DNA of 64,000 nt from contig CAWHAE010000018.1 in NCBI GenBank assembly GCA_963827235.1, positions 352,001 through 416,000 of the forward strand, read 5' to 3'. The notes beneath the pieces are model-generated. The model worked only from the letters and a program-made list of their open reading frames with translations. It did not search any database and was not told the DNA's origin. This DNA is from an uncultured bacterium. Its GTDB lineage: Bacteria; Chloroflexota; UBA5177; JANWHV01. The translations under genes were made by a program, and so were the position numbers. Every line of letters begins with the position of its first letter. Within the stretch, counting starts at the first letter, position 1. Below, one piece after another: positions 1 through 64,000 of the stretch.

Positions 1-370
1 CCTCCATTACTCCGCGGGCGTCTTCATGGCCCTGCTCCTCGTCGTCTGGCTTCTTGCCGTGGCGTCTGTCCTGCTCGGCATCTTCATCTCCACGTTTGCC
101 CGGCACGAGGGACAGGTCTTTCCATTCATCCCGATGATCATCCTGCCCTCGGTCTTTCTCTCCGGCCTGCTGGTGTCGATTGACAAGCTGCCGGGCTGGG
201 CGCAGCTACTGGGCCACCTGTTCCCGCTGTACTGGGCCAACAACGTGATCCAGGAGATCATCCTGCCGGCGGGCACACTGCAGAACCAGGCCGGCTCGCT
301 CGCGGTCCTCTTCGCCTACAGTGTCGGGCTCCTGGCCCTGGCATCCCGCACCCTGAGCGAGGTGGAATAG
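1..370 (+). CDS. ABC-2 type transporter permease (5' end outside window)
   Basis: Hydrophobic ORF with the ABC-2 C-terminal pattern (IILPSVFLSGLL..LPGWAQLLGHLFPLYWA); stop at 368-370. Confidence 0.8.
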   Translation, partial: LHYSAGVFMALLLVVWLLAVASVLLGIFISTFARHEGQVFPFIPMIILPSVFLSGLLVSIDKLPGWAQLLGHLFPLYWANNVIQEIILPAGTLQNQAGSLAVLFAYSVGLLALASRTLSEVE

Positions 371-389
371 CCCCGCTTCGCAGGCGGGG
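371..389 (+). terminator. GC hairpin after the ABC-2 gene
   Basis: CCCCGC-TTCGCAG-GCGGGG directly after the stop; no clear U-tract. Confidence 0.4.
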
Positions 390-572
390 AAGTGTCGAAG
401 TGCTCGCCGCACCGGACACGGGCCCGTTCTTCAAGGCTCGCCGGCTGTAATTGCCCCATGCCGAGCTGGAAGGTGAAACACCACTCGAGGCCGAGAGCGG
501 GCAGCATCCTGCCGGACTAATCATACATGTACACGAGCCCCGGCTCCCGTGGCCCGTGGTCTGCCCATGGCC

Positions 573-1366
573 TCAGGCGCGCGCCGCGGCGGAGAGCTCG
601 GCCCGGGAGGCGCCCGTCATCATCGCCACCACGTCGTCCATGCTCTGCTCGTTCGGCCGGGCAATGCCCGCGCGCTTTCCCAGGCGCAGCACCTGGATGC
701 GGTCGGCCACCTCGAAGACGTGCGGCAGGTTGTGGCTGATCAGGATGACGGGCACACCCCGTGCCTTCACCGCCCTGATCAGCTCAAGAACCATGCCGGA
801 CTCCTTGACGCCGAGCGCTGCCGTCGGCTCGTCCATGATCACGACACGCTTGCCCCAGGAAACCGCCCTGGCCACCGCCACGCCCTGGCGCTGGCCGCCC
901 GAGAGCGTCTCCACGGCCTGCCGCATGGAGCGCAGCCCGATTTGAGCGACGCCATGTGCTCGGCCGCTTCCTGGCGCATCCGCGGCTTGTCCAGGCTGCG
1001 CAAGAGCGAGCCCAGGGGCCCGCGCCGGCGCTCCTCGCGGCCGAGAAAGAGATTGCTGGCAATATCCAGCGCGGCAGCCAGGGCCAGGTCCTGGTACACC
1101 GTCTCGATGCCCTGGCGGCGGGCATCCATCGGGCTATGAAACACTACGTGCTGGCCGTCCATCAGTATCTCACCCTCATCTGGCTGGTAGGCGCCGGAGA
1201 GGACCTTGATCAGCGTCGACTTGCCGGCACCGTTGTCGCCCACCAGCGCCATGATCTCGTTCGGATACAATTCGAAGTCGACCTGCTCGAGTGCTACCAC
1301 GGAGCCGAAATGCTTGGAAACGCCGCGCGTCTGCAGTATGGGAGTGCGGCTAGTACCTTCGACCAT
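573..1366 (-). CDS. Monosaccharide ABC transporter ATP-binding protein, frameshifted near 941-943
   Basis: Walker A GDNGAGKST is in ORF 839..1477 and LSGGQRQ/IMDEPT is in ORF 573..926. Adding one base in the AAA run joins them (MASLKIGLRSMRQAVETLSGGQ). AGGAGG RBS precedes ATG 1366. Confidence 0.85.
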
Positions 1367-1398
1367 CGCCCACGTTCCTCCTGGGTAGATGCGAATGC

Positions 1399-2433
1399 TC
1401 ATCTGTTCCGGCGTCGCGTCGCCTGATCGAAGGCCACCGCGACGATCACCAGGATGCCGGTGGCGAACGTCTGCCACAAGGCGTCCACGTCCATCAGGGT
1501 CAGGCCGTTGCGTATCACGCCGACGATGACCGCCCCAATCAGGGAGCCGATCACGCTGCCGCGGCCGCCGAACAGGCTGGTGCCGCCGATCACGACGGCG
1601 GTGATGCTATCGAGATTGTCCGTCTGGCCGGCCAGCGGATCGCCGACGGTCGTGCGGCCAAGTACCAACAGGGCAGTGATGCCGTAAATCAGCCCGGCTA
1701 GCAGGTACACGGACAGGATCAACCGCGTCGTGTTGATACCGGTGAGCCGCGCCGCTTCGATGTTATTGCCGGTGGCGTACACGTGCTTGCCCCAGGCAGT
1801 CTGCGTCAGCGCGTACCAGACGACTATCAACACTCCGACCATCACCAGAGGACCCACCGGCACCTGCCTGTCGAAGAGCGTGAAATTGTTGCCGAAGATC
1901 GTCAGGCCGGAGGGAAGATTGGTCACCGATGCGCTGCCCGTGTACAGCAATGTGCTGGACGCCGCGATGTTTAGCATGCCGAGCGTGACGATGAAGGGTG
2001 GAAGCCGCACGAATGAGACGATGCCGCCGTTCACCAGGCCCAATCCACAGGCCAGGGCCAGCCCAACGATCACAGCCTCGGGAACTGGAATGCCGTACGC
2101 CCCACCCTGGCTGGCGTTTCCGGTCGCCAGCTTGGCCATCACCACGGAGGCGAATACCATGATCGCCCCGTTACTCAGGTCGATGCCGGCGGTAATAATG
2201 ATCAGCGTCTGGCCTATGGCGAGTGTACCGACCTCCATCACCTGGGTCATGACGTTGGAGATATTGCCGTACGTGAGAAAGACGGACTTCTCGAGTGAGA
2301 AGAAGATGATGAGCACGATCAACCCGGTGAGCGGGCCCAGAATCGGGATCCCGCGGTAGATGTCGATCACCGGACCTATGCGTTGGCGGACCCGGCCCAA
2401 CATGCTAGGCGTCGCGGACTGCTGAGCACTCAT
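1399..2433 (-). CDS. Monosaccharide ABC transporter permease (RbsC/FrcC-like)
   Basis: Motifs ITAGIDLS, LPPFIVTLG, YATGNNIEAARLTGI and ITAVVIGGTSLFGGRGS. Confidence 0.92.
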   Translation of the reverse strand: MSAQQSATPSMLGRVRQRIGPVIDIYRGIPILGPLTGLIVLIIFFSLEKSVFLTYGNISNVMTQVMEVGTLAIGQTLIIITAGIDLSNGAIMVFASVVMAKLATGNASQGGAYGIPVPEAVIVGLALACGLGLVNGGIVSFVRLPPFIVTLGMLNIAASSTLLYTGSASVTNLPSGLTIFGNNFTLFDRQVPVGPLVMVGVLIVVWYALTQTAWGKHVYATGNNIEAARLTGINTTRLILSVYLLAGLIYGITALLVLGRTTVGDPLAGQTDNLDSITAVVIGGTSLFGGRGSVIGSLIGAVIVGVIRNGLTLMDVDALWQTFATGILVIVAVAFDQATRRRNR

Positions 2434-2526
2434 ATGCGCCGTCGCCGTATGCTAGCCATGCGTTTCAGCCTCCATATTACTGAGACCGACAATACTATGA
2501 AATGATCTCGCAACGCCGGCAAACAA

Positions 2527-2555
2527 GAAAGGACGGGCAGGTCGCCCGTCCTTTC
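2527..2555 (-). terminator. Intercistronic stem-loop/terminator after the binding-protein gene
   Basis: 12-bp stem GAAAGGACGGGC/GCCCGTCCTTTC followed by TTGTTT on the minus strand. Confidence 0.6.
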
Positions 2556-2575
2556 CGCACTCAAGCTAGTGGAGT

Positions 2576-3583
2576 TTAGCCCCAGCAGTGGGCAAGGCCA
2601 AACGAGACCGGGCTCGACGGCACGTACGGCTGCGGCGCCGTGGTCACCAGGATCTCGCCAGTGTCGAGGAACGAGGGAATCTTCTTCCCCTGCGCAGCCT
2701 GGACAGCGTAGTCGACGCCCAGCTTGGCCATCTGGGCCGGGAATTGCATCACGTCGGTGCTGATCGTCCCGTCCTGCACGGCCTTGATGCCGCGGCATCC
2801 ACCATCCATGGCCACGATCTTGATCTTGCCCTGCAGGCCCTTGGCCTTGATGGCCACCGCGGCGCCGAGCGCGGCCGGCTCATTGATCGCCCACACGAGG
2901 TTCACATCGGGATGGGCGGTGAGGATGTTCTCCATCGATGTCTGGCCGGGGCCCTGCGCACCGTTGGTGACCTGGTCGCCGACCACGTACTGCTTGGCAT
3001 TGACGCCGAAACCGGCCAGGAAGCCGCCCATGCGGTCGGTATTCACCTCACTGCCGGGCGTTCCCTCGAGCAGCGCGATCTTCGGTGTGATGTCGTTGTC
3101 ATTGAAGTACTTGCGAGCCCACAGACCGTTCAGCACGCCCGCCTCGTAGTTGTCGGTGGCGTAGAACGCGGTGGTTGCGCTCTGCGGATCGGTCGCCGTG
3201 TCGAGCGCGATGATCGTCACCCCCTTGGCTTCCGCTGCTTTGACGGCAGGCACGATCGCTGCTGACACGCTGGGTATGAGCACGATCGCCTTCGCACCGG
3301 AGGTCACGAGGTCCTGGATTTGAGAGATCTGGGTCGCGGTGTCGCCGTCGTACTTGCCGGCCTCGTAGACGAGTGTCACCCCGAGCTTCTTGGCCTCGGC
3401 CTTGGCGACCGGCTCCATGGCCACGAAATACGGATTGATCAGCGTCTTGACGAGGTACCCGACGGTGATGGACGCTTTCGCACGGTTCGCGTGCGCGCTA
3501 TTCGCCAGGGGTGCGCTGGAAACGAGAGCAGATGCCAGGGCAACAACGCAGATGGATCGTACAACTCTCGAAGAAATGCGCAT
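2576..3583 (-). CDS. Sugar ABC transporter substrate-binding protein (RbsB/FrcB-like)
   Basis: Signal peptide; motifs KTLINPYF, ATDNYEAG, INEPAALGA, MDGGCRG and MQFPAQM; start taken at MRISS. Confidence 0.9.
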   Translation of the reverse strand: MRISSRVVRSICVVALASALVSSAPLANSAHANRAKASITVGYLVKTLINPYFVAMEPVAKAEAKKLGVTLVYEAGKYDGDTATQISQIQDLVTSGAKAIVLIPSVSAAIVPAVKAAEAKGVTIIALDTATDPQSATTAFYATDNYEAGVLNGLWARKYFNDNDITPKIALLEGTPGSEVNTDRMGGFLAGFGVNAKQYVVGDQVTNGAQGPGQTSMENILTAHPDVNLVWAINEPAALGAAVAIKAKGLQGKIKIVAMDGGCRGIKAVQDGTISTDVMQFPAQMAKLGVDYAVQAAQGKKIPSFLDTGEILVTTAPQPYVPSSPVSFGLAHCWG

Positions 3584-3889
3584 GGAGTCTTCCTTTCCAC
3601 TCTCAAGGAACGACTTCTCCGCCATCACCGGCACTCGATCCGCTGCGGGGACGATCGCCTCGCGACAGCGGAGACACTACCGGGAGCATGGTCCCCAGTT
3701 AGTGACTGCCCACGTCTGTCACTATGAGGATGTGCAGCGCTTGTGACTCACCCCCTTTCAGTCAATTGCCGTTTCGACGCCAATACGAACAGGAGGCGGT
3801 GGATCGCTTGTTTGACACAATCAATTGCTGTCACAATGTATCTGCACAGTAGCACGGCGCCCACTATTGGTCAAGCAAGGGCAGGTTCG

Positions 3890-5179
3890 ATGGCCCAGGT
3901 CGGCCGGGGATCGCATCGCCCGCTCGTCGGCATGAACAGTGCCACGATCCGCCAGCAGAATCGCTCGGCGGTATTCGAGGCTATCCGCCACTACGCGCCG
4001 ATCTCGCGCAAAATGCTGGCCGGCCACACCGGCCTCAATCCGGCAACCGTGACCCACATCGTCGACGAGCTGCTCGCCGCCGATCTGGTTCAGGAGTCGA
4101 ACACGCGCAACGCCGTTCCGGCGCCGCAGCGAACGAGCGGCCGCAGGGAGATCGGGCTCTCAATCAATCCCGACGCCTGTTACCTCGTCGGCGTCAATCT
4201 CACCCGCACGCGAACCATCGTCGTGGTCACCAATCTTGCAGCCGAGATCGTGGCCAGCGAGCGCTTCGAAGTCTCGCTCTCGCACAGCAGTGACATGTGC
4301 GTGGACCGGGTAACAGGCATGATCGAGCTGGCAATCGCGCGATCGGGCGTGCCCCGCTCGCGCCTGCGCGGCATCGGCGTCGGAGCGCCCGGCCCGCTCA
4401 ACACGAGAACGGGTACGATTCTTGCCAACACCTTCGAAGGGTGGGTCGGCGTTCCCTTGAAAGCGCTGCTGGAAGAGCGGTTTGGCCTGCCCGTGGCCAT
4501 CGACAACGACGCGAATACGGCGGCTCTGGCCGAACAGTGGTTCGGAGGCGGCAAGGAGCTCTCGAACTTCGCCTTCGTGGCCGTCGGCGCGGGAGTCGGA
4601 GCGGGGATCATCGTCGACGGCCACCTCTTCCAGGCCGGCAGCGATCTCAATCCTGAGTTCGGCCACACCACCGTGCAGGTCGACGGACCTCGTTGCGCCT
4701 GTGGCAACCGTGGCTGCCTCGAAGTGTGCATCGCCACTCCCCACCTCGTGCGACGCACGATCGAGGCGATGCGTCGTGGAGAGGCCAGCATCCTCGAGCC
4801 GCTCGCGCCTGCCGCGCGGCGATCGAGCGTGCCGCCCGATCCGTTGCACGAGGACTTTGATGCGCTGACGCCCGAGATCATCTGGGCGGCCGTCGAGGCG
4901 GGCGATGCGCTGGCGACGTCGATCGTGCGCGATGCCACGACATACCTTGCCGGCGGTCTGGTAAACCTGGTAGCCCTCTTTCATCCCTCGGCCATCTTCA
5001 TCGGTCACGATATGGCGGGAGCAGGCCCGCGCACGTTCGCGATGCTGCGCGAGGCGCTGACCGACCGTGGTGTGCCGGAAGCTGTCCAGGTGCTGCCTTC
5101 CAAGGTCGGCGATTCCATTCCGGCGCTCGGCGCCGTGACGCTGGCCCTGCGCGAGCTCTTCTGCGCGCCCGGCCTCTAG
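3890..5179 (+). CDS. ROK family transcriptional regulator (NagC/XylR-like)
   Basis: N-terminal HTH (ISRKMLAGHTGLNPATVTHIVDEL), DNDANTAALAE and EFGH...CACGNRGCLE; divergent from the sugar ABC operon. Confidence 0.92.
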   Translation: MAQVGRGSHRPLVGMNSATIRQQNRSAVFEAIRHYAPISRKMLAGHTGLNPATVTHIVDELLAADLVQESNTRNAVPAPQRTSGRREIGLSINPDACYLVGVNLTRTRTIVVVTNLAAEIVASERFEVSLSHSSDMCVDRVTGMIELAIARSGVPRSRLRGIGVGAPGPLNTRTGTILANTFEGWVGVPLKALLEERFGLPVAIDNDANTAALAEQWFGGGKELSNFAFVAVGAGVGAGIIVDGHLFQAGSDLNPEFGHTTVQVDGPRCACGNRGCLEVCIATPHLVRRTIEAMRRGEASILEPLAPAARRSSVPPDPLHEDFDALTPEIIWAAVEAGDALATSIVRDATTYLAGGLVNLVALFHPSAIFIGHDMAGAGPRTFAMLREALTDRGVPEAVQVLPSKVGDSIPALGAVTLALRELFCAPGL

Positions 5180-5413
5180 CGGCAGTCGGACGCACATGGG
5201 CCGTGCTCATCCACCCTCCTTCCTCATGGTTGAACCGTATTGGCGCTAGACCCGTTTCGCGCGTCCACTCAGCCTTCCGGCGGGTGTCTCTCGGTGCTCG
5301 GAAGCAGATACTGCACCCCAACCGAGATGGTCGTGGTCCGGAGCAGAGGGCGGCTGGTCGTTCGCTTCTGCGCCGGGCCGGTATTCACGGTGGAGTGAAG
5401 GAGAGTAACCGTT

Positions 5414-5564
5414 ATGTGTCTCGACTGTGGTTGTCACAAGCCCAACGAAACGCATGGTGATGACAGGCATATCACCATGCAAGACCTCGAGCAGGCCGCG
5501 CAGGCGTCGAATACGTCGGTACCCGGGGTGGCGAGCCGCCATCCGACCAGCGTACTCCAAGTAG
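5414..5564 (+). CDS. Small CxxCGC/His-containing protein (~50 aa), probably with a 1-nt frameshift near its 3' end
   Basis: AAGGAG RBS; MCLDCGCHKPNETHGDDRHITMQDLEQAAQAS. The 189-aa read-through would overlap the convergent gene, while removing one base near 5540 gives a stop at TAG 5562-5564. Confidence 0.55.
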
Positions 5565-5587
5565 AGGTGGGAAGATCGCGGGCGCAT

Positions 5588-6385
5588 TCACTCCGTCCCC
5601 GGCACACGGGCCGGCTCACGCGAGGCCTGGCGCAGGACCGCAAGCGAGCCGCCCTGCAAGGCCAGCGCGATAGCCAAAGCCAGCGTGAACGCCGGCCCAA
5701 CCCCCGCGCGCACCACCAACGTCGCCACCACGAAGTGAAACCCAACACAGCCGACAAGCCCGGCCGTCATGCCTCGCAGGACCAGCTTCGCGGCAGATGC
5801 ACCGCGCTGGCGATGGGCGAACACGGCCAAGATGGTAGCGTAGACGGGAAACGACGACAGCAGACCGGTGAGCCGCGGCCCGAGCGCCGACGCCACGCTG
5901 GTCAGAAGCAATACGAGAAACGTCGCGGCCGCCATTCGCGCCGGCACGTCCCATGGCGGCGGCCTGGTGCCTCCATCCCATGAAGTTGATCCCTGCGGCA
6001 TGATTCTCAATCCGGCACCAATGACCAGGACGACAAACAGCACGGCCGGCCAGGCGCTGAGAGCGGCCGACTGAAGCGCGATCACGACGACGGCGAAGGC
6101 AAGGTATCCGGCGGCCAGGGACAACTGCCAACCTCCGCGATCGGCCAGCCACATATAAGCGAGGCTGTAGGCGACCAGCGACAGCGTGGCGAACATCATG
6201 GCAGTCGCGGCGCTGGCCGCGAACGACGGCCCGTGTGTCAGTGCAAGCACGAACACGACGGGTCCGGACGTCAGCGGAAGCCCGATCAGGGAGCCGCTTA
6301 CGGCCGGACCCCAGCGCCGGCCGGCAAGAGTCGCTGAGCCGATGAGCACCGGAGTGAGTAGTAGCTTGAGGACCAACGTATACAT
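5588..6385 (-). CDS. Hypothetical multi-pass membrane protein
   Basis: About 8 hydrophobic segments with an internal two-fold similarity (WGPAVSGSLIGLP / LGPRLTGLLSSFP). Confidence 0.75.
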   Translation of the reverse strand: MYTLVLKLLLTPVLIGSATLAGRRWGPAVSGSLIGLPLTSGPVVFVLALTHGPSFAASAATAMMFATLSLVAYSLAYMWLADRGGWQLSLAAGYLAFAVVVIALQSAALSAWPAVLFVVLVIGAGLRIMPQGSTSWDGGTRPPPWDVPARMAAATFLVLLLTSVASALGPRLTGLLSSFPVYATILAVFAHRQRGASAAKLVLRGMTAGLVGCVGFHFVVATLVVRAGVGPAFTLALAIALALQGGSLAVLRQASREPARVPGTE

Positions 6386-6429
6386 TGTTCTGCCGATGCC
6401 CAGCCTCTCGATCGCCCAACTGCCCTCGC

Positions 6430-7338
6430 CTAGCCCTTGTACGTGAACGCTGCTCTGCCGGCCACGCCCGGCCGGCAGCGGAATAGCGCGCCCGCCAGCG
6501 GCTCGCGGGCGAGGCGCTCCTCCTCAAGGTTCTCCGTTGCCGTCGTGATATACAGATCCTTCAGGTCGGGCCCACCGAAGGCACAGCAGCTGACTTGCGA
6601 TACCGGCAGCCGGATCACGCGGTCCAGCGTACCGTCCGGGGCGTAGCGATGGACGGCCCAGCCGCCCCACACGGCTACCCAGAGGTAGCCCACGGCGTCG
6701 AGAGTCATGCCGTCCGGGCCGCCGTTCCCCGGTGGGAGGGTCGCCAGCCTGCGCCGCCCGGAGATCTCCCCGGACTCGGCGTCGAAATCAAACACGTCCA
6801 CGCCGCCCAGGGGGGTGTCGATGTAATACATGAGCCGGTCGCCGTCGGCCCAGTCCAACCCGTTGGAAACCGAGACACCCGTGAGCACGCGTGTCACGAC
6901 GTGCTGACGATCCATGCGGTAGAGCGAGCCCGCCGGCTTGCCCGCGCGCTGCTCAAAGGCCATCGTGCCGGCCCAAAAGCGCCCGGCACTATCGCATTTG
7001 CCGTCGTTCATGCGCGTGGTCGGGTCGTCGGCCTCGACCGGTGCGAGCATGTCCAGGCGGCCCGAACCGGGATCGAACGCCGCGAAGCCGTCTCGTAGCG
7101 CCAGGACCAGCCCACCGGCCTCGCGCACCACAAGTGCACCTACCGGCTGACCGACGTCGAACGTCACATCGGTGCCACGCTCGGGATCGAACCTGTGGAC
7201 CAGATGGCCCATAATGTCTACCCAATACAGCACGCTCTCCTTGACCGACCACACGGGTCCCTCGCCAACGATGGCATGTGCATTGACCAGCAGCTCGAGA
7301 TCGGACGGCGGCTCGGACGCGTGATTCTGCACTGGCAC
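6430..7338 (-). CDS. SMP-30/gluconolactonase/LRE family protein
   Basis: Motifs GEGPVW, RMNDGKCDSAGRFWAGTM, SNGLDW, PDGMTLD and FGGPDLKDLYITTA. Confidence 0.93.
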   Translation of the reverse strand: MPVQNHASEPPSDLELLVNAHAIVGEGPVWSVKESVLYWVDIMGHLVHRFDPERGTDVTFDVGQPVGALVVREAGGLVLALRDGFAAFDPGSGRLDMLAPVEADDPTTRMNDGKCDSAGRFWAGTMAFEQRAGKPAGSLYRMDRQHVVTRVLTGVSVSNGLDWADGDRLMYYIDTPLGGVDVFDFDAESGEISGRRRLATLPPGNGGPDGMTLDAVGYLWVAVWGGWAVHRYAPDGTLDRVIRLPVSQVSCCAFGGPDLKDLYITTATENLEEERLAREPLAGALFRCRPGVAGRAAFTYKG

Positions 7339-7809
7339 GTTGCTTTCCCCCTTCAACGAGTGACTGGCTGCACGGCGTGGCACCTAACCTCGCTGGCCGG
7401 CAGGCCCGGCTCGATAGGTGCCACGCGTGGCGCGACCGCACGGACGCACGCACAGAGTGTACCTTGCGCGTATGCCGGTCGCTGCGACGCAGCCGGCTGG
7501 CCGCGGATGGGCTTCCGCGAGGAGGCAAGCCGCCTTACGAGACGCCCGGCGAAACGGTCCAGGTCATTCGTGGGCTGCGCCTCTTCGCGAGAGAAGCGCC
7601 GCCGGCTGCAGCGGCGGCCCGGCGAGCCGGCGCCACCGCCTCTCACGGAAGCCGGTCCGGAAGGCCGGGCTGCTATACTGTCACTGGCCGTGTCGCTCCG
7701 GTGGGACGTCATCTCTCAAGAGTCCGTGTCCCCTCCTGGCTCCGTCTCGGCAGTACCGCTCGGCCGCGCCGCGCCTTGGCGCCTCGCGTGGCCGTCGATC
7801 GAGACACCG

Positions 7810-8589
7810 ATGTCCAGCTGCAGTCCGGAGAAACCAGTGTCCAACACGCCAGAGGCGACGCCGCCGCGCCACCTGAGGACCGATCTGCACACCCACACGA
7901 CCTTCTCGGATGGACGCGCGGACCTGGCCGCCACGCTCGCGGCCGCGCGGCGCAATGGATTCGAGATCGGCGTCAGCGACCACTATTCCAGCTACTACGG
8001 GATCGAGGGCGACCGGGCGCTCGCGCGGTACCTGGACGCGCTGGAGCAGTTCCCCGTTTACCGCTCGGTTGAGCTCGATCTAGGCGCCGAACAGCTCATC
8101 TCGCCGGAGAATCAGGCGAAGCTCGACTACTGCATCGGCTCGCTGCACCTGGTGCTGGACTCGGAAGGCAAGCGCGTGCAGCCCGATCGCGGATCGCCGA
8201 GCTCCGTCCAGCACTACATGCGCTGCGTGGTCGAGCAGTACGAGCGCGGCCTCCGCTCCGGCAGCTACGCCATGATCGGCCATCCCATGTTCCTGCCCGA
8301 CCTCCCGCGCGAGGGTCAGGAGGAGCTATGGACTGCCGACCTGGTGAAGCGGTTCGTCGACGTCGTGGTCGAAACCGGCGCCGCCCTCGAGCTGAGCACC
8401 CGCTATCGCGTGCCGTCGGAAGATACTATGCGCGCCGCGCTTGCCGCGGGTGCGCGCTTTGCCGTGGGCAGCGACGGGCACCGGCTGGAAGCGATCGGCG
8501 CTATCGACTACGCGCGCAGACTGACGCTCGACTTCGCGATTCCACCGGAACGCTTCTATCTGCCCGAGCGCCAGCTGCCGGGCTACTGA
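7810..8589 (+). CDS. PHP domain phosphoesterase
   Basis: Metal ligands in DLHTHTTFSDG, GVSDH, IGSLH, IGHP and GSDGH; start approximate. Confidence 0.85.
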   Translation: MSSCSPEKPVSNTPEATPPRHLRTDLHTHTTFSDGRADLAATLAAARRNGFEIGVSDHYSSYYGIEGDRALARYLDALEQFPVYRSVELDLGAEQLISPENQAKLDYCIGSLHLVLDSEGKRVQPDRGSPSSVQHYMRCVVEQYERGLRSGSYAMIGHPMFLPDLPREGQEELWTADLVKRFVDVVVETGAALELSTRYRVPSEDTMRAALAAGARFAVGSDGHRLEAIGAIDYARRLTLDFAIPPERFYLPERQLPGY

Positions 8590-8831
8590 GAATCGCCGCC
8601 CTTGCTGGGAAAGACGCGCGCGGCAAGCACCATGAAGCCGCATACCGTCAGGTAGAGCAGCATCACGAAGCCGGCGCCTTTGGTCAGGTGAGAAGGGTCG
8701 CTCTTCTTGAAGAGATAGGAGAGGACGGCCAGCGTGATCACCGCTATGGCAAGAAAGATTGCCGTGCCGGCCCAGCCGCCGGCCCGCAGGCGATCGAGGT
8801 AGCGCGCGATCACTTGTCTCATGCCGTCCAC
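8583..8831 (-). CDS. Small two-TM hypothetical protein
   Basis: Two hydrophobic helices; lies just downstream of rsmI on the same strand. Confidence 0.55.
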   Translation of the reverse strand: MDGMRQVIARYLDRLRAGGWAGTAIFLAIAVITLAVLSYLFKKSDPSHLTKGAGFVMLLYLTVCGFMVLAARVFPSKGGDSQ

Positions 8832-8855
8832 GCTCCAGTCCAGTACGTCAACATG

Positions 8856-9572
8856 CTACCGTAAACCGTCGCGCACAGTACAGGCAGCGGCAGGCTCTTC
8901 ACCTGCTAGCGTCGCGCCTCCGATCACCACGATGTATTCGCCGAGCAGAGGGTTCTTGCCGATCGATTCGGCCAACGCCGAGAGAGTGCCCCTCTCGACG
9001 GCCTCGAACTTCTTGGTCAGGTCGTTGGCGATCGCGGCCGGGCGGTCGCCGTATGCTGCGATCGCGTCGTCCAGGAAAGCGAGTAGCCGGTGGGGGCTCT
9101 CGTAGAAGACCAGCGTGTGGGGCGAGGCAGCGTCCACTTGCAGGAAGGTACGGCGGGCGCGCGACTTGCGCGGCGGGAAGCCGCGAAAGGTGAAGCTGTG
9201 TACCGGCAGCCCGGAGAGAACGAGGGCCATGATCAGCGCCGTGGGGCCTGGTATCATGGTCACCGCCAGACCGGCCTCCAGCACGCGACGCACGATCGTG
9301 AACCCGGGATCGGCGATGCCGGGCGTGCCGGCGTCCGTCACCACGGCGACCGACTTTCCCTCCAGCAGTAGCTTCTCGATCTGGCCACACGCCCGCTCTT
9401 CGTTGTGCTCGTGATACGAGATCTGCGGCTTCTTGATCTCGAAATGCTTGAGCAGCAGGCCCGTCTTGCGCGTATCCTCGCTGGCGACGACGTCGACTTC
9501 TCGCAGGGTCTCGAGCGCTCGCAGCGTAATGTCGCCCAGGTTACCGATCGGCGTCGCTACCAGGTAGAGCAT
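8856..9572 (-). CDS. rsmI: 16S rRNA (cytidine1402-2'-O)-methyltransferase
   Basis: Motifs [42 protein letters not shown] and DLTKKFE. Confidence 0.95.
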
Positions 9573-9596
9573 CGATCTCTCGCCACCGCTCGCGGC

Positions 9597-12080
9597 CTAC
9601 TGCCGCACTCTGCGCAACACCAGCGCGGTCCTGCCGGCCGGATCCTGCGCAGCCACGGCGATCCGCGTCGAGTAGGCGCTCGGCACGCCGATCGTAAGGC
9701 TGAACCCGCCGTCCGACCCGGCCACCGTGCCGTAGGCCCGCGTGGCGGTCTCGCTGGTAACCAGGATGGCAACGCGGGCGCCCGGCGCGGCCGTGCCCCG
9801 GATGATCAGACTCCGAGCACTGCTGCCGGTGACGTTCGCGGCAGGCGAGGTCACTGCTAGACGCGCCTGCTCGACCCGATGCGTCACGTAGCGTTCTCGG
9901 GTAATCGACGGCTGGTCGAGCAGCGTGCCGGACTGGACATCCATCAGCAGGCGCAGGTACTGGCCCAAAGCCCAGTTGAGCGGTGTCGCCGAGCCGTCTG
10001 CCTGGCCGGTGGCCATGCCGATCGAGGCCGCCAGTGGCGGCGTGCCGGCTGGCGACGGTGGCACGGACTTCCTCTCCCAGATCTGCTCCGGAATCAGACC
10101 GGTGGCGGTGGCAAACCCCTGCATGGTCTGCAGCGAGGCCAATGCGTCCGTCACACGGCCGTCGGTCAGGTCGTATTCACCGCGCTCGCCGCCCAGCACG
10201 GGCCACGGATGCCCCGTTCCCTGCAGCGCGGTGGAGTTCCAGGGTGCACCGCTTGCCGAATCGCCGTAGGTGTCGAAGTTGTAGCGGTACCAGGCGGGTC
10301 CCTCGGCGGTCGTCACCCGGATCGTGGCGTCGACCACGCCGAGCGAAGCAACGACGTCCCTGTCGTTGGCAGGAAGGATGCCCAAACGCACGAGCTCGAG
10401 GAAGCCCGAGTCGACCACCGACCGCTCGTCCCGCCCCGCGCCGCCGGCGATCTGCAACGAGCCTCCGTCGTTGGGATCGGCGTTGTCGTCGAGGCGAATG
10501 AAATAGGGGCGGTGCGCCAGGGGACCGGTCGACGTGACCGTCCACGATTTCACGTTCCGCTGCCAATCGTCGGCCACGCCGCGGTAGACCAGGGCCCGTG
10601 CCCGGTCGCCGTTCTTCTCCGCTATGGCGGCCGCGGATGCCAGCCCGGCGATCTCTGCCGCGATGGTCGAGGGAGAGTAACCGGAATCCTCCTCCCACCG
10701 CTCCTGATCGGTGATTGGCCCGGTGCGTACCAGGTAGTCGGCCATCTGGCGCAGCCGGCTCACGTACGTGGCACCGTCGTCGACGCCCAGGCTCCAGGCC
10801 AGGATCAGAGGGTAGGCAACTCCGTCAAGCTGAATGCCGCCATCCACCGGATTGCCGTCCACCAGGGTGTTCTGCGCCACGCCGCCGTCGGCCTGGTCCA
10901 GCGTTGTGAGCATGTAGCGCAGGATGTCGTGCGCCGTGGCCGAGTCGCCGGCGGCCGCCATGCCGGTAGCCATCTCGTAGAGATCGCGGCTCCAGACCCG
11001 GTGGTAACCCTGCCCGCTGTTCTGGTCGGCGGCGACCGACTGGCCCCACGGCGTGCTCAGCGAGGCTACGATGGCGCCCGGGAACCGCTTGTCTTCGCTA
11101 GCCTTGAGGGCCAGGGCGGCATCGAAGTACTGATCGCGCTCGGCGGCGCTGAAGCGTCCGTCGGGTTGGCGCAGCCCGGCGGCGTAGCGGTGCCACCCGG
11201 CGATGAACGCGCGCTCGGTGCCGGCGAACGGCTGCGCGAGACTTGCGGCGGCGGTTCGCTCCGCGGCAGCCTCGGACGGCGCAAAGCCCAGCCCCAGATC
11301 GGCAGTGCCGTCGCTCCTCAGCGGCACGAATGCGCCCTGCACGATGTTGCCCGGCCCGGCCGCCGCGTACGCCGGACCGGCGGCATGATGGCCCTGGAAC
11401 GACGCCTCCGGATCGCTTGCCGTGCCCGCATAACCGGTCGTGCCGCTGAGCAGTGGCGGGCTGGCGAGCAGGGCCGACGCCACGGGACCGTAGTGACCGC
11501 TGTCGTCGTGGGCCAGCAGAGCGGCGCCGGCAACGCGGCCGCTATCGCCGGTGCCGTTCGCGTTCAGCGCCGGATCGTAGCGCACGTACACACGCAGCGG
11601 TTGAAGGCCGCTGGGGTGGCTGAGCTGCACGTGGATCAGCACGGTCGGCCGGCGCGGATCCGAGAAGAACGTCGTGGCCAGCATGTACGCCGCGCGCCGG
11701 CCACGACAGGTGACGACGTACTGCTCCGATCGCGGATCGGGATGGACGGTGAGGCAGGTGGTGTCGATGGACTGCCGGTCGGCGAAGCTCTTGCCGTCCG
11801 TGACGACGAACGAAAGCGACGTGACGTCCGGCGTATCGGTAGTGGGGTAGAATACCTCGGTCAGCCGGCCGCCAGCCAGCGTGTACCAGACGTTGGAAGC
11901 AGTACCGAGGGCGCTGCCCACGCCGTCCTTCCTGCCGACCGCCCAGTACGGCGCGGCGCCCGGCGCACCCGGGGCCGTGGCGCTGGTCAGACTGCCGGCC
12001 CGCGTCGCGGCAGGAGCGATCGTGGCCAGACAGAGGAAGGCGAGCGCAAAGCGCCGGAAGCGGCGCGCTAGCCCGTGCAT
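9597..12080 (-). CDS. Secreted glucoamylase/glucodextranase (GH15) with C-terminal Ig-like domain
   Basis: Signal peptide; motifs APGAPG..W...KDGVG, SLSTPWG, YHRVWSRDLY, QERWEE, GLIPEQIWE and SATPLNW. Confidence 0.93.
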   Translation of the reverse strand: MHGLARRFRRFALAFLCLATIAPAATRAGSLTSATAPGAPGAAPYWAVGRKDGVGSALGTASNVWYTLAGGRLTEVFYPTTDTPDVTSLSFVVTDGKSFADRQSIDTTCLTVHPDPRSEQYVVTCRGRRAAYMLATTFFSDPRRPTVLIHVQLSHPSGLQPLRVYVRYDPALNANGTGDSGRVAGAALLAHDDSGHYGPVASALLASPPLLSGTTGYAGTASDPEASFQGHHAAGPAYAAAGPGNIVQGAFVPLRSDGTADLGLGFAPSEAAAERTAAASLAQPFAGTERAFIAGWHRYAAGLRQPDGRFSAAERDQYFDAALALKASEDKRFPGAIVASLSTPWGQSVAADQNSGQGYHRVWSRDLYEMATGMAAAGDSATAHDILRYMLTTLDQADGGVAQNTLVDGNPVDGGIQLDGVAYPLILAWSLGVDDGATYVSRLRQMADYLVRTGPITDQERWEEDSGYSPSTIAAEIAGLASAAAIAEKNGDRARALVYRGVADDWQRNVKSWTVTSTGPLAHRPYFIRLDDNADPNDGGSLQIAGGAGRDERSVVDSGFLELVRLGILPANDRDVVASLGVVDATIRVTTAEGPAWYRYNFDTYGDSASGAPWNSTALQGTGHPWPVLGGERGEYDLTDGRVTDALASLQTMQGFATATGLIPEQIWERKSVPPSPAGTPPLAASIGMATGQADGSATPLNWALGQYLRLLMDVQSGTLLDQPSITRERYVTHRVEQARLAVTSPAANVTGSSARSLIIRGTAAPGARVAILVTSETATRAYGTVAGSDGGFSLTIGVPSAYSTRIAVAAQDPAGRTALVLRRVRQ

Positions 12081-12246
12081 GTCCAGGGGCCGCGATGAAC
12101 CGGGCACGACCGATCAGCGCATGTCGCGCTGAAGCCTGGCCAGCTCCCGGCGCAGGCGATCGTTCTCTGCCTCGAGCTCTCGCCAAGCGCGCACGGCTTC
12201 AAGCCGCGCCTCGGCTTCCTGCTTCCTCTCGCTCCATAGGGGAATT

Positions 12247-13164
12247 CTACCCCTTGACCGCCCCTCCGGCGAGCCCGCTGACGAACCACCGCTGCGCGAC
12301 CAGGAAGATGATCACCCAGGGCACCGAGCCCATCACCGCCGCCGCGGCGAAGTCCGTCCAGTCGGTGGTGAAGTTGCCCAGCGCGAAGCTCAAGAGTCCG
12401 TTGCTGAAGGTCTTACGGCTCGGGTCGGTGACCAGTATGCTGACGATCAGGAACTCATTCGCCACGCCCAGGAAGCCCTGGATGAAGATGAAGGCCATCA
12501 TGGGCCGGCAAAGCGGCATGATCACCTTCCAGAAGGCCACGAAGCGGCTGGCCCCGTCGATATAGGCGGATTCCTCCAGGTCGAACGGCAGCGTGTCGAT
12601 GTAGCCCTTGAACAGCCAGGCGTTGAACGGGATGCTCGTGCCCACGTAGATGCAGATCAGCCCGACCCAGTTGTCGGCAATGGGGAACCAGTTCTCCGAG
12701 ATCCAGTTCACCAGGTAGTAGTACGCGGTGAGGGCCATGATCGTGGGAAAGAGTTGCATCGCCACCAGGGTCAGCACCGCGGCCCGCCGCCCCGGGAAGC
12801 GGAACCGGCTCAGGGCGTAGGCGATCAGGACGATCACGAGGACTTCGAGCGCGGCCGTGATGCAGCCCACGATCAGCGTATTGCGCACCCAGAGCAGGAA
12901 ATCGGTGTGCTGCCAGACGTCGGCATAGTGGCTGAGCGTATAGTTGCTGGGCAAAAAGCTGGTGGCGAAGCTGTCGCCCACGTTGAGCGAGGTCATCACG
13001 ATCCAGAAGATCGGGAAGAGGGTCAGCACCGTGACCAGCAGGAGCGCCACCCAGGAGATCGCGATGTTCCGCTTCTGGTCACGCCGCAAGCGGCGGTCCT
13101 TGCGAAACTGTGGCAGACTGCGCTGCCCGCCGGCAGCACCCGGAACAGTGCCCTGCACGGCCAT
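12247..13164 (-). CDS. Oligosaccharide ABC permease (MalG/GanQ-like)
   Basis: AYALSRFRFPGR and EAA loop DLEESAYIDGAS; ends VSGLAGGAVKG. Confidence 0.92.
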   Translation of the reverse strand: MAVQGTVPGAAGGQRSLPQFRKDRRLRRDQKRNIAISWVALLLVTVLTLFPIFWIVMTSLNVGDSFATSFLPSNYTLSHYADVWQHTDFLLWVRNTLIVGCITAALEVLVIVLIAYALSRFRFPGRRAAVLTLVAMQLFPTIMALTAYYYLVNWISENWFPIADNWVGLICIYVGTSIPFNAWLFKGYIDTLPFDLEESAYIDGASRFVAFWKVIMPLCRPMMAFIFIQGFLGVANEFLIVSILVTDPSRKTFSNGLLSFALGNFTTDWTDFAAAAVMGSVPWVIIFLVAQRWFVSGLAGGAVKG

Positions 13165-14124
13165 CTATCTCGCCTCCTTGAACGCGCCGGTGAGCCGCAC
13201 GTTTATCAGGCTCAGAATGACGATAATCAGAAAGACCAGGATTCCCAGCGCCGCCATCTGGCCGTAGGCCTGGAATCCACTCACCTGGTTATAGAGGTAG
13301 CTGCCCAGCGTATCGGTCTCGCCTCGCTGGGTAATGTCGAGCGAGGGCGGTGCGCCTCCCGTCAGCGCCCAGACAAAGACGGCGTTGTTGAACTGGAAGG
13401 CGAATTGCACCACGACCAGAGGCGCCAATGCCGGCCGGACCGACGGGATCGTGATGTGCCGGAAGCGAGCCCACGCGCCGGCGCCGTCGATCTCCGCCAC
13501 CTCGTAGAGATCTCCCGGTATGGCCTGCAGAATGCTCAGTATCAACACCATGAAATAGGGAAACGAGAACCAGCCGTTGACCGCGATCAGGCACAGCTTC
13601 GCCAGGTTTGGATCGTTGAGCCAGTCGGGACGACCGAGGCCGATCGACGAGAGAATGGAGTTCACGGCCCCGAAGTCGGTGTTCAGCACGCCGCGCCAGG
13701 TGACTACGGAGATGGTGAACGGCAGAGCCCAGGGCAGGATGAGCAGAGCCCTATAGATGATCCTGCCCGGCAATCGCGGATTGTTCACCAACATGGCGAT
13801 TGCACCGCCTGTGCAGATGTTGACCACCGTGCAGCCGGCGGCGAAGGCGAAGGTCCAGGCGAAGAGCCACAGGTAGCCATGGGCATAGCCGGTGTAGGGA
13901 TCGGTGCTGAACGCGTAGCCGTAGTTGCGCAGACCTACCCAGTGATAGTTGTAGAGATGCTGCTGATTGTAGTTCGTACCGGAGATGTACGCCGTGAAGA
14001 TGAGCGGAATGATGATGCCCACGGCCAGGAACAATATGGCCGGCGTCATCCAAGCCACCGGGAAGTAGGTTCGCTTTCGTGCGGGCGGTGCACCCGGCAC
14101 GGCGGACGTGGCGCTCACAGCCAT
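13165..14124 (-). CDS. Oligosaccharide ABC permease (MalF/GanP-like)
   Basis: YRALLILPWALP and LQAIPGDLYEVAEIDGA; start at MAVSA after a GGGGGAAG RBS. Confidence 0.92.
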   Translation of the reverse strand: MAVSATSAVPGAPPARKRTYFPVAWMTPAILFLAVGIIIPLIFTAYISGTNYNQQHLYNYHWVGLRNYGYAFSTDPYTGYAHGYLWLFAWTFAFAAGCTVVNICTGGAIAMLVNNPRLPGRIIYRALLILPWALPFTISVVTWRGVLNTDFGAVNSILSSIGLGRPDWLNDPNLAKLCLIAVNGWFSFPYFMVLILSILQAIPGDLYEVAEIDGAGAWARFRHITIPSVRPALAPLVVVQFAFQFNNAVFVWALTGGAPPSLDITQRGETDTLGSYLYNQVSGFQAYGQMAALGILVFLIIVILSLINVRLTGAFKEAR

Positions 14125-14181
14125 GCTTCCCCCAATCCCTACCGATCGGCGTGCGAGACCACCGATCGATCTCCATCTGGC

Positions 14182-14217
14182 GTGCAGGTGAGCAAGGGAT
14201 CCCTTGCTCACCTGCAC
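14182..14217. repeat. Perfect 36-bp palindrome between the binding-protein and permease genes
   Basis: GTGCAGGTGAGCAAGGGA|TCCCTTGCTCACCTGCAC equals its own reverse complement. Confidence 0.9.
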
Positions 14218-14238
14218 TGCTGTCCAACTGGACGGGCT

Positions 14239-15501
14239 CTAGCTTCCGGCTGCTTCCTTGGCGAGGGCAGCCTTCATCTGCTGCACGGCGGTATCGAGTG
14301 CCACCTTCGGGGTGGCGCGGCCCGAGATCGCCAGGGTAATCGCGCTCTGCAGCGGGTTCCACGCCGTGTTGTTGTTGAACTCGGGGATGTTCGGCATGGG
14401 ATCGCCCACGGCAAAAGCCTTCGCGGCCTGCACCTGGATTGCATCCGGCGTCCAGCCGGGAACGCTCTTGAAGGCGGGAAGCCGGCCCTCATAGGTGCCG
14501 CTGATCGCCTGGCCGTTCATGCTCAGATACTTGCCGAGGCTCCAGGCCGCCGCCTGGTTCTTGCTGAAGTTGTTCACTTCCCAGACCCGCACGCCGATGT
14601 AGGTGTGCGCGATACCGCCATTCGGGAGCGGCGGAATCGGCTCGGCGCCCAGGTCGCTGCCCAGCGCCTTCTCGTAGGCAGCCAGCTGCCAGGGTCCGTT
14701 GATCGTCATCGCCGCTTTGCCGGCGCTGAAGTTGCTGTCCGCGGCATTGTAGTCTGTCGACTTGGGTACGACGGTGGTGAGGGACTTCAGGAAGGTCAGC
14801 GCCTTGACCGCACCGTCGTTGTTCATGCCGATGTCGGTGGTATCGTACTTGCCGTTCTTCAGGGCGAACACATAGGCACCGTAGCCGCTGAAGGCCCAGT
14901 AGTTGTAGTAGAGGCCGCCCGTGATGTCATAGAGCAGTCCGTACTGGCCACCCTTGGTCAGCATCCTGGCCTTGGCAAGGAGGTCGACCCAGTTCGTGGG
15001 CGCGGTGGGCACGAGCTTCTTGTTGTAGTAGAGGAACGTGCCGTCGACCGCCTGCGGAATGGAGTAGGCCACGCCGTTCACCGAGCTTGAGCCCAAGGCG
15101 CTCGGCTGATACTTCGCCAGATCGGCCGCGCTGAGCAGGCCGGCCGGCCGCGGAGCCAGGATCCCGGAGGCCACCAGGTTGCCCTGCTGATCCTCGGTGG
15201 AATAGGCAAGGTCGGCAGCGCCTGCACTCTTCGCCTTGAGACGCAGCAAGCCGGCGACGTCGGTCGATCCGCCGCCCATGCCCGGCTGAGACGTGTTCAT
15301 CCACTTCACGGTGTCGCCGTTCGCCGTGGCCCACTTATTGCCGAGCGCGATGAACTGGGTTTCCTGAGTTTTTGAGAAGTCTTCCCAGACGGTGAGCGTT
15401 ACTCCGCCCGCCTTTGGCCGTGCAGCCTGGACGTTGCCGATGCCAAGATAAGGCACGGTGAGCAGCGCCGCCGCGGCTACTGCCAAGAGGGTTCGTTTCA
15501 T
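14239..15501 (-). CDS. Maltose/maltodextrin-type extracellular solute-binding protein
   Basis: Signal peptide; motifs LYYNKKLV, FSAGKAAMTINGPW and PMPNIPE; GAGGAG RBS. Confidence 0.92.
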   Translation of the reverse strand: MKRTLLAVAAAALLTVPYLGIGNVQAARPKAGGVTLTVWEDFSKTQETQFIALGNKWATANGDTVKWMNTSQPGMGGGSTDVAGLLRLKAKSAGAADLAYSTEDQQGNLVASGILAPRPAGLLSAADLAKYQPSALGSSSVNGVAYSIPQAVDGTFLYYNKKLVPTAPTNWVDLLAKARMLTKGGQYGLLYDITGGLYYNYWAFSGYGAYVFALKNGKYDTTDIGMNNDGAVKALTFLKSLTTVVPKSTDYNAADSNFSAGKAAMTINGPWQLAAYEKALGSDLGAEPIPPLPNGGIAHTYIGVRVWEVNNFSKNQAAAWSLGKYLSMNGQAISGTYEGRLPAFKSVPGWTPDAIQVQAAKAFAVGDPMPNIPEFNNNTAWNPLQSAITLAISGRATPKVALDTAVQQMKAALAKEAAGS

Positions 15502-16002
15502 ATGTGACTCCTCGCTGAGCTACGAACGTGCCAACGCTCGGATCTGCGAGCGCCGGCGATATCCACCGGTTCCCCGGTCAATCCCTTGCGAGTAGATGGC
15601 ACCGGATGAGGCCAATCCCTGCCGCCGTCTGCTGCCTCTCGGCAATGCGCCGGGCCCGCAGCACCGTGTCACGCGTGCTCGGCGCCGCGGCAGGAGTGTC
15701 TGCCCAGATCTCCTTTCTGTCATGAACACACTGCCAACCCGGCACGGGCGGACACAACACGACCCGATGCCCCGGGCTTCTACGGGCTCCGGGCCATCAA
15801 GTGGCCTATAGTATAGGTGCCGGAGGAAGACCCAGTAAATGGCGCGCGCGGCTACCAAGTTGCACAAAATCGCTAAATGGCCGTCGTTCCTCTCCTGGCG
15901 AGCCGCCTCAGCCGCCCACGGACGGCCGGTATCCTGCCATTCGACCTCTGTCGGAGGCTTCCGTCCGCCGCTGGAAGCCGCCGTCCCCGTCCGGCATCGC
16001 CC

Positions 16003-16962
16003 TCAGGACGGCCGGGCGGACAACCGCGATCCGGACGTCTCCAGCGCGTCGCGATAGGAGCGAGGGCTGATGCCGAAGTGGTAGTGAAACTGGCGGCTGA
16101 AGTAGTACAGCGACGAGTACCCGAGCTGCTCCGCCACGGCACCAATCGAGAGGTCCGTCGCCTCCAGAAGGAGCGCGGCACGGCGCATGCGCAGATTGAG
16201 CAACGTGTAGCCGATCGTCTCGCCCGTCTCGTGCTTGAACAGGTGCGCCAGGCGCGATGGCGAGAGCAGGACCGCGCGAGCGAGGTCGTGCACGTCGTGT
16301 TTGCCGTTCGGGTCACTCGCCAGAATGTCCAGGACGTGCTGCACTCTCGAGTCCAGCGTCCGTGGACTTTGCAGACTCGTCTCGCGCATCCCGAGCAGAA
16401 GCACTTCTTCCAGGCCGGATAGCGCCAGCTCGAGCTGAATGGCGTCCAGCTCGGGAAGGTACTCGTGATACGGATCGGGCTCGGGCGCCCTGCGTACGAA
16501 GTCCTTGGGCAGACCCATGGCATCGCACACGTCGCCGTGCAACCGCAGCATCGCCCTGCGCGCTCGCTGGAACGCCCCGGGCGATCGGAAGCGGAGCGCA
16601 AACAGCCCGTCGCCCATCTCGGGCAGCCGCAGCCAGGTGAGCCAGGCAGGACGGGGGTTGAAGTGCGCCCAGATCAGCTCCCACGTGCGTCCCCCGGCCA
16701 GCACGCCGTAGTCGTGAGCGGTGCGAGGACTCAGGAGTACCAGGTCGCCCGGTTCCGCCCGTCGCTCGGTCCGTGCCTGCCGGTAGTAACCCTGGCCGCG
16801 CAGGGTCAACGAAGCGTACCAATTCGGCGAGCCCTGCGGACGAACCACGTGGTACGCCGGACCTGCCCTGAAATGTCCGGTCACCAGCAGGTGCGGCGGA
16901 GGCGAGGCTCCGAGCTCGAACCTGGTAGCGATATTGTGCAATTTCACGGCCGAGACCGGCAT
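16003..16962 (-). CDS. AraC family transcriptional regulator
   Basis: AraC-type ligand domain and C-terminal HTH (LSPSRLAHLFK...VAEQLGYSSLYYFSRQF..HFGISPRSYR). Confidence 0.93.
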   Translation of the reverse strand: MPVSAVKLHNIATRFELGASPPPHLLVTGHFRAGPAYHVVRPQGSPNWYASLTLRGQGYYRQARTERRAEPGDLVLLSPRTAHDYGVLAGGRTWELIWAHFNPRPAWLTWLRLPEMGDGLFALRFRSPGAFQRARRAMLRLHGDVCDAMGLPKDFVRRAPEPDPYHEYLPELDAIQLELALSGLEEVLLLGMRETSLQSPRTLDSRVQHVLDILASDPNGKHDVHDLARAVLLSPSRLAHLFKHETGETIGYTLLNLRMRRAALLLEATDLSIGAVAEQLGYSSLYYFSRQFHYHFGISPRSYRDALETSGSRLSARPS

Positions 16963-17106
16963 TTACCCGGCGATCGGGCGACACCTATACTGTACGTCAC
17001 CGGCTTCCACGGGAGCGACTACCGACACTCAACTCGCTAGCTAGATGGTATCGCACCGGCGAGAGCATGCACGACACGCCATGGAGCATGATCGAAGGAG
17101 AAGCAG

Positions 17107-19182
17107 ATGCCAGAGCCCCCGGCACGCGACCGTCGCGACGCCGCGTCGTTCATTGCCGCCGAGGTCGGCGCGCCCCTGTACGGCGGCGACTACAACCCGG
17201 AGCAGTGGGGCGCCGCACAGGGATACGAGGGCGATTCCGTCTGGCGCGACGACATGCGCCTGATGCGGATCGCCGGAGTCAACGCCCTCTCCGTCGGCAT
17301 ATTCAGCTGGGTCGCGCTGCAGCCGTCCGAGTCCGTCTACACCTTCGACTGGCTGGACCGCGTCCTGTCGCTGCTGGCCGAAAACGGGATGCATGCGTGC
17401 CTGGCCACGCCCACCGCCGCTCAGCCGGCATGGCTCTCCGCCTCCTATCCGGACGCCCTGCCGGTAGACGTGTCCGGGATCCGGCGCGAGCATGGCGGCC
17501 GGCAGAACTACTGCCCAACCAGCCCGGATTTCCGCCGCCTCGGCCAGAGCCTGGTCCGGCGTCTCGCCGAGCGCTATCGCGATCACCCGGCGCTGCTGCT
17601 CTGGCACATCAGCAACGAGTACGGCCCCTATTGCTACTGCCCTCGCTGCGCCGCCCGCTTTCGGGACTGGCTGCGCGCACGCTACGGCAGCCTCGAGGAG
17701 CTGAACCGCCGCTGGGTGAGCGCGTTCTGGAGCCACACCTACACGGACTGGGAGCAGATCGCGCCGCCCACCACACGCGGCGAACAGGGCATGCAGGGCC
17801 TCGTGCTCGACTACCGGCGCTTCATGTCCGAGATGAATCTCGAGTGCTATCGCGCCGAGGTCGACATACTGCGCGACGTGACGCCCGCCATACCGGTCAC
17901 CACGAACCTCATGGGTGCGTTCAAGCCGCTCGACTACTACGCCTGGGCGCCGTACCTGGACGTCGTGTCCTGGGACTCCTATCCGCGGCTGGAAGATCAT
18001 CCCGCCTCGATCGCCTTCCGCCACGACCTGATGCGGGGCCTCAAGGCCGGTGCCCCCTGGCTGCTGATCGAGCAGACGCCCAGCCAGGTGCAGTGGACGC
18101 CGCACAACCCGCTCAAGCGCCCGGGAATGATGCGACTGCTCTCGTACCAGGCCGTCGCCCATGGCGCGGATGGCGTGATGTTCTTCCAGTGGCGACAGTC
18201 GCGCGGCGCCTCGGAGATGTTCCACGGCGCCGTCGTCAGCCATTCCGGGCGCCGGGACACGCGCGTCTTCCGCGACGTGGAGAGCCTGGGCGCCGAGCTG
18301 CGGCACCTGGGCACCGCCTTCCTCGGCACGCGCGTTCGCGCCCGCGTCGCACTGATCTTCTCGTGGCCCAACTGGTGGAGCGTCGACTTCAGGCCCAGAC
18401 CGAGCTCGTCGCTGGACTACGTGGAGCAGGTACTGGCCTACTACCGCGCGCTCTGGGAGCAGAACGTGGCGGTGGACATCGTGGCGCCCGATCACGACCT
18501 CTCGGGCTACGACCTCGTGCTGGCGCCGCTGCTGCACATGATCACTAACGACCAGGCCGAGGCGATCGCGCACTACGTCGATGGCGGCGGCACCTTCCTG
18601 ACCACCTTCTTCAGCGGTGTGGTGGACGAAGACAACCGGGCGTGGCTCGGCGGCTATCCGGGCCCGCTGCGCAAGACGCTGGGCATCTGGGTCGAAGAAT
18701 TCGACCCCCTCGAACCGTACATGTCCAACCACCTCGTAGTGCCGAAGCGCGGCGATGTGCCGGCCGGCACTTACGCCTGCGACGTCTGGTGCGACCTGCT
18801 GCACCTGGAAGGTGCCGCCGCGCTGGCCACCTACGGCGAAGACTTCTACGCCGGGCGTCCCGCGGTGACGGAGCACCTTTACGGGCGCGGCCGAGCGCTC
18901 TACGTCGGCACGAGACCTGAGCCGGCCTTCCTTACGGCGATCCTGGCCAGGCTGCTCGACGACACGGGCGTCCGGCCTCCCCTGGAGGCGCCCGACGGCG
19001 TGGAGGTGACCCGCCGCGAGGACCAGCGCGGAGCCTTCCTCTTTGTGCTTAACCACACCGACCACCCGGCGGCGCTGCCGCTGACCGGCCCATACCGTGA
19101 CCTGCTGACCGGCTGCCTGCACGAGAACGATCTGCTCGAGCTGGAGCCGTGCGGGGTGGCCATCCTTGCGGAGCGCGGATAG
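17107..19182 (+). CDS. Beta-galactosidase (GH42)
   Basis: Motifs YGGDYNPEQW, WHISNEY (acid/base), LIEQTP (nucleophile) and FFQWRQSRGASEMFHG. Confidence 0.95.
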   Translation: MPEPPARDRRDAASFIAAEVGAPLYGGDYNPEQWGAAQGYEGDSVWRDDMRLMRIAGVNALSVGIFSWVALQPSESVYTFDWLDRVLSLLAENGMHACLATPTAAQPAWLSASYPDALPVDVSGIRREHGGRQNYCPTSPDFRRLGQSLVRRLAERYRDHPALLLWHISNEYGPYCYCPRCAARFRDWLRARYGSLEELNRRWVSAFWSHTYTDWEQIAPPTTRGEQGMQGLVLDYRRFMSEMNLECYRAEVDILRDVTPAIPVTTNLMGAFKPLDYYAWAPYLDVVSWDSYPRLEDHPASIAFRHDLMRGLKAGAPWLLIEQTPSQVQWTPHNPLKRPGMMRLLSYQAVAHGADGVMFFQWRQSRGASEMFHGAVVSHSGRRDTRVFRDVESLGAELRHLGTAFLGTRVRARVALIFSWPNWWSVDFRPRPSSSLDYVEQVLAYYRALWEQNVAVDIVAPDHDLSGYDLVLAPLLHMITNDQAEAIAHYVDGGGTFLTTFFSGVVDEDNRAWLGGYPGPLRKTLGIWVEEFDPLEPYMSNHLVVPKRGDVPAGTYACDVWCDLLHLEGAAALATYGEDFYAGRPAVTEHLYGRGRALYVGTRPEPAFLTAILARLLDDTGVRPPLEAPDGVEVTRREDQRGAFLFVLNHTDHPAALPLTGPYRDLLTGCLHENDLLELEPCGVAILAERG

Positions 19183-19289
19183 CCTGGCTGCCCAGAGATG
19201 CCGCCAGATCCTTCCGCGCCGGACCTGGCGGCATAGACTGCCGCGCGGCAGGAATCACATGGTCGGGAAGGTACGTCCAGCCAGGAAGA

Positions 19290-20877
19290 CTACACCGCGC
19301 GCGCGTCTACCCATTCTGGTGACGCCGCTTGCGGCTCGGCGACGTTCGCGCGGCCGACCGGGAGGGCCGCCAGCAGCATGACGGCGAGCACGACTGCCAC
19401 CACGCGGGCTGTGTCGTCGAACGCCGTGACAAAGGTGCCGTGCGTGGCCCGTTGTATGTAGCCGGCGATCTGGGTCGGCAGCCCGGGAAGGAGACGTCCT
19501 GCAGCATCGACGTTGGCGCCGGCAGAAGGCAATAGGCGCGCAGAGATGCCGGCCGGCACACCGGCGTGGGCCAGCGCACCGGGCAGCGCATCGCCGTAGC
19601 GATTGCTGAGCACCGAGCCGAAGAGGGCCACGCCGAGACTGCTGCCGACCTGGCGCAGTGCGCCGCTCGCTCCCGATGCCATGGTGGATAGCCGAGCGGG
19701 CACGGACTCCACGGCGCCCAGCACGGATTCCACCTGGGTGACGGCGCACCCCATACCGGTCAGGAGCAAGCCCGCGATCAGTACCGTCCAGTCGTCCGCC
19801 GGTGTAAGCCGGGTCAACAGGAGTACGCCGCAGGCAAAGAGGCCGAATCCCGCACTGTAGAGCACACGAGGGCCGAGTCGAGAGGCAAGCCGGCCCGCCA
19901 GTGGGCCGACCAGTACGAAGCCCACCATCAACGGCATGTAGCGGAGGCCGGTATCCAGGGCACCGTAGCCCAACGGGCCTTCCAGCAGCAGGGAGAGCAT
20001 GAAGAGAAAGCCGCCGAACGCGGCGTTGGTGACCAGAGTGGCCAGCATGGCGACGTCGAACGCCGGTATGCGGAAGGGCGAGAGGTCCATCAGCGGCTCG
20101 CGCCCTTGTCGCATGGTGCGCAGCTCGACCAGAACAAAGAGGGCCAGGCTCGCCGCCGCACCCGCGAAGCTGGCCAGGGTACGGCCGCTGGTCCAATGCC
20201 ACTCCTGCCCCTTGATCAGCCCGAGAACGAGCAGGAAGAGCGCGGCGACGCTGCACGCGGCCCCGGCGACGTCCAGATGCGGATGATTCTGTCTCCTGGC
20301 GGGATTCATGGGCGAACACTACGACGCCCGCGAATCCGACCAGGCCCATCACCACGTTGAGCCAGAACAGCGACTGCCAGTGGAAATGCTGTGTCAGCCA
20401 GCCGCCTATCACGGGACCCAGGACCATGCCGACAGTGGACAGGCCGGTGAGCCCGATTGCCAGCTCCAGCTCAGTACCCACGAAGGTCACGGTAATGATG
20501 GCGAGTGCCACCGGTATGATGATCGCGCTCCCCAGCCCCATCACGGCGCGTCCGGCTATCATCGCCGGAACGCCGCCGGCGAACGCACAGACCAGCGAGC
20601 CCAGCACGAAGCCGGCCACGCCGACCAGGAATATCCGTTCTCGTCCGTAAAGGTCGCCCACCTTGACGGCCAGGATGGTCAGGCTGGCAGCCACAAGCGT
20701 GTAGGAGGCCGAAATCCACTGCAAGTCGGAGAACGACGCGGACAGACTGGTGGCGATCTGGGGCAGCGCCACGTTGATGGCCGTGATACCCATGATGGCC
20801 GCGAGCTGCACGAGCAGCAGGGCGCCGAGCGTATACCAGCGGCGCGATTCGGCAGCCGCGATCGAAGAGGTTGTCAC
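19290..20877 (-). CDS. DHA2 (EmrB/QacA-like) MFS efflux transporter, frameshifted near 20290
   Basis: N-half in ORF 19255..20877 (INVALPQI, GDLYGRERIF, GPVIGGWL); C-half in ORF 19290..20309 (LDVAGA, EPLMDL, RQVGSSLGVALFG). Confidence 0.85.
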
Positions 20878-20964
20878 AAAGGGAACTCCAATCAGCGATT
20901 CTCGGGTGTCGCGGCGAGTCCGGCCGCGCGAGCAGGCTCGCCGGCGAGACCGCCGGGTTGAGAT

Positions 20965-21591
20965 TCAGCGAGTGGCCGGTGGCGGAAGCAGACCGGTGAA
21001 CAGCACGTCGAGCAGCTCCAGGGGGCTCGGGCGCAGGCTGCTCGGCAGCATGGCGCTGAACCGCGTGTGCGACGCCATGAGAACGAACACGGCAGCTGCC
21101 GCTGCCACCGGGGAAACGCCCGGCACGAAGTCGCCGGAGCGCTGCGCTTCTTCGACGAGCTCCGCCACGCAACGTACCGTCTGCTCCAGGTGTTCGCCGA
21201 GCTCGGCGTGGCGCGCCAGAACCTGCGACAGCTCCGACGTCTCGCTTCCCTGCATGATCCGTGTCCAGGCGGAATGCCCTCCGGAGACGGCGTTGCCGAC
21301 GAAGATCAAGCGGTCGCGCGCCGACAGATCGTCTCGGAGGCGAATCTCCTGCAGTCGCTCGTTGAACTTCGTCATGCCGCGCACCATGACCGCGACGAGC
21401 AGGTCCTCTTTGGTGGGAAAGTAGAGGTAGAGGGTACCCTTCGCCACTCCCACGCGGTCGGCAAGGCGCTCCATCACGAAGTCGGCATATCCCGCCTCGT
21501 CGATCAGCCGCCCAGCCTCTGCCACGATCAGTTCTTCGCGCTCGCGCCGTTGGCGCTCCCGCAGTCTCGTAGCCTCTGCCGGCATATGCAC
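20965..21591 (-). CDS. TetR/AcrR family regulator
   Basis: HTH MERLADRVGVAKGTLYLYFPTKEDLL; upstream of the MFS gene. Confidence 0.92.
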   Translation of the reverse strand: MHMPAEATRLRERQRREREELIVAEAGRLIDEAGYADFVMERLADRVGVAKGTLYLYFPTKEDLLVAVMVRGMTKFNERLQEIRLRDDLSARDRLIFVGNAVSGGHSAWTRIMQGSETSELSQVLARHAELGEHLEQTVRCVAELVEEAQRSGDFVPGVSPVAAAAAVFVLMASHTRFSAMLPSSLRPSPLELLDVLFTGLLPPPATR

Positions 21592-21623
21592 GTCTCTCCC
21601 GGATCCGCCCGACCAGACGACTG

Positions 21624-21687
21624 TGACCGATCAGACATTTTTATGACTCTATAGTCAGAGTATAGTGGCCCGGCCATGCGTATTCAA
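21624..21687 (-). promoter_or_regulatory. sigma70 promoter with TGAC-N6-GTCA operator(s) for tetR-MFS
   Basis: Minus-strand TTGAAT-N17-TATACT (21687-21659); inverted repeat TGACTCTATAGTCA at 21644-21657 and a degenerate copy TGACCGATCAGACA at 21624-21637. Confidence 0.7.
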
Positions 21688-21832
21688 GTAGGAAACATGG
21701 TCCCTCCCCGTCGGCGGCTCTCCACGCGGTTGGCAGGAGCGTGGTCTCCGCGACTTGGAGAAATGGCTGAGCCTGCCCGGCACCCGTGTGCAGGTGCCGG
21801 GCAGGCTCAGCGCAATTGGCCGCTAGCCGCGC

Positions 21833-22741
21833 TCAGTTCGTGGTGCGCAGCCGGTACAGCTTCGAGGCAATCGGCACGCAGACCACCAGGATGGCGACGG
21901 ACCAGGCCAGTGCGATCCAGATCGGATGCTGCATGGACCAGGCGCCACTGGCTGCCGACGGGTTGGGATTGCCCCAAAGGTTGCGGCAGGCGGCCGTCAC
22001 GGAGCTGACCGGGTTCCAGTCGGCCAGCGTGCGCAGCCAGGCCGGCATGCCGTGCGTGGGAACGAGCGCGTTGGATACGAACGACAGCGGGAAGAGCACT
22101 AGAAAGCCGAAGCTCTGCGCGGTCTCCACGCCTTTGGCCCAGAGTCCCACGCAGGCGCCCAGCCATGACAGCGCGTAGGCGAACAGCAGCGCCACCCCGA
22201 ACCCGGCGACGAGGCCGCCGATCCCGTTGTCCGGCCGCCAGCCGACCACCAGGCCGCTTGCGGCCACGATCAGCGTGCAAATGCCGGCTGTCAGCACGTC
22301 CGTGATCGAGCGCCCGACCAGCACCGCCCCCGGCCACATGGGCAGGGTGCGCAGCCGGTCGATGATGCCCGTGCCGAGATCGGCGGTCAGGCCGACCGCC
22401 GTGCCCATGCTGGAGGTCGTGAGATTCAGCAGCAGCAAGCCGGCGATCGCGAAGCTGGCGTAGCTGCCGCCGGAGATCGGGATGCCGGAGCCGAACACGT
22501 AGACGAATAGCAGCGTGAAGAGCACCGGCTGAATCGTCACGTCGGAGAGCTGCATCGGCTCGCGAGCGATGTGGATCAGGTTCCGCTTGGTCACGACGTA
22601 GACATCGTGCAACGCCCCGGCGATACGGGACGCCAGGGCCGGAACGGCATCGCTGCCCGGGCGGATGTCGCCGGTCATGGATCCACCCTCCACGGTGTCG
22701 ACCTCCGGCCCGTAGTCCTGTGCGACCCGGTCGATCATCAT
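21833..22741 (-). CDS. DrrB-like ABC-2 exporter permease
   Basis: Motifs IQPVLFTLLFVYVFG, DRLRTLPM and MPAWLRTLADWNPVS; start is 22741 or 22678. Confidence 0.9.
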   Translation of the reverse strand: MMIDRVAQDYGPEVDTVEGGSMTGDIRPGSDAVPALASRIAGALHDVYVVTKRNLIHIAREPMQLSDVTIQPVLFTLLFVYVFGSGIPISGGSYASFAIAGLLLLNLTTSSMGTAVGLTADLGTGIIDRLRTLPMWPGAVLVGRSITDVLTAGICTLIVAASGLVVGWRPDNGIGGLVAGFGVALLFAYALSWLGACVGLWAKGVETAQSFGFLVLFPLSFVSNALVPTHGMPAWLRTLADWNPVSSVTAACRNLWGNPNPSAASGAWSMQHPIWIALAWSVAILVVCVPIASKLYRLRTTN

Positions 22742-23733
22742 TTCACCTCCTTCAGCGCGGGCATGTTGGCGCCCAGGCCGTCGGGCGACCCGGTCGCGGC
22801 CTGCCCGGTTGTGCCGGTAAGCCGCAAGAAGACATCGTCGAGCGTGGGCTGGTGGACCGCCACGTCCTCCACGTCGATCCCCGCGTCGTCCAGCGCCCTC
22901 ACGACGCGCATCACCAGCCCGGCCGTACGGCTCACCGCCGCGCCCAGGTGCCGGCCATCATCCTTTGCCTCGATTGGCCCATCGACGAGCGCGCGCAGTG
23001 CGTCGGCAGCAGCGGCGCTGGGCGCCGGCAGCGTCACTTCCAGCCGCCCGCCGCCGGTGACTCGCTTCAGCTCGGCCGGCGTGCCCTCGGCGATCAGCCG
23101 GCCGTGGTCGATCACCGCAATGCGGTCCGCGAGCTGATCCGCCTCGTCCAGGTACTGCGTGGTGAGCAGGACGGTCACCCCGTCGGCCACCAGGCCGCGG
23201 ATTACCGACCATAGCCGGTAGCGGCTCGTGGGGTCGAGGCCGGTCGTCGGCTCGTCCAGGAAGAGGACCGGCGGATGGGTCATCAGGCTGGCCGCCAGGT
23301 CGAGGCGCCGCCGCATGCCGCCCGAATAGGTCTGCAGCGGCCGGCCGGCGGCCCCGGTCAGCTCGAAGGTACCTAGGAGCTCGTCGGCGCGACCTCGCGC
23401 GTCTCGGGGCCGCATGCGGCCCAGCTCGCCCACCATGCGCAGGTTCTGGCGGCCGGTGAGCTTCTCGTCCAGCGTGGCGGATTGCGCCGTGACGCCGATG
23501 CAGCGGCGCACGGCCGCCGGGTCGCGGACCACGTCGTGGCCGGCCACGCGCGCGCTCCCGGCGTCCGGCCGCGATAGGGTGGTCAGAATGCGCAGAGCCG
23601 TGGTCTTGCCGGCGCCGTTGGGTCCTAGCACGCCCAGGACCGAGCCGGTGCGCGCCGCCAGGTCGACGCCGTCCAGGGCCTGGGTGCTGCCAAATCGCTT
23701 CGAGAGGCCCGCGGCCTCCAGCATGTACTCCAT
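22738..23733 (-). CDS. DrrA-like ABC exporter ATP-binding protein
   Basis: Motifs GPNGAGKTT, YSGGMRRRLDLA, LDEPTTGLDP and LTTQYLDEAD. Confidence 0.93.
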   Translation of the reverse strand: MEYMLEAAGLSKRFGSTQALDGVDLAARTGSVLGVLGPNGAGKTTALRILTTLSRPDAGSARVAGHDVVRDPAAVRRCIGVTAQSATLDEKLTGRQNLRMVGELGRMRPRDARGRADELLGTFELTGAAGRPLQTYSGGMRRRLDLAASLMTHPPVLFLDEPTTGLDPTSRYRLWSVIRGLVADGVTVLLTTQYLDEADQLADRIAVIDHGRLIAEGTPAELKRVTGGGRLEVTLPAPSAAAADALRALVDGPIEAKDDGRHLGAAVSRTAGLVMRVVRALDDAGIDVEDVAVHQPTLDDVFLRLTGTTGQAATGSPDGLGANMPALKEVK

Positions 23734-23776
23734 GGTTGCTGCTCCGAATCTCAGCCGATACCTGACTCGTCGTACA

Positions 23777-23843
23777 ATTACCGACCGTCCGGTAAGTGGC
23801 TGACCTCATCATAGTTGCCTGCTTACCGGCTGTCAAGTAGAAT
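23777..23843. promoter_or_regulatory. Overlapping divergent sigma70 promoters with two CTTACCGG operator-like sites
   Basis: Minus strand TTGACA-N17-TATGAT (23836-23808); plus strand TTGCCT-N17-TAGAAT (23815-23843); inverted repeat TTACCG-N6-CGGTAA at 23778-23795 and a related half site at 23822. Confidence 0.72.
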
Positions 23844-23850
23844 GAAGGTA

Positions 23851-24519
23851 ATGGTAAGGAAATATACACGCGCTGCCTCGACCGCGCAGCCGGTAGAGCC
23901 GGGCACAGCTCCCGCCGCGGAGCCGGCGCCTTCGTCTACCCGCGAGCGCATCCTCGACGTCGCCCTCGACCTCTTCGTACGCAAGGGATACGCGGAGACC
24001 TCGCTGCGGGAGATTGCCGCCGAGCTGGGCGTGTCCAAGGCGGCGCTCTACTACCACTTCGAGAGCAAGCAGGCTATCCTGCTGGCCCTCCATCTGCGCC
24101 TGCACAACCTCGGCAACGAGGTGTATCCGCTGCTTCAGGACCGGATGCAAGAAGGCGAGAGATGGGACATGCTTATCGACCTGCTGATTGGGCTGGCTCT
24201 GAAGAACCGCAGGCTCCTCGAGCTGAGCCTGCGCAACCAGAAGGCCCTGGCCGACCTGCACGAGGTCGAACGGCTCAAGGACCACGGCACGATGCACCCT
24301 CCGGATATTGAGTCGCGCTTCCTCGAGCTGCTGAACGACCCGACGGCATCGCTCGAGCAGCGAGTGCGCAGAATGGCATCGCTGGGCACGATCGCGGGCG
24401 TGCTGCTCGCCGCGGGATCCTTCAGCAACGAGACGGATGCCGAGCTGGAATCCGCTCTGCGCACCGTGACCGCCGATCTGCTCGGCACGCCCTCGCGCGA
24501 GGGCGCGAGCCGCGCCTGA
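23851..24519 (+). CDS. TetR/AcrR family regulator
   Basis: TRERILDVALDLF..KGYAETSLREIAAELGVSKAALYYHFESK; ATG 23851 lies 8 nt after the -10 box, so the mRNA may be leaderless. Confidence 0.92.
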   Translation: MVRKYTRAASTAQPVEPGTAPAAEPAPSSTRERILDVALDLFVRKGYAETSLREIAAELGVSKAALYYHFESKQAILLALHLRLHNLGNEVYPLLQDRMQEGERWDMLIDLLIGLALKNRRLLELSLRNQKALADLHEVERLKDHGTMHPPDIESRFLELLNDPTASLEQRVRRMASLGTIAGVLLAAGSFSNETDAELESALRTVTADLLGTPSREGASRA

Positions 24520-24849
24520 CGCCGCCGGGGACCGCTGCCGAAGGCTCCGAAGATCCGGGCGCGCCTGATGCCTGTGACCGAGCTCTTCGGTCCGCCGCTC
24601 CTGGGACCGCCGGCATCTTACCCGCCCCCGTGGGTGCCAGGCATGGCTTCCATCGCCGTCGGTCAACACACCGCTGCGTCACAATACCCAATCGCGACCG
24701 GAAGCTCCCGGACTGTTGATCGTTACGGCGGGACGTGCTAGCGTTCAAGGCACGAATCTACCGCAGCTCACTCGCTGTACCGGCGGGCAGGTCTCGCAGG
24801 CTTGCCCGCCGCCCTTTCCGCCTCGTGAGCGTGCTGGGGCCCGCTGCCT

Positions 24850-25205
24850 TCGGCATGCCGACTCCTAGGGGTCTGGGGATGCTGGCCGTCCGGTGCCCGG
24901 CGCTGCAGGATGCGCCGGATGGATACTGCCATGTTGAGCCACGATCCACCCAGCGGGGTATACAGGGGCGCAATGCCCTGCGCGAACAGCCACAACACGA
25001 AGCTCGCGGTATGGAGCCCGGTCAGACTGTCCAGCACGAGGAGCAGCCGCACGACCGGCAATGCGGCGGGCAACGTGATTCTGCGGGTCAATCCTTCCTG
25101 CCAGCGGTCCCAGCAGCGGCGGTTGTCGTCCGGAGCAAGCTCGGTCGGCGTGGGCTGTGTGTCCAGGATGGCGGCCAGTTCGGCCTTGAGCCAGGGGTGC
25201 AGCCC
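24850..25205 (-). mobile_element. Degenerate IS630-family transposase fragment
   Basis: LHPWLKAEL...LLLVLDSL..H....[27 protein letters not shown] resembles the DDE_3 core (P..SWLN..E), with the expected Glu replaced by Val; the N-terminus is missing. Confidence 0.75.
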
Positions 25206-25210
25206 GTCGG

Positions 25211-26074
25211 TCAACCCTCCCGCAGTCCCGCCCGTTCGTAGGCGCCGAGCAAGCTCTTCGACGCTGCCCGTGCTCGCTCCACGGGAAGCAGAGCCGCGAG
25301 TTTGGCGTCAAACGGCTCCGCCGCCACCGGTCCCTCGTAGTGCATTCGCTGCAGCGCCTGGAGGAATGCCGCGATATCGATCAGTCCGCTGGCGCCCGGC
25401 AACATGCGCTCCTGATCCAGTTGCTCGTCGACACCCCGCCCTGGAACCGCGTCGTTCACATGGACAGAGACGACGTCGGACGCTCGTAGCTGCGCCAGCT
25501 CGTCCACCGTGCCGTGAGACGTGTACCAGTGATAGCAATCGAGCAGTAACCCTGCGTTCTCCTTGCCGATGCGCCGGGCAAGCTGGAGACCGCCCACCAG
25601 GGTATTGATGAACTCATAGGCATGGCCGGCGCGCAATGTCTTGGGGCCGACAAACTCCACGCCAAATCGACAGCCATGATCGGCCAGAATCTGGCAGACC
25701 GGCTGCAGGCGGCTGACGTGGAACTCCATGTTGGCCTCGAAGTCCAGCGTGTCCGAGAAGGGCAGGATCCAGGTTGCGCACCAGGGGCTACCAATGGCCT
25801 CAGCGAGCTCGGCAAGCCGCGGCAGCCGTGCCAGGCTCTTCTCGAATGCCTCCTGGTCTCCCCGAAATGCCACCGGCAGACCCCATGCGCCGGGTCGCAC
25901 ACCGGCGGCGGCAAAGCGATCCTTCACGTCCTGTATCGACGTCTGGTCCGCCAGTTGCAGCAGCTCATCCATGGAGACATCTAGCCCGTCAAAGCCCGCA
26001 GCACGCGCCAATGCCAACCCTTCGTCCACGGAAGCCTGGATCTGCAGCGCGCCCGTATTCAGACTGGAGAACAT
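25211..26074 (-). CDS. Sugar phosphate isomerase/epimerase (xylose-isomerase-like TIM barrel)
   Basis: Motifs [30 protein letters not shown] and [12 protein letters not shown]. Confidence 0.88.
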
Positions 26075-26264
26075 TCTCGATCACCCTTCAATCGGCCTTA
26101 GTGCGATGAAGGCGGTGGTACTCTGGCTGCCGGGTCGCTTGCCGGCAGCACGCGAACCCCTCCGTCGCACATCCCATTCTCGCCTGATAGCTGGTGGGTC
26201 GCCTGCGCTGGAAGTCGCCTTTCTGGCGGCAGAGACAATGGCCATAAGCGTGACAAGTGATCCA

Positions 26265-27395
26265 CTACTGCGGGAATCGCGCGGCACCCAGGAAGGCAAC
26301 GTCGTTCCGGGTCTCGCCTTCCAGCGCCAGGTCGGCCAGCGTCTCGCCAATCACGGAGGCGAACTTGAAGCCGTGGCCGGAGAATCCACAGGCCACGACG
26401 ACCTGGCGGCGCGCCGGATGCCGGTCGACGACGAAGTGCTCGTCCGGCGTCAGCGTGTACATGCAGGTGATCGCGCGGTCCAGCGGGCCCGTGGCCCCAG
26501 CCATGTACGTATCCGCGACCGCCTGCAGATCCTCGATCTCCTGCCGGCTCACCTCCCGCTCGATGCTGTGCGGCGTGCAGTTCACGCCCCCGTCGTGGCG
26601 CCCGAACTTCAGCGAGTCGCTCTTGCCCCCGGGCACGGCGTAGTACCGGCCTTCGGGCACGTCCCAAAGGCAGACCGGAAACTGCCGGCGGTCGAACAGC
26701 TCGGGCCTGGTCGACAGGAAATGCAGGCACAGCACACGCCTGACGGTCAGCGGAAGGCGTAAATCGGCAAGCAGCTCCGGGGACCAGGGACCGGCGGCCA
26801 CAACCAATCTGCTCGCCTGGTACCGCGCTCCCACCGTGCTGACGGTGACGCCGTCACCCTCGCAGCGGTAGGCCACGACAGGCTCGCGGTGGTGAATCTG
26901 CGCGCCGTGCCGCGCGGCAAGGTCGAGGTAGGCAGTGATGCAGTGCTCCGGCTGCAGAATGCCGGCGTTGGCTTCCCACACGCCCACCATGCCGTCCGGC
27001 ATCCGCAGGCCCGGAAAGCGCGCGCCGAGCGATTCGGCGGACAACACTTCGTAGGGCAGACCGTGTGTCTCGGCGCTGCGAATCGCCCCGGTGACGAACG
27101 TGCTGTCCGGACTACCCACGTTCAGCCCGCCGGTGATCGTGAGCAGTGGCCGGCCGCTCTGGCGCTCCAGCTCCCGCCACAGCGCGTAGGCCCGGCGCAC
27201 CAGGGGAACGTAGCGCGGATCCTGGTAGTACGCCTCGCGGATGATCCGGCTCGTGCCATGCGACGAGCCCAGCGCGTGACCCTGGTGGTGGGCGTCGAGT
27301 CCAAGCACGCGATAGCCTCGCCGGGCGATATGCGCGACCGCGGCGCTGCCCATAGCGCCGAGTCCGGCCACGATGACGTCGTATCTGCCAGTCAT
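26265..27395 (-). CDS. solA: Monomeric sarcosine oxidase / N-methyltryptophan oxidase
   Basis: Motifs GLGAMGS, GSSHGTSRIIR, CMYTLTPDEHF (FAD-linking Cys) and GFSGHGFKF. Confidence 0.88.
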   Translation of the reverse strand: MTGRYDVIVAGLGAMGSAAVAHIARRGYRVLGLDAHHQGHALGSSHGTSRIIREAYYQDPRYVPLVRRAYALWRELERQSGRPLLTITGGLNVGSPDSTFVTGAIRSAETHGLPYEVLSAESLGARFPGLRMPDGMVGVWEANAGILQPEHCITAYLDLAARHGAQIHHREPVVAYRCEGDGVTVSTVGARYQASRLVVAAGPWSPELLADLRLPLTVRRVLCLHFLSTRPELFDRRQFPVCLWDVPEGRYYAVPGGKSDSLKFGRHDGGVNCTPHSIEREVSRQEIEDLQAVADTYMAGATGPLDRAITCMYTLTPDEHFVVDRHPARRQVVVACGFSGHGFKFASVIGETLADLALEGETRNDVAFLGAARFPQ

Positions 27396-27486
27396 GGTTA
27401 CCGCCTGCTGAGTTGACAACGCCCTGGCGAAATGGTCCGCCAGCTAGTATGGTAAGGCCCTTGGGACAAAAGTGTCGGGAGCACAT

Positions 27487-28773
27487 ATGTCGCACCAACG
27501 ATCCATCCGTGGTCGCCTGGCCCTGGCCTCGCTCGGGGCAGTCATCATAGCGTCCTGCCTCGTGCACGACGTGCGAGCAGACCAGATCACCTACGTCACT
27601 CACCAGAACGACACGCTTACAGCCGTGGCTCAGCGCTATGGCACGACCGTTCAGACGCTGGCGAGCGCCAATCACATCGCCAACCCCAACTTTATCCGGC
27701 CCGGCATGCGGCTGCTGATCGCCGTGCCCGGTCCATCGCTGGCGCCATCGCCGCTGAACGGCGTGACCTACGTCGTGCACTGGGGCGACACGCTCTCCTC
27801 GATCGGCCAGCGCTACGGCGTGACGATAGGCACGCTCTCGCAGGTCAACGCCCTCGGCGCCCCGTTCGTCATCCGCACCGGCCAGTCGATCGTCATTCCC
27901 AACCCGAGTGTGCTCCCGGCCGCGGCAACCGCCACCGCGTCGCCTGCGCCGACCAGCACCTTGCCGGCCCAGGCCGCCGCCACCCCGACCGTGGCCGCGC
28001 CCGATTCCGCCTCGCCGGGAGGCGTGGTCTATACGGTGGTGCCCGGCGACACGCTCTCGGCACTGGCAGACCGCTTCGGCGTGTCGATCGCGGCCATCAC
28101 GGCAACCAACAAGATCGACCCCGCCTCCTATCTCAGCATCGGACAAGTACTGACCATTCCTGCCGTGAAGCTCCTGCCTGTCGCCACGACGACCCCGCTG
28201 GCGACGTCGTCGCAGCCGACCTCCGTCTACGCCGTGCGCGCGGGCGACACGCTCTCCGCGATCGGCTATCAGTTCGGCACGTCGGCAGACGCGCTTGCCG
28301 CCAGGAACGGCATCACCACCGCGACAGTGCTGCAGATCGGCCAGACATTGGTCGTGCCCGGCGGACAGGAGCCGTTCGTGACCAAGCCGGAGGTGGAAAG
28401 CATTCTGGCGAGCGAAGCCTTGCGTGCGGACGTCGACCCAGCGCTGGTCAAGGCTATCGCCTGGCAGGAGAGCGGCTGGCAGATGGTCACGGCCTCGGAC
28501 GGCGGCATGGGCGTCATGCAGCTGATGCCGGATTCCGTTACCTGGGCCAGCAACGCCCTCCTGGGCTACAGCGTCGATCCCTACAACCTGGTCGACAACA
28601 TTCGCGCGGGCGTGGCCATCCTGCACTACTACCTGGGGGTATATCCCGACGTGCAGCACGCCATCGCAGCCTACCACCAGGGCATGGCGAGCGTCGACAA
28701 CATCGGCTTTTTGCCCGAAACGCAGAGCTACGTCGCCAACGTCCTGGCCCTGCAGCAGCAGTTCGGCGGCTGA
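27487..28773 (+). CDS. Secreted 4xLysM + lytic transglycosylase (SLT) protein
   Basis: Signal peptide, four LysM repeats (GDTLS..), and SLT motifs IAWQESG, GVMQLMP and AAYHQG. Confidence 0.92.
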   Translation: MSHQRSIRGRLALASLGAVIIASCLVHDVRADQITYVTHQNDTLTAVAQRYGTTVQTLASANHIANPNFIRPGMRLLIAVPGPSLAPSPLNGVTYVVHWGDTLSSIGQRYGVTIGTLSQVNALGAPFVIRTGQSIVIPNPSVLPAAATATASPAPTSTLPAQAAATPTVAAPDSASPGGVVYTVVPGDTLSALADRFGVSIAAITATNKIDPASYLSIGQVLTIPAVKLLPVATTTPLATSSQPTSVYAVRAGDTLSAIGYQFGTSADALAARNGITTATVLQIGQTLVVPGGQEPFVTKPEVESILASEALRADVDPALVKAIAWQESGWQMVTASDGGMGVMQLMPDSVTWASNALLGYSVDPYNLVDNIRAGVAILHYYLGVYPDVQHAIAAYHQGMASVDNIGFLPETQSYVANVLALQQQFGG

Positions 28774-28793
28774 GACCGGCTTGCTAGACTCGC

Positions 28794-28817
28794 GCCACGC
28801 GGGAAATCCCGCGTGGC
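28794..28817. terminator. Hairpin between convergent genes
   Basis: GCCACGCGGGA-AA-TCCCGCGTGGC, 11-bp stem. Confidence 0.6.
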
Positions 28818-28841
28818 TAGCGGCGAGAGCGCGGCGAGAGG

Positions 28842-29222
28842 CTACTCCCGCACCGCTATCGCCTCGATCTCCACCACGTAGGGCAGCAGCAAAGCCGCTT
28901 CTACCGTGCTGCGCGCGGGCGGATCGGATGGAAAGAACTCGCGGTATACCTCGTTGAAGGCCGCGAAGTCGCCGATGTCCCTCAGGAAGCACGTCGTCTT
29001 CACCACGTGCTGTAGGTCCGTGCCGGCTGCTTCCAGCACATTGCGCAGATTGACCAGCACCTGCCTGGTCTGCTCGCGAATTCCCCCTTCCACCGCCTTG
29101 CCCACGGCAGGATCCACGCCCACCTGGCCGGCGGTGAAGACGAGATGGTCCCAGCGCACCGCCGGCGAATAGGGACCGGCCGGCTTGGGCGCCTTCCCGC
29201 CGACGATGACTTCAATGGCCAT
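28842..29222 (-). CDS. ridA: RidA family enamine/imine deaminase
   Basis: Motifs APKPAGPYSPA, FTAGQV, VVKTTCFL, FNEVY..FF...PPARS and VEIEAIA. Confidence 0.9.
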   Translation of the reverse strand: MAIEVIVGGKAPKPAGPYSPAVRWDHLVFTAGQVGVDPAVGKAVEGGIREQTRQVLVNLRNVLEAAGTDLQHVVKTTCFLRDIGDFAAFNEVYREFFPSDPPARSTVEAALLLPYVVEIEAIAVRE

Positions 29223-29339
29223 GATCTCACTCCTCTACCGCGTCACGCCTCCCAAATCGGAGGCTCCGCGAGATATCCTACCATGCAGCCTCGCTGCAGC
29301 CCTACTCGCCGCGACCGGCGCAGGAAGTGAAGACAAAGA

Positions 29340-30718
29340 ATGAACGGCACACCGCGCTCCGCCCGAAACCGATTGGGCCTTGGGCTGCTGACGGCGATCC
29401 TTCTCTGGACGATCGTCGTCCCCACCGGCTGCCCGCCCCGGGCCGCCGCCGCGACGCCGGGTGCCGGCGCCACCACGACCGCGGCAGGTTTCATCACCCT
29501 CCTTGCCGCGTCCCGCTTCGCCGCTGCCGGGCAGCTCGTAGCGCCGTCCGTTCGGAGCACCATGACGGCAGCCGTGCTGCAACATGTCTGGCAGGCCCTG
29601 CTCAAGCGGTTCGGCCCCTTCCAGCGCCAGGAAGGCACGAGCGAACAGGAGGCAGGAGGGTACGGCAACGTCACCGTGACCTGTGCCTTCGGCTATGGCG
29701 ACGCCGGCCTGATCGTCACGATCGACCGCACCGGCAAGGTCGCGGGCCTGCATATCGCGCAGGCCACGGTGCCGTACGTGGCGCCGAGCTAGTGCATGCC
29801 GCTTCGTTCCATGAGCAGGCGGTGACCGTGGGCAGCGCGCCGTGGGCTCTGCCCGGCACCCTGACCATGCCTGACGGGAAGGGACCGTTTCCTGCCGTCG
29901 TGCTGGTAGCAGGCTCCGGGGCGCAGGATCGCGACGAGACCGTGGGCGCCAACCAGCCGTTCCGCGACCTGGCCTGGGGTCTCGCCTCGCGCGGCGTCGC
30001 CGTGCTGCGCTACGATAAACGCACCCTGGTCTACGCCGGCCGGATCGCCAAGCTTACCGGCTTCACGCTGCAGGACGAGATCGTCGACGACGCCAAGGCG
30101 GCTGCTGGGCTCCTCACCCGGATGCCGGGCGTCGACGCCAGGCACATCTACGTCCTCGGTCACAGCCTGGGCGGCACGGCAGTACCGCTGGTCGCCCGCC
30201 AGGATGCGCGTATAGCGGGACTGGTCATCATGGCAGGTCCCACTCGCCCGCTCGTGGACGTGCTCTTCGACCAGTACCTGTACTTCCAGTCACGCGGCCT
30301 GATCACCGCCGCCCAGGTAGCCGCCGTGAAGAAGCAGGTCGAGGCGATCGACGCCTTGACGCCTGCCGACGCCGGGCGCGGTAGCAACCTGATGGGAGCG
30401 CCCGCCTCGTACTGGCTCTATCTGCGCGACTACCATCCGGCCGCCGTCGCCCGCGGCCTGAGCGTGCCCATGCTGATCATGCAGGGCGCACGCGACTACC
30501 AGGTCACGCTGGCCGACTTCAGCGGCTGGAAACAGGCCCTGGCCGGCCGACAGACGGTGACCTTCAAGCTCTACGCCAACCTCTTCCACCTGTTCATCCC
30601 CGTGCCCCCGGGGAGCCCGGCCGGCCTGGCCATGCCGGCCGCCTACGGCGTGGCCGGACACGTCGACCCCCAGGTGATCGCGGACATTGCCGCCTGGGTC
30701 ACCGCGGCGCGCTGGTAA
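29340..30718 (+). CDS. Secreted DUF3887-like + alpha/beta hydrolase, frameshifted at about 29791
   Basis: Signal peptide in ORF 29340..29792; hydrolase motifs GSGAQDRDE, GHSLGG, QGARDYQV and HLF in the next frame. One extra base restores APSYVHAASFHE. Confidence 0.82.
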
Positions 30719-30731
30719 CCCACCGGCGGTG

Positions 30732-32123
30732 TCAAGCCGTCTGATTGCCGTCTTCCAGACGAAAGACGCCGGTATCGTCCTGATAGGTGAAGATCTCCGC
30801 GTAGCGACCCCAATCGACGGCGGTGTCCAGCTGTGCGCGCGCTTCCTTCTGGCTGAAGTAGGTCTCGAGCTGCGCCAGGAACACTTGCTCGTCGACCATG
30901 CGACTTGGCGAGGCGTCCAGGGCCTGCACGATCTGGCGCAGAATGGCGATTCTCGCCATGGCCTGGGTGCGGAATAGCTCCTTTTCATCCAGCACGCTGG
31001 CTTCGGCGAAGCGCTTGCCCTGCTCCGTCAGCAGCAGATCGCCTTGCTCCGTGTCCGCGAAGCCGAGCAGGTCGGCAGCGTCCACGAGCGGCAACAGATC
31101 GTCCAGCTCCAGGTGCAGCCGGCGACCGAGATCGTAGAGGTCGTCGCGACCGCCGTGGGCGTAGACCAATTCGATCAAGCCGGTCAGGTCGCCGATTCCG
31201 GTGTGCGGCAGCACCTGGTAGTGGCGCGGCGGCATCACCAGCCGTCCGGACGTGATCCCCGGCGCTGGCGTCGGCAGCAGTGCGGCGATATCCTCCTCCG
31301 GGCTGGTCATGATCTTGTAGATCAGATCGACCCGCTCGGTATGCTCCGGGCAAACGGCCGTACGCTTGTCGAGCGGAAGGCCTGCCAGCTCGACCCGAAT
31401 GTGGCCCGGATTGGCGCCAAGCACCAGGATCCGATCGGCCATGCTCACGGCGTCGTCGATGTTGTGCGTGACCATCAGCATTGCCTTGGTGGGCACATTG
31501 CGCGCGTGCCAGAGCGCCATCAGCTCCTTGCGCAGGTTGGCCGCCGTGAGCACGTCGAGCGCGCTGAACGGCTCGTCCATGAACAGCAGCTCCGGCTCGA
31601 CCACCAGGGCCCGCGCGAAACCCACCCGCTGGCGCATGCCGCCGGACAGCTCCTTGGGAAAGGCGTCCTCAAACCCATCCAGACCGATCAGGTCGATCGC
31701 CGCCAGGGCGCGCTTGAGCATCTGCGTACGAGGCAGGTCATGCGCCTGCAGGCCAAGCTCCACGTTCTGCAGCACCGTGAGCCAGGGGAAGAGCGCGAAG
31801 GACTGGAAGACCAGCGCCACGTTCGGGTTCGGCCCGCGTTGCCGCGATCCTTTGAAGTAGACCTCGCCCGTCGACGGTTGCAACAAGCCGGCCAGTATGC
31901 GCATCAAGGTAGACTTGCCGGAGCCCGAAGGGCCGAGCAGAGCGACGAACTCGCCGGCGCTAACCCGCGCGTCGATCGTGTCCAGCACGAGGGGCGGCGG
32001 CGCGCTGCGACCGCTCCCATCGCCGGCATAGCGCATGGTGATGCCGCGGGCGTCGAGCAACAGCTCCCCCGCTGGCACGATCGTAGGTGATGGATCCGTT
32101 CCCGTTTGAAGCGTTGTACCCAT
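30732..32123 (-). CDS. NitT/TauT-type ABC ATP-binding protein with C-terminal AAA-associated domain
   Basis: Motifs GPSGSGKST, LSGGMRQRVGFARAL and MDEPFSALD; C-terminal extension ending AVDWGRYAEIFTY. Confidence 0.9.
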   Translation of the reverse strand: MGTTLQTGTDPSPTIVPAGELLLDARGITMRYAGDGSGRSAPPPLVLDTIDARVSAGEFVALLGPSGSGKSTLMRILAGLLQPSTGEVYFKGSRQRGPNPNVALVFQSFALFPWLTVLQNVELGLQAHDLPRTQMLKRALAAIDLIGLDGFEDAFPKELSGGMRQRVGFARALVVEPELLFMDEPFSALDVLTAANLRKELMALWHARNVPTKAMLMVTHNIDDAVSMADRILVLGANPGHIRVELAGLPLDKRTAVCPEHTERVDLIYKIMTSPEEDIAALLPTPAPGITSGRLVMPPRHYQVLPHTGIGDLTGLIELVYAHGGRDDLYDLGRRLHLELDDLLPLVDAADLLGFADTEQGDLLLTEQGKRFAEASVLDEKELFRTQAMARIAILRQIVQALDASPSRMVDEQVFLAQLETYFSQKEARAQLDTAVDWGRYAEIFTYQDDTGVFRLEDGNQTA

Positions 32124-32136
32124 GCTTGTCTTTCCC

Positions 32137-33951
32137 TCAATCCAGGGTATAGCGGCGCTCGGCGAGCCCGTAGAGCCGGCGCCAGACCATCCGGTTGACG
32201 GACACCACGACGATGGCCATGAGGACGGTGGCGGCCAGCAGCTCGGGAAAGTGCCCGGCGTTCGCTGCCTCGGCAATGCGCGCGCCTAGCCCAACGGTAC
32301 TCACCGTGCGGCTATTGAACTGCACGTATTCCGACACGATGCTGGCGTTCCAGGCGCCGCCGCTCGCCGTGATCATGCCGGTCACCAGATAGGGGAAGAT
32401 GGCGGGCAGGATCAGGGTACGCCACCGCTGGCGCCGCCCGAGCCGGTACACCGTCGAGGCCTCGCGCAGGTCGCTGGGAATGGCCATGGCGCCCGCGATC
32501 ACGTTGAAGAGGATGTACCACTGCGTGCCGAGCAGCATCAGCAGGATGGCAGGCAGCGACAGGCCGCCCGGCGCCTTGATCAGCACGATCAGCAGCACGG
32601 GGAAGAGCGCCGTGGCCGGAATGGAGGCGATGACCTGTACCACGGGCTGCAACCGCCGGGACCAGGTTGGCGACATGCCGATCGCCACGCCCACCGGCAC
32701 GGTCCAGGCCACGCCGATCGCCAGTGCGGTCAGCGTGCGCCCGAGGGTTGCCGCCGCGGCCAGGACCAGCGCGCCCCAGGTGGCCGCGTCCACCTGAACG
32801 AGGAGAGCCACGAGCTTGGCCAGACCGCCGGCTACGAGTCCGGCGGCTATTACGGCGAAAACGAGCGCCACCACTCGCCGCACCGCGCTCGCCGCCGTCG
32901 ATGCCGCCTCCGGACTGCGCTCGGCGCCCGGCAGCGGCTGCATGCGGTTGAGGAGACCGGCCAACAGCGCCCCGAGCGGGCGGAACAGACGCCGGCGCGC
33001 CAACGCCACCAGCGCGGAGCTTCGCAGCGCGTCCAGCACCGGCGAGCGCGGCGGCGCGCTGCCGCTCGACATCTCCAGCTTGAACTTGTCGGCCCACGCC
33101 ACCAGCGGGCGCCAGAACAAGAAGTCGAGCGCCACGATCAGCAGCACCAACGTCGTCAGACCGAGGACTATGGCGCCGCCATCCCCCTTGTTGGCCGCTA
33201 CCTGCAGGTACGAACCCAAACCGGGTAGCTGAAATGAGCGGCTGCCCATGGTGAATTGCTCCGAGGCCATCAGGAAGAACCAGCCGCCGGCCCAGCTCAT
33301 CATGCTGTTCCAGATCAGTCCCATCGCCGCCGAGGGAAGCTCCAGCGTGGTGAAGCGCCTCCAGGGCCGCAGGCGATAGATCGTCGCCGCCTCCTTCAGG
33401 TCCGCGGCCTCGGTGCGCGCCGAATGGTAGAAGCTGAAGGTCATGTTCCAGGCCTGGCTGGTGAAGATCAGGATCACGCTGGCAAGCTCGAGTCCGATAT
33501 TTGAGCCGGGAAAGAGGGCGACAAGTGCGAGGACCACGGCCGGAAGGAAGGAGAGGATCGGGATGCTCTGCAAGATGTCGAGCACGGGCACCATCACCAC
33601 TGCCGCGCGCCGGTTCGTCGCGGCAATGTGCCCGTACACCAGCGTGAAGGTGAGCGAGAGCAGGTAGGCGAGGATCATGCGCAGCAGGGAATATCCGGCA
33701 TAGGCCGGCAGCGCCGAAGCCGCCAGGCTGATGTGCACCGCCGGCGTGAGCCGCGCCGTCCACCGCGAGGCTGCCGCCACCAGAAGGGCGATGCCGGCGA
33801 GTACGCCGGCGGCGACCAGCAGGTCGATACCGCCAAACCGTCCCGGCGAGAGCGAGGTGGATGGCACTGCACTGTCCGGCTGCCGCCGCGGTTCCGGGCG
33901 CTGCAGCTGGGCACGCTCGCGCGCGTTCTCGGGCACGAAGACCTGGGCCAT
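32137..33951 (-). CDS. NitT/TauT-type ABC permease with two tandem membrane modules
   Basis: Motifs DILQSIPILSF, WNSMMSWAGGWFFL, LGTQWYILFNVIAG and ITASGGAWNASIVSE; AGGAG RBS. Confidence 0.9.
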   Translation of the reverse strand: MAQVFVPENARERAQLQRPEPRRQPDSAVPSTSLSPGRFGGIDLLVAAGVLAGIALLVAAASRWTARLTPAVHISLAASALPAYAGYSLLRMILAYLLSLTFTLVYGHIAATNRRAAVVMVPVLDILQSIPILSFLPAVVLALVALFPGSNIGLELASVILIFTSQAWNMTFSFYHSARTEAADLKEAATIYRLRPWRRFTTLELPSAAMGLIWNSMMSWAGGWFFLMASEQFTMGSRSFQLPGLGSYLQVAANKGDGGAIVLGLTTLVLLIVALDFLFWRPLVAWADKFKLEMSSGSAPPRSPVLDALRSSALVALARRRLFRPLGALLAGLLNRMQPLPGAERSPEAASTAASAVRRVVALVFAVIAAGLVAGGLAKLVALLVQVDAATWGALVLAAAATLGRTLTALAIGVAWTVPVGVAIGMSPTWSRRLQPVVQVIASIPATALFPVLLIVLIKAPGGLSLPAILLMLLGTQWYILFNVIAGAMAIPSDLREASTVYRLGRRQRWRTLILPAIFPYLVTGMITASGGAWNASIVSEYVQFNSRTVSTVGLGARIAEAANAGHFPELLAATVLMAIVVVSVNRMVWRRLYGLAERRYTLD

Positions 33952-34089
33952 GTAGCTCCTTGGGCGGACAAGCAGAGTGTGGCCGGTAGGTTGCGCGAGG
34001 GGGATTCCATGGAGATTGTCCAGGATCATGCCCCGCCGGGCAAGCAGTCTTGTCTCCGTGCGATCACTTGGACGCTGGCCGCGCCACAG

Positions 34090-35730
34090 TCACTGGCCGC
34101 GCTGCACGTCGGCGCGACTGAATCCAAACACTCCCAAAGCCAGCACCACCGCGGCGAGCGCAGCCATGGCGAGCGAGGCCCCCCAGCGTGGCCCGTCCGT
34201 GATCGGGCTGCCGTATTGATGGAACATGGACAGGTCGGCCAGCCAGGCCGGCAGGTTGAGCACTGTGTAGAGCAGCGAGGCCACGAAGGAAAGCGCGACC
34301 AGCCCGCCGACCACGCCGGTGCCTATCGCGGCCGCCGCTCGGCCCGCCAGCAGAAACACCACGCTGGCCGTGATCAGCTCCAGGGGGAAGATGCCCAGCA
34401 TGGCCGCAGTCACGTACCCGGCTTCGAGGTTCAGGCCCGCCAGGCGACCACTCACCAGCACGATCAGCTCGACGACCACCGGCGCACCGGCGAGCAGCAG
34501 TGTGAGAGCGCCAAAACGCTCCAGTATTACGCGCCGGCGCGGCGCCGGCGTGGCCAGCACCAGTTCCAGCGCGCCGGCATCCAGATCGCGCGCCCAGGCC
34601 CCGGCTTCCACCAGGGCGTAGAGCACGAGCAAGAGCGGCAGGTAAAGGAACAAAATAGCGGCCAGGAAGCCCGCGTCGGTCATCACGTTGTGGCTACCCA
34701 GGAGCTGGCTGGCCTGGCGAGGTGCGTCGGCCAGTATCTTGCGCAGGCTGTCCTCGGTGCTCCGGGCGGCACCGGTGGTCCAGGCGCCGTACATGCCCAG
34801 ACCGGCAATCCACCACACCGCCGCAGGTGCTTGCGAGGCGAGGCCGCGCGCCCACACGGAACCCAGGGACCGGCTAGCCAGCGCTCGGTCGAGCGCCGCG
34901 CCACCGGCAGCCGTCGGACGCACTCCATGGTGTTTCCACGCCACGCCGCCCACATCGCGGAGCAGGAAGAGCGGAATGCTGGCTGCGCCCAAGACCACGG
35001 CCAGTAGGACCAGCACCAGCACGCCGCCGCCGTCGATTCCGCGGGAGGCGATCAAGGGCTTGCTGAGACTATAGTAGTAGAGTGGCGAAAGGTGCTGGAG
35101 CCAGCCTGCTTTGGCGACGCGGCCCGTGCCATCCATCAGGTAGGCCAACACCATCACCGTGCCCGACAGACCGGCCGCGGTACCAGCCGTCCGCACCACC
35201 TGGGCCAGCAGCAAGGCCAGCATGCCGAACACCAACGCTGCCAGGCTGACGTTGAGACCTGCCAGCAGCGCAGCCCCGGCATCAACCTGCACGCCTGCCT
35301 TGGACTCGCCGCCCATCACGCCTAACCCAATCACGGCCCCGATTGCGGCCAGGGCAGTGACCAGGGCAACCAGCTTCTCGCCTATCACCCGTGAGCGGGA
35401 GCGGGGCGTAGCCAGCAGGACGTCCAGCGAATGTCGCTCCTCCTCGCGCCGGAGCAGACGCGCGCCGGCCAACACGGCCCAGATGCCCAGGAAGGGAGGC
35501 AGAGAGTCCATCACCTTCCAGGTCGTGTAGCCGCCCATCGTCGTCAGGGCGATGGGGTCGCCGAAGAAGCGCATGCTCTGGCCAAGCGAGGCCGCGTCCT
35601 GCCTCGCGCTCAGGCTCAGCTGGGCAAAAGCATACATATTGGCGTAGACCAGGAACGCGAGTCCGATACCCCAGCCCAGAATCGGCACGCGATACTCGCG
35701 CAGCGTCTTGGTCCAGATCGATCGCAGCAT
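34090..35730 (-). CDS. ABC-2 exporter permease (duplicated membrane domain)
   Basis: Two similar halves (LDVLLATPRSRSRV / LELVLATPAPRRRV). Confidence 0.87.
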   Translation of the reverse strand: MLRSIWTKTLREYRVPILGWGIGLAFLVYANMYAFAQLSLSARQDAASLGQSMRFFGDPIALTTMGGYTTWKVMDSLPPFLGIWAVLAGARLLRREEERHSLDVLLATPRSRSRVIGEKLVALVTALAAIGAVIGLGVMGGESKAGVQVDAGAALLAGLNVSLAALVFGMLALLLAQVVRTAGTAAGLSGTVMVLAYLMDGTGRVAKAGWLQHLSPLYYYSLSKPLIASRGIDGGGVLVLVLLAVVLGAASIPLFLLRDVGGVAWKHHGVRPTAAGGAALDRALASRSLGSVWARGLASQAPAAVWWIAGLGMYGAWTTGAARSTEDSLRKILADAPRQASQLLGSHNVMTDAGFLAAILFLYLPLLLVLYALVEAGAWARDLDAGALELVLATPAPRRRVILERFGALTLLLAGAPVVVELIVLVSGRLAGLNLEAGYVTAAMLGIFPLELITASVVFLLAGRAAAAIGTGVVGGLVALSFVASLLYTVLNLPAWLADLSMFHQYGSPITDGPRWGASLAMAALAAVVLALGVFGFSRADVQRGQ

Positions 35731-35737
35731 GTGACAC

Positions 35738-36676
35738 CTACCCTTCGCCGGCCGCCGCGAGGTCGCGCGGCGCCTGGTGCGCCTGAGCCGGCTCGTAGAA
35801 GCGCAAGAAGACTTCTTCCAGGCTGGGCTCCTGCGAGGTCATGGCAATCGCGTCGTGCTGCGCGGCCACTTTCAGCACCGCGCTCAAGTCGTGCAGCACC
35901 GTCAGATGCAGGGCCAGTCCCCCGCCTGCGCTTTCGACGCGCTCCACGCCCGGCAGGCAGGCAAACCAGGCCGGCGTCGCCGGCGCGGCAAAGCCGATGT
36001 CGACCACGTGGTGTCTGAGCGCGCGGAGCGCGACCACGTGATCGACTTTGACCAGCCGGCCCTCGCGAATGATGCCCACGCGGTCGCAGGTATGCTCCAC
36101 TTCCGGCAGGATGTGCGAGGAGAGGAAGATGGTCTGGCCCTGCTGCCGGGCCTCATCCACCAGGGCATAGAATTGCTGCTGGTTGAGGGGGTCGAGCCCG
36201 CCGGTGGGCTCGTCCAGAATCAGCAAGCGCGGCCGGTGCATGAAGGCCTGCACGAGGCCCACCTTCTGCTTGTTGCCGCGCGAATAGTCGCGGCAGCGTC
36301 TGTTTGGGTCGAGGTCCAGGCGCTCGACCAGCATTTGCACGTACGCTTTGTCCACGCCGCCACGCAGGTTCGCCAGGTAGGCGAGAGTCTGCGCGCCGGT
36401 CAGCGAAGGATCGAGCAAGAATTCGCCCGGTAGATAGCCGACCAGGCGCTTGACCGCCGCGGCCTGGCCCCAGCAGTCCAGATCTCCGATCGTGGCGCGT
36501 CCGCGCGTGGGCCGCAACAGCCCCATGAGCAGGCGGATAGCCGTCGTCTTGCCGGCCCCGTTGGGTCCCAGGAAGCCGAACACCTCGCCCTCGGCTACCT
36601 CCAGGGTGACCCCTTCGATGCCGCGCGCGCTGCCGTACTCCTTCGTGAGATCGTGTGTCGCGATGATCAGAGCCAT
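35738..36676 (-). CDS. ABC exporter ATP-binding protein
   Basis: Motifs GPNGAGKTT, YSRGNKQKVG, LDEPTGGLDP and SSHILPEV; GGAGGTGA RBS. Confidence 0.93.
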   Translation of the reverse strand: MALIIATHDLTKEYGSARGIEGVTLEVAEGEVFGFLGPNGAGKTTAIRLLMGLLRPTRGRATIGDLDCWGQAAAVKRLVGYLPGEFLLDPSLTGAQTLAYLANLRGGVDKAYVQMLVERLDLDPNRRCRDYSRGNKQKVGLVQAFMHRPRLLILDEPTGGLDPLNQQQFYALVDEARQQGQTIFLSSHILPEVEHTCDRVGIIREGRLVKVDHVVALRALRHHVVDIGFAAPATPAWFACLPGVERVESAGGGLALHLTVLHDLSAVLKVAAQHDAIAMTSQEPSLEEVFLRFYEPAQAHQAPRDLAAAGEG

Positions 36677-36933
36677 GTTTCACCTCCTTCCAAGGCCAGG
36701 ACTGTCGCCCGGCGTGGAGGACGAACGTTCATACAGTATGTGGCTCAGTCGACTGATTCGGGCTGATCGACTTTTCTGCTTGCACCGGGCTGCGACCGCG
36801 GCTCGGCAATGCTCTACTTCATCCCAGGCTAGACTGTGAGTCTTGACTGGGCTCGTATGCTTGGCGATTGCGCGGTGCAGAGCGTATGGGCTTGGTCTGA
36901 TCGCCCGCGCTCAGTCGCTCCGCCGGTCCCGGC

Positions 36934-37170
36934 CTACGCCTCGACCAGGCAGTTGCAGGCCGCGCACGAGAGCTTCGGGAAGTTGAAGGTCAGCGAACCT
37001 CCGCAGAACGGGCAAGGATCGGTGACCACCATCTCCTCGACTTCCCAGGGCTGATTGACATGTTGGGCATAGAGGCGCGCATACAAGGAAAGCAGTGCCT
37101 GTTCGCGTTCTTCACGTGCGGCAGTCAGTTTGCCAGGTTCGCGACCATCTTGCGATTGAGGAGCCGTCAC
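36934..37170 (-). CDS. Small protein with C-terminal CxxC..CxxC zinc ribbon
   Basis: CPFC-X11-CAAC; GAGGAG RBS before GTG; 66 nt downstream of the Nramp-related gene. Confidence 0.65.
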   Translation of the reverse strand: MTAPQSQDGREPGKLTAAREEREQALLSLYARLYAQHVNQPWEVEEMVVTDPCPFCGGSLTFNFPKLSCAACNCLVEA

Positions 37171-37236
37171 CTCGGTCCTCCTCTCCGGGCCTGAGCGGCG
37201 GGTCGAAGGCCCCGGATCCCGCCGCGCAAATCCCGC

Positions 37237-38904
37237 TCAGTGCCCAATCGCGAGCTGCACGACCTTCACGACCAGGAGCAGAACAGCGATCACGAGGTAC
37301 GCTTGCAACGTCAGCATAGCGGCCTTGGTGCCCAGGGACCACACCGGTCTGGGCAGCGTGTGCAGGGGCGGCATGCGCCAGGTATGCTTGTCTTCTGCTT
37401 CCACCGGTGCGGCCACGTCACGGCCGGTCCGGCGCAGGGTGAGGGCGCCGAGCACCACCAACCCAAGCAACAACGAGACGCCAAGCCACGCCGCCAGCCG
37501 GCCGGCGTCCAGCGCCGGGAACATGGTGGAGGCAGCGAGAATCAGCGAGAGCATAACCAGCACACCGACAATCGTGCAGGCCAGGATATTGACCCACACT
37601 CTGTTCACCCAGGGGCCAAGCACATCCTTGTCGTTGCAGAGCAGGATCAGGAACACGGTGGCGCTCGGCAGCAGTACTCCGGCAAGGGCTTGCACCGCGG
37701 TCGTCATGAGGCCGAGCGGCGCACCAGGGATGAGCACGATGCCGCCGGCGACCAGCACCAGGCCACCGTAGAGAGCGTAGAAGGCCCGCGCATCCCTCCA
37801 CGAACGATGCAGAGAATGCTTGACGCCGAAGACGTCACCGAAGGCATAGCTCGTGGACAGCGTCACTGCAGCGGCTCCGATCAGCGAGGCGTTGAGCAGC
37901 ATGATCGCGAACAGTGCACCGGTGACCGAGTTTACGTGCTGGGCCAGGGCCGTAGCCGTCGTGCCGGCGTCGGCGAACTGCCCAAACAGGGCGGTACCTT
38001 TGAAAGCGAAAGCCGTAACCACCATCAGGGCCGCGGCGCCCACGACCACCACCGCGGAGCCGATCACCGTGTCGGCACGCTCATAGGCCATCCAGCGTGG
38101 CGTCAGGCGCTTGTCGATCACGTTGGACTGCTGGAAGAACAGCTGCCAGGGCGCGACTGTCGTGCCGACAATGGCGATAATCAGCATCATCGCGGTGGAA
38201 GTCAGACCCCCATGCACGCTCGGCACGAAGGCGTCGTGCGCGATCTGGCCCGCCGCCGGGTGAACGGAGAGCGCCATGGGAATGGCCACGAAATTGGCGG
38301 CGATGAGCAGGTACATGCAGCGCTCCCAATTGCGGAAGCTACCCGTCACTGTGCTGCCAATCAGCAGCGCGACCGCCAGCGGTACGGAGATGTAGGGACT
38401 GACACCGAAGTAGGCGAGGGCAAGGCTGACGCCGATAAACTCGGTGACGATGGTCAGGAAGTTGAGCAGGAACAGGTCGCCCACCGAGAAGGCGCCCCAG
38501 AACTTGCCGAAACGCTCGAGGATCAGCCGGGCGTGCCCCACCCCGGTGACAAGGCCGAGGCGCACGACCATCTCCTGGTTCACGATCAGCACCGGAACCA
38601 GCAAGAGCAGCACCCAGAGCAGGCTGGTGCCGAAATTCTGTCCGGCCTGCGCATAGGTCGCCACGCCACCGGCGTCATTGTCGCCGACCATCACGATCAG
38701 GCCGGGGCCCATCACGGCGAGCAGCGTGAGCAGGCGCGCCCTCCAGGTTGTGCGAGGAGCGAGATCGTGTTGGCGCACGGTGCCTAGCGCACCGCGAATG
38801 TCGCCGCGGTGCGCATCGTCAAGCACCGCGTCGCGGCGTCGCTCCACGTCCGGCAGCGCCACCGCGCCCTGGCCCCCCGTTAGGGTGAGATCTTGTGTCG
38901 TCAT
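37237..38904 (-). CDS. Nramp-related divalent cation transporter, probably Mg2+ (NrmT-type)
   Basis: Nramp fold motifs with GDNDAGG in place of DPGN and GTTVAPWQ in TM6; downstream of an M-box riboswitch. Confidence 0.9.
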   Translation of the reverse strand: MTTQDLTLTGGQGAVALPDVERRRDAVLDDAHRGDIRGALGTVRQHDLAPRTTWRARLLTLLAVMGPGLIVMVGDNDAGGVATYAQAGQNFGTSLLWVLLLLVPVLIVNQEMVVRLGLVTGVGHARLILERFGKFWGAFSVGDLFLLNFLTIVTEFIGVSLALAYFGVSPYISVPLAVALLIGSTVTGSFRNWERCMYLLIAANFVAIPMALSVHPAAGQIAHDAFVPSVHGGLTSTAMMLIIAIVGTTVAPWQLFFQQSNVIDKRLTPRWMAYERADTVIGSAVVVVGAAALMVVTAFAFKGTALFGQFADAGTTATALAQHVNSVTGALFAIMLLNASLIGAAAVTLSTSYAFGDVFGVKHSLHRSWRDARAFYALYGGLVLVAGGIVLIPGAPLGLMTTAVQALAGVLLPSATVFLILLCNDKDVLGPWVNRVWVNILACTIVGVLVMLSLILAASTMFPALDAGRLAAWLGVSLLLGLVVLGALTLRRTGRDVAAPVEAEDKHTWRMPPLHTLPRPVWSLGTKAAMLTLQAYLVIAVLLLVVKVVQLAIGH

Positions 38905-38974
38905 CGGTGTACCTTCCTACGGTGCAGGAGTCGCTGGACCGTGGTTCGGGAGGTCACCGGTGACACCAGCTACC

Positions 38975-39091
38975 TCACTTGGGCCGCGGTTCCGCGACGA
39001 GACGTGGACTGCCGGAGGCCGACTGCCATTCACCCAGCATCCCATTGGGTGGAGGCTCCGCCGGCTTGGCTGTGCCATCACTGACGCTCAT
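38975..39091 (-). CDS. Putative proline-rich leader peptide (38 aa)
   Basis: AGAGGA RBS; MSVSDGTAKPAEPPPNGMLGEWQSASGSPRLVAEPRPK*; ends 70 nt before the transporter start. Below the ORF-track cutoff and translated by hand. Confidence 0.5.
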   Translation of the reverse strand: MSVSDGTAKPAEPPPNGMLGEWQSASGSPRLVAEPRPK

Positions 39092-39126
39092 CGTGTGTCC
39101 TCTGCTTGTCTACAGGCCAGGAGCGC

Positions 39127-39366
39127 CTACGCGGCGGCCCTGGTGTGGGCGGTATGGCATTCTTCGCCATGCAATGCGCGGCCGGCATCATGCTCATCGA
39201 TCCAGCGAGCCTCGAGCCGGCACTTGCCGCACGCATCGACGACGGGAATCCATTGGGCAACCATGGCGCGCCTCTCCCTGGGCCACGATTCCCTGACGGC
39301 ACTGGATGGCTCCGGCCGATCCGGCGCGGCAGTGCGGCGGGGGACAGAGAAAACGCGAATGCTCAT
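39127..39366 (-). CDS. Small hypothetical protein (79 aa) in the M-box-controlled transcript
   Basis: Strong GGGAGGTG RBS just after the leader terminator; contains MVAQWIPVVDACGKCRLEARW. Confidence 0.55.
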   Translation of the reverse strand: MSIRVFSVPRRTAAPDRPEPSSAVRESWPRERRAMVAQWIPVVDACGKCRLEARWIDEHDAGRALHGEECHTAHTRAAA

Positions 39367-39396
39367 GGCGCACCTCCCTGGATGGACTCCCCACCC

Positions 39397-39429
39397 AAAA
39401 GAAAACCTCTCGGCTCACTCGCCGAGAGG
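39397..39429 (-). terminator. Intrinsic terminator (attenuator) inside the leader
   Basis: Minus strand CCTCTCGGC-GAGTGA-GCCGAGAGG-TTTTCTTTT. Confidence 0.85.
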
Positions 39430-39456
39430 CACGTGCGTCACCCGCCTGAACGATCC

Positions 39457-39546
39457 TCAGGCGATATGCGCGTGCGAAAGACGGCGAGCGGCCCCCATAA
39501 CGTGACTCAAGGACGCGACAAAGATACGTGGACTACCAGCGTCCAT
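39457..39546 (-). CDS. Putative leader peptide (29 aa) between the aptamer and the terminator
   Basis: GGGGGTGA RBS; MDAGSPRIFVASLSHVMGAARRLSHAHIA*; translated by hand. Confidence 0.5.
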   Translation of the reverse strand: MDAGSPRIFVASLSHVMGAARRLSHAHIA

Positions 39547-39662
39547 AGAAGGCGCTCACCCCCTCTCACCTGCGGCTACCTTGGGCGTCCAGGCCAGTCT
39601 GCACGATGGCGCACCACGGGCCGGGATCGGCAACTGTAGGCTTAAGCTAGACGGTCAACTCA

Positions 39663-39824
39663 CTCCACGTAAGAGTTTTGGCCACTGCATACCGTAAGAC
39701 GGTCACCCGTCCAGCCACTTTGAGTCAACCCTTAAGCCGGGAAGACCTGGTCTGAGGTTTTGGCGTCTCTCGACGTTTCTCCTCAGTAGCCTGTGTGTAT
39801 GCAGCCACCTCACCTAACGAGGAG
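39663..39824 (-). ncRNA. M-box (ykoK) Mg2+ riboswitch aptamer
   Basis: Minus strand CUCGUUAGGUGAGG...AAACGUCGAGAGACGCCAA...UUAAGG...GUGGCUGG...UGCAGUGGCCAAAACUCUUACGUGGAG matches the ykoK consensus landmarks; upstream of a metal transporter. Confidence 0.93.
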
Positions 39825-39867
39825 ACCGAACTCCAGGTTGTGCTGCTACATCCCTGAAATCACGTGC

Positions 39868-39896
39868 ATAGTACGTCCCTTGTGCTACCCTGTCAA
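39868..39896 (-). promoter_or_regulatory. sigma70 promoter for the M-box transcript
   Basis: TTGACA-N17-TACTAT on the minus strand, about 40 nt upstream of the aptamer. Confidence 0.8.
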
Positions 39897-40013
39897 GGGC
39901 CTGGCGGGGTGTTTTTTTGCGCTTTCGCGCGCCCAAGCTGCGGCAGAGACATACGCGCAATCTCCCCTTCAACGTCTGCACGTGTCGGGGCCTCTGGCGA
40001 AGGAGTACAGACG

Positions 40014-41333
40014 GTGAGCGACGGGGCACAGGCGCAACCTCCCTCGCTCTCGGTGCGCCGGATTATCGGCCGGCCGCTCGTCGATCGGGACGGCGAACGT
40101 CTCGGTGCGGTCTGCGATGTGGTTGTCCGGCTCACCGAGAAAGAGGATCCGCTCGTCACGGGCCTCGCCGTGCGCATCGGACAGCACGCGGTGTTCGTGC
40201 CTGTGGCCGACGTCACCCCGCTCGCCACGCATGCCGTGAGGCTGACGGGGATTCGGCTGGATGTGCGCACCTTCGAGCGCCGGCCCCGCGAGATCCTGCT
40301 CGCCGGCGATCTACTCGGCCATCATGTGATCAGCATCGCGGACGCGCGCCTCGTGCGGGTGCGGGACGTCGAGCTGGCCTACCGGCAGCAGTCCCTCCGT
40401 GCGGTGGCCGTGGCCGTGGAGGGATCACCCCTCGTGGAACGGCTCCTGCACGGCAGATTTGGCGCCGAGCATGCTCGGACCGTCCTCTCTTGGGCGGGCA
40501 TTGAGCCGCTGATGGCACACGTGCCCAGCGCTCGCTGGCATCTGCCCTTTGGCCGGCTGGCACGGCTGCATCCGGCACGGCTCGCCGATCTGGTGGAGAC
40601 GGCTTCACCTGACGAAGGCGAGGAGATTATCCGCACGGTGGGCCAGAATCGGGATCTGGAAGCAGACGTGTTCGAGGAGCTGGAGCCCCCGTACCAGGTG
40701 GCATATCTCAGCACGCGTGCCGACGCCGAGATTGCCGAGGTACTCGCCACCATGGCGCCCGACGACGCGGCCGATTTGCTGCTGCAGCTCGAGCCGGAGC
40801 GACGGCAGCGCGTCCTGGGACGCTTACCGCTGGTGACCCTGCACAAGGTACGGCTGCTGCTCGGCTACAACCCTGCCACGGCCGGCGGACTGATGAGCAC
40901 GGACTACCTGGCCGTGCCCGCGGAAATGACCGTACAACAGGCACTGGACGCTGCGCGTACGAGCAGCGTACCTCCCGGCATGGCCGAGACCGTCTATGTG
41001 GTTGACCCCGAGCACCGCCTGCTTGGCGCCTTCCTGATCGCCGAGCTGCTCCGCCGTGAGCCGGACGAAGCGATTGGAAGCGCGATGCAGTCGGCACCGA
41101 TGAGCGTTCTTCCTCAGGCGGACATTCCCGAGATCGCGCTCTCTATGACGGACTTCAACCTCACGCTCTTGCCGGTATTGGACGCTGACACACGACTGAT
41201 CGGCGTAATTGCCGTGGATGACCTGCTGGAGGTGTTGCTCCCGGAGGAATGGCGCGCACTCGTGGATCACAAGCCGCCGGTAGTCCGCGAACGGACCTCC
41301 GGGAGCACAACGGGAGAAGACACGTCGAAGTGA
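40014..41333 (+). CDS. Soluble MgtE-related protein: PRC-barrel-like regions + MgtE N-domain + CBS pair, no membrane domain
   Basis: Motifs LHPARLADLVE, MAPDDAADLL, TAGGLMSTDY, VYVVD..RLLG and LIGVIAVDDLLEVL; no TM segments; AAGGAG RBS with GTG start. Confidence 0.88.
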   Translation: MSDGAQAQPPSLSVRRIIGRPLVDRDGERLGAVCDVVVRLTEKEDPLVTGLAVRIGQHAVFVPVADVTPLATHAVRLTGIRLDVRTFERRPREILLAGDLLGHHVISIADARLVRVRDVELAYRQQSLRAVAVAVEGSPLVERLLHGRFGAEHARTVLSWAGIEPLMAHVPSARWHLPFGRLARLHPARLADLVETASPDEGEEIIRTVGQNRDLEADVFEELEPPYQVAYLSTRADAEIAEVLATMAPDDAADLLLQLEPERRQRVLGRLPLVTLHKVRLLLGYNPATAGGLMSTDYLAVPAEMTVQQALDAARTSSVPPGMAETVYVVDPEHRLLGAFLIAELLRREPDEAIGSAMQSAPMSVLPQADIPEIALSMTDFNLTLLPVLDADTRLIGVIAVDDLLEVLLPEEWRALVDHKPPVVRERTSGSTTGEDTSK

Positions 41334-41415
41334 GGAGAACGGGTCGTCCTTTGCGATCCACCGGTGATAGAGCACAGGAGTTGTTGGCACCCAACCCAGG
41401 AGAAGGAGGCGCATT

Positions 41416-41907
41416 GTGCCGATGTTCACCCATCACCCGCACCCGTATATCGAACGTCGAAAACAGGAGAAGCCGCCGCAGACTGCGGACGAACATGTGG
41501 GCCTGAACGGCAAGATTGCTCTGGTCCTGACCACGGCGGTCGGCACCATGTGGTGCGCCTACGTGTTCGCTCTTCTCGCCCTGCTTGTAGTACCTCAGGC
41601 CGTGCACGGCGGTCTGCTCACCTTCGTACAGTGGGTGAGCCAGACCTTCATCCAGCTGGTCATGCTGAGCGTGATCATGGTCGGCCAGAACATCCTGGGC
41701 AGGGTTTCCGACAAGCGGGCGATACAGACCTACAACGACGCCGAGGCGGTGCTGCACGAAGCGCTGGAGATTCAGCGTCACCTGCACGAGCAGGACGAAC
41801 AGATCTTGCGTATCAAGCAACATCTCGGTGTCGTGGATACCGACGTGACGCTGCAGGGCCAACCCGCCGACGCAGCAACAGCGATACTTGCACAGCCTCA
41901 GCACTGA
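41416..41907 (+). CDS. DUF1003-like membrane protein
   Basis: TTAVGTMWCAYVF, VQWVSQTFIQLVMLSVIMVGQN and a coiled-coil tail; AAGGAGG RBS. Confidence 0.75.
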   Translation: MPMFTHHPHPYIERRKQEKPPQTADEHVGLNGKIALVLTTAVGTMWCAYVFALLALLVVPQAVHGGLLTFVQWVSQTFIQLVMLSVIMVGQNILGRVSDKRAIQTYNDAEAVLHEALEIQRHLHEQDEQILRIKQHLGVVDTDVTLQGQPADAATAILAQPQH

Positions 41908-42430
41908 ATCGCGCGAAGGGCATGCCGCCACAACGCCCTTGCAAAGCTACTCGTCAACTTCCCGCTCGGCAAGCGACAGTACCGGCAGGCTCAGCAGAGC
42001 AGGGCGGCGGAGCAGACTGGCATCCTCCGCTCGCTAGCCAGGGAACGCGACCCACAAGTCGCGCGGCACGGAGAGCAGGCTCCCCTGGAGCGTCGTATAG
42101 GCTACCAAGAGGATCGGGATGGCGTCCGTCTCTGGCCAGGCGCCGTGGCGGCACCGCGGCAGTCCCCGCACGATATAGTATAGGCGTGGTCACGACATTC
42201 ACGGCCATGCAGTCGTCCGCTGCCGCCCAGGCCTGGGCTGTCTCTGCGCTGCTTCACAAGCCGGCACGTGGCTCGAGTCGCCGTCGGGCTACCGGGTCGG
42301 GTTTGGTGCCGGGTTCTTGGGGCGAACACCTGTGGGCATCACGCGGCGCTGGGGCAACCCATCCGCCTTCGAACGCGAGCGCGGCCACCGGACGAGAATC
42401 AGCCGTCTCTCTCAGCGGGGCCGACGACTG

Positions 42431-43654
42431 ATGCTGCCTTCTTCGCCCTCTCGCCCTCCCGCCGTGCCGCTCACAGGTGAACGTGAGGATCCACTGCCGT
42501 CGGCACCGAGCGCCGCCTCGAAATCCGTTGCGCGCCACGATGGCTGGACCGCGGCAGTTGCCGGGCTCGCCCAGCGACTGGGAGACGCGCGGCAGCGCAG
42601 AGGCGGGCGCGTTATGGTCCTGGTGGCGAGCAGTCTGGCCACCTGGCTGATCACTTTACCGCTGCCCGCCGATCTGCGTGTGCATCCCTTCCCGTTCTTC
42701 TATGCCTACGTGCTCTTCATCGCCTGGTACCTGGATGCTTGGGAGGTCCTCGCCGCCGTTGCCTTCGGTACCATCGTGCTGGCCGACGTGCTGCCGCCAG
42801 ATCGTTCGCTCGCCATTGCTAACCCCGTGGACATGATTTCCGAGGCCGTGTTCACGTCGACGGCACTGCTCATGGGCATGCTGATCGTCCGCCTGCGACA
42901 CACGCATGCTGCCTTGCGTGCCGCTGCATCCGACTCTGAGGCTGCGCGCCTCATGGCCGAGGCGGCGGTGCAGGCGCAGGATCGGTTCCTCTCGTCCGTG
43001 TCGCATGAGCTGCAAACGCCGCTCACGGCATTGCGCGCCGGTCTCGGCATGCTGCAGCTCAGCGCGCGGGCACGGCTCGAGCCGGCCGAGGACGCGCTGC
43101 TCGAGAACGCCGTCCGCAACGCCGAGCGCCTGCGGAGGCACATCGCCGATCTGCTGACGCTGAACCAGCTGCGCGCACAGGTCGTGGAACTGGATCGCAA
43201 GCACATCGACCTTCGGGAGGTCGTCATGGACGCGCTTGCAGGCCTGCAGCCTCTGCTCGCTGAGAAGCACCAGGCACTGCACATGGACCTGCCGGAGCCC
43301 CTGGAAATGCTCGGCGACGCCCGGAGACTTGAACAGGTCATCGTCAACGTGGTGAGCAATGCCTATCGGCACACGCCTGCCGGCACACATATCGATGTCG
43401 TTGGCCGCCTCGATGGGCACGACATCCTGCTCGAAATACGCGACGACGGACCGGGCATCCCGCCCGGTGAAGTAGCGCGCATCTTCGATCGCTTCTATCG
43501 TCTCGAAGCGACGCGTGAAGGCATGGGAATGGGACTGGCAATCACCCGCGGGATCGTCAAGCTGCATGGCGGAAGGCTCGGCGTGGAAAGCACACCGGGC
43601 GCCGGCGCGACCTTCTCGATGCGATTCGTCCAAGCTGCGGAGGATAGTGGCTGA
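42431..43654 (+). CDS. Membrane sensor histidine kinase (DUF4118-like TMs, HisKA, HATPase)
   Basis: Motifs SHELQTPL, NVVSNA, DDGPGI, FDRFYR and GMGMGLAI; start approximate. Confidence 0.9.
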   Translation: MLPSSPSRPPAVPLTGEREDPLPSAPSAASKSVARHDGWTAAVAGLAQRLGDARQRRGGRVMVLVASSLATWLITLPLPADLRVHPFPFFYAYVLFIAWYLDAWEVLAAVAFGTIVLADVLPPDRSLAIANPVDMISEAVFTSTALLMGMLIVRLRHTHAALRAAASDSEAARLMAEAAVQAQDRFLSSVSHELQTPLTALRAGLGMLQLSARARLEPAEDALLENAVRNAERLRRHIADLLTLNQLRAQVVELDRKHIDLREVVMDALAGLQPLLAEKHQALHMDLPEPLEMLGDARRLEQVIVNVVSNAYRHTPAGTHIDVVGRLDGHDILLEIRDDGPGIPPGEVARIFDRFYRLEATREGMGMGLAITRGIVKLHGGRLGVESTPGAGATFSMRFVQAAEDSG

Positions 43655-44346
43655 TGGCACTCCGGGTGCTCATCGCCGAGGACGCGCCCGACGTGGCCGA
43701 GGTGGTCGCGTTCGGAGCGCGCATGACCTGGCCGGACTGCACGGTGATGGTTGCGCGGGACGGTGCATCGGCCCTGCGGCTGTTTGCCGAGGATGCCGCC
43801 GACCTGGTGATTCTCGACGTCCAGATGCCGTCACCGGACGGATTCGAAGTATGCCGTCGCATCCGGGCGACATCGGAGGTTCCCATCTTGATGCTCACGG
43901 TGCGCGACAGCGTGGCAGATAAGATACGGGCGCTCGATCTCGGGGCAGACGACTACGTGACCAAGCCATTCGACCACCTCGAGCTGCTGGCTCGCCTGCG
44001 GGCGCTTGCCCGCCGGACACGCGGCCAGCCGAAGGGCGGGCAGCCGTTGGCGGTCGGCGATCTTGAACTCGTGGAGGCTACCCACGAGGCGAATGTGGCC
44101 GGCCGGCCGGTGCGGCTCACCGATACCGAATATCGCTTGCTCGAGACGCTGATGCGGCACGCAGGGACGCCCCTATCGCACCGTTTCATCCTCGAGCAGG
44201 TGTGGGGATCGGCCTATGCCGGTGAGGTCGCATACCTCAAAGTGTTCGTCCGCCGGCTCCGGCGCAAGCTTGGCGACGACCCCACTCGGCCGCGCTACAT
44301 CGCGACCGAGTGGGGCTCCGGGTACCGCTTCATCGCACCACGCTGA
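43654..44346 (+). CDS. OmpR/KdpE-type response regulator
   Basis: Motifs LVILDVQMP, GADDYVTKPF and wHTH LKVFVRRLRRKLGDDP..PRYI; coupled to the kinase by a TGATG overlap. Confidence 0.93.
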   Translation: MALRVLIAEDAPDVAEVVAFGARMTWPDCTVMVARDGASALRLFAEDAADLVILDVQMPSPDGFEVCRRIRATSEVPILMLTVRDSVADKIRALDLGADDYVTKPFDHLELLARLRALARRTRGQPKGGQPLAVGDLELVEATHEANVAGRPVRLTDTEYRLLETLMRHAGTPLSHRFILEQVWGSAYAGEVAYLKVFVRRLRRKLGDDPTRPRYIATEWGSGYRFIAPR

Positions 44347-44808
44347 ACGCGCACCGGTTGCCACGCACACGGTGCCAAGCTCGCGACATCTCGGCAGGTA
44401 GTGACTGCGCGCCGGCCTGTCGGGCTTGCGACGCGCTCGTGACCGGTTTCTTGCCGCGGCTCCACTGCTCTCCGCCTCCGGCTCCTCGTCGCTCGCGGCC
44501 TCCGGCACCGGCGTGCGCCATTGTGGCCCGACGTTCACCATTTGTCACCATTCTTCCCCCCTGCGTTCACGATTGCTGTCAGAATTGCCCTTCCGTGCGC
44601 GGCGGCTCGGTACTACACTCGCCGACAGGCAGGTTGCGCAAACGCACGAGAGACGGCGCTACCCGCGCAGCCCTGAACGAAAACGAGATCGCGACATGGC
44701 CTCTACGCACAGTCGTGAACGACGCCGAGAGGATTCTGTGCACTGTGGAACAGTCTTGGTGACGAGGAGCACGGCCTGCACTCGGCAAGTCGAATCTGCG
44801 AGGGTGTT

Positions 44809-45786
44809 GTGATCTGGTCACCGAGTCTGCCGGCATTCCGTGACGCACTCGCCGGCGAAGCTCTGCTTGTTCCTTCTCCGATCGATCGCCCCGATAGCGC
44901 CGCCGCCGTCGGCACTACAGCCGATCTGGTAGCCGCGAGGTCAGGCCCGCGCGGCGCGCGGTCACGCGGACGCCGGACCTCACCGACGGCGCGGCAGGCG
45001 CGCATCGTGGCGTTCTTCCAACGGCGCCCCTACTTCAGCACGCTTGAGCTGAGCCGTATGCTGCACGTCTCAACCATGACGGTACGGCGCGACTTGCAGG
45101 AACTGGCGCGCATCGGGGCTCTTGTTGCCGTGCACGGAGGCGCACGTCTCGACCGGCCCGCGGCGCGTGAGCCCGATCTGTCCGTACGCGCAGCTGAGAA
45201 TCGTCTGGAGAAAGAAGCAATCGGGGCCTACGCTGCTGCCATGATCGAGCCCGGAGAAGCGATCTGTGTCGATGCCGGGAGTACTGCACTGGAGGTGGCT
45301 CGCCGCCTCAAGCCTAGCGGAGGGCTCAGCGTCGTCACAAACTCGCTGCCTGTGATGGTCGAGCTGTCGCGGCACAACGACATTACGTTGGTCGCACTGG
45401 GCGGGACGCTCCTCGGCTCGCCGCTGGCCTTCTCTGGACCGGCGGTGGTTGCAGCATTGAGTGCGCTGCACTTTTCGACCCTCATCCTCGAGGCGAGCGG
45501 CATCGACTTCAGCCTTGGCATGACGAGCACGGATCTGACCGATGCCGAGATAAAGAGGGTCATGATCCGTGCTGCCGAGCGGGTCATCGTCGTCGCCGAC
45601 CATACCAAGATTGGCCGGAAGCTCCTGGCCAAGGTTGGTCCGCTCGAGGCCGGCCACATCCTGGTCACGGATGACGGCATAGAGGACGAGCACCTGCAGC
45701 ACCTTCGGCGCCTCGGCATGGAGGTGCACACTGCTGCCGTCGACACCCATCCGGCGACCTTGATCGCATCGAGCGAGGGGCCCTGA
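44809..45786 (+). CDS. DeoR/GlpR family regulator
   Basis: VSTMTVRRDLQEL, VHGGA, DAGSTA, VTNSL and ADHTKIG; true start may be further downstream. Confidence 0.88.
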   Translation: MIWSPSLPAFRDALAGEALLVPSPIDRPDSAAAVGTTADLVAARSGPRGARSRGRRTSPTARQARIVAFFQRRPYFSTLELSRMLHVSTMTVRRDLQELARIGALVAVHGGARLDRPAAREPDLSVRAAENRLEKEAIGAYAAAMIEPGEAICVDAGSTALEVARRLKPSGGLSVVTNSLPVMVELSRHNDITLVALGGTLLGSPLAFSGPAVVAALSALHFSTLILEASGIDFSLGMTSTDLTDAEIKRVMIRAAERVIVVADHTKIGRKLLAKVGPLEAGHILVTDDGIEDEHLQHLRRLGMEVHTAAVDTHPATLIASSEGP

Positions 45787-46187
45787 TGCCTGGCCGACTC
45801 GCGCCGTGCTCTGGGCGAGCCTGCCACACGTGGGCCGGATTCGGGGCGACGGACACCGAGAGGCTCTCGGCGCTGGCGACACGATCCCCTGCCATCAGAG
45901 TGGATCCCTTCTCGCCCTGCGGAGCTGGTCCATCATGGCGTTCGGCCCGCCTACGGAACAGGCGATGCCGGGCATTCACGGCATCCGCGTGTCCGACCAC
46001 CGTTGCTTGAGAGTCACTTGTCGTTCGCCAGAGCGGCTCTCTACACGCTCGCGGCCCACCTCGTTCTAGGCGGACCTGGGGATAGAGTCCTGGCGAGAGA
46101 CGGTATAGCATGGTGCCGATCGCAGATCGGCCGCGCCGATTCCACGGCGAGGAATGGAGCTGCAAGCAGCAAGGATGATGGATCGGT

Positions 46188-46784
46188 ATGTCAGTCATCG
46201 CAAGCGGCGTCCTTCTCTTCGCCCTCGCGGCAGTCCTGCTGCTCCAGCGGATACAGAGCCGCCGCGACCGTACGAGTGAGCGAGGCAACTCTGTGGTTGC
46301 CTGCCAGACCGGCGCCCACCCTCTCCCAGTGCCTTCACGGCCACGGCTCCTGGTTCGAGGCTTTCTTCAGCCGTCGCTGGAGACGTACGTCATCGTGATC
46401 ACGCTCGCCTGTCTGGCGACAGGCGCTGTCGTGGCAGGGACCCGCGCCATGACCGGCGTGTGGAACGAGCACGCAGACACCCGCTACGACATGCTGTGGT
46501 TCAACGCCTCCGAAGGCACTCTGGCCGGTACAACCAAGACTGCCTATGCGAGTCACACGGTGAACGGTGCCCCGGCCGCCAATCTACGGGCGCGATTCGT
46601 CTGGACCACACCGCTTCGCACGCTCACCTGCACCGGCGTGACCGACGCATCCGGCACTGCTGCCTGCCGCGTCGTGCTGCCACAGTCCACCACGTCCTAT
46701 CCGGTGACCGTGCGCGTCTACTTCCCTGCCGCGGGCGACGGCGACTGGACCGACAACAGCTTCGTGGCACAGGGAGCAACCTAG
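46188..46784 (+). CDS. Membrane-anchored hypothetical protein with C-terminal Ig-like beta domain
   Basis: Two TM segments, then a beta-rich region CTGVTDASGTAAC...YPVTVRVYF. Confidence 0.6.
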   Translation: MSVIASGVLLFALAAVLLLQRIQSRRDRTSERGNSVVACQTGAHPLPVPSRPRLLVRGFLQPSLETYVIVITLACLATGAVVAGTRAMTGVWNEHADTRYDMLWFNASEGTLAGTTKTAYASHTVNGAPAANLRARFVWTTPLRTLTCTGVTDASGTAACRVVLPQSTTSYPVTVRVYFPAAGDGDWTDNSFVAQGAT

Positions 46785-46930
46785 GTCGACAGCACGTTGA
46801 TCGCTCACTGGAACACGCTCGGCAGCGCCGAGGTAGTCAGGATGACAGCGCTGCGTCTGTCGGCCAGCCCTGAACAGGCTCCTCACGGCGGTACCTCGAC
46901 CGCCTCGCCACGCAGCGATGTCGCTGTACC

Positions 46931-48196
46931 ATGGAGACCGAGAAGGCCTTACCCAACGCGTCGGTTATGCCTGAGACAGTCTTGCCGGAGCACAGGACCG
47001 TGCGGAAGGCTCAGCTGGCAACATCCCGACCGACGACGCTGGAGAGACGGTCCAGTGGGGCCGTGGCGGCCTCTGCGTTTCTCGTCAATCACGCCCTGCT
47101 CATCCTGATCAGCCTGCTGACTGGTAGACTGTTCTACGATGTAGCGGGACAGGCCACGGGCCTGGGTCCGTTGTGGGAACGGTGGGACACCCTGTGGTAT
47201 ATCCGCGTGGCCGACCACGGCTATAGCTGGTATCCGCCGCCGATCCAGTCCGATGTTGCCTTCTTTCCGCTCTACCCATTGCTCATGCACGTCACGAGCC
47301 TGGCGACCGGCCTGCCCACCTCTGTGTCGGGGCTGGTGGTGACCAACGTCAGCTTCCTCGCCGCGCTGTACGTCTTCCATCGGCTCGTACTCGTCGAATA
47401 TGATGCCGAGACGGCCGACCGTGCGGTGTTCTACGTGGCCGTCTTCCCTACGGCGCTCTTCTTCTTTGCCGCCTACGCCGAATCGCTGTATCTGCTGTGC
47501 TGTGTCGGCTGTGTGTACGCCCTGCACCTGCGTCGCTGGTGGCTGGCCGGACTCTGCGGCATGGCGGCCTGCCTGACGCGACAGCTCGGCATCGTCCTGG
47601 TTATCCCTTTCGCGCTGGAGGTCTGTGACGCAGTGCGGCCGGAGCGCCGGCTGGACGCCTGGCTGCACGCCGCACCGGCACTCTTGCTCGTCCCCGCCGG
47701 TCTCCTCACCTACATGACCTACCTGCAGCTTCGCTTCGACGATGCTCTGCTCTTTCTGCGGGCTCAGGCGGCATAGCACCGCGTGCTTGCCCAGCCGTGG
47801 CAAGGCCTGCTGGAGGACGCAGGCCGAATCATGAACCCACTCACCCGGTACGCGCCGCACACGCGCAACGCGCTGGCCGCGCAATCGCTGCTGGACGTCG
47901 CATTTGCGCTGCTCGTTGTCTGTTTGATTGTGTGGGGCGCCACCCGGCTGCGGCGGTCCTACACAGCGTACGCGTGTGCCGTCTGCCTCGCCGTGCTCAT
48001 GTCGCCTACGTCCATGCCTGGCCAGCCACTGGCGCTTTTGTCGATCTCGCGGTTCGAGGTCACGCTGTTCCCGCCGTTCGTCGCCCTAGCGTTGCTGGGG
48101 CGGTCCCGCACCACCGATAGGCTGATCACGGTCTGTTCGGTCGGCCTGCTCGTCTTGTTCACCGTTGTCTTCGTGCGGGGCCGCTGGATCGCCTGA
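46931..48196 (+). CDS. GT-C mannosyltransferase (PIG-V-like), interrupted by an in-frame TAG at 47774-47776
   Basis: Motifs RWDTLWYIRVA..GY, AFFPLYP and FPTALFFFAAYAESLYL; ORFs 46931..47776 and 47783..48196 are in the same frame (AQAA*HRV). Confidence 0.82.
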
Positions 48197-48221
48197 CGGT
48201 CAATCTTACCCTGCTGCGGCG

Positions 48222-49589
48222 TCAACCGCTGCTCATGGCGAGTACGCCGCTCCGGAACGGCATCCGCGCGCTGCCGTCGCTCTCGCTTACATGCGTCGAT
48301 GTGCCGGGCTCAGGCGTGGCAGAAGGCAGTCCCCATGTGCGCAGATACCGATCGACTTGCACGATGAAGGTGTCCCAGGAGAAGTTGTCGCGAAAGGCTG
48401 GCTCGGTGCCGGCCAAAGGAGACGAGGGATCCGTGTTGGGGTACTCATGCAGTACGGCACCGTGGCGAAACTCCAGGCGCAGACGAGCCGCCATTGCCGC
48501 GCCCATGCCGCTCACATGGTGCAGGCAGCCGGTTGCCAGGCCGACATAGTCGTAGAGCAGCCAGGAGCCGCCGTTCTGGTAGTCACCTGGGAATTCATGC
48601 GTGACGAACAGGTGCGGGCTCAAGTACGTGCCGTCAGCATTCGTCACTACGCGAAAGCCATCGCCAGCCGGTGGTTGGGTCTGCAGTGTGGCCGCGACCG
48701 TCGCATCGCTGAGCAGCGGTCGCTTGAACAACCACACGGCAAGAAACTCCCCGGTCAGTCCGCTGATGTCGTGGTAAGCCTGCAGGCGGCTGAAGCGGAG
48801 ATAACCGTGCTGGGGATCAGCCAGGGCCCGATAGTGCGCGACGGCTGCATCGACCTGGCCGGACGGCACAGGCAGACCCTCTGCCCGCGCAGCCAGCAGA
48901 GCATCGACATACAGGCCCTGCGTGTAGCTCAGCGTGTCCGCCCGTGGCAACCGGTAGCCGTCGGACCAATCGGCATCGGCGCCGGCCTGGCTCACGTACC
49001 AGCCGTAGGGTGCCTGCCGCTGAACATACGCGAGCGCTCTGGTCAGTGATGGGCGAGGCGGCTGCCAACCATGATGCTGTGCCTGCCAGTCCGACCAGAT
49101 GAGATAGAGAAGGGTCGACTCGTCGGTGCGGTAGAGCGGCTGCCGCAGGAAGTCGACGAACTGAGTCGGCACCTGGCCACTGGCACGCTGACGCGCGGCA
49201 AAGTGATGCAGAGAGCGTCCCGAGAGCTGTGCATCGCCGACGGCCAGAAAGGTCCAGAACGAATCACGGAGCCATACACCGGCATAGGCCCGGCTGGGGC
49301 GCACGATGGCGTAGCGGTGTGACACGTTGGATGCCCATGCCGTGGCGACCGCGCGCTGCTCCTCGACCTGAAGTGGCGTGTCATGCCAGATACAGCTTGC
49401 CGGCGTGAAAGCCGTAGGCGCACCACGTTGCTCTTCGATGAGTATCAAGAACATGAGCAGCACTATTGTACCCGCCGCAATCGCCAGCACGATGGGGGAG
49501 CCCCTACCTACGTGCTTGCGCAGTGCCAGAATGCAGTGCAGGCTTGCCCGACGCCGGACCACCGTGCGACTTTCTCCTTCCCAGATCAC
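48222..49589 (-). CDS. Membrane-anchored six-hairpin glycosidase-like protein
   Basis: N-terminal TM helix; motifs YAGVWLRDSFW, DESTLLY, DWSD and YQNGGSW typical of (alpha/alpha)6 glycosidases; start uncertain. Confidence 0.65.
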   Translation of the reverse strand: MIWEGESRTVVRRRASLHCILALRKHVGRGSPIVLAIAAGTIVLLMFLILIEEQRGAPTAFTPASCIWHDTPLQVEEQRAVATAWASNVSHRYAIVRPSRAYAGVWLRDSFWTFLAVGDAQLSGRSLHHFAARQRASGQVPTQFVDFLRQPLYRTDESTLLYLIWSDWQAQHHGWQPPRPSLTRALAYVQRQAPYGWYVSQAGADADWSDGYRLPRADTLSYTQGLYVDALLAARAEGLPVPSGQVDAAVAHYRALADPQHGYLRFSRLQAYHDISGLTGEFLAVWLFKRPLLSDATVAATLQTQPPAGDGFRVVTNADGTYLSPHLFVTHEFPGDYQNGGSWLLYDYVGLATGCLHHVSGMGAAMAARLRLEFRHGAVLHEYPNTDPSSPLAGTEPAFRDNFSWDTFIVQVDRYLRTWGLPSATPEPGTSTHVSESDGSARMPFRSGVLAMSSG

Positions 49590-49995
49590 CCGGTCCTACC
49601 CTGCGTTGACGCCGGTGACCTGTCCTCCGTGCTCCATACGCGCCGCACCGGACAGATCCCGCACCACAGGGACGATCATACAGGACATGACGGCGGCGTT
49701 CGCAGTCTGTCCTGGAGGCTCCCTGGTGTCCTCGGGCACCAGGTGCGGAGTCTCCCGTGCCGCGGAAGGTTCCGATGACCATGCCCTGCGCGTCTGGCGC
49801 GTAGCGGTGTCCGGATGTAGGTATTGCCGGTACGGCTGGCTTGCCGCTGCATGGCTCGCCGCTCAACGTGCCAAGGCTTGCAGATAGCGGGCACCCCTGT
49901 CACGCACGCGCTCAAGCGGCTAGACTATGAACGGTTGATGAATTCGCGCGGTCGTGCCGCGGAAAATGCCATTGCCGTTGACTTGAGGGTAGACC

Positions 49996-51723
49996 ATGCT
50001 CCAGACTGCTAGCGGCCGGCCCAGCGCGACGGCGAACGTCCTCGCGGCACTGCTTGCGCTGGCGGGCATCATCGACCTGGTCTCCGCGCTCACACCGGCT
50101 CTGCACGCCCGCCTCGTGCTGGTACAGGAGATGGTGGGCACATCGACAATCCAACTCAGCAAGACCGCGATTGTACTCACCGGCCTCCTGGCTATCATGC
50201 TCGCCCAGTCCCTGGCGCGGCGAAATCGTCGCGCGGCACGTCTGGCCATGGCGGCACTGCTCGCCTCGGCAGCCCTGAACCTGCTCAAGGGCCTCGACGT
50301 CGAGGAGGCGTCATTCAGCCTCTTTGTTGCTTGGCTGCTATGGCGCGCTCGACACGAGTTTGTCGTGGCAGGGTTACCCATATCCTGGCGCACGGCGGCG
50401 GTGCGCACACTGTGGTTTGCAGGGCTGTGCGTGGTGTATGCGGAAGCCGGCGCGCTCTTGCTCGCGCATCAGGTGCGCGTGCTCATGACGCTGGGACCCA
50501 CGGCGCATCCCGTCCCCTACCTGGTCGCAGCGTGCATCGGCCTGTGGTCCGATGCGCCGACCGTCAGTTACACGGGACCTACCGGCGTCTGGTTTCACCA
50601 TTCGCTCTACGCGCTGGCCTGCGTCGGCATCATCTACGCGGCAGTGCGGTTGCTGCGACCGCTCATCCCGACAACCCCGGCCACCGACGAGGAACGCGCG
50701 CATGCGAGGAGGCTCCTCCAGAGGTTCGGCACGGACGCGTTGTGCTACTTCCACTTGCGGCGCGATCGCTCCTACATCTTCGCACCCGACGGGCAAGGAT
50801 TCCTCTCGTATGCGATTCGCGGCGACGTTGCGTTGCTCGGCGGTGATCCGGTGGCAGCGCCGCAGTTCGTGAGACCACTCATCCGGTACGCACTCGACAT
50901 GTTCGCCGCGAACGGCGTGAAGGTGAGTGTGATTGGAGCGTCCGCGGAAGCCATGGCCCACTATCGCGCGCTGGGCATGAGAGCGCTCAAGATAGGCGAG
51001 GAAGCGACGGTCGATCTGCGAGACTTCGACCGCTCTCGGTTGGCCAAGCGGGTGCGTCGCGCTGCCCGCGCCATCGAAGCGCGCGGGATCGCGATGCGTG
51101 TCGGCACGATGGCCACGCTGGATCCGGCGCTGGTGCTGCAGTGTCAGGCGGTGTCGCAGGCGTGGTTGCGCGCACACGGTGGGGTCGAGCAGGGGTTCTC
51201 GATGACGAGCGGCAGCCTGCCCGGTAAGGACGACCGCGATCACCGGGTGGTCCTCGCCGTCCTGCCCGGGCAGGACGGCGCAGCAGACCGGCTCCTCGGG
51301 TTCCTCACCTTGGCTCCGGTGTCTGCCGCGAACGGCCTGTCACTCGACCACATGCGGCGGTTGCCAGACGCGCCCAACGGACTCATGGAGGCCCTGATCA
51401 TCCGCAGCGCGGAATACTTCGGCCGGGCCGGCTATGCCTGGCTGAGCCTGAATTTCGCGACACTGTGCGACAGGGAGTGTCCTGAGGGTGAAGGAGCGGC
51501 CCTGCTGGCGGCGCGCGCAGTCCTCTTTGAGGGGGCACGCCATCTGCCATTGCGGTCGCTCTACGACTTCAACAAGAAGTTCAATCCTACGTGGTCGTGT
51601 CGCTATTGGCTGTATGACAGCGGGCTCAGCCTGGTATCCAGCGCTGTCGCCACAGTGCGGGCCGAGGTATACACGCCCTCGCTGCTGCCGGGCCGTTTGG
51701 GAGCGTTGCTACGACCGCGCTGA
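49996..51723 (+). CDS. DUF2156/MprF-LysX-like aminoacyl-lipid synthase (short TM region + GNAT-like catalytic domain)
   Basis: Motifs LLKGLDVEEA, GGDPV, KIGEEA, LSLDHMRR..DAPNGLME and SLYDFNKKFNPTW. Confidence 0.87.
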   Translation: MLQTASGRPSATANVLAALLALAGIIDLVSALTPALHARLVLVQEMVGTSTIQLSKTAIVLTGLLAIMLAQSLARRNRRAARLAMAALLASAALNLLKGLDVEEASFSLFVAWLLWRARHEFVVAGLPISWRTAAVRTLWFAGLCVVYAEAGALLLAHQVRVLMTLGPTAHPVPYLVAACIGLWSDAPTVSYTGPTGVWFHHSLYALACVGIIYAAVRLLRPLIPTTPATDEERAHARRLLQRFGTDALCYFHLRRDRSYIFAPDGQGFLSYAIRGDVALLGGDPVAAPQFVRPLIRYALDMFAANGVKVSVIGASAEAMAHYRALGMRALKIGEEATVDLRDFDRSRLAKRVRRAARAIEARGIAMRVGTMATLDPALVLQCQAVSQAWLRAHGGVEQGFSMTSGSLPGKDDRDHRVVLAVLPGQDGAADRLLGFLTLAPVSAANGLSLDHMRRLPDAPNGLMEALIIRSAEYFGRAGYAWLSLNFATLCDRECPEGEGAALLAARAVLFEGARHLPLRSLYDFNKKFNPTWSCRYWLYDSGLSLVSSAVATVRAEVYTPSLLPGRLGALLRPR

Positions 51724-51875
51724 GCGCCGTCATCCCGGCAACACAGGCACACCTGCCGCCGCTTCGATGCTCGCTCCTGCTCCTCACAACCAACTCAGCC
51801 TGTGGTTCCCTGACGTGGGCGTGCAGCACAGGTTGCTCCCGAGCTATCTGAGCGCCGCAGCATGCTCGTGGCCTT

Positions 51876-54413
51876 CTACGATTGCTCCGCATGGTTCACG
51901 AGCGCCAGCCCCACGGCCTCATCCAGCGTCAAACCTCGCCCCATGGCCCAGGCTGCCTCGAAGGCTTCGCCCAGCGCCGGACGGACGGCCAGCAGCGCCA
52001 ACTCATGGGCGGCACGCCGCTCAAGCACAAGCGGCACGCCCAACGCTTCGCGCAGGGCTTCGGCCGCGCCACCGAGGCGTGCCGCCCGCCCCGGCTCTCC
52101 AGTCGCCGCGGCCACCCACACCAGTCCCTCCAGCCCTTCGGCAAGCTCATCCTGAGCGCCCATGGTGCGGCAGAGTCGCATGCCCTCCTCGAAGTGCTGC
52201 TCTGCTCGCACATACTCACACTGGGCGAACGCCACTCGCCCCAAGATGTTGAGGGATCCGGCAATGCCAAGTGTGTCGCCCAGCACCCGGAACAGCGCCA
52301 ATGCCTCCTCGTGCATGGCCATCGCCCGCAGGTGGTCGCCCTGCTCGTGCGCCAGGTTTCCCAGGAGGTGGAGCGAGGCGGCAATGTTTCGCATGTCGCT
52401 CAGCTCCCTGAACAGGGTCAGCGCCTCCTCGACCAGGGCCACTGCCCTCGCATGGTGTCCCTGCGCGTGCGCCACATGTCCCAGATTGCCCAGCAACCCG
52501 GCCATGCCGGCCTTGTCGGCGAGAGCGCGAGACCGCGCCAGGGCATCCTCATACAGCTCTGCCGCCCGTTCGAACTCGCCCTGCTGGTGCGCCACGATCC
52601 CCAGACTGTGTAGTGAAGCGGCGATGCCCTGCATGTCTTCCAGCGCCCGACGTAACTCCAGTGCCTCCTCATGAAGGCTTGCGGCTCGCCCATAGTCCCC
52701 CTGCTGGTACGCCAGATTGCCAGCGCCGGTCAGCGCCTTGGCGCGGGCCATTGGCGAGCCTCGATCGCCAGCAAGCGCAGCTTCCAGCCAACCGCGCCCC
52801 TCGGCGAGATAGCCCCGCGTCCACCAGAACCGCCAGAGCGACCCTGCGAGCCGCAGCCCGTCCTCAGCAGCGCCCTGGTCGCGTGCCCAGCCCATTGCCG
52901 CCCGAAGGTTGTCGTGCTCGGCCTCCAGCATGGCCAGCCAGCGGCCCTGGTCCGGGCCGCGCAACTGCTGCTCTGCGCCCTCCGTCAGGGCCACGTACCA
53001 GGCCAGGTGCCGGTCTCGCGCCGCTGCTTCCTCGCCGCGTTCATGCAGCCGCTCGGCGGCATACTGGCGTACCGTCTCCAGCAGGCGGTAGCGCCCCTGA
53101 TCCTCGGGCGTGTCCGCATCCTCCAGAAGCAACAGCGATTTGCTTTCCAAGCTTGCCAGTAGTTCCAACACCTGCGTTGCGGCGATGCCGTCGCCGGCGC
53201 ACACCGCCTCCGCCGCGTCCAGCGTCCAGCCGCCCGCGAAGACAGAGAGCTGCGCCAGCAGCAGCCGCTCATCCTCCCTCAGCAGGTCGTGGCTCCAGTC
53301 AAGCGTGGCCCGCAACGTGCGCTGGCGCGGCACGGCGTCCCGCGGGCCGCCGGTCAGCAACGCGAATCGATCGTTCAGGCGTGCGGCGATGACTTCCACC
53401 GGCACGCTGCCCACCCGCGCTGCCGCCAGCTCGATGGCGAGCGGCATACCGTCCAGCCGGGCGCAGATGCTCGTCACTGCTCGCACGTTCTGCGTCGTCA
53501 GCGCGAAGCCGGGCCGCCGCGCCCGCGCTACGAACAGGCGCACTGCCTCGTAGCTGGCGGCCAGTTCGGGCGGAGGCAGATGCTTGGGGTCGGGCACCGT
53601 CAGCGAGGGCACCCGCCAGCACCGCTCTCCTGTGATTCGCAGCCCCTCACGACTGGTAGCCAGGATGTGCACGTGCTGGCACGCTCGCAGCAGCGTGCTC
53701 GCCAGCATGGCGCAGGCTGCGACGAGGTGCTCGCAGTTATCCAGCAGGAGCAGCAAGCGCCTGTCCTTGAGGTAGTCGGCGAGCGTCTGCACGAGCGGGG
53801 TGCCCGCCTCCTCACGAACGCCGAGCGCCTCTGTTACGGCCTGTGCGACGACGGGAAGGTCGTCGGACGCGGCTCCGGCCAGCGGAGCGAGATCCACCAA
53901 CCAGACCCCAGCAGGATACGCGCCCAGCAGCTCAGCCGCCACCGCCAGCGCCAGGCGGGTCTTGCCCGCGCCTCCGGTCCCGGTCAGCGTCACCAGCCGG
54001 GACTGTCCGAGTTGCGCCAGCACCTCGTCACGCTCGCGCTCGCGTCCGATGAAGCTGGTGAGCTGGGCGGGCAGATTGCTCGTGGGGGCCCGTGAGTCTA
54101 CCGGCGTGGCCACGCCAATTCCGTCCGTGGCGGCCACTGCGCGCGCGATTCGTCTCTCGACGGGGCCGCTTCGGTGCGCAGCAGCGGCAAGGGCCGCTCG
54201 CTCCGCTGCCGAGAGACCCAGGGCTGCGGCGAGCATCTGCAGAGTGTCGCGCCGAGGGGCCAGGTTGATGCCTCGTTCCAGATCGGCGATTGCCCGTGCG
54301 CTCACCCCGGCCCGCTGGGCGAGCGCCTCTTGGGTCAGGCCTGCCGTGCGGCGCAGCCGGCGCAGCACGTCACCGAAACGCTGTGGCTGCGCCTCCGCTG
54401 CTTGCTCGTCCAC
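51876..54413 (-). CDS. XRE-HTH + NB-ARC-like ATPase + TPR regulator
   Basis: LTQEALAQRAGVS HTH; SNLPAQLTSFIGRE, GTGGAGKTRLA, LLLDNCEH and LDGMPLAIELAAAR; several ~40-aa TPR repeats; GTG start chosen at VDEQ. Confidence 0.9.
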   Translation of the reverse strand: MDEQAAEAQPQRFGDVLRRLRRTAGLTQEALAQRAGVSARAIADLERGINLAPRRDTLQMLAAALGLSAAERAALAAAAHRSGPVERRIARAVAATDGIGVATPVDSRAPTSNLPAQLTSFIGRERERDEVLAQLGQSRLVTLTGTGGAGKTRLALAVAAELLGAYPAGVWLVDLAPLAGAASDDLPVVAQAVTEALGVREEAGTPLVQTLADYLKDRRLLLLLDNCEHLVAACAMLASTLLRACQHVHILATSREGLRITGERCWRVPSLTVPDPKHLPPPELAASYEAVRLFVARARRPGFALTTQNVRAVTSICARLDGMPLAIELAAARVGSVPVEVIAARLNDRFALLTGGPRDAVPRQRTLRATLDWSHDLLREDERLLLAQLSVFAGGWTLDAAEAVCAGDGIAATQVLELLASLESKSLLLLEDADTPEDQGRYRLLETVRQYAAERLHERGEEAAARDRHLAWYVALTEGAEQQLRGPDQGRWLAMLEAEHDNLRAAMGWARDQGAAEDGLRLAGSLWRFWWTRGYLAEGRGWLEAALAGDRGSPMARAKALTGAGNLAYQQGDYGRAASLHEEALELRRALEDMQGIAASLHSLGIVAHQQGEFERAAELYEDALARSRALADKAGMAGLLGNLGHVAHAQGHHARAVALVEEALTLFRELSDMRNIAASLHLLGNLAHEQGDHLRAMAMHEEALALFRVLGDTLGIAGSLNILGRVAFAQCEYVRAEQHFEEGMRLCRTMGAQDELAEGLEGLVWVAAATGEPGRAARLGGAAEALREALGVPLVLERRAAHELALLAVRPALGEAFEAAWAMGRGLTLDEAVGLALVNHAEQS

Positions 54414-54776
54414 GCCCGGTTCCCCCGCCAGTGGTCTCCCAGCGACAGCTTGCAACCATCTGTTTCCAGCATAACATGGCGTTCTACTCGGCAACCGCCC
54501 TTGCGCGTGCCCACATCTTGGCACACATGTGGGTGCTCCTGTGGCTTCTGTGTGGGCATCGCGCCGGTCGCGCCGCATAGTGGGGATAAGGTGACGAAGT
54601 CACCATGAACAGTCAGTGGAGGCTGCAGCGCATTGCTGGGATCGGGTCGCGGTGCTGGCCTTCGACCGCGGCTAGAACAGTTATGCCAAGCAGAGAAACT
54701 GGCTGCAACCTGATGCAAAGGTCGCGGTGGCTCGCGACCTTTGCGTGTGTGTCGAGCTTTGGCGGAGATGAGAGAT

Positions 54777-56348
54777 ATGATGACTGGACTGATGAGACGA
54801 GGCATCGCATGCTCCGTCGTGCTGGTCGGACTCGTGATGGCGCTCCTGCTCCCCCCTGCGGTGACGGCGTCGGCTGGTGGACCTATCTGGCTCGCCACGC
54901 AGCAGGCCACGTTTAGCATGACGAACAAGACGGTGCCGTCGCTGGCCACCTATCGGAATCACGCCTACATCCTCTGGCTCGGCGATCCCGTGGGGAAGCA
55001 CAGCTATTATCAGGTCTACTTCACCACCAATGCCTCCGGAGCCTGGCAGACGCGGCTGCTGGCTGCCGTCGGGCCGGCGTATGCGGGAGCCGGAGACGGC
55101 CCACGCGTCCAGCTCGCCGTTGATCCGAGCGTCAAGCGCCTCTACGCCGTCTGGCCGGTCGGGGCAGGGCTCCTCCTGTACACGTCGGCTGATGAAGGCG
55201 CGAGCTGGCAAGGGCCGACCACGCTGGTCAAGACTACCGCGGCATCAGGGATCCTGCCCAATATCGCGCTCGCCGCGGGCGGCGGCAAGGTCGCCGTGGC
55301 CTTCGACGACAGTGCCAGCACCATGGCCAAAGGTGCCTGCCCGGACTCTGGTGTCAACGACGTCTTCGTGGTTACTTCCAACGGCGCAGCCTGGTCCGCG
55401 CCGCAGAACGTGACCAGCTGCATCTCGGTGAAGGCCAACGGCTGGCGCACGGCGCGCCTCGCCTACGACCAGACGACAGGCCGCTTCACACTTGTGGCTG
55501 AGGATGACAGCGGCAAGTACAAGCTGTGGTACGCCACCCAGGGCAGCGGCGGCGCATGGTCGACGCCCACGCTGACGCCGATGACGGGGCTGCTCTCGAT
55601 CAACAACTACAACGGCGACTATCGGGTCGCCGCGAGCGGCGGAGCGACCTACGTGGTCTATGACCTGTCCACCAAGCCGAACACCGCTTTCTCCTACGTC
55701 GACGTCTATCTCGGTACGCGTCAGTCCGGTTCTGGGTGGACGGTGCGGCGGATTACCCAGGACCCGTTCAACTGCCAGAAGTTCGATGTCGCCATCGCCG
55801 CCCTGCCTGGCCGCTTGGCCCTGGCCTACCGCTGGGGCGGCTTTTGCGCCAAACCCAGCGGGCAAAATCATGAGTACATTCATGTGCTGACGGGCATGCC
55901 GGGCCAGTTCTCGGAGGCCGTGCTGAAGCCGGCCACGCCGACGAACTGCCTGCGACCGGTACTGTCCACCGACGGCAACGTCTTTCGCCTGCTCCAGGCG
56001 TGCTACAACACCACGGGCAAGGGTCAGAACCTCTTCTACACGCCGGAGTTCTATGACGTGGTAGGACCGACCACGACCATCACCAAGGTCGTCAATTTCG
56101 GGCCGGGGACTATTGAGGTCCTCTGGACGGCCCAGGATCCGACGCCCGGTTCCGGGGTCGCCTACTCCGAGGTGCAGGTCAAGGTAAACGGCGGTGCCTG
56201 GCAGACCGTGGCGGCGGCTACCCATGCGACGCTCGTGATGTACAGGCAGGCGCAGACAGGCAACACCTACACCTTCCGCGTGCGAGCCCGGGACAAGGTG
56301 AACAACTGGGGTGCCTGGGCGATCTCGGCAACGATCAAGACCTCGTAA
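54777..56348 (+). CDS. Secreted beta-propeller (BNR/Asp-box-like) protein with C-terminal FN3 domain
   Basis: Signal peptide; Asp-box TSADEGASW; FN3 pattern W...D..PGSGVAY..V...YTFRVRARDKVNN. Confidence 0.75.
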   Translation: MMTGLMRRGIACSVVLVGLVMALLLPPAVTASAGGPIWLATQQATFSMTNKTVPSLATYRNHAYILWLGDPVGKHSYYQVYFTTNASGAWQTRLLAAVGPAYAGAGDGPRVQLAVDPSVKRLYAVWPVGAGLLLYTSADEGASWQGPTTLVKTTAASGILPNIALAAGGGKVAVAFDDSASTMAKGACPDSGVNDVFVVTSNGAAWSAPQNVTSCISVKANGWRTARLAYDQTTGRFTLVAEDDSGKYKLWYATQGSGGAWSTPTLTPMTGLLSINNYNGDYRVAASGGATYVVYDLSTKPNTAFSYVDVYLGTRQSGSGWTVRRITQDPFNCQKFDVAIAALPGRLALAYRWGGFCAKPSGQNHEYIHVLTGMPGQFSEAVLKPATPTNCLRPVLSTDGNVFRLLQACYNTTGKGQNLFYTPEFYDVVGPTTTITKVVNFGPGTIEVLWTAQDPTPGSGVAYSEVQVKVNGGAWQTVAAATHATLVMYRQAQTGNTYTFRVRARDKVNNWGAWAISATIKTS

Positions 56349-56577
56349 CGCACTGTGAGACGGCGCGGCGGGTGCGATCGTGGACGGCCTAGCGCGGTGT
56401 TGTCTCCGCCGTTGGCGATGGTTAGCCCGATCACCGCGGTCAGTTGAGTGACCATCACCGGAGTCGTCGGCTTCCCGGTGCGTACGGCGATGATGGCGGC
56501 GAGCAGCTTGCGAGAGCGCTTCTACCAGCGCCGGCGTCTCTTGCCTGGTTAACGTGCAGGAATGGTCCACGGGAGAC

Positions 56578-57504
56578 CTAGAGCGGCTGCTCATTCTTCC
56601 AGGCGACCGCATTACCCAATACGTCCGCGGCCCACTCGACTGTTGGGACGAGCTGGGCTGGAGCGGGAATGTGGTTCTGATCCGCCGTGAAAGGGCTCAC
56701 TGCCACCAGCGACACGGCGACACCGTCGCGGATCGCAGCCTCCACGATCGCCCGCACGTGCGTCAGCTGGCCGCCCGGCGGGGAGAGCATGCAGTCGTAG
56801 ACGTTGCCAAAGCCCGCGCTGTAGCCAATCTCCGCTCCATCGACGCCAAACTCAGCCGTCGCCCCGTTGAGCACGTTCTGCTGCAACGTCTGCACCACCT
56901 GCTGAGCGGTGCGCGCGCCGATTAGCTCGCCGTCGATCCTGATGTAGGAGCCGTCGCCACCCCACTTCCAGGTCACCGAATGCGCATCCTGCGCGGATGG
57001 TGCCCAGAGGGCAGAATAGTCTACCGCGAAGCCGATAGCGCTGCTGACATACTGCGCAGACGATCGCAGCGGCAAGCCGGATGGCCCAGGAGGAGCCAGC
57101 GGTCGCGGAGGAGGAGGCGACGGGCAGACGCCGCTGCAAACCAGGCCGCTCTGCACCATGATCACCTGGGCCACAATGGCCAGGAGGCCCATCGACGCGC
57201 CGACAATCGCGACGAGGAGCACCCAGGGCGCCGGCCCGGCCGTCTTGCGCGGCACCGTGCCACGCCACCGGACGTAGCCGGTCTGAGCATATGGTGCCCA
57301 TGCCGCCGGCACGGCAGGCGTGCCAAACGGCTGACCGCACCTCCCGCAATACTGTGCCGGGAGACTGCTGGCCATTCCACAGCGGCGGCAGAGGATTCCA
57401 GGCGACTGGCCTGCGGTTGCACGCATCAAGAAGTGCCCGCACTTGCCGCAGAAGCGGGCGTCCGAGCCGCTGACAGCACTGCATGTGCCACATGTGACCG
57501 TCAT
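56578..57504 (-). CDS. Double zinc-ribbon membrane protein with extracellular domain
   Basis: Four CxxC pairs, one TM helix and a Pro-rich linker; overlaps the S53 stop (ATGA). Confidence 0.75.
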   Translation of the reverse strand: MTVTCGTCSAVSGSDARFCGKCGHFLMRATAGQSPGILCRRCGMASSLPAQYCGRCGQPFGTPAVPAAWAPYAQTGYVRWRGTVPRKTAGPAPWVLLVAIVGASMGLLAIVAQVIMVQSGLVCSGVCPSPPPPRPLAPPGPSGLPLRSSAQYVSSAIGFAVDYSALWAPSAQDAHSVTWKWGGDGSYIRIDGELIGARTAQQVVQTLQQNVLNGATAEFGVDGAEIGYSAGFGNVYDCMLSPPGGQLTHVRAIVEAAIRDGVAVSLVAVSPFTADQNHIPAPAQLVPTVEWAADVLGNAVAWKNEQPL

Positions 57505-59264
57505 CGCTTGTCCACTCGCTCGTATCGCTCCAGATCCTGTGTGAGGTTCCAGACGTCCGGCGTGCCCAGCCCACTGGCCATATCGTAGCCGGGCGTTGCC
57601 GGATAGTGCAGGTTGGTGCCGTCGGTAATGTCGTGAAATGCCACCGCAGGGTCCGGATGAGCGGCAATCTGGTAGAGCGCTGGGTTCATGAAACCGGCAG
57701 TAGGCAGGCCCTTCTGATGCATGTACTGGTTAATCAGCGCCGTGATCCCGGCCCAGATTGGCGCCGCCTGGCTGGTGCCGCCGCCTTCAGTCCATATGCC
57801 TTTGCCGCTGCCATCCGGAATGAAGACGGACACCCCACTGGCCGGGTCCGCGTCTGCTGAAACATCTGGTACCGACCGCATGGCCTTGGGGTTGAGCAGC
57901 GGGTCAACGACACCCCTGCCCTGCTGCCAGGCGGGCCGCGTGAAGAAGGCGCTCACTCCACCGCCGCCGCCGCCGGTCTCAGCAGGGTATTCCCAGACCG
58001 TCTCGTGGTACCACCCGGACGGACTGCTGTTCGACACGCTGAGCCGCGTACCGCCGGTCGCGGTAACGCCCGGCAAGCTCGATGGCAGCCAGAGCGACAG
58101 GTAGTCAGGAGAGGGCGGAGTGCCGCGCGGGGCCTCATTCAGGCACGAGTAGGCGCCGTTATCGCCCGTTGCCGCAAAGGCGCTCTCGCCCATCGCGTCG
58201 GCGTGGTCATAGAGATTCTTGAACGCGCCGGCAAGCGCAGAGCCGTAGAGATTCTCGCAGAAGCCCCAGCTATCGCTCAGAACCGCGCCGGGATTCTCAT
58301 CCACCATCTGCGTCTGCAGCTTGAGCACCGCCGTGAGCGCGTCGTCCAACGTGTGTGCGGCCCGGTCTGCTGCGGCAAGGTCTTGGTTGTAGATGAGGAG
58401 TCTGGCCCCGGGCGCTATCTCGTGCACGACTTCCAGGTCCATCTCCGTCTCGTCCCCAGGCTCGGGAAAGGTTGGACCCGCCTTCACGATGGGCCTCAAG
58501 GGCGGTAAGTGGTACCGGGCGCTGAAGGTATCGAGCTGCGTTTGGCTGAATCCGTCGTTTTCGTAGAACACAACGGTCTGTCCCGTGCCATCCAGCCCGG
58601 CATCGCGTAGCGGCGTGATATCGTATACGCCCAGCAAGTCGGCAGGTGACAGGCCGCCCCGGGGCACGACCAGGTCGCGAGGCTCGAGGTCGCTGTCCAG
58701 ACGACTCGCGGCCATCACAAATGGACGGAGGCCGACAGGCACCGTTGAAGCGCGGTCCGCGGCATAGTAGCGGGTACCTCGCGGCGAACGATGCCAGCGT
58801 ACTGTGACGCCGAATGCCCGTTCAACGCTTCTGGCGGACCCGGAAGCGAGCAACCAATCATCGCCGGGCTGCCAATCGGCGACCAAGCCAAGCGTCGCCA
58901 GTGCCCTTCTGACCCGGGCGATCATCGAGGTCGGCGGTCCATACCGCGCGGCCACGTCTTGGGCGGTGAGGTAATGGCCATACGTCTTCGTTCCCGGCGT
59001 GTACATTGCCCTGAGGTCTCTGGCTTCCTGCGCTGCCGTGAGGTCCTGGAGTTGCAGCACCAACGAGAGCGGAGTGTTGGGACTCACCGGACCAAGGTCG
59101 GCGGCAGCCGCGAGGAGGAGCGCGGCCATGTCATGCGTCGGTGAGCGCGACGACTGCGCCCGGCTACTCCCCTGGTGAAACGGGATCCGTAGCACACCGC
59201 CGAACAGCAGCATACCGGCCACCAGCGTCATGCCCAGCCGCTGCCAGAAGTCTCTGGACGTCAT
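57501..59264 (-). CDS. Secreted S53 family (sedolisin/kumamolisin-like) peptidase
   Basis: Pro-domain (YGHYLT...ARYGP); catalytic ETEMD, TGDNG and GGTSQAAP; Ca site GYDMASGLGTP. Confidence 0.93.
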   Translation of the reverse strand: MTSRDFWQRLGMTLVAGMLLFGGVLRIPFHQGSSRAQSSRSPTHDMAALLLAAAADLGPVSPNTPLSLVLQLQDLTAAQEARDLRAMYTPGTKTYGHYLTAQDVAARYGPPTSMIARVRRALATLGLVADWQPGDDWLLASGSARSVERAFGVTVRWHRSPRGTRYYAADRASTVPVGLRPFVMAASRLDSDLEPRDLVVPRGGLSPADLLGVYDITPLRDAGLDGTGQTVVFYENDGFSQTQLDTFSARYHLPPLRPIVKAGPTFPEPGDETEMDLEVVHEIAPGARLLIYNQDLAAADRAAHTLDDALTAVLKLQTQMVDENPGAVLSDSWGFCENLYGSALAGAFKNLYDHADAMGESAFAATGDNGAYSCLNEAPRGTPPSPDYLSLWLPSSLPGVTATGGTRLSVSNSSPSGWYHETVWEYPAETGGGGGGVSAFFTRPAWQQGRGVVDPLLNPKAMRSVPDVSADADPASGVSVFIPDGSGKGIWTEGGGTSQAAPIWAGITALINQYMHQKGLPTAGFMNPALYQIAAHPDPAVAFHDITDGTNLHYPATPGYDMASGLGTPDVWNLTQDLERYERVDKR

Positions 59265-59844
59265 GTGCCTGCCCTGCAGTTGCCGCTCGTCACGCCTGCG
59301 TCAGCGTCAACAGAGAATCGCAGGCTGCTCTGCCCGCCTCGCCTGCGATTGGCGAGGCCATTGCCAGGCGTACCGGACGCTCGGGGCCAGCGCACCCAAC
59401 GCGATGGGGCGGCGACGAACGCGGCACGGGCGAGGACGGTACACACCGTCAAGCGCCCTTTCCGGTCATCGCCCTTTCCACGGGCGGCCGATCTCAGCGC
59501 TTGAAGCGTATCACGGAGGATCTGCCGAGTCCAGCACCTAGCGCTCGAGGTAGGAGTCCCGCTGGCGCAACTCGCACATCGTAGGGGGATGCCATATGCC
59601 AACGGCTATTCGCTGGTAGCAGTGGGCAAGGAATGGTTGCTTGTTCCTGCAGCCAGCTTCCACTTCGTATGCCTTGCGCTGTAGCGGACCGGCCCCTGTT
59701 GCACGCAGGCCAGCCTGTGCGACCAGCGAATGGGCGTTCGCTGTCGCCGGTCTCCGCGTTGAACCAGGTTCCGCCCACATATGCCACATGCTCCGAACCC
59801 AAACAACGGCAACTGTTGTGGGCGGAGGCACGTTGCGCGATTGC

Positions 59845-61038
59845 CTAAACCTTCGGGATGACCAGGCGCTGGCCAGCAACAATCAGGTTCGGATCTGTTC
59901 CTATGACCACGCGATTCGTCTCGTAGATGCTCTGCCAGGGTACTCCTAAGCGCTCACCAATCGCGCTCAGGCTGTCTCCCTGCTGCACGATGTAGGTGAT
60001 CAGGTCCTGTGCGAACTGGAGGTGTGCGAAGGCCTCCTTCGCCTGGCCGTCGGCACGGCGAAGCCCGAAGTAGAGGCCAGCGGCAGGATTGTCCGTCAAC
60101 AGGAACCAATTCACCGCTTTGACAGCCTGACTGCCTGCACAACCGGCGAACAGCTGGTCGAGATTGGCGGCCTGCACCGACTCGCTGACGGCCTGTGTCT
60201 GCCAACCAGCCTCGACGACGTGGACGGTGCGCCGAGCCACGCCTTCATTTGCGTCCAGGACGTGTGTAAGCAAGCCTAGTGCTTGCTCGAGATGCGCCGG
60301 GTCGAGGAAGCCACCCTGATCGAGATAGTAGTGCTGGCCGATGATGTCAAACGGCATCGAGGTGACTTTGTCCTGCGCAAGCTGGTGGTACAGCGCCTGC
60401 AGGTAGGTTGCCCCGACACTTGCTGCGTCAAGCATGCCATGCAGATTGTGCCCAAAGAGACCGCCCGTCACCACGCGTCGCTCGCCTGACTCCGCTTTCA
60501 GTACGGCATGGGTCCCTCGAAGCAAGGTGGCGAAGAGCGATGGGTAGATAAAGCTGCTGCCCGTGTAGTGGCCTGGGGACGACTCGCTGGTATAGGCATT
60601 CGGCTCGTTCCAGACCACCCAGTACGGCACGCTTGGAAGCGCGTGGACGAGCTGTTTTGCGGTGAGTACAAAGCGCTCGATGAAGGGATTGTCGCCGCTG
60701 GCACGAGGATCAAGCTCTCGCGCATTGGCGTTCCAGAGGTTCTGGCTTGCCGGCTTGAGGACTTCCGCCGTCAGCTGTGCCATCGGTTGGATGCCAGCGG
60801 CGACGATCGAGCGTGCAACTTGAGCGTAAAGCTGGATGAGCTGGTCGTCCCAGGACGCCTTCTGGCCCAATCGTAAGGTGAATCGGACGATTTGCACGCC
60901 GAGCTGCCGGAGCACATCCATGTCAGACGGGCTGAGCAGAACGGCGTCACCACTGTCCGCTACCACCCAGCCCAGCGCTAAGCCCTTTGCCGGTAGGGAA
61001 GTCGCGGAGTCCTGGCCTTGCACTGGAGCGACCATGGC
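59845..61038 (-). CDS. Clan GH-A (GH5/GH39-like) glycoside hydrolase with C-terminal LysM
   Basis: WNEPN acid/base, QHYY, VVEAGW nucleophile; LysM YIVQQGDSLSAI...PNLIVAGQRLVIP; start uncertain. Confidence 0.8.
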   Translation of the reverse strand, partial: AMVAPVQGQDSATSLPAKGLALGWVVADSGDAVLLSPSDMDVLRQLGVQIVRFTLRLGQKASWDDQLIQLYAQVARSIVAAGIQPMAQLTAEVLKPASQNLWNANARELDPRASGDNPFIERFVLTAKQLVHALPSVPYWVVWNEPNAYTSESSPGHYTGSSFIYPSLFATLLRGTHAVLKAESGERRVVTGGLFGHNLHGMLDAASVGATYLQALYHQLAQDKVTSMPFDIIGQHYYLDQGGFLDPAHLEQALGLLTHVLDANEGVARRTVHVVEAGWQTQAVSESVQAANLDQLFAGCAGSQAVKAVNWFLLTDNPAAGLYFGLRRADGQAKEAFAHLQFAQDLITYIVQQGDSLSAIGERLGVPWQSIYETNRVVIGTDPNLIVAGQRLVIPKV

Positions 61039-61555
61039 AAGAACGTTTCTTGTGTCGGAACAGTACATGAAGACCCGGGCGGGCGGTCGCGTCCACCACG
61101 TTTACGATACCGTCGCCACATGGTCAAGCATGACAGAGCTTGGCCTAAGATGCAAAGGCAGACCGAAAGGCCAAGCGGATGATCGTCTGTGCCGTTGGAT
61201 GCAGAGGCGGTCGGTACGCTGAAGGCTTGAACTCAAGCGTGAACTGCTTCTGCCCCCAACACTGCCGCCCGTGGTTTAGCCTGCCACCGCATCTCTATGC
61301 AGATCACGACCCAAGCCAGGTCGGCTACTGCAGCCGATTCGAATGTCTTGTTCGGCGCCAAAAGATGAGCACGCCTGGGGGCGCAAGTATTCCGTGCGAG
61401 TCACTCTACCCAGTGCGCGTGACGCGTCTCCACGGATCCCGTCCCCGAACGCAGACTGGTCGACCACATTGCACGGTACAGGTGCCGCAACCCGTTTGGC
61501 CGTCCGCGCTGCTCCGAACGAGCTGCGGCAGTGGTGTGGGCCGTGGCGACCACGC

Positions 61556-61850
61556 TCAGTCCGGCTTCACCGCCTCCAGCGTGACGAACGGCATCAAGAG
61601 CCAGGTCTGCTCGCGCCGTTGCGCAATGCGGAATCCCGCCGTGCGCACCAACTGCTCGGTGTCCCGGTTCAGGTGAGAGTTGCCGTCCAGCAGCCGGGTG
61701 AGGGGCGTGATCGCCGTCTGGATCCCGACCACGAGGGCCGCGTGCGCCTTCACGTGCTTCACGAGCAGCAGTGCGCCGCCTGGCCAGAGCACGCGATACA
61801 CCTCACGCAACCCGCGGAGCGGATCGGCCACCGAGCAGAGCAGAGCCTGC
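61556..61850 (-). pseudogene. C-terminal fragment of a class I SAM methyltransferase
   Basis: LCSVADP..GLREVYRVLWPGG.LL..KHV and HLNRDTEQLV..AGF are present; the SAM-binding N-terminus is absent. Confidence 0.7.
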
Positions 61851-62010
61851 ACGGGCGGAGTGAGCTCCGCGCTTGGCGGCGCCTGCGCGCGGGTTCGCTG
61901 CACCGTTCAGAGGCGCAACGGGACCGGTCGCCTACCGCCCGCCTAACACGAATAGCGCGCCTGTTCTCGGAGGACGCACCGGGCCGGGCGCTGCCGCAGT
62001 CGTGTTGTGC

Positions 62011-62670
62011 TCAATGCGTTGCCGCCTGGCCGAACGTCCCTCTTGCACGTCGCGCCGCCGTATCTACCTCGATCGCCCCTGCTTGGCCATGCACCGTGTG
62101 TCCGCCTGCCCGTCTCGCCTCGCCGAGCAGCCTCTCCACGATCACCGCGTCGCGCCAGGTGCCGTCGACCGGTGCGTGGCAGTGCAGCACTCCGACCTCG
62201 CGGAAACCGAGGGAGCGGCAGAGCATGCGACTGGCGATGTTCTCGGGAAAGACCCGCGAGAGCAGCTTCCAGAAGCCGCGGAGCTCGCACTCCGCTACCA
62301 ACGCTTCGAGCGCCGCACGCCCTACACCCCGACCCCGCACGTCCCGATCGACGTAGACCGAGAACTCCGCGATGCGCGCGAAGCAGGCGCGCGTGCTGTG
62401 CGGGCTGCTGCCCGCCCAACCCAGGACGCGGCCTGCGCGTTCTACCACGATCGTGGGATAGGTCGTTCCGCGCTCCATCAAGAGCGCCTCGATCGCCGCT
62501 GGCGTACGCGGCTCGGTCTCGAACGTGGACGTGCGGGCCAGAATGGCCTGGTTGTGAATGCGCGCGATGGCGCCGGCATCGTCCAGGCATGCCTGCCGCA
62601 CGACGGTGCGCGGTAGCGGCACCGCGGGCACCGAGTCGGTTGCATTGTCGACCGTCTGTACCGTGATCAC
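62011..62670 (-). CDS. GNAT N-acetyltransferase, phosphinothricin/arsinothricin (ArsN1-like) type
   Basis: Motifs IHNQAI...STFETEPR, AEFSVYV...RGRGVG, WKLLSRVFPEN.AS and GTWRDAVIVERLL; GTG start after GAGGAG. Confidence 0.82.
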   Translation of the reverse strand: MITVQTVDNATDSVPAVPLPRTVVRQACLDDAGAIARIHNQAILARTSTFETEPRTPAAIEALLMERGTTYPTIVVERAGRVLGWAGSSPHSTRACFARIAEFSVYVDRDVRGRGVGRAALEALVAECELRGFWKLLSRVFPENIASRMLCRSLGFREVGVLHCHAPVDGTWRDAVIVERLLGEARRAGGHTVHGQAGAIEVDTAARRARGTFGQAATH

Positions 62671-62884
62671 TGATCCTGCTCCTCTAGCCTGTATGGCGGC
62701 CAGTACTCGTTCCCATGTCTCATGCTGCGCCCGCCGTGTAACGGACGGCGTTAACAGACGGGCCCTGGACGTAAACAGGCGATCAACAGTTGCCGCACGC
62801 GTGGTTTCGCCGTGGTTCTCCCGGCCGGCGTATGCCGCCGGCAGCCGCCACGGGCCGGCCAGAAGGGGACACGGCGCCGCGGCA

Positions 62885-64000
62885 CTACGCCGTCTTGACA
62901 GCGCCGGGCACGGTTCGTGCTTCGGCTGCATCCCGTGGCGCCCGCTCGATCGGAAGCTCGGCCACGAAGACACTGCCGCGGTCGGCTTGACTCTCAACCC
63001 ACACGCGACCGCCGTGTGCTTCGATCAGGCCTTTGACGATGGCAAGTCCCATGCCGGTGCCGGGAGCCCGGCCGATCGTGCTGCTGAGACGGTAGAACTT
63101 GTCGAAGATATGGCCGCGCTCAGCGTCGGGTACGCCTGGCCCCTGGTCGGTTACCGTGATTCGCAGCCGCTGTATGTCGTCGCTCCGCTGCTGCGTCTGC
63201 GCCCCGATCGCGATCGGCGACCCAGGGGGAGCATATTTGCCGGCGTTCTCGAGCAGATTTGCAAGTACCTGCTCGATGTGCACGGCATCCAGCTTCACGA
63301 GCGGCAGATCCATAGCCACGTCGCACAGAAGGGCGAGCCAGCCGTGCCTGCTCGAGGGCGATGGCGGCGCCATTGGCAAATGTCGCGAGCAGGTGCTCAC
63401 GCTCTACGTCGAGGGCGCGGGCCCCGTGCGGGACAATCTCCAGCACACCCACGGAGCGGTCGGCGACGCGGAGAGGGATGAAGCGCGCCCGCTCAAAACC
63501 GGCTCGCGGACGGCGTATCCTGTCGGCGCGGCGGCGCTCGGTGGCCGCGGCGCCCAACCTGCATTCGAGGCCGAGGTGATGTGCCTGCGCGGCGACGGCG
63601 GCGACATTGCGCCTGTGCTTGACGTGAAGGTCGTCGGGCATGTGCCCCGCGGCGGCAACGCTGTCCCACTGTCCACTCGCTCCCGGCATCAGCACGGCGC
63701 AGGCCTCGAGCTCGAACGCGGTGCGAAGCCGCTCCGCCAGGGTACCCAGGAGGTCGTCTTCCAGCCCGCCCGCGATGAGACCCACGCTCAGGTCGTACAG
63801 CGCGGCGGAAGACCGCGCGCGCCGCATCGCTTCGTCGGTACGACGTCGTGCCAACGTGGCAAGCTGTCCCACGGACAGGGCCACGAACAGAAACACGAAC
63901 AGGGCCACGGCATCGCGTACCGACGCGATGGTCAGCCGGTGGACGGGAGGAATGAAGAACCAGTCCCACACGACGATGGCCGCGCACCCCACCAACGCCC
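62885..64000 (-). pseudogene. KdpD-like sensor kinase (DUF4118-GAF-HATPase) lacking HisKA, frameshifted; 5' end outside window
   Basis: WDWFFIPP TM region and a GAF ending AIALEQARLA run directly, in another frame, into DLPLVKLDAVHIEQVLANLLENA; no H-box lies between them. Confidence 0.75.

Follow-up and report, generated by a model that had tools for sequence, protein, structure and literature searches.

A leader-peptide family after Chloroflexota M-box riboswitches, with a predicted attenuator and two look-alike stretches ahead of an NRMT-type Nramp gene

The leader of an Nramp-family transporter gene from an uncultured Chloroflexota bacterium harbors, downstream of an M-box riboswitch, a short upstream open reading frame (uORF1) that by sequence is a member of a leader-peptide family following M-boxes in many Chloroflexota. 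Folding predicts that uORF1 and the intrinsic terminator behind it form a leader-peptide attenuator, and a second frame (uORF2) adjoins the sequestered Shine-Dalgarno (SD) sequence of the transporter gene. The locus lies on the minus strand of the window, by which we mean the whole 64,000-nucleotide stretch of DNA that was analyzed. What drew attention to it was a GSPR(IF/L)VA stretch found in both uORFs, which a sequence-only reading had interpreted as one peptide motif used twice. We lean, if only somewhat, toward regarding the resemblance between the copies as a coincidence, with the two stretches sitting in different functional leader ORFs of a single Mg2+-responsive leader that has an attenuator mechanism.

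Table 1. Features of the transporter leader, listed in minus-strand order with window coordinates.
Feature	Position	Strand	Details
Sigma-70-like promoter of the leader transcript	39868..39896	-	TTGACA-17-TACTAT; 10/12 consensus positions; 1 site vs 0.2 expected
M-box (Mg2+) riboswitch aptamer, RF00380	39655..39828	-	119.5 bits vs gathering score 44; E 3.8e-27
uORF1 ribosome-binding region (attenuator region 1, predicted)	39548..39572	-	Pairs with region 2 when ribosome-free (MFE folds); unchanged in the ~92%-identical relative
uORF1	39457..39546	-	29 codons + stop, MDAGSPRIFVASLSHVMGAARRLSHAHIA; reads MDAGSPRIFVA...; member of the MD-x-G/D-S/P family
Copy 1 of the look-alike stretch	39514..39537	-	GGTAGTCCACGTATCTTTGTCGCG; codons 4-11 of uORF1
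Attenuator region 2 (predicted), within uORF1	39482..39490	-	CGCUCGCCG; partners: ribosome-binding region or 39424-39416
Intrinsic terminator	39395..39430	-	10-bp stem 39430-39405, U-run to 39395
Attenuator region 3 (predicted)	39424-39416	-	Part of the terminator
uORF2	38975..39091	-	38 codons + stop, MSVSDGTAKPAEPPPNGMLGEWQSASGSPRLVAEPRPK; reads ...SASGSPRLVAE...; genus-specific
Copy 2 of the look-alike stretch	38993..39013	-	GGCAGTCCACGTCTCGTCGCG; codons 27-33 of uORF2
Spacer with CCUCC anti-SD (about 38953-38949) and Nramp SD GGAAG (38917-38913)	38905..38974	-	Predicted mutual pairing
Nramp-family transporter, NRMT (Mg2+) type	37237..38904	-	555 aa; PF01566, E 3.1e-72

Read along the minus strand, the locus passes from a promoter through the M-box riboswitch, uORF1, an intrinsic terminator, a spacer, uORF2 and a sequestered SD to an NRMT-type Nramp gene, which gives the transporter a long Mg2+-responsive leader of about 950 nt. 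The match to the RF00380 covariance model extends over model positions 1-169 of 169, that is, over the whole aptamer rather than a truncated one, and this sole M-box of the genome sits in the 5' leader of the NRMT-type gene on the same strand. The promoter-like site lies 40 nt upstream of the aptamer, and equivalent sites occupy the same place in genomes G004 and G003. In a close relative, RNA-library contigs start at 39844, 39837 and 39824; such contigs cover 39844-39397, and transcript ends are not readable from them. In the three runs compared, none reaches uORF2 or the Nramp start, a gap that does not speak against their transcription. A DNA run (X1) contains two identical pieces and may be the sample of origin. 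Among solved structures the encoded transporter is closest to PDB entry 7QIA, which is EleNRMT (E 1.2e-56, as against 1e-11 to 2e-11 for MntH chains). The NRMT clade is marked by replacement of the helix 1 binding-site Asn by Gly and of the helix 6 Met by Ala, as described in PMC8806188, and in the alignment to 7QIA the corresponding segments pair as gdNDAGGvaty with agNDAGGisty and GTTvAPW with GTTiAPW. On these residue marks the window protein is a member of the NRMT clade, nearer EleNRMT than the canonical MntH/DMT transporters, and Mg2+ transport is predicted for it. The suspicion that the leader is Mg2+-related was thus well founded, with an M-box upstream and an NRMT-type Mg2+ transporter downstream.

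Several other candidate features of the locus were discarded. A 79-aa ORF between the uORFs (39366..39127) was rejected as a gene: it has no Pfam match, its GC2 is 0.60 as against 0.43-0.47 in genes, it has no relative in its own genome or among the loci compared with it, and it is missing from G003 and G004. Long TTG-initiated ORFs in frame with uORF2 were likewise rejected; a stop interrupts the G003 one in contig L093, which is 99.7% identical. Among the collected sequences, a blastn match in G002 (L007) proved spurious, falling inside an ABC-2 permease gene, and the metagenome scan yielded only near-duplicates of G003 (L093) and G009 (L094).

The two look-alike stretches have exactly the letters and coordinates first described for them. 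They lie in frame in two minus-strand uORFs, are like-oriented and spaced 524 nt apart, and the ribosome-binding sites proposed for the uORFs are seen as purine-rich, SD-like tracts ahead of each. A repeat search lists the pair as 22 nt ungapped at 77%. When the 750-nt leader was aligned with itself on the same strand, the best pair was an unrelated one with a score of 18, reached by 26 of 200 dinucleotide shuffles, and in the same self-alignment the pair of interest scores about 11-12 by our own count against a shuffle mean of 15.1. Alignment of the uORF1 half with the uORF2 half returned the pair as the top match under three of four gap schemes; depending on the scheme, 17, 54, 168 and 185 of 300 shuffles scored at least as high as the real sequence. 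The peptide comparison gave a similar picture, as the local score of 25 for AGSPRI and SGSPRL was matched or beaten by 1605 of 20000 random pairs of stop-free 29- and 38-aa translations from the same genome, and an exact shared 4-mer occurred in 674 of the 20000. No third copy was found in the 8-Mb genome, where GGNAGTCCACGTNTC is present only at the two window sites, and nothing else there matches the opening 24 nt of uORF1 within 5 mismatches. An extended duplication was suggested by a likeness, seen by eye, between ATGGACGCTGG in uORF1 and ATGGGATGCTGG ahead of copy 2; it was dropped, as it requires a gap of 22 nt and was recovered by none of the affine-gap alignments. With a resemblance no better than chance and a GSPR(IF/L)VA unit that is not conserved as such, the claim of one motif used twice is not supported.

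Copy 1, however, stands in a conserved setting. uORF1 starts 109 nt after the aptamer, and an M-D-x-G/D-S/P-S/P N-terminus follows the M-box at 28 of 47 evaluable Chloroflexota loci, in eight families, with the uORF standing ahead of different Mg-related genes. A TATGGA..TG sequence about 100 nt after the aptamer is invariant in all six aligned leaders. Conservation within the family is confined to the first eight residues, with M1 and D2 each reaching 90% or more, and codons 4-8, with which copy 1 begins, are part of this conserved N-terminal core. Residues 2-7 of the family are rich in D/E/P (39% vs 16% in a background of 4333 long ORFs) and in G/A/S (45% vs 28%) and poor in bulky residues (10% vs 40%); the window's own uORF1 has two D/E/P residues among these six, namely D2 and P6. 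A subgroup beginning MDAGPS (n=14) varies synonymously in its Gly4 codon (GGC 7, GGT 7) and its Pro5 codon (CCA 2, CCG 9, CCC 2, CCT 1), and its Ala3 GCT and Ser AGT codons are invariant, an invariance that could reflect constraint on the RNA or on codons instead of on the peptide. The GC3 of the two uORFs (0.57 and 0.67, as against 0.76-0.86 for genes) gives no coding signal. A profile of the 28 members, compared with a collection of 5.8 billion proteins, returned 141 candidates and none at E <=0.01, a search that is little informative at such lengths, and no description of the Chloroflexota peptide was found in the literature searched on M-box leader peptides and uORFs.

Comparison with a relative of about 92% identity sharpens this picture. 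The SD, the ATG and the first eight codons of uORF1 are unchanged there and the remainder of the ORF is altered, with seven of codons 9-29 changed together with their residue and two changed without; within copy 1, codon 9 goes from F to C and codon 10 carries a synonymous change. No difference from this relative occurs across 39575-39522, in region 2 or in the terminator. Same-genus orthologues of uORF1, by comparison, begin MDGDRYGRHS and MDGASCSSRL and thus lack GSPR. The recurrence of the core after M-boxes, its synonymous variation in the MDAGPS subgroup and its constancy in the close relative support constraint on this part of copy 1 at the level of the peptide or of its translation. The constraint once proposed for both stretches finds such support for copy 1 and not for copy 2, which lies in a non-conserved C-terminal half.

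How uORF1 might act is suggested by the folding of the sequence around it. An intrinsic terminator stands downstream of the leader ORF, and the predicted helices are mutually exclusive and chosen by ribosome position. While the ribosome-binding region is free, terminator pairing has a probability of about 1.0; masking that region lowers it to at most 0.01, and the antiterminator is then favored by 5-6.5 kcal/mol. None of 200 shuffles switches likewise on masking, so that the modeled wiring of uORF1 to the terminator is not reproduced by shuffled sequence. In G003 a terminator is found at the equivalent place, and masking shifts it in the same direction but partially, from 1.0 to 0.44-0.74, while no recognizable terminator was found after uORF1 in G004. 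In the proposed mechanism, a ribosome-binding region without a ribosome would pair with region 2, the terminator would form and transcription would stop (OFF). A ribosome on the binding region, or one dwelling on the conserved rare-codon N-terminal codons, would free region 2, which would then pair into the 5' arm and loop of the terminator and permit read-through (ON). As in the pe20 Mbox of mycobacteria, it is presumably the M-box that determines whether a ribosome can reach the binding region of uORF1; a link between the two was not found as base pairing between aptamer tail and uORF, which was no stronger than in shuffles at 18 of 19 scored loci. A further Mg2+ input, ribosome-based as in mgtL, may come from the N-terminus with its D/E/P and small residues.

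uORF2 corresponds in position to the single uORF of relatives with short leaders. Its stop and the Nramp ATG are 70 nt apart, compared with 57-75 nt in seven other lineages, so that all eight loci fall within 57-75 nt. In 8 of 8 MFE folds the Nramp SD is paired with an upstream CCUCC-like box, with a pairing probability of 0.79 in the window and 0.46-1.0 across the eight loci; RNAalifold on the eight stop-to-start spacers gave no consensus structure (energy 0.0), as the alignment is too poor, and the agreement is one among single-sequence folds. uORF2 would govern this SD-sequestered start of the transporter gene. Unmasking by a ribosome at the uORF stop was rejected as the route, since masking up to 13 nt past the stop leaves the SD paired in the folds. 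By eye, M1, P10, P13 and P14 of uORF2 are invariant among the three genus members that carry the locus, out of five genomes of the genus compared. Copy 2 lies in the poorly aligned C-terminal half, and in a no-indel codon alignment, likewise judged by eye, S15-P16-R17 of the orthologues aligns with P15-N16-G17 of the window, which indicates that copy 2 is lineage-specific.

The alternative nearest to the sequence-only reading, which we consider doubtful, holds that a short G/P-S-P-R element, perhaps arresting or destabilizing the ribosome, is at work in both uORFs, where it would slow or abort translation in a Mg2+-dependent manner at two points of control, namely the attenuator of uORF1 and the unmasking of the SD at uORF2. 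Both copies are indeed in frame, and what separates them is one synonymous and one conservative replacement plus an indel of a whole codon. The uORF2 frames of G003 and G004 contain S-P-R too, within PPSPR, the third positions varying (CCG/CCG/CCA and CGG/CGC/CGT), and one M-box-proximal uORF (L216) reads MDEGSSPRQIV, near copy 1, with near variants DSSPAR and DGSPHQ at L217 and L219. Altogether S-P-R is somewhat enriched, being present in 5 of 14 Nramp-linked leader uORFs vs 2.8% of random 30-aa translations, and nearly all family members use AGT, a rare Ser codon, at the S-P-R spot. This count is post hoc, however, and falls to 2 of 11 (P about 0.04, by our own arithmetic) without the window's two copies and with G003 and G004 counted once. 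S-P-R is moreover missing from the same-genus uORF1 orthologues, copy 2 is lineage-specific in the codon alignment, and the pairwise similarity is at chance level. At 26 residues into its peptide, the copy 2 motif is also unlike the N-terminal destabilizing motifs described in preprint 10.1101/2021.02.02.429294 and would not act as they do, because those are silenced by a preceding chain.

A shared origin of the uORFs is less probable again. Here they would be paralogues from duplication of an SD-uORF module in an ancestor of the genus, and the shared stretch would be a remnant of descent or a later patch of gene conversion, functionless in itself. Five relatives with short leaders (G009, G095, G305, G309 and G067) have one uORF that is placed like uORF1 and shares its ATGGA start, and that resembles uORF2 in its stop-to-ATG spacing and its anti-SD context; the N-terminus of G003 uORF2, MSPNGSRQ, recalls MDGDGSRQ of G095, and MEPASEPPSS of G009 recalls APSEPPS in uORF2. 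In mycobacteria, two ribosome-binding regions after the Mbox are described as almost identical (PMC12810186). Against this, uORF1 and uORF2 have no significant DNA or peptide similarity in the window, nor any by eye in G003 or G004, the N-terminal resemblances rest on 4-5 residues each, and copy 2 lies away from the N-terminus, the seat of the family motif.

Very improbable is the reading of the copies as an RNA element, in which AGUCCACGU would pair with the complementary ACGUGGAGU in the 3' aptamer tail (39670-39661). Such a duplex might form with either copy at the expense of helix P1, which would link Mg2+ sensing to the structure further downstream. Positions 39011-39002 do show 9/10 complementarity to 39670-39661, with the same core in copy 1, and the GCT and AGT codons of the family are invariant at the nucleotide level. 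Yet this inverted repeat is one of 15 of chance size in 1.2 kb, and the tail-uORF duplex of the window, at -25.5 kcal/mol, is no stronger than shuffles (-24.4 +/- 3.8), of which 67 of 200 are at least as good. Such pairing beats controls at one of 19 scored loci (L182), G003 and G004 have different aptamer tails, for which their uORF1 offers no matching complement, and copy 1 lies mostly in unpaired loops of the predicted folds; a repeated RNA pairing element is not supported. Scarcely credible, finally, are two protein-binding sites, as a DNA operator or for an RNA-binding regulator: the like-oriented copies 524 nt apart are unique in the genome, but they lack dyad symmetry, are not conserved in orthologous leaders, lie in the transcribed leader far from the promoter with no regulator gene evident nearby, and resemble one another at chance level.

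Textbooks present the M-box as a metal sensor that consists solely of RNA. A speculative extension of our preferred reading, to which we give little credence at present, is that M-boxes of two phyla or more, Chloroflexota and Actinomycetota among them, regularly come with a short leader peptide whose conserved acidic, Pro and small N-terminal residues would let the ribosome act as another Mg2+ sensor, in mgtL fashion and in series with the RNA; duplicated in this genus, the module would gate the terminator through uORF1 and the SD through uORF2, the shared S-P-R being a remnant of the functional core. Confirmation of the leader reading itself would mean that M-box regulation commonly joins sensing by RNA with sensing by the ribosome, would make nascent-peptide Mg2+ sensing testable outside enterobacteria, and would add to annotation a family of very small ORFs that is absent from protein databases. 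The twice-used motif that prompted this study would then not matter.

Among known systems, the Bacillus subtilis ykoK/mgtE M-box (RF00380) is a transcriptional OFF switch, and the window aptamer matches the same model in full. A hairpin and U-run directly after the aptamer are found, by a stricter script test, in 12 of 28 uORF-bearing Chloroflexota loci, whereas the window has no terminator between aptamer and uORF1, its terminator coming 225 nt later, past a translated-looking ORF. The classical trp, his and pheA attenuators combine a leader ORF with three mutually exclusive helices, 1:2, 2:3 and 3:4, the last of which is an intrinsic terminator. The window resembles them in that ribosome position would select among exclusive helices, here by folding prediction, and differs in having a riboswitch upstream and no run of amino-acid codons, region 1 being a ribosome-binding site with the first codons rather than a regulatory codon run.

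Leader peptides offer closer parallels. The enterobacterial mgtL of mgtA, a case of intrinsic ribosome destabilization, serves as an analogy: in preprint 10.1101/2021.02.02.429294, an N-terminal DE/P motif of MgtL is described as aborting translation at low Mg2+, with small residues favoring the abort. Common to both are a short leader ORF ahead of a Mg2+ importer and a proposal that the fate of the translating ribosome decides transcription read-through; taken as a family, the peptides here also lean toward acidic, Pro and small residues right after the initiator Met, of which D/E/P are represented in the window's own uORF1 by D2 and P6. The mgtL system differs in its non-M-box leader, its occurrence in Proteobacteria and its Rho-dependent termination.

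Of the known systems, the nearest is the pe20 Mbox of mycobacteria, whose uORF is a conserved frame controlled via a translational platform (D'Halluin et al., RNA 2026, PMC12810186). As that paper describes them, the M. tuberculosis pe20/rv1535 Mbox leaders, with uORF1 and uORF2 (Rv1805A), likewise carry SD-preceded uORFs behind an M-box and well ahead of the gene under control. One such uORF is conserved, chiefly in its N-terminus and not in its variable remainder; no canonical terminator stands directly behind the aptamer, and control is proposed via access to the ribosome-binding region of the uORF. The paper's 'Mn2+-type' Mbox class stands ahead of Nramp-like genes, and we find loci of that kind as well, an MSPSDSPYP-type uORF lying about 90-100 nt after the aptamer in 11 actinobacterial loci. 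The differences are also clear. The locus here belongs to Chloroflexota, and the paper calls the peptide mycobacteria-specific; the N-terminal consensus is M-D-x-G/D-S/P, and the invariant Pro that mycobacteria have at position 7 is no part of it; uORF1 is followed by an intrinsic terminator, for which an alternative antiterminator is predicted, in place of the Rho-dependent termination reported there; and the second uORF adjoins the sequestered SD of the transporter gene. We do not assign uORF1 to the Rv1805A family: it is, as in that family, an SD-preceded ATG uORF between aptamer and regulated gene, but its Pro stands at position 6, that of the MDAGPS group at 5, and G003 and G004 have none in their first ten residues. 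The peptides are too short to show homology with Rv1805A. A single Mycobacterium locus (L053) has MKPGDGPSSSP, which recalls MDAGPSSS. Judged by sequence, a leader uORF comparable to the mycobacterial one is now seen after M-boxes in eight Chloroflexota families.

The two GSPR(IF/L)VA stretches of the leader are present in every detail as the sequence-only reading had described them: copy 1 (GGTAGTCCACGTATCTTTGTCGCG, minus strand 39537-39514) occupies codons 4-11 of uORF1 and copy 2 (GGCAGTCCACGTCTCGTCGCG, minus strand 39013-38993) codons 27-33 of uORF2, both in frame and in ORFs with purine-rich SD-like tracts. A repeat search aligned them as an ungapped 22 nt match of 77% identity. When the 750-nt leader was aligned locally to itself on the same strand, the top score of 18 came from an unrelated pair and was reached by 26 of 200 dinucleotide shuffles, and the copy pair scored about 11-12, with a shuffle mean of 15.1 (sd 2.2). 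When the leader was divided into a uORF1 half and a uORF2 half and these were aligned with each other under four gap schemes (300 shuffles each), the copy pair was the best match in three schemes, and 17, 54, 168 and 185 of the 300 shuffles scored at least as high as the real halves. The peptide local score of 25 was reached by 1605 of 20,000 random pairs of 29- and 38-aa stop-free translations from the same genome, and 674 of 20,000 such pairs shared an exact 4-mer. As the 8-Mb genome has no third occurrence of the 15-nt core and no other match to the first 24 nt of uORF1 at up to five mismatches, the copies are not a dispersed repeat. The proposal of one motif used twice is thus not borne out by the nucleotide self-alignment, the half-against-half alignment or the random peptide pairs, none of which places the similarity above chance, and the repeat is best read as real as sequence and coincidental as a repeat.

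A short peptide element common to both uORFs is an unlikely reading given this chance-level similarity, although S-P-R is shared by five of the 14 leader uORFs linked to Nramp (uORF1 and uORF2 of the window, uORF2 in each of the same-genus genomes G003 and G004, and the uORF of M-box locus L216) compared with 2.8% of random 30-aa translations; with the window copies removed and the G003/G004 orthologues counted once, our own arithmetic gives 2 of 11 (P about 0.04). The further suggestion that the copies would form a repeated RNA element, for which 9 complementary positions out of 10 between each copy and the aptamer tail could speak, fails its controls: in 18 of the 19 loci scored, pairing between aptamer tail and uORF was not above shuffles, and no route by which the aptamer would set access to the uORF1 ribosome-binding region was found.

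On the predicted features, the leader that holds these coincidental copies combines an M-box with a conserved leader peptide, a putative terminator/antiterminator switch that would depend on the ribosome, and then a second uORF; the gene downstream encodes an NRMT-type Mg2+ transporter.

Features of the M-box leader and its downstream gene, in order of transcription
Feature	Position	Strand	Basis
Sigma-70-like promoter	39896..39868	-	sequence match
M-box riboswitch, full-length	39828..39655	-	119.5 bits vs gathering score 44
uORF1, 29 codons, MDAGSPRIFVASLSHVMGAARRLSHAHIA	39546..39457	-	ORF call, SD-like tract upstream
Intrinsic terminator: stem, then U-run	stem 39430..39405	-	terminator prediction
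Stretch without conserved gene, about 300 nt	between terminator and uORF2	-	
uORF2, 38 codons, MSVSDGTAKPAEPPPNGMLGEWQSASGSPRLVAEPRPK	39091..38975	-	ORF call, SD-like tract upstream
Spacer uORF2 to Nramp, 70 nt		-	
Nramp protein, 555 aa	38904..37237	-	PF01566

This M-box is the only one in the genome. The best solved relative of the Nramp protein is 7qia (E 1.2e-56, versus about 1e-11 for MntH), with which it shares the NDAGG and GTTxAPW motifs; 7QIA is described as EleNRMT, a Mg2+-transporting Nramp relative with Gly for the helix-1 Asn and Ala for the helix-6 Met (PMC8806188), and Mg2+ transport by an NRMT-type gene is also reported in PMC4072509. A 79-aa ORF between the terminator and uORF2 (39127-39366, minus strand) is probably not a gene, having no Pfam match, no relative in the loci or its own genome, and a codon-position GC, with GC2 at 0.60, unlike that of genes. 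Directly downstream of the Nramp gene lies a 78-aa ORF (36934-37170, minus strand) whose sequence shows C-x-x-C ... C-x-x-C and matches no Pfam family. Divergent from the M-box promoter region, a 489-aa plus-strand ORF (39864-41333) carries PRC-barrel, MgtE_N and CBS domains and no membrane domain; its listed GTG start, which overlaps the minus-strand promoter, is probably too far upstream. The next ORF (163 aa, 41416-41907, plus strand) has no Pfam match. An MgtE-like Mg2+ sensor, split or soluble, may be encoded here.

When the sequence following the aptamer was aligned for six M-boxes of four lineages, TATGGA..TG proved invariant, and this is the uORF start. M-boxes were found in 19 of 151, 40 of 121 and 5 of 121 genomes in three samples of the phylum Chloroflexota, and 50 loci were collected (those of two unpublished genomes were left out, though counted in the 40 of 121), 47 of them evaluable with 300 nt or more of downstream sequence. 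In 28 of the 47, an ORF that opens with ATG-GA(C/A/G) and is 21-54 codons long starts 17-227 nt past the aptamer, a count that excludes, by judgement, one candidate considered spurious (L190); the sequence of another locus (L200) is cut off after MDAGPSSRR. The 19 loci without such a uORF come mostly from one family, whose Nramp-like gene stands immediately behind the aptamer. In L190, L193-L195, L199, L201, L203-L205, L209, L211 and L213, all from one Chloroflexota family, the Nramp-like gene begins about 80-145 nt after the M-box with no MD-type uORF. In L204 and L205, whose N-termini were read far enough, the residues at the metal site are ..NVDNDATG.., which matches neither the canonical form nor that of NRMT.

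The 28 uORF-bearing loci represent eight families and precede Nramp, ABC-type permease and P-type-ATPase-like genes. Their peptides are conserved at the start only (M1 invariant, D2 at least 90%, residues 3-8 small, acidic, Ser or Pro) and vary freely in length and sequence beyond it. Among the 14 members of the MDAGPS subgroup, GGC and GGT each encode Gly in seven and the Pro codon is CCG in nine, CCA in two, CCC in two and CCT in one, with GCT (Ala) and AGT (Ser) invariant, a pattern that argues for peptide-level selection on the N-terminus and probably for codon- or RNA-level selection as well. Residues 2-7 of 19 distinct N-termini, set against 4333 long ORFs of this genome, contain 39% versus 16% D/E/P, 45% versus 28% G/A/S and 10% versus 40% bulky residues, figures that are descriptive and not a test because the family members are related. 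Nramp-linked uORFs of another family begin MDEGSSPRQIV, MDADSSPARS, MDDDGSPHQ, MDEGSCSTRS and MDGDGSRQS; the window's MDAGSPRIFV is an ordinary member of the peptide family, and copy 1 is therefore the diverged core of a conserved N-terminus. A profile search of the protein collection returned no annotated member. A 630-aa permease-like ORF (32137-34029, minus strand), about 3 kb downstream of Nramp on the same strand and preceded by genes for an ABC ATPase and an ABC-2 permease, shares an N-terminal MAQ(V/I)..PE and YAGYSLLRMI with a gene that directly follows an M-box and MDAGPSS uORF in another Chloroflexota family (L172/L173).

Within the class, 4 of 21 genomes have an M-box, and a metagenome scan added only near-duplicates. 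Only the aptamer matched by blastn in G003 and G004, which keep the order of promoter, M-box, uORF about 100 nt past the aptamer, long spacer, second uORF and Nramp. Their uORF1 orthologues begin MDGDRYGRHS... and MDGASCSSRL..., neither of which retains GSPR. In G003, uORF1 ends C-P-P-P-P-L (L002 1300-1320, minus strand), and for these C-rich codons the folds predict pairing either with the G-rich ribosome-binding region or with the terminator 3' arm. A stop in one metagenomic near-duplicate breaks the long ORF upstream of uORF2, which fixes the uORF2 start at its ATG. Aligned by codon without indels and with the register set by eye, uORF2 and its orthologues (MSPNGSRQAPSEPPSPRKRG... and MRSHGNRKAPAKPPSPRTRA...) share M1, P10, P13 and P14, the orthologues' S15-P16-R17 stands opposite the window's P15-N16-G17, and the window's GSPR, at codons 26-29, lies further on, where the C-terminal halves align poorly. 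The earlier suggestion of peptide-level constraint is supported for copy 1, which marks the start of a conserved leader peptide, and not for copy 2.

The uORF2 stop lies 70, 60 and 58 nt from the Nramp ATG in the window, G003 and G004, and the corresponding gap is 61, 63, 75, 57 and 62 nt in five short-leader lineages with a single uORF. All eight single-sequence folds pair the Nramp SD with a CCUCC-like box, which lies 6-21 nt past the uORF stop (probability of a paired SD 0.46-1.0 across the folded loci), and the SD was not freed in the folds when as many as 13 nt beyond the stop were masked. From the matching gaps and this pairing, uORF2 with its spacer is the counterpart of the relatives' single-uORF module, the genus arrangement being split or duplicated.

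At uORF1, predicted folds are consistent with leader-peptide attenuator logic, in which the responsive region would be the ribosome-binding site and first codons. Free of a ribosome, this region would pair with a segment inside uORF1 and allow the terminator to form: in the fold from 39580, where it is present, it pairs in this way and terminator pair probabilities are about 1.0. Masked, it would leave 39490-39482 to pair with 39424-39416, the end of the terminator 5' arm and loop, giving an antiterminator at the terminator's expense; folds from 39546, 39520 or 39490 show this pairing, favoured by 5-6.5 kcal/mol, with terminator probabilities of at most 0.01. None of 200 shuffles (150 nt upstream) combined at least 0.9 in the full fold with at most 0.05 in the masked fold. 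G003 has a terminator at the equivalent place that masking shifts the same way in part (1.0 to 0.44-0.74), and G004 has no recognisable terminator after uORF1.

Contigs from three wetland metatranscriptome runs, about 92% identical to the window, cover 39844-39397, 39837-39450 and 39824-39503. Together they run from shortly before the aptamer to shortly beyond the terminator, and none includes uORF2 or the Nramp start. This relative does not differ from the window at 39575-39522 (SD, ATG and first 8 codons), at 39490-39478 or, in one contig only, at 39441-39397 (terminator), and a hand count of uORF1 codons 9-29 gave residue changes at seven codons and silent changes at two. That the contigs begin together close to the predicted start site, and that the longest ends about 16 nt past the U-run, hints weakly at a short leader RNA, as contigs cannot show transcript ends.

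Our literature search found no description of a Chloroflexota M-box leader peptide. The M. tuberculosis pe20 Mbox is described as acting through a translational platform and Rho and as directly controlling a conserved uORF, Rv1805A, whose N-terminus is conserved with an invariant Pro at position 7 and whose peptide is called mycobacteria-specific (D'Halluin et al., PMC12810186). The same source places a 'Mn2+-type' Mbox class before Mn-transporter-type genes, and this class is seen among the Nramp relatives: 11 loci from Mycobacterium, Nocardia and other Actinobacteria carry an MSPSDSPYP-type uORF about 90-100 nt past the aptamer. In L039, L046, L048, L053, L071, L078 and other Mycobacterium and Nocardia loci, a conserved ORF of ~50-70 aa (..TPQERAN.YVSRM..) separates the M-box uORF from the Nramp-like gene; it is a possible relative of the rv1535-type genes that PMC12810186 names. 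The Chloroflexota peptide resembles the mycobacterial uORF in its predicted working; because it lacks the position-7 Pro and homology cannot be shown, we do not file it as an Rv1805A-family member. For mgtL, a DE/P motif that follows the initiator Met at the N-terminus is reported to abort translation; low Mg2+ and small preceding residues are reported to strengthen this effect and a longer preceding chain to silence it (preprint 10.1101/2021.02.02.429294).
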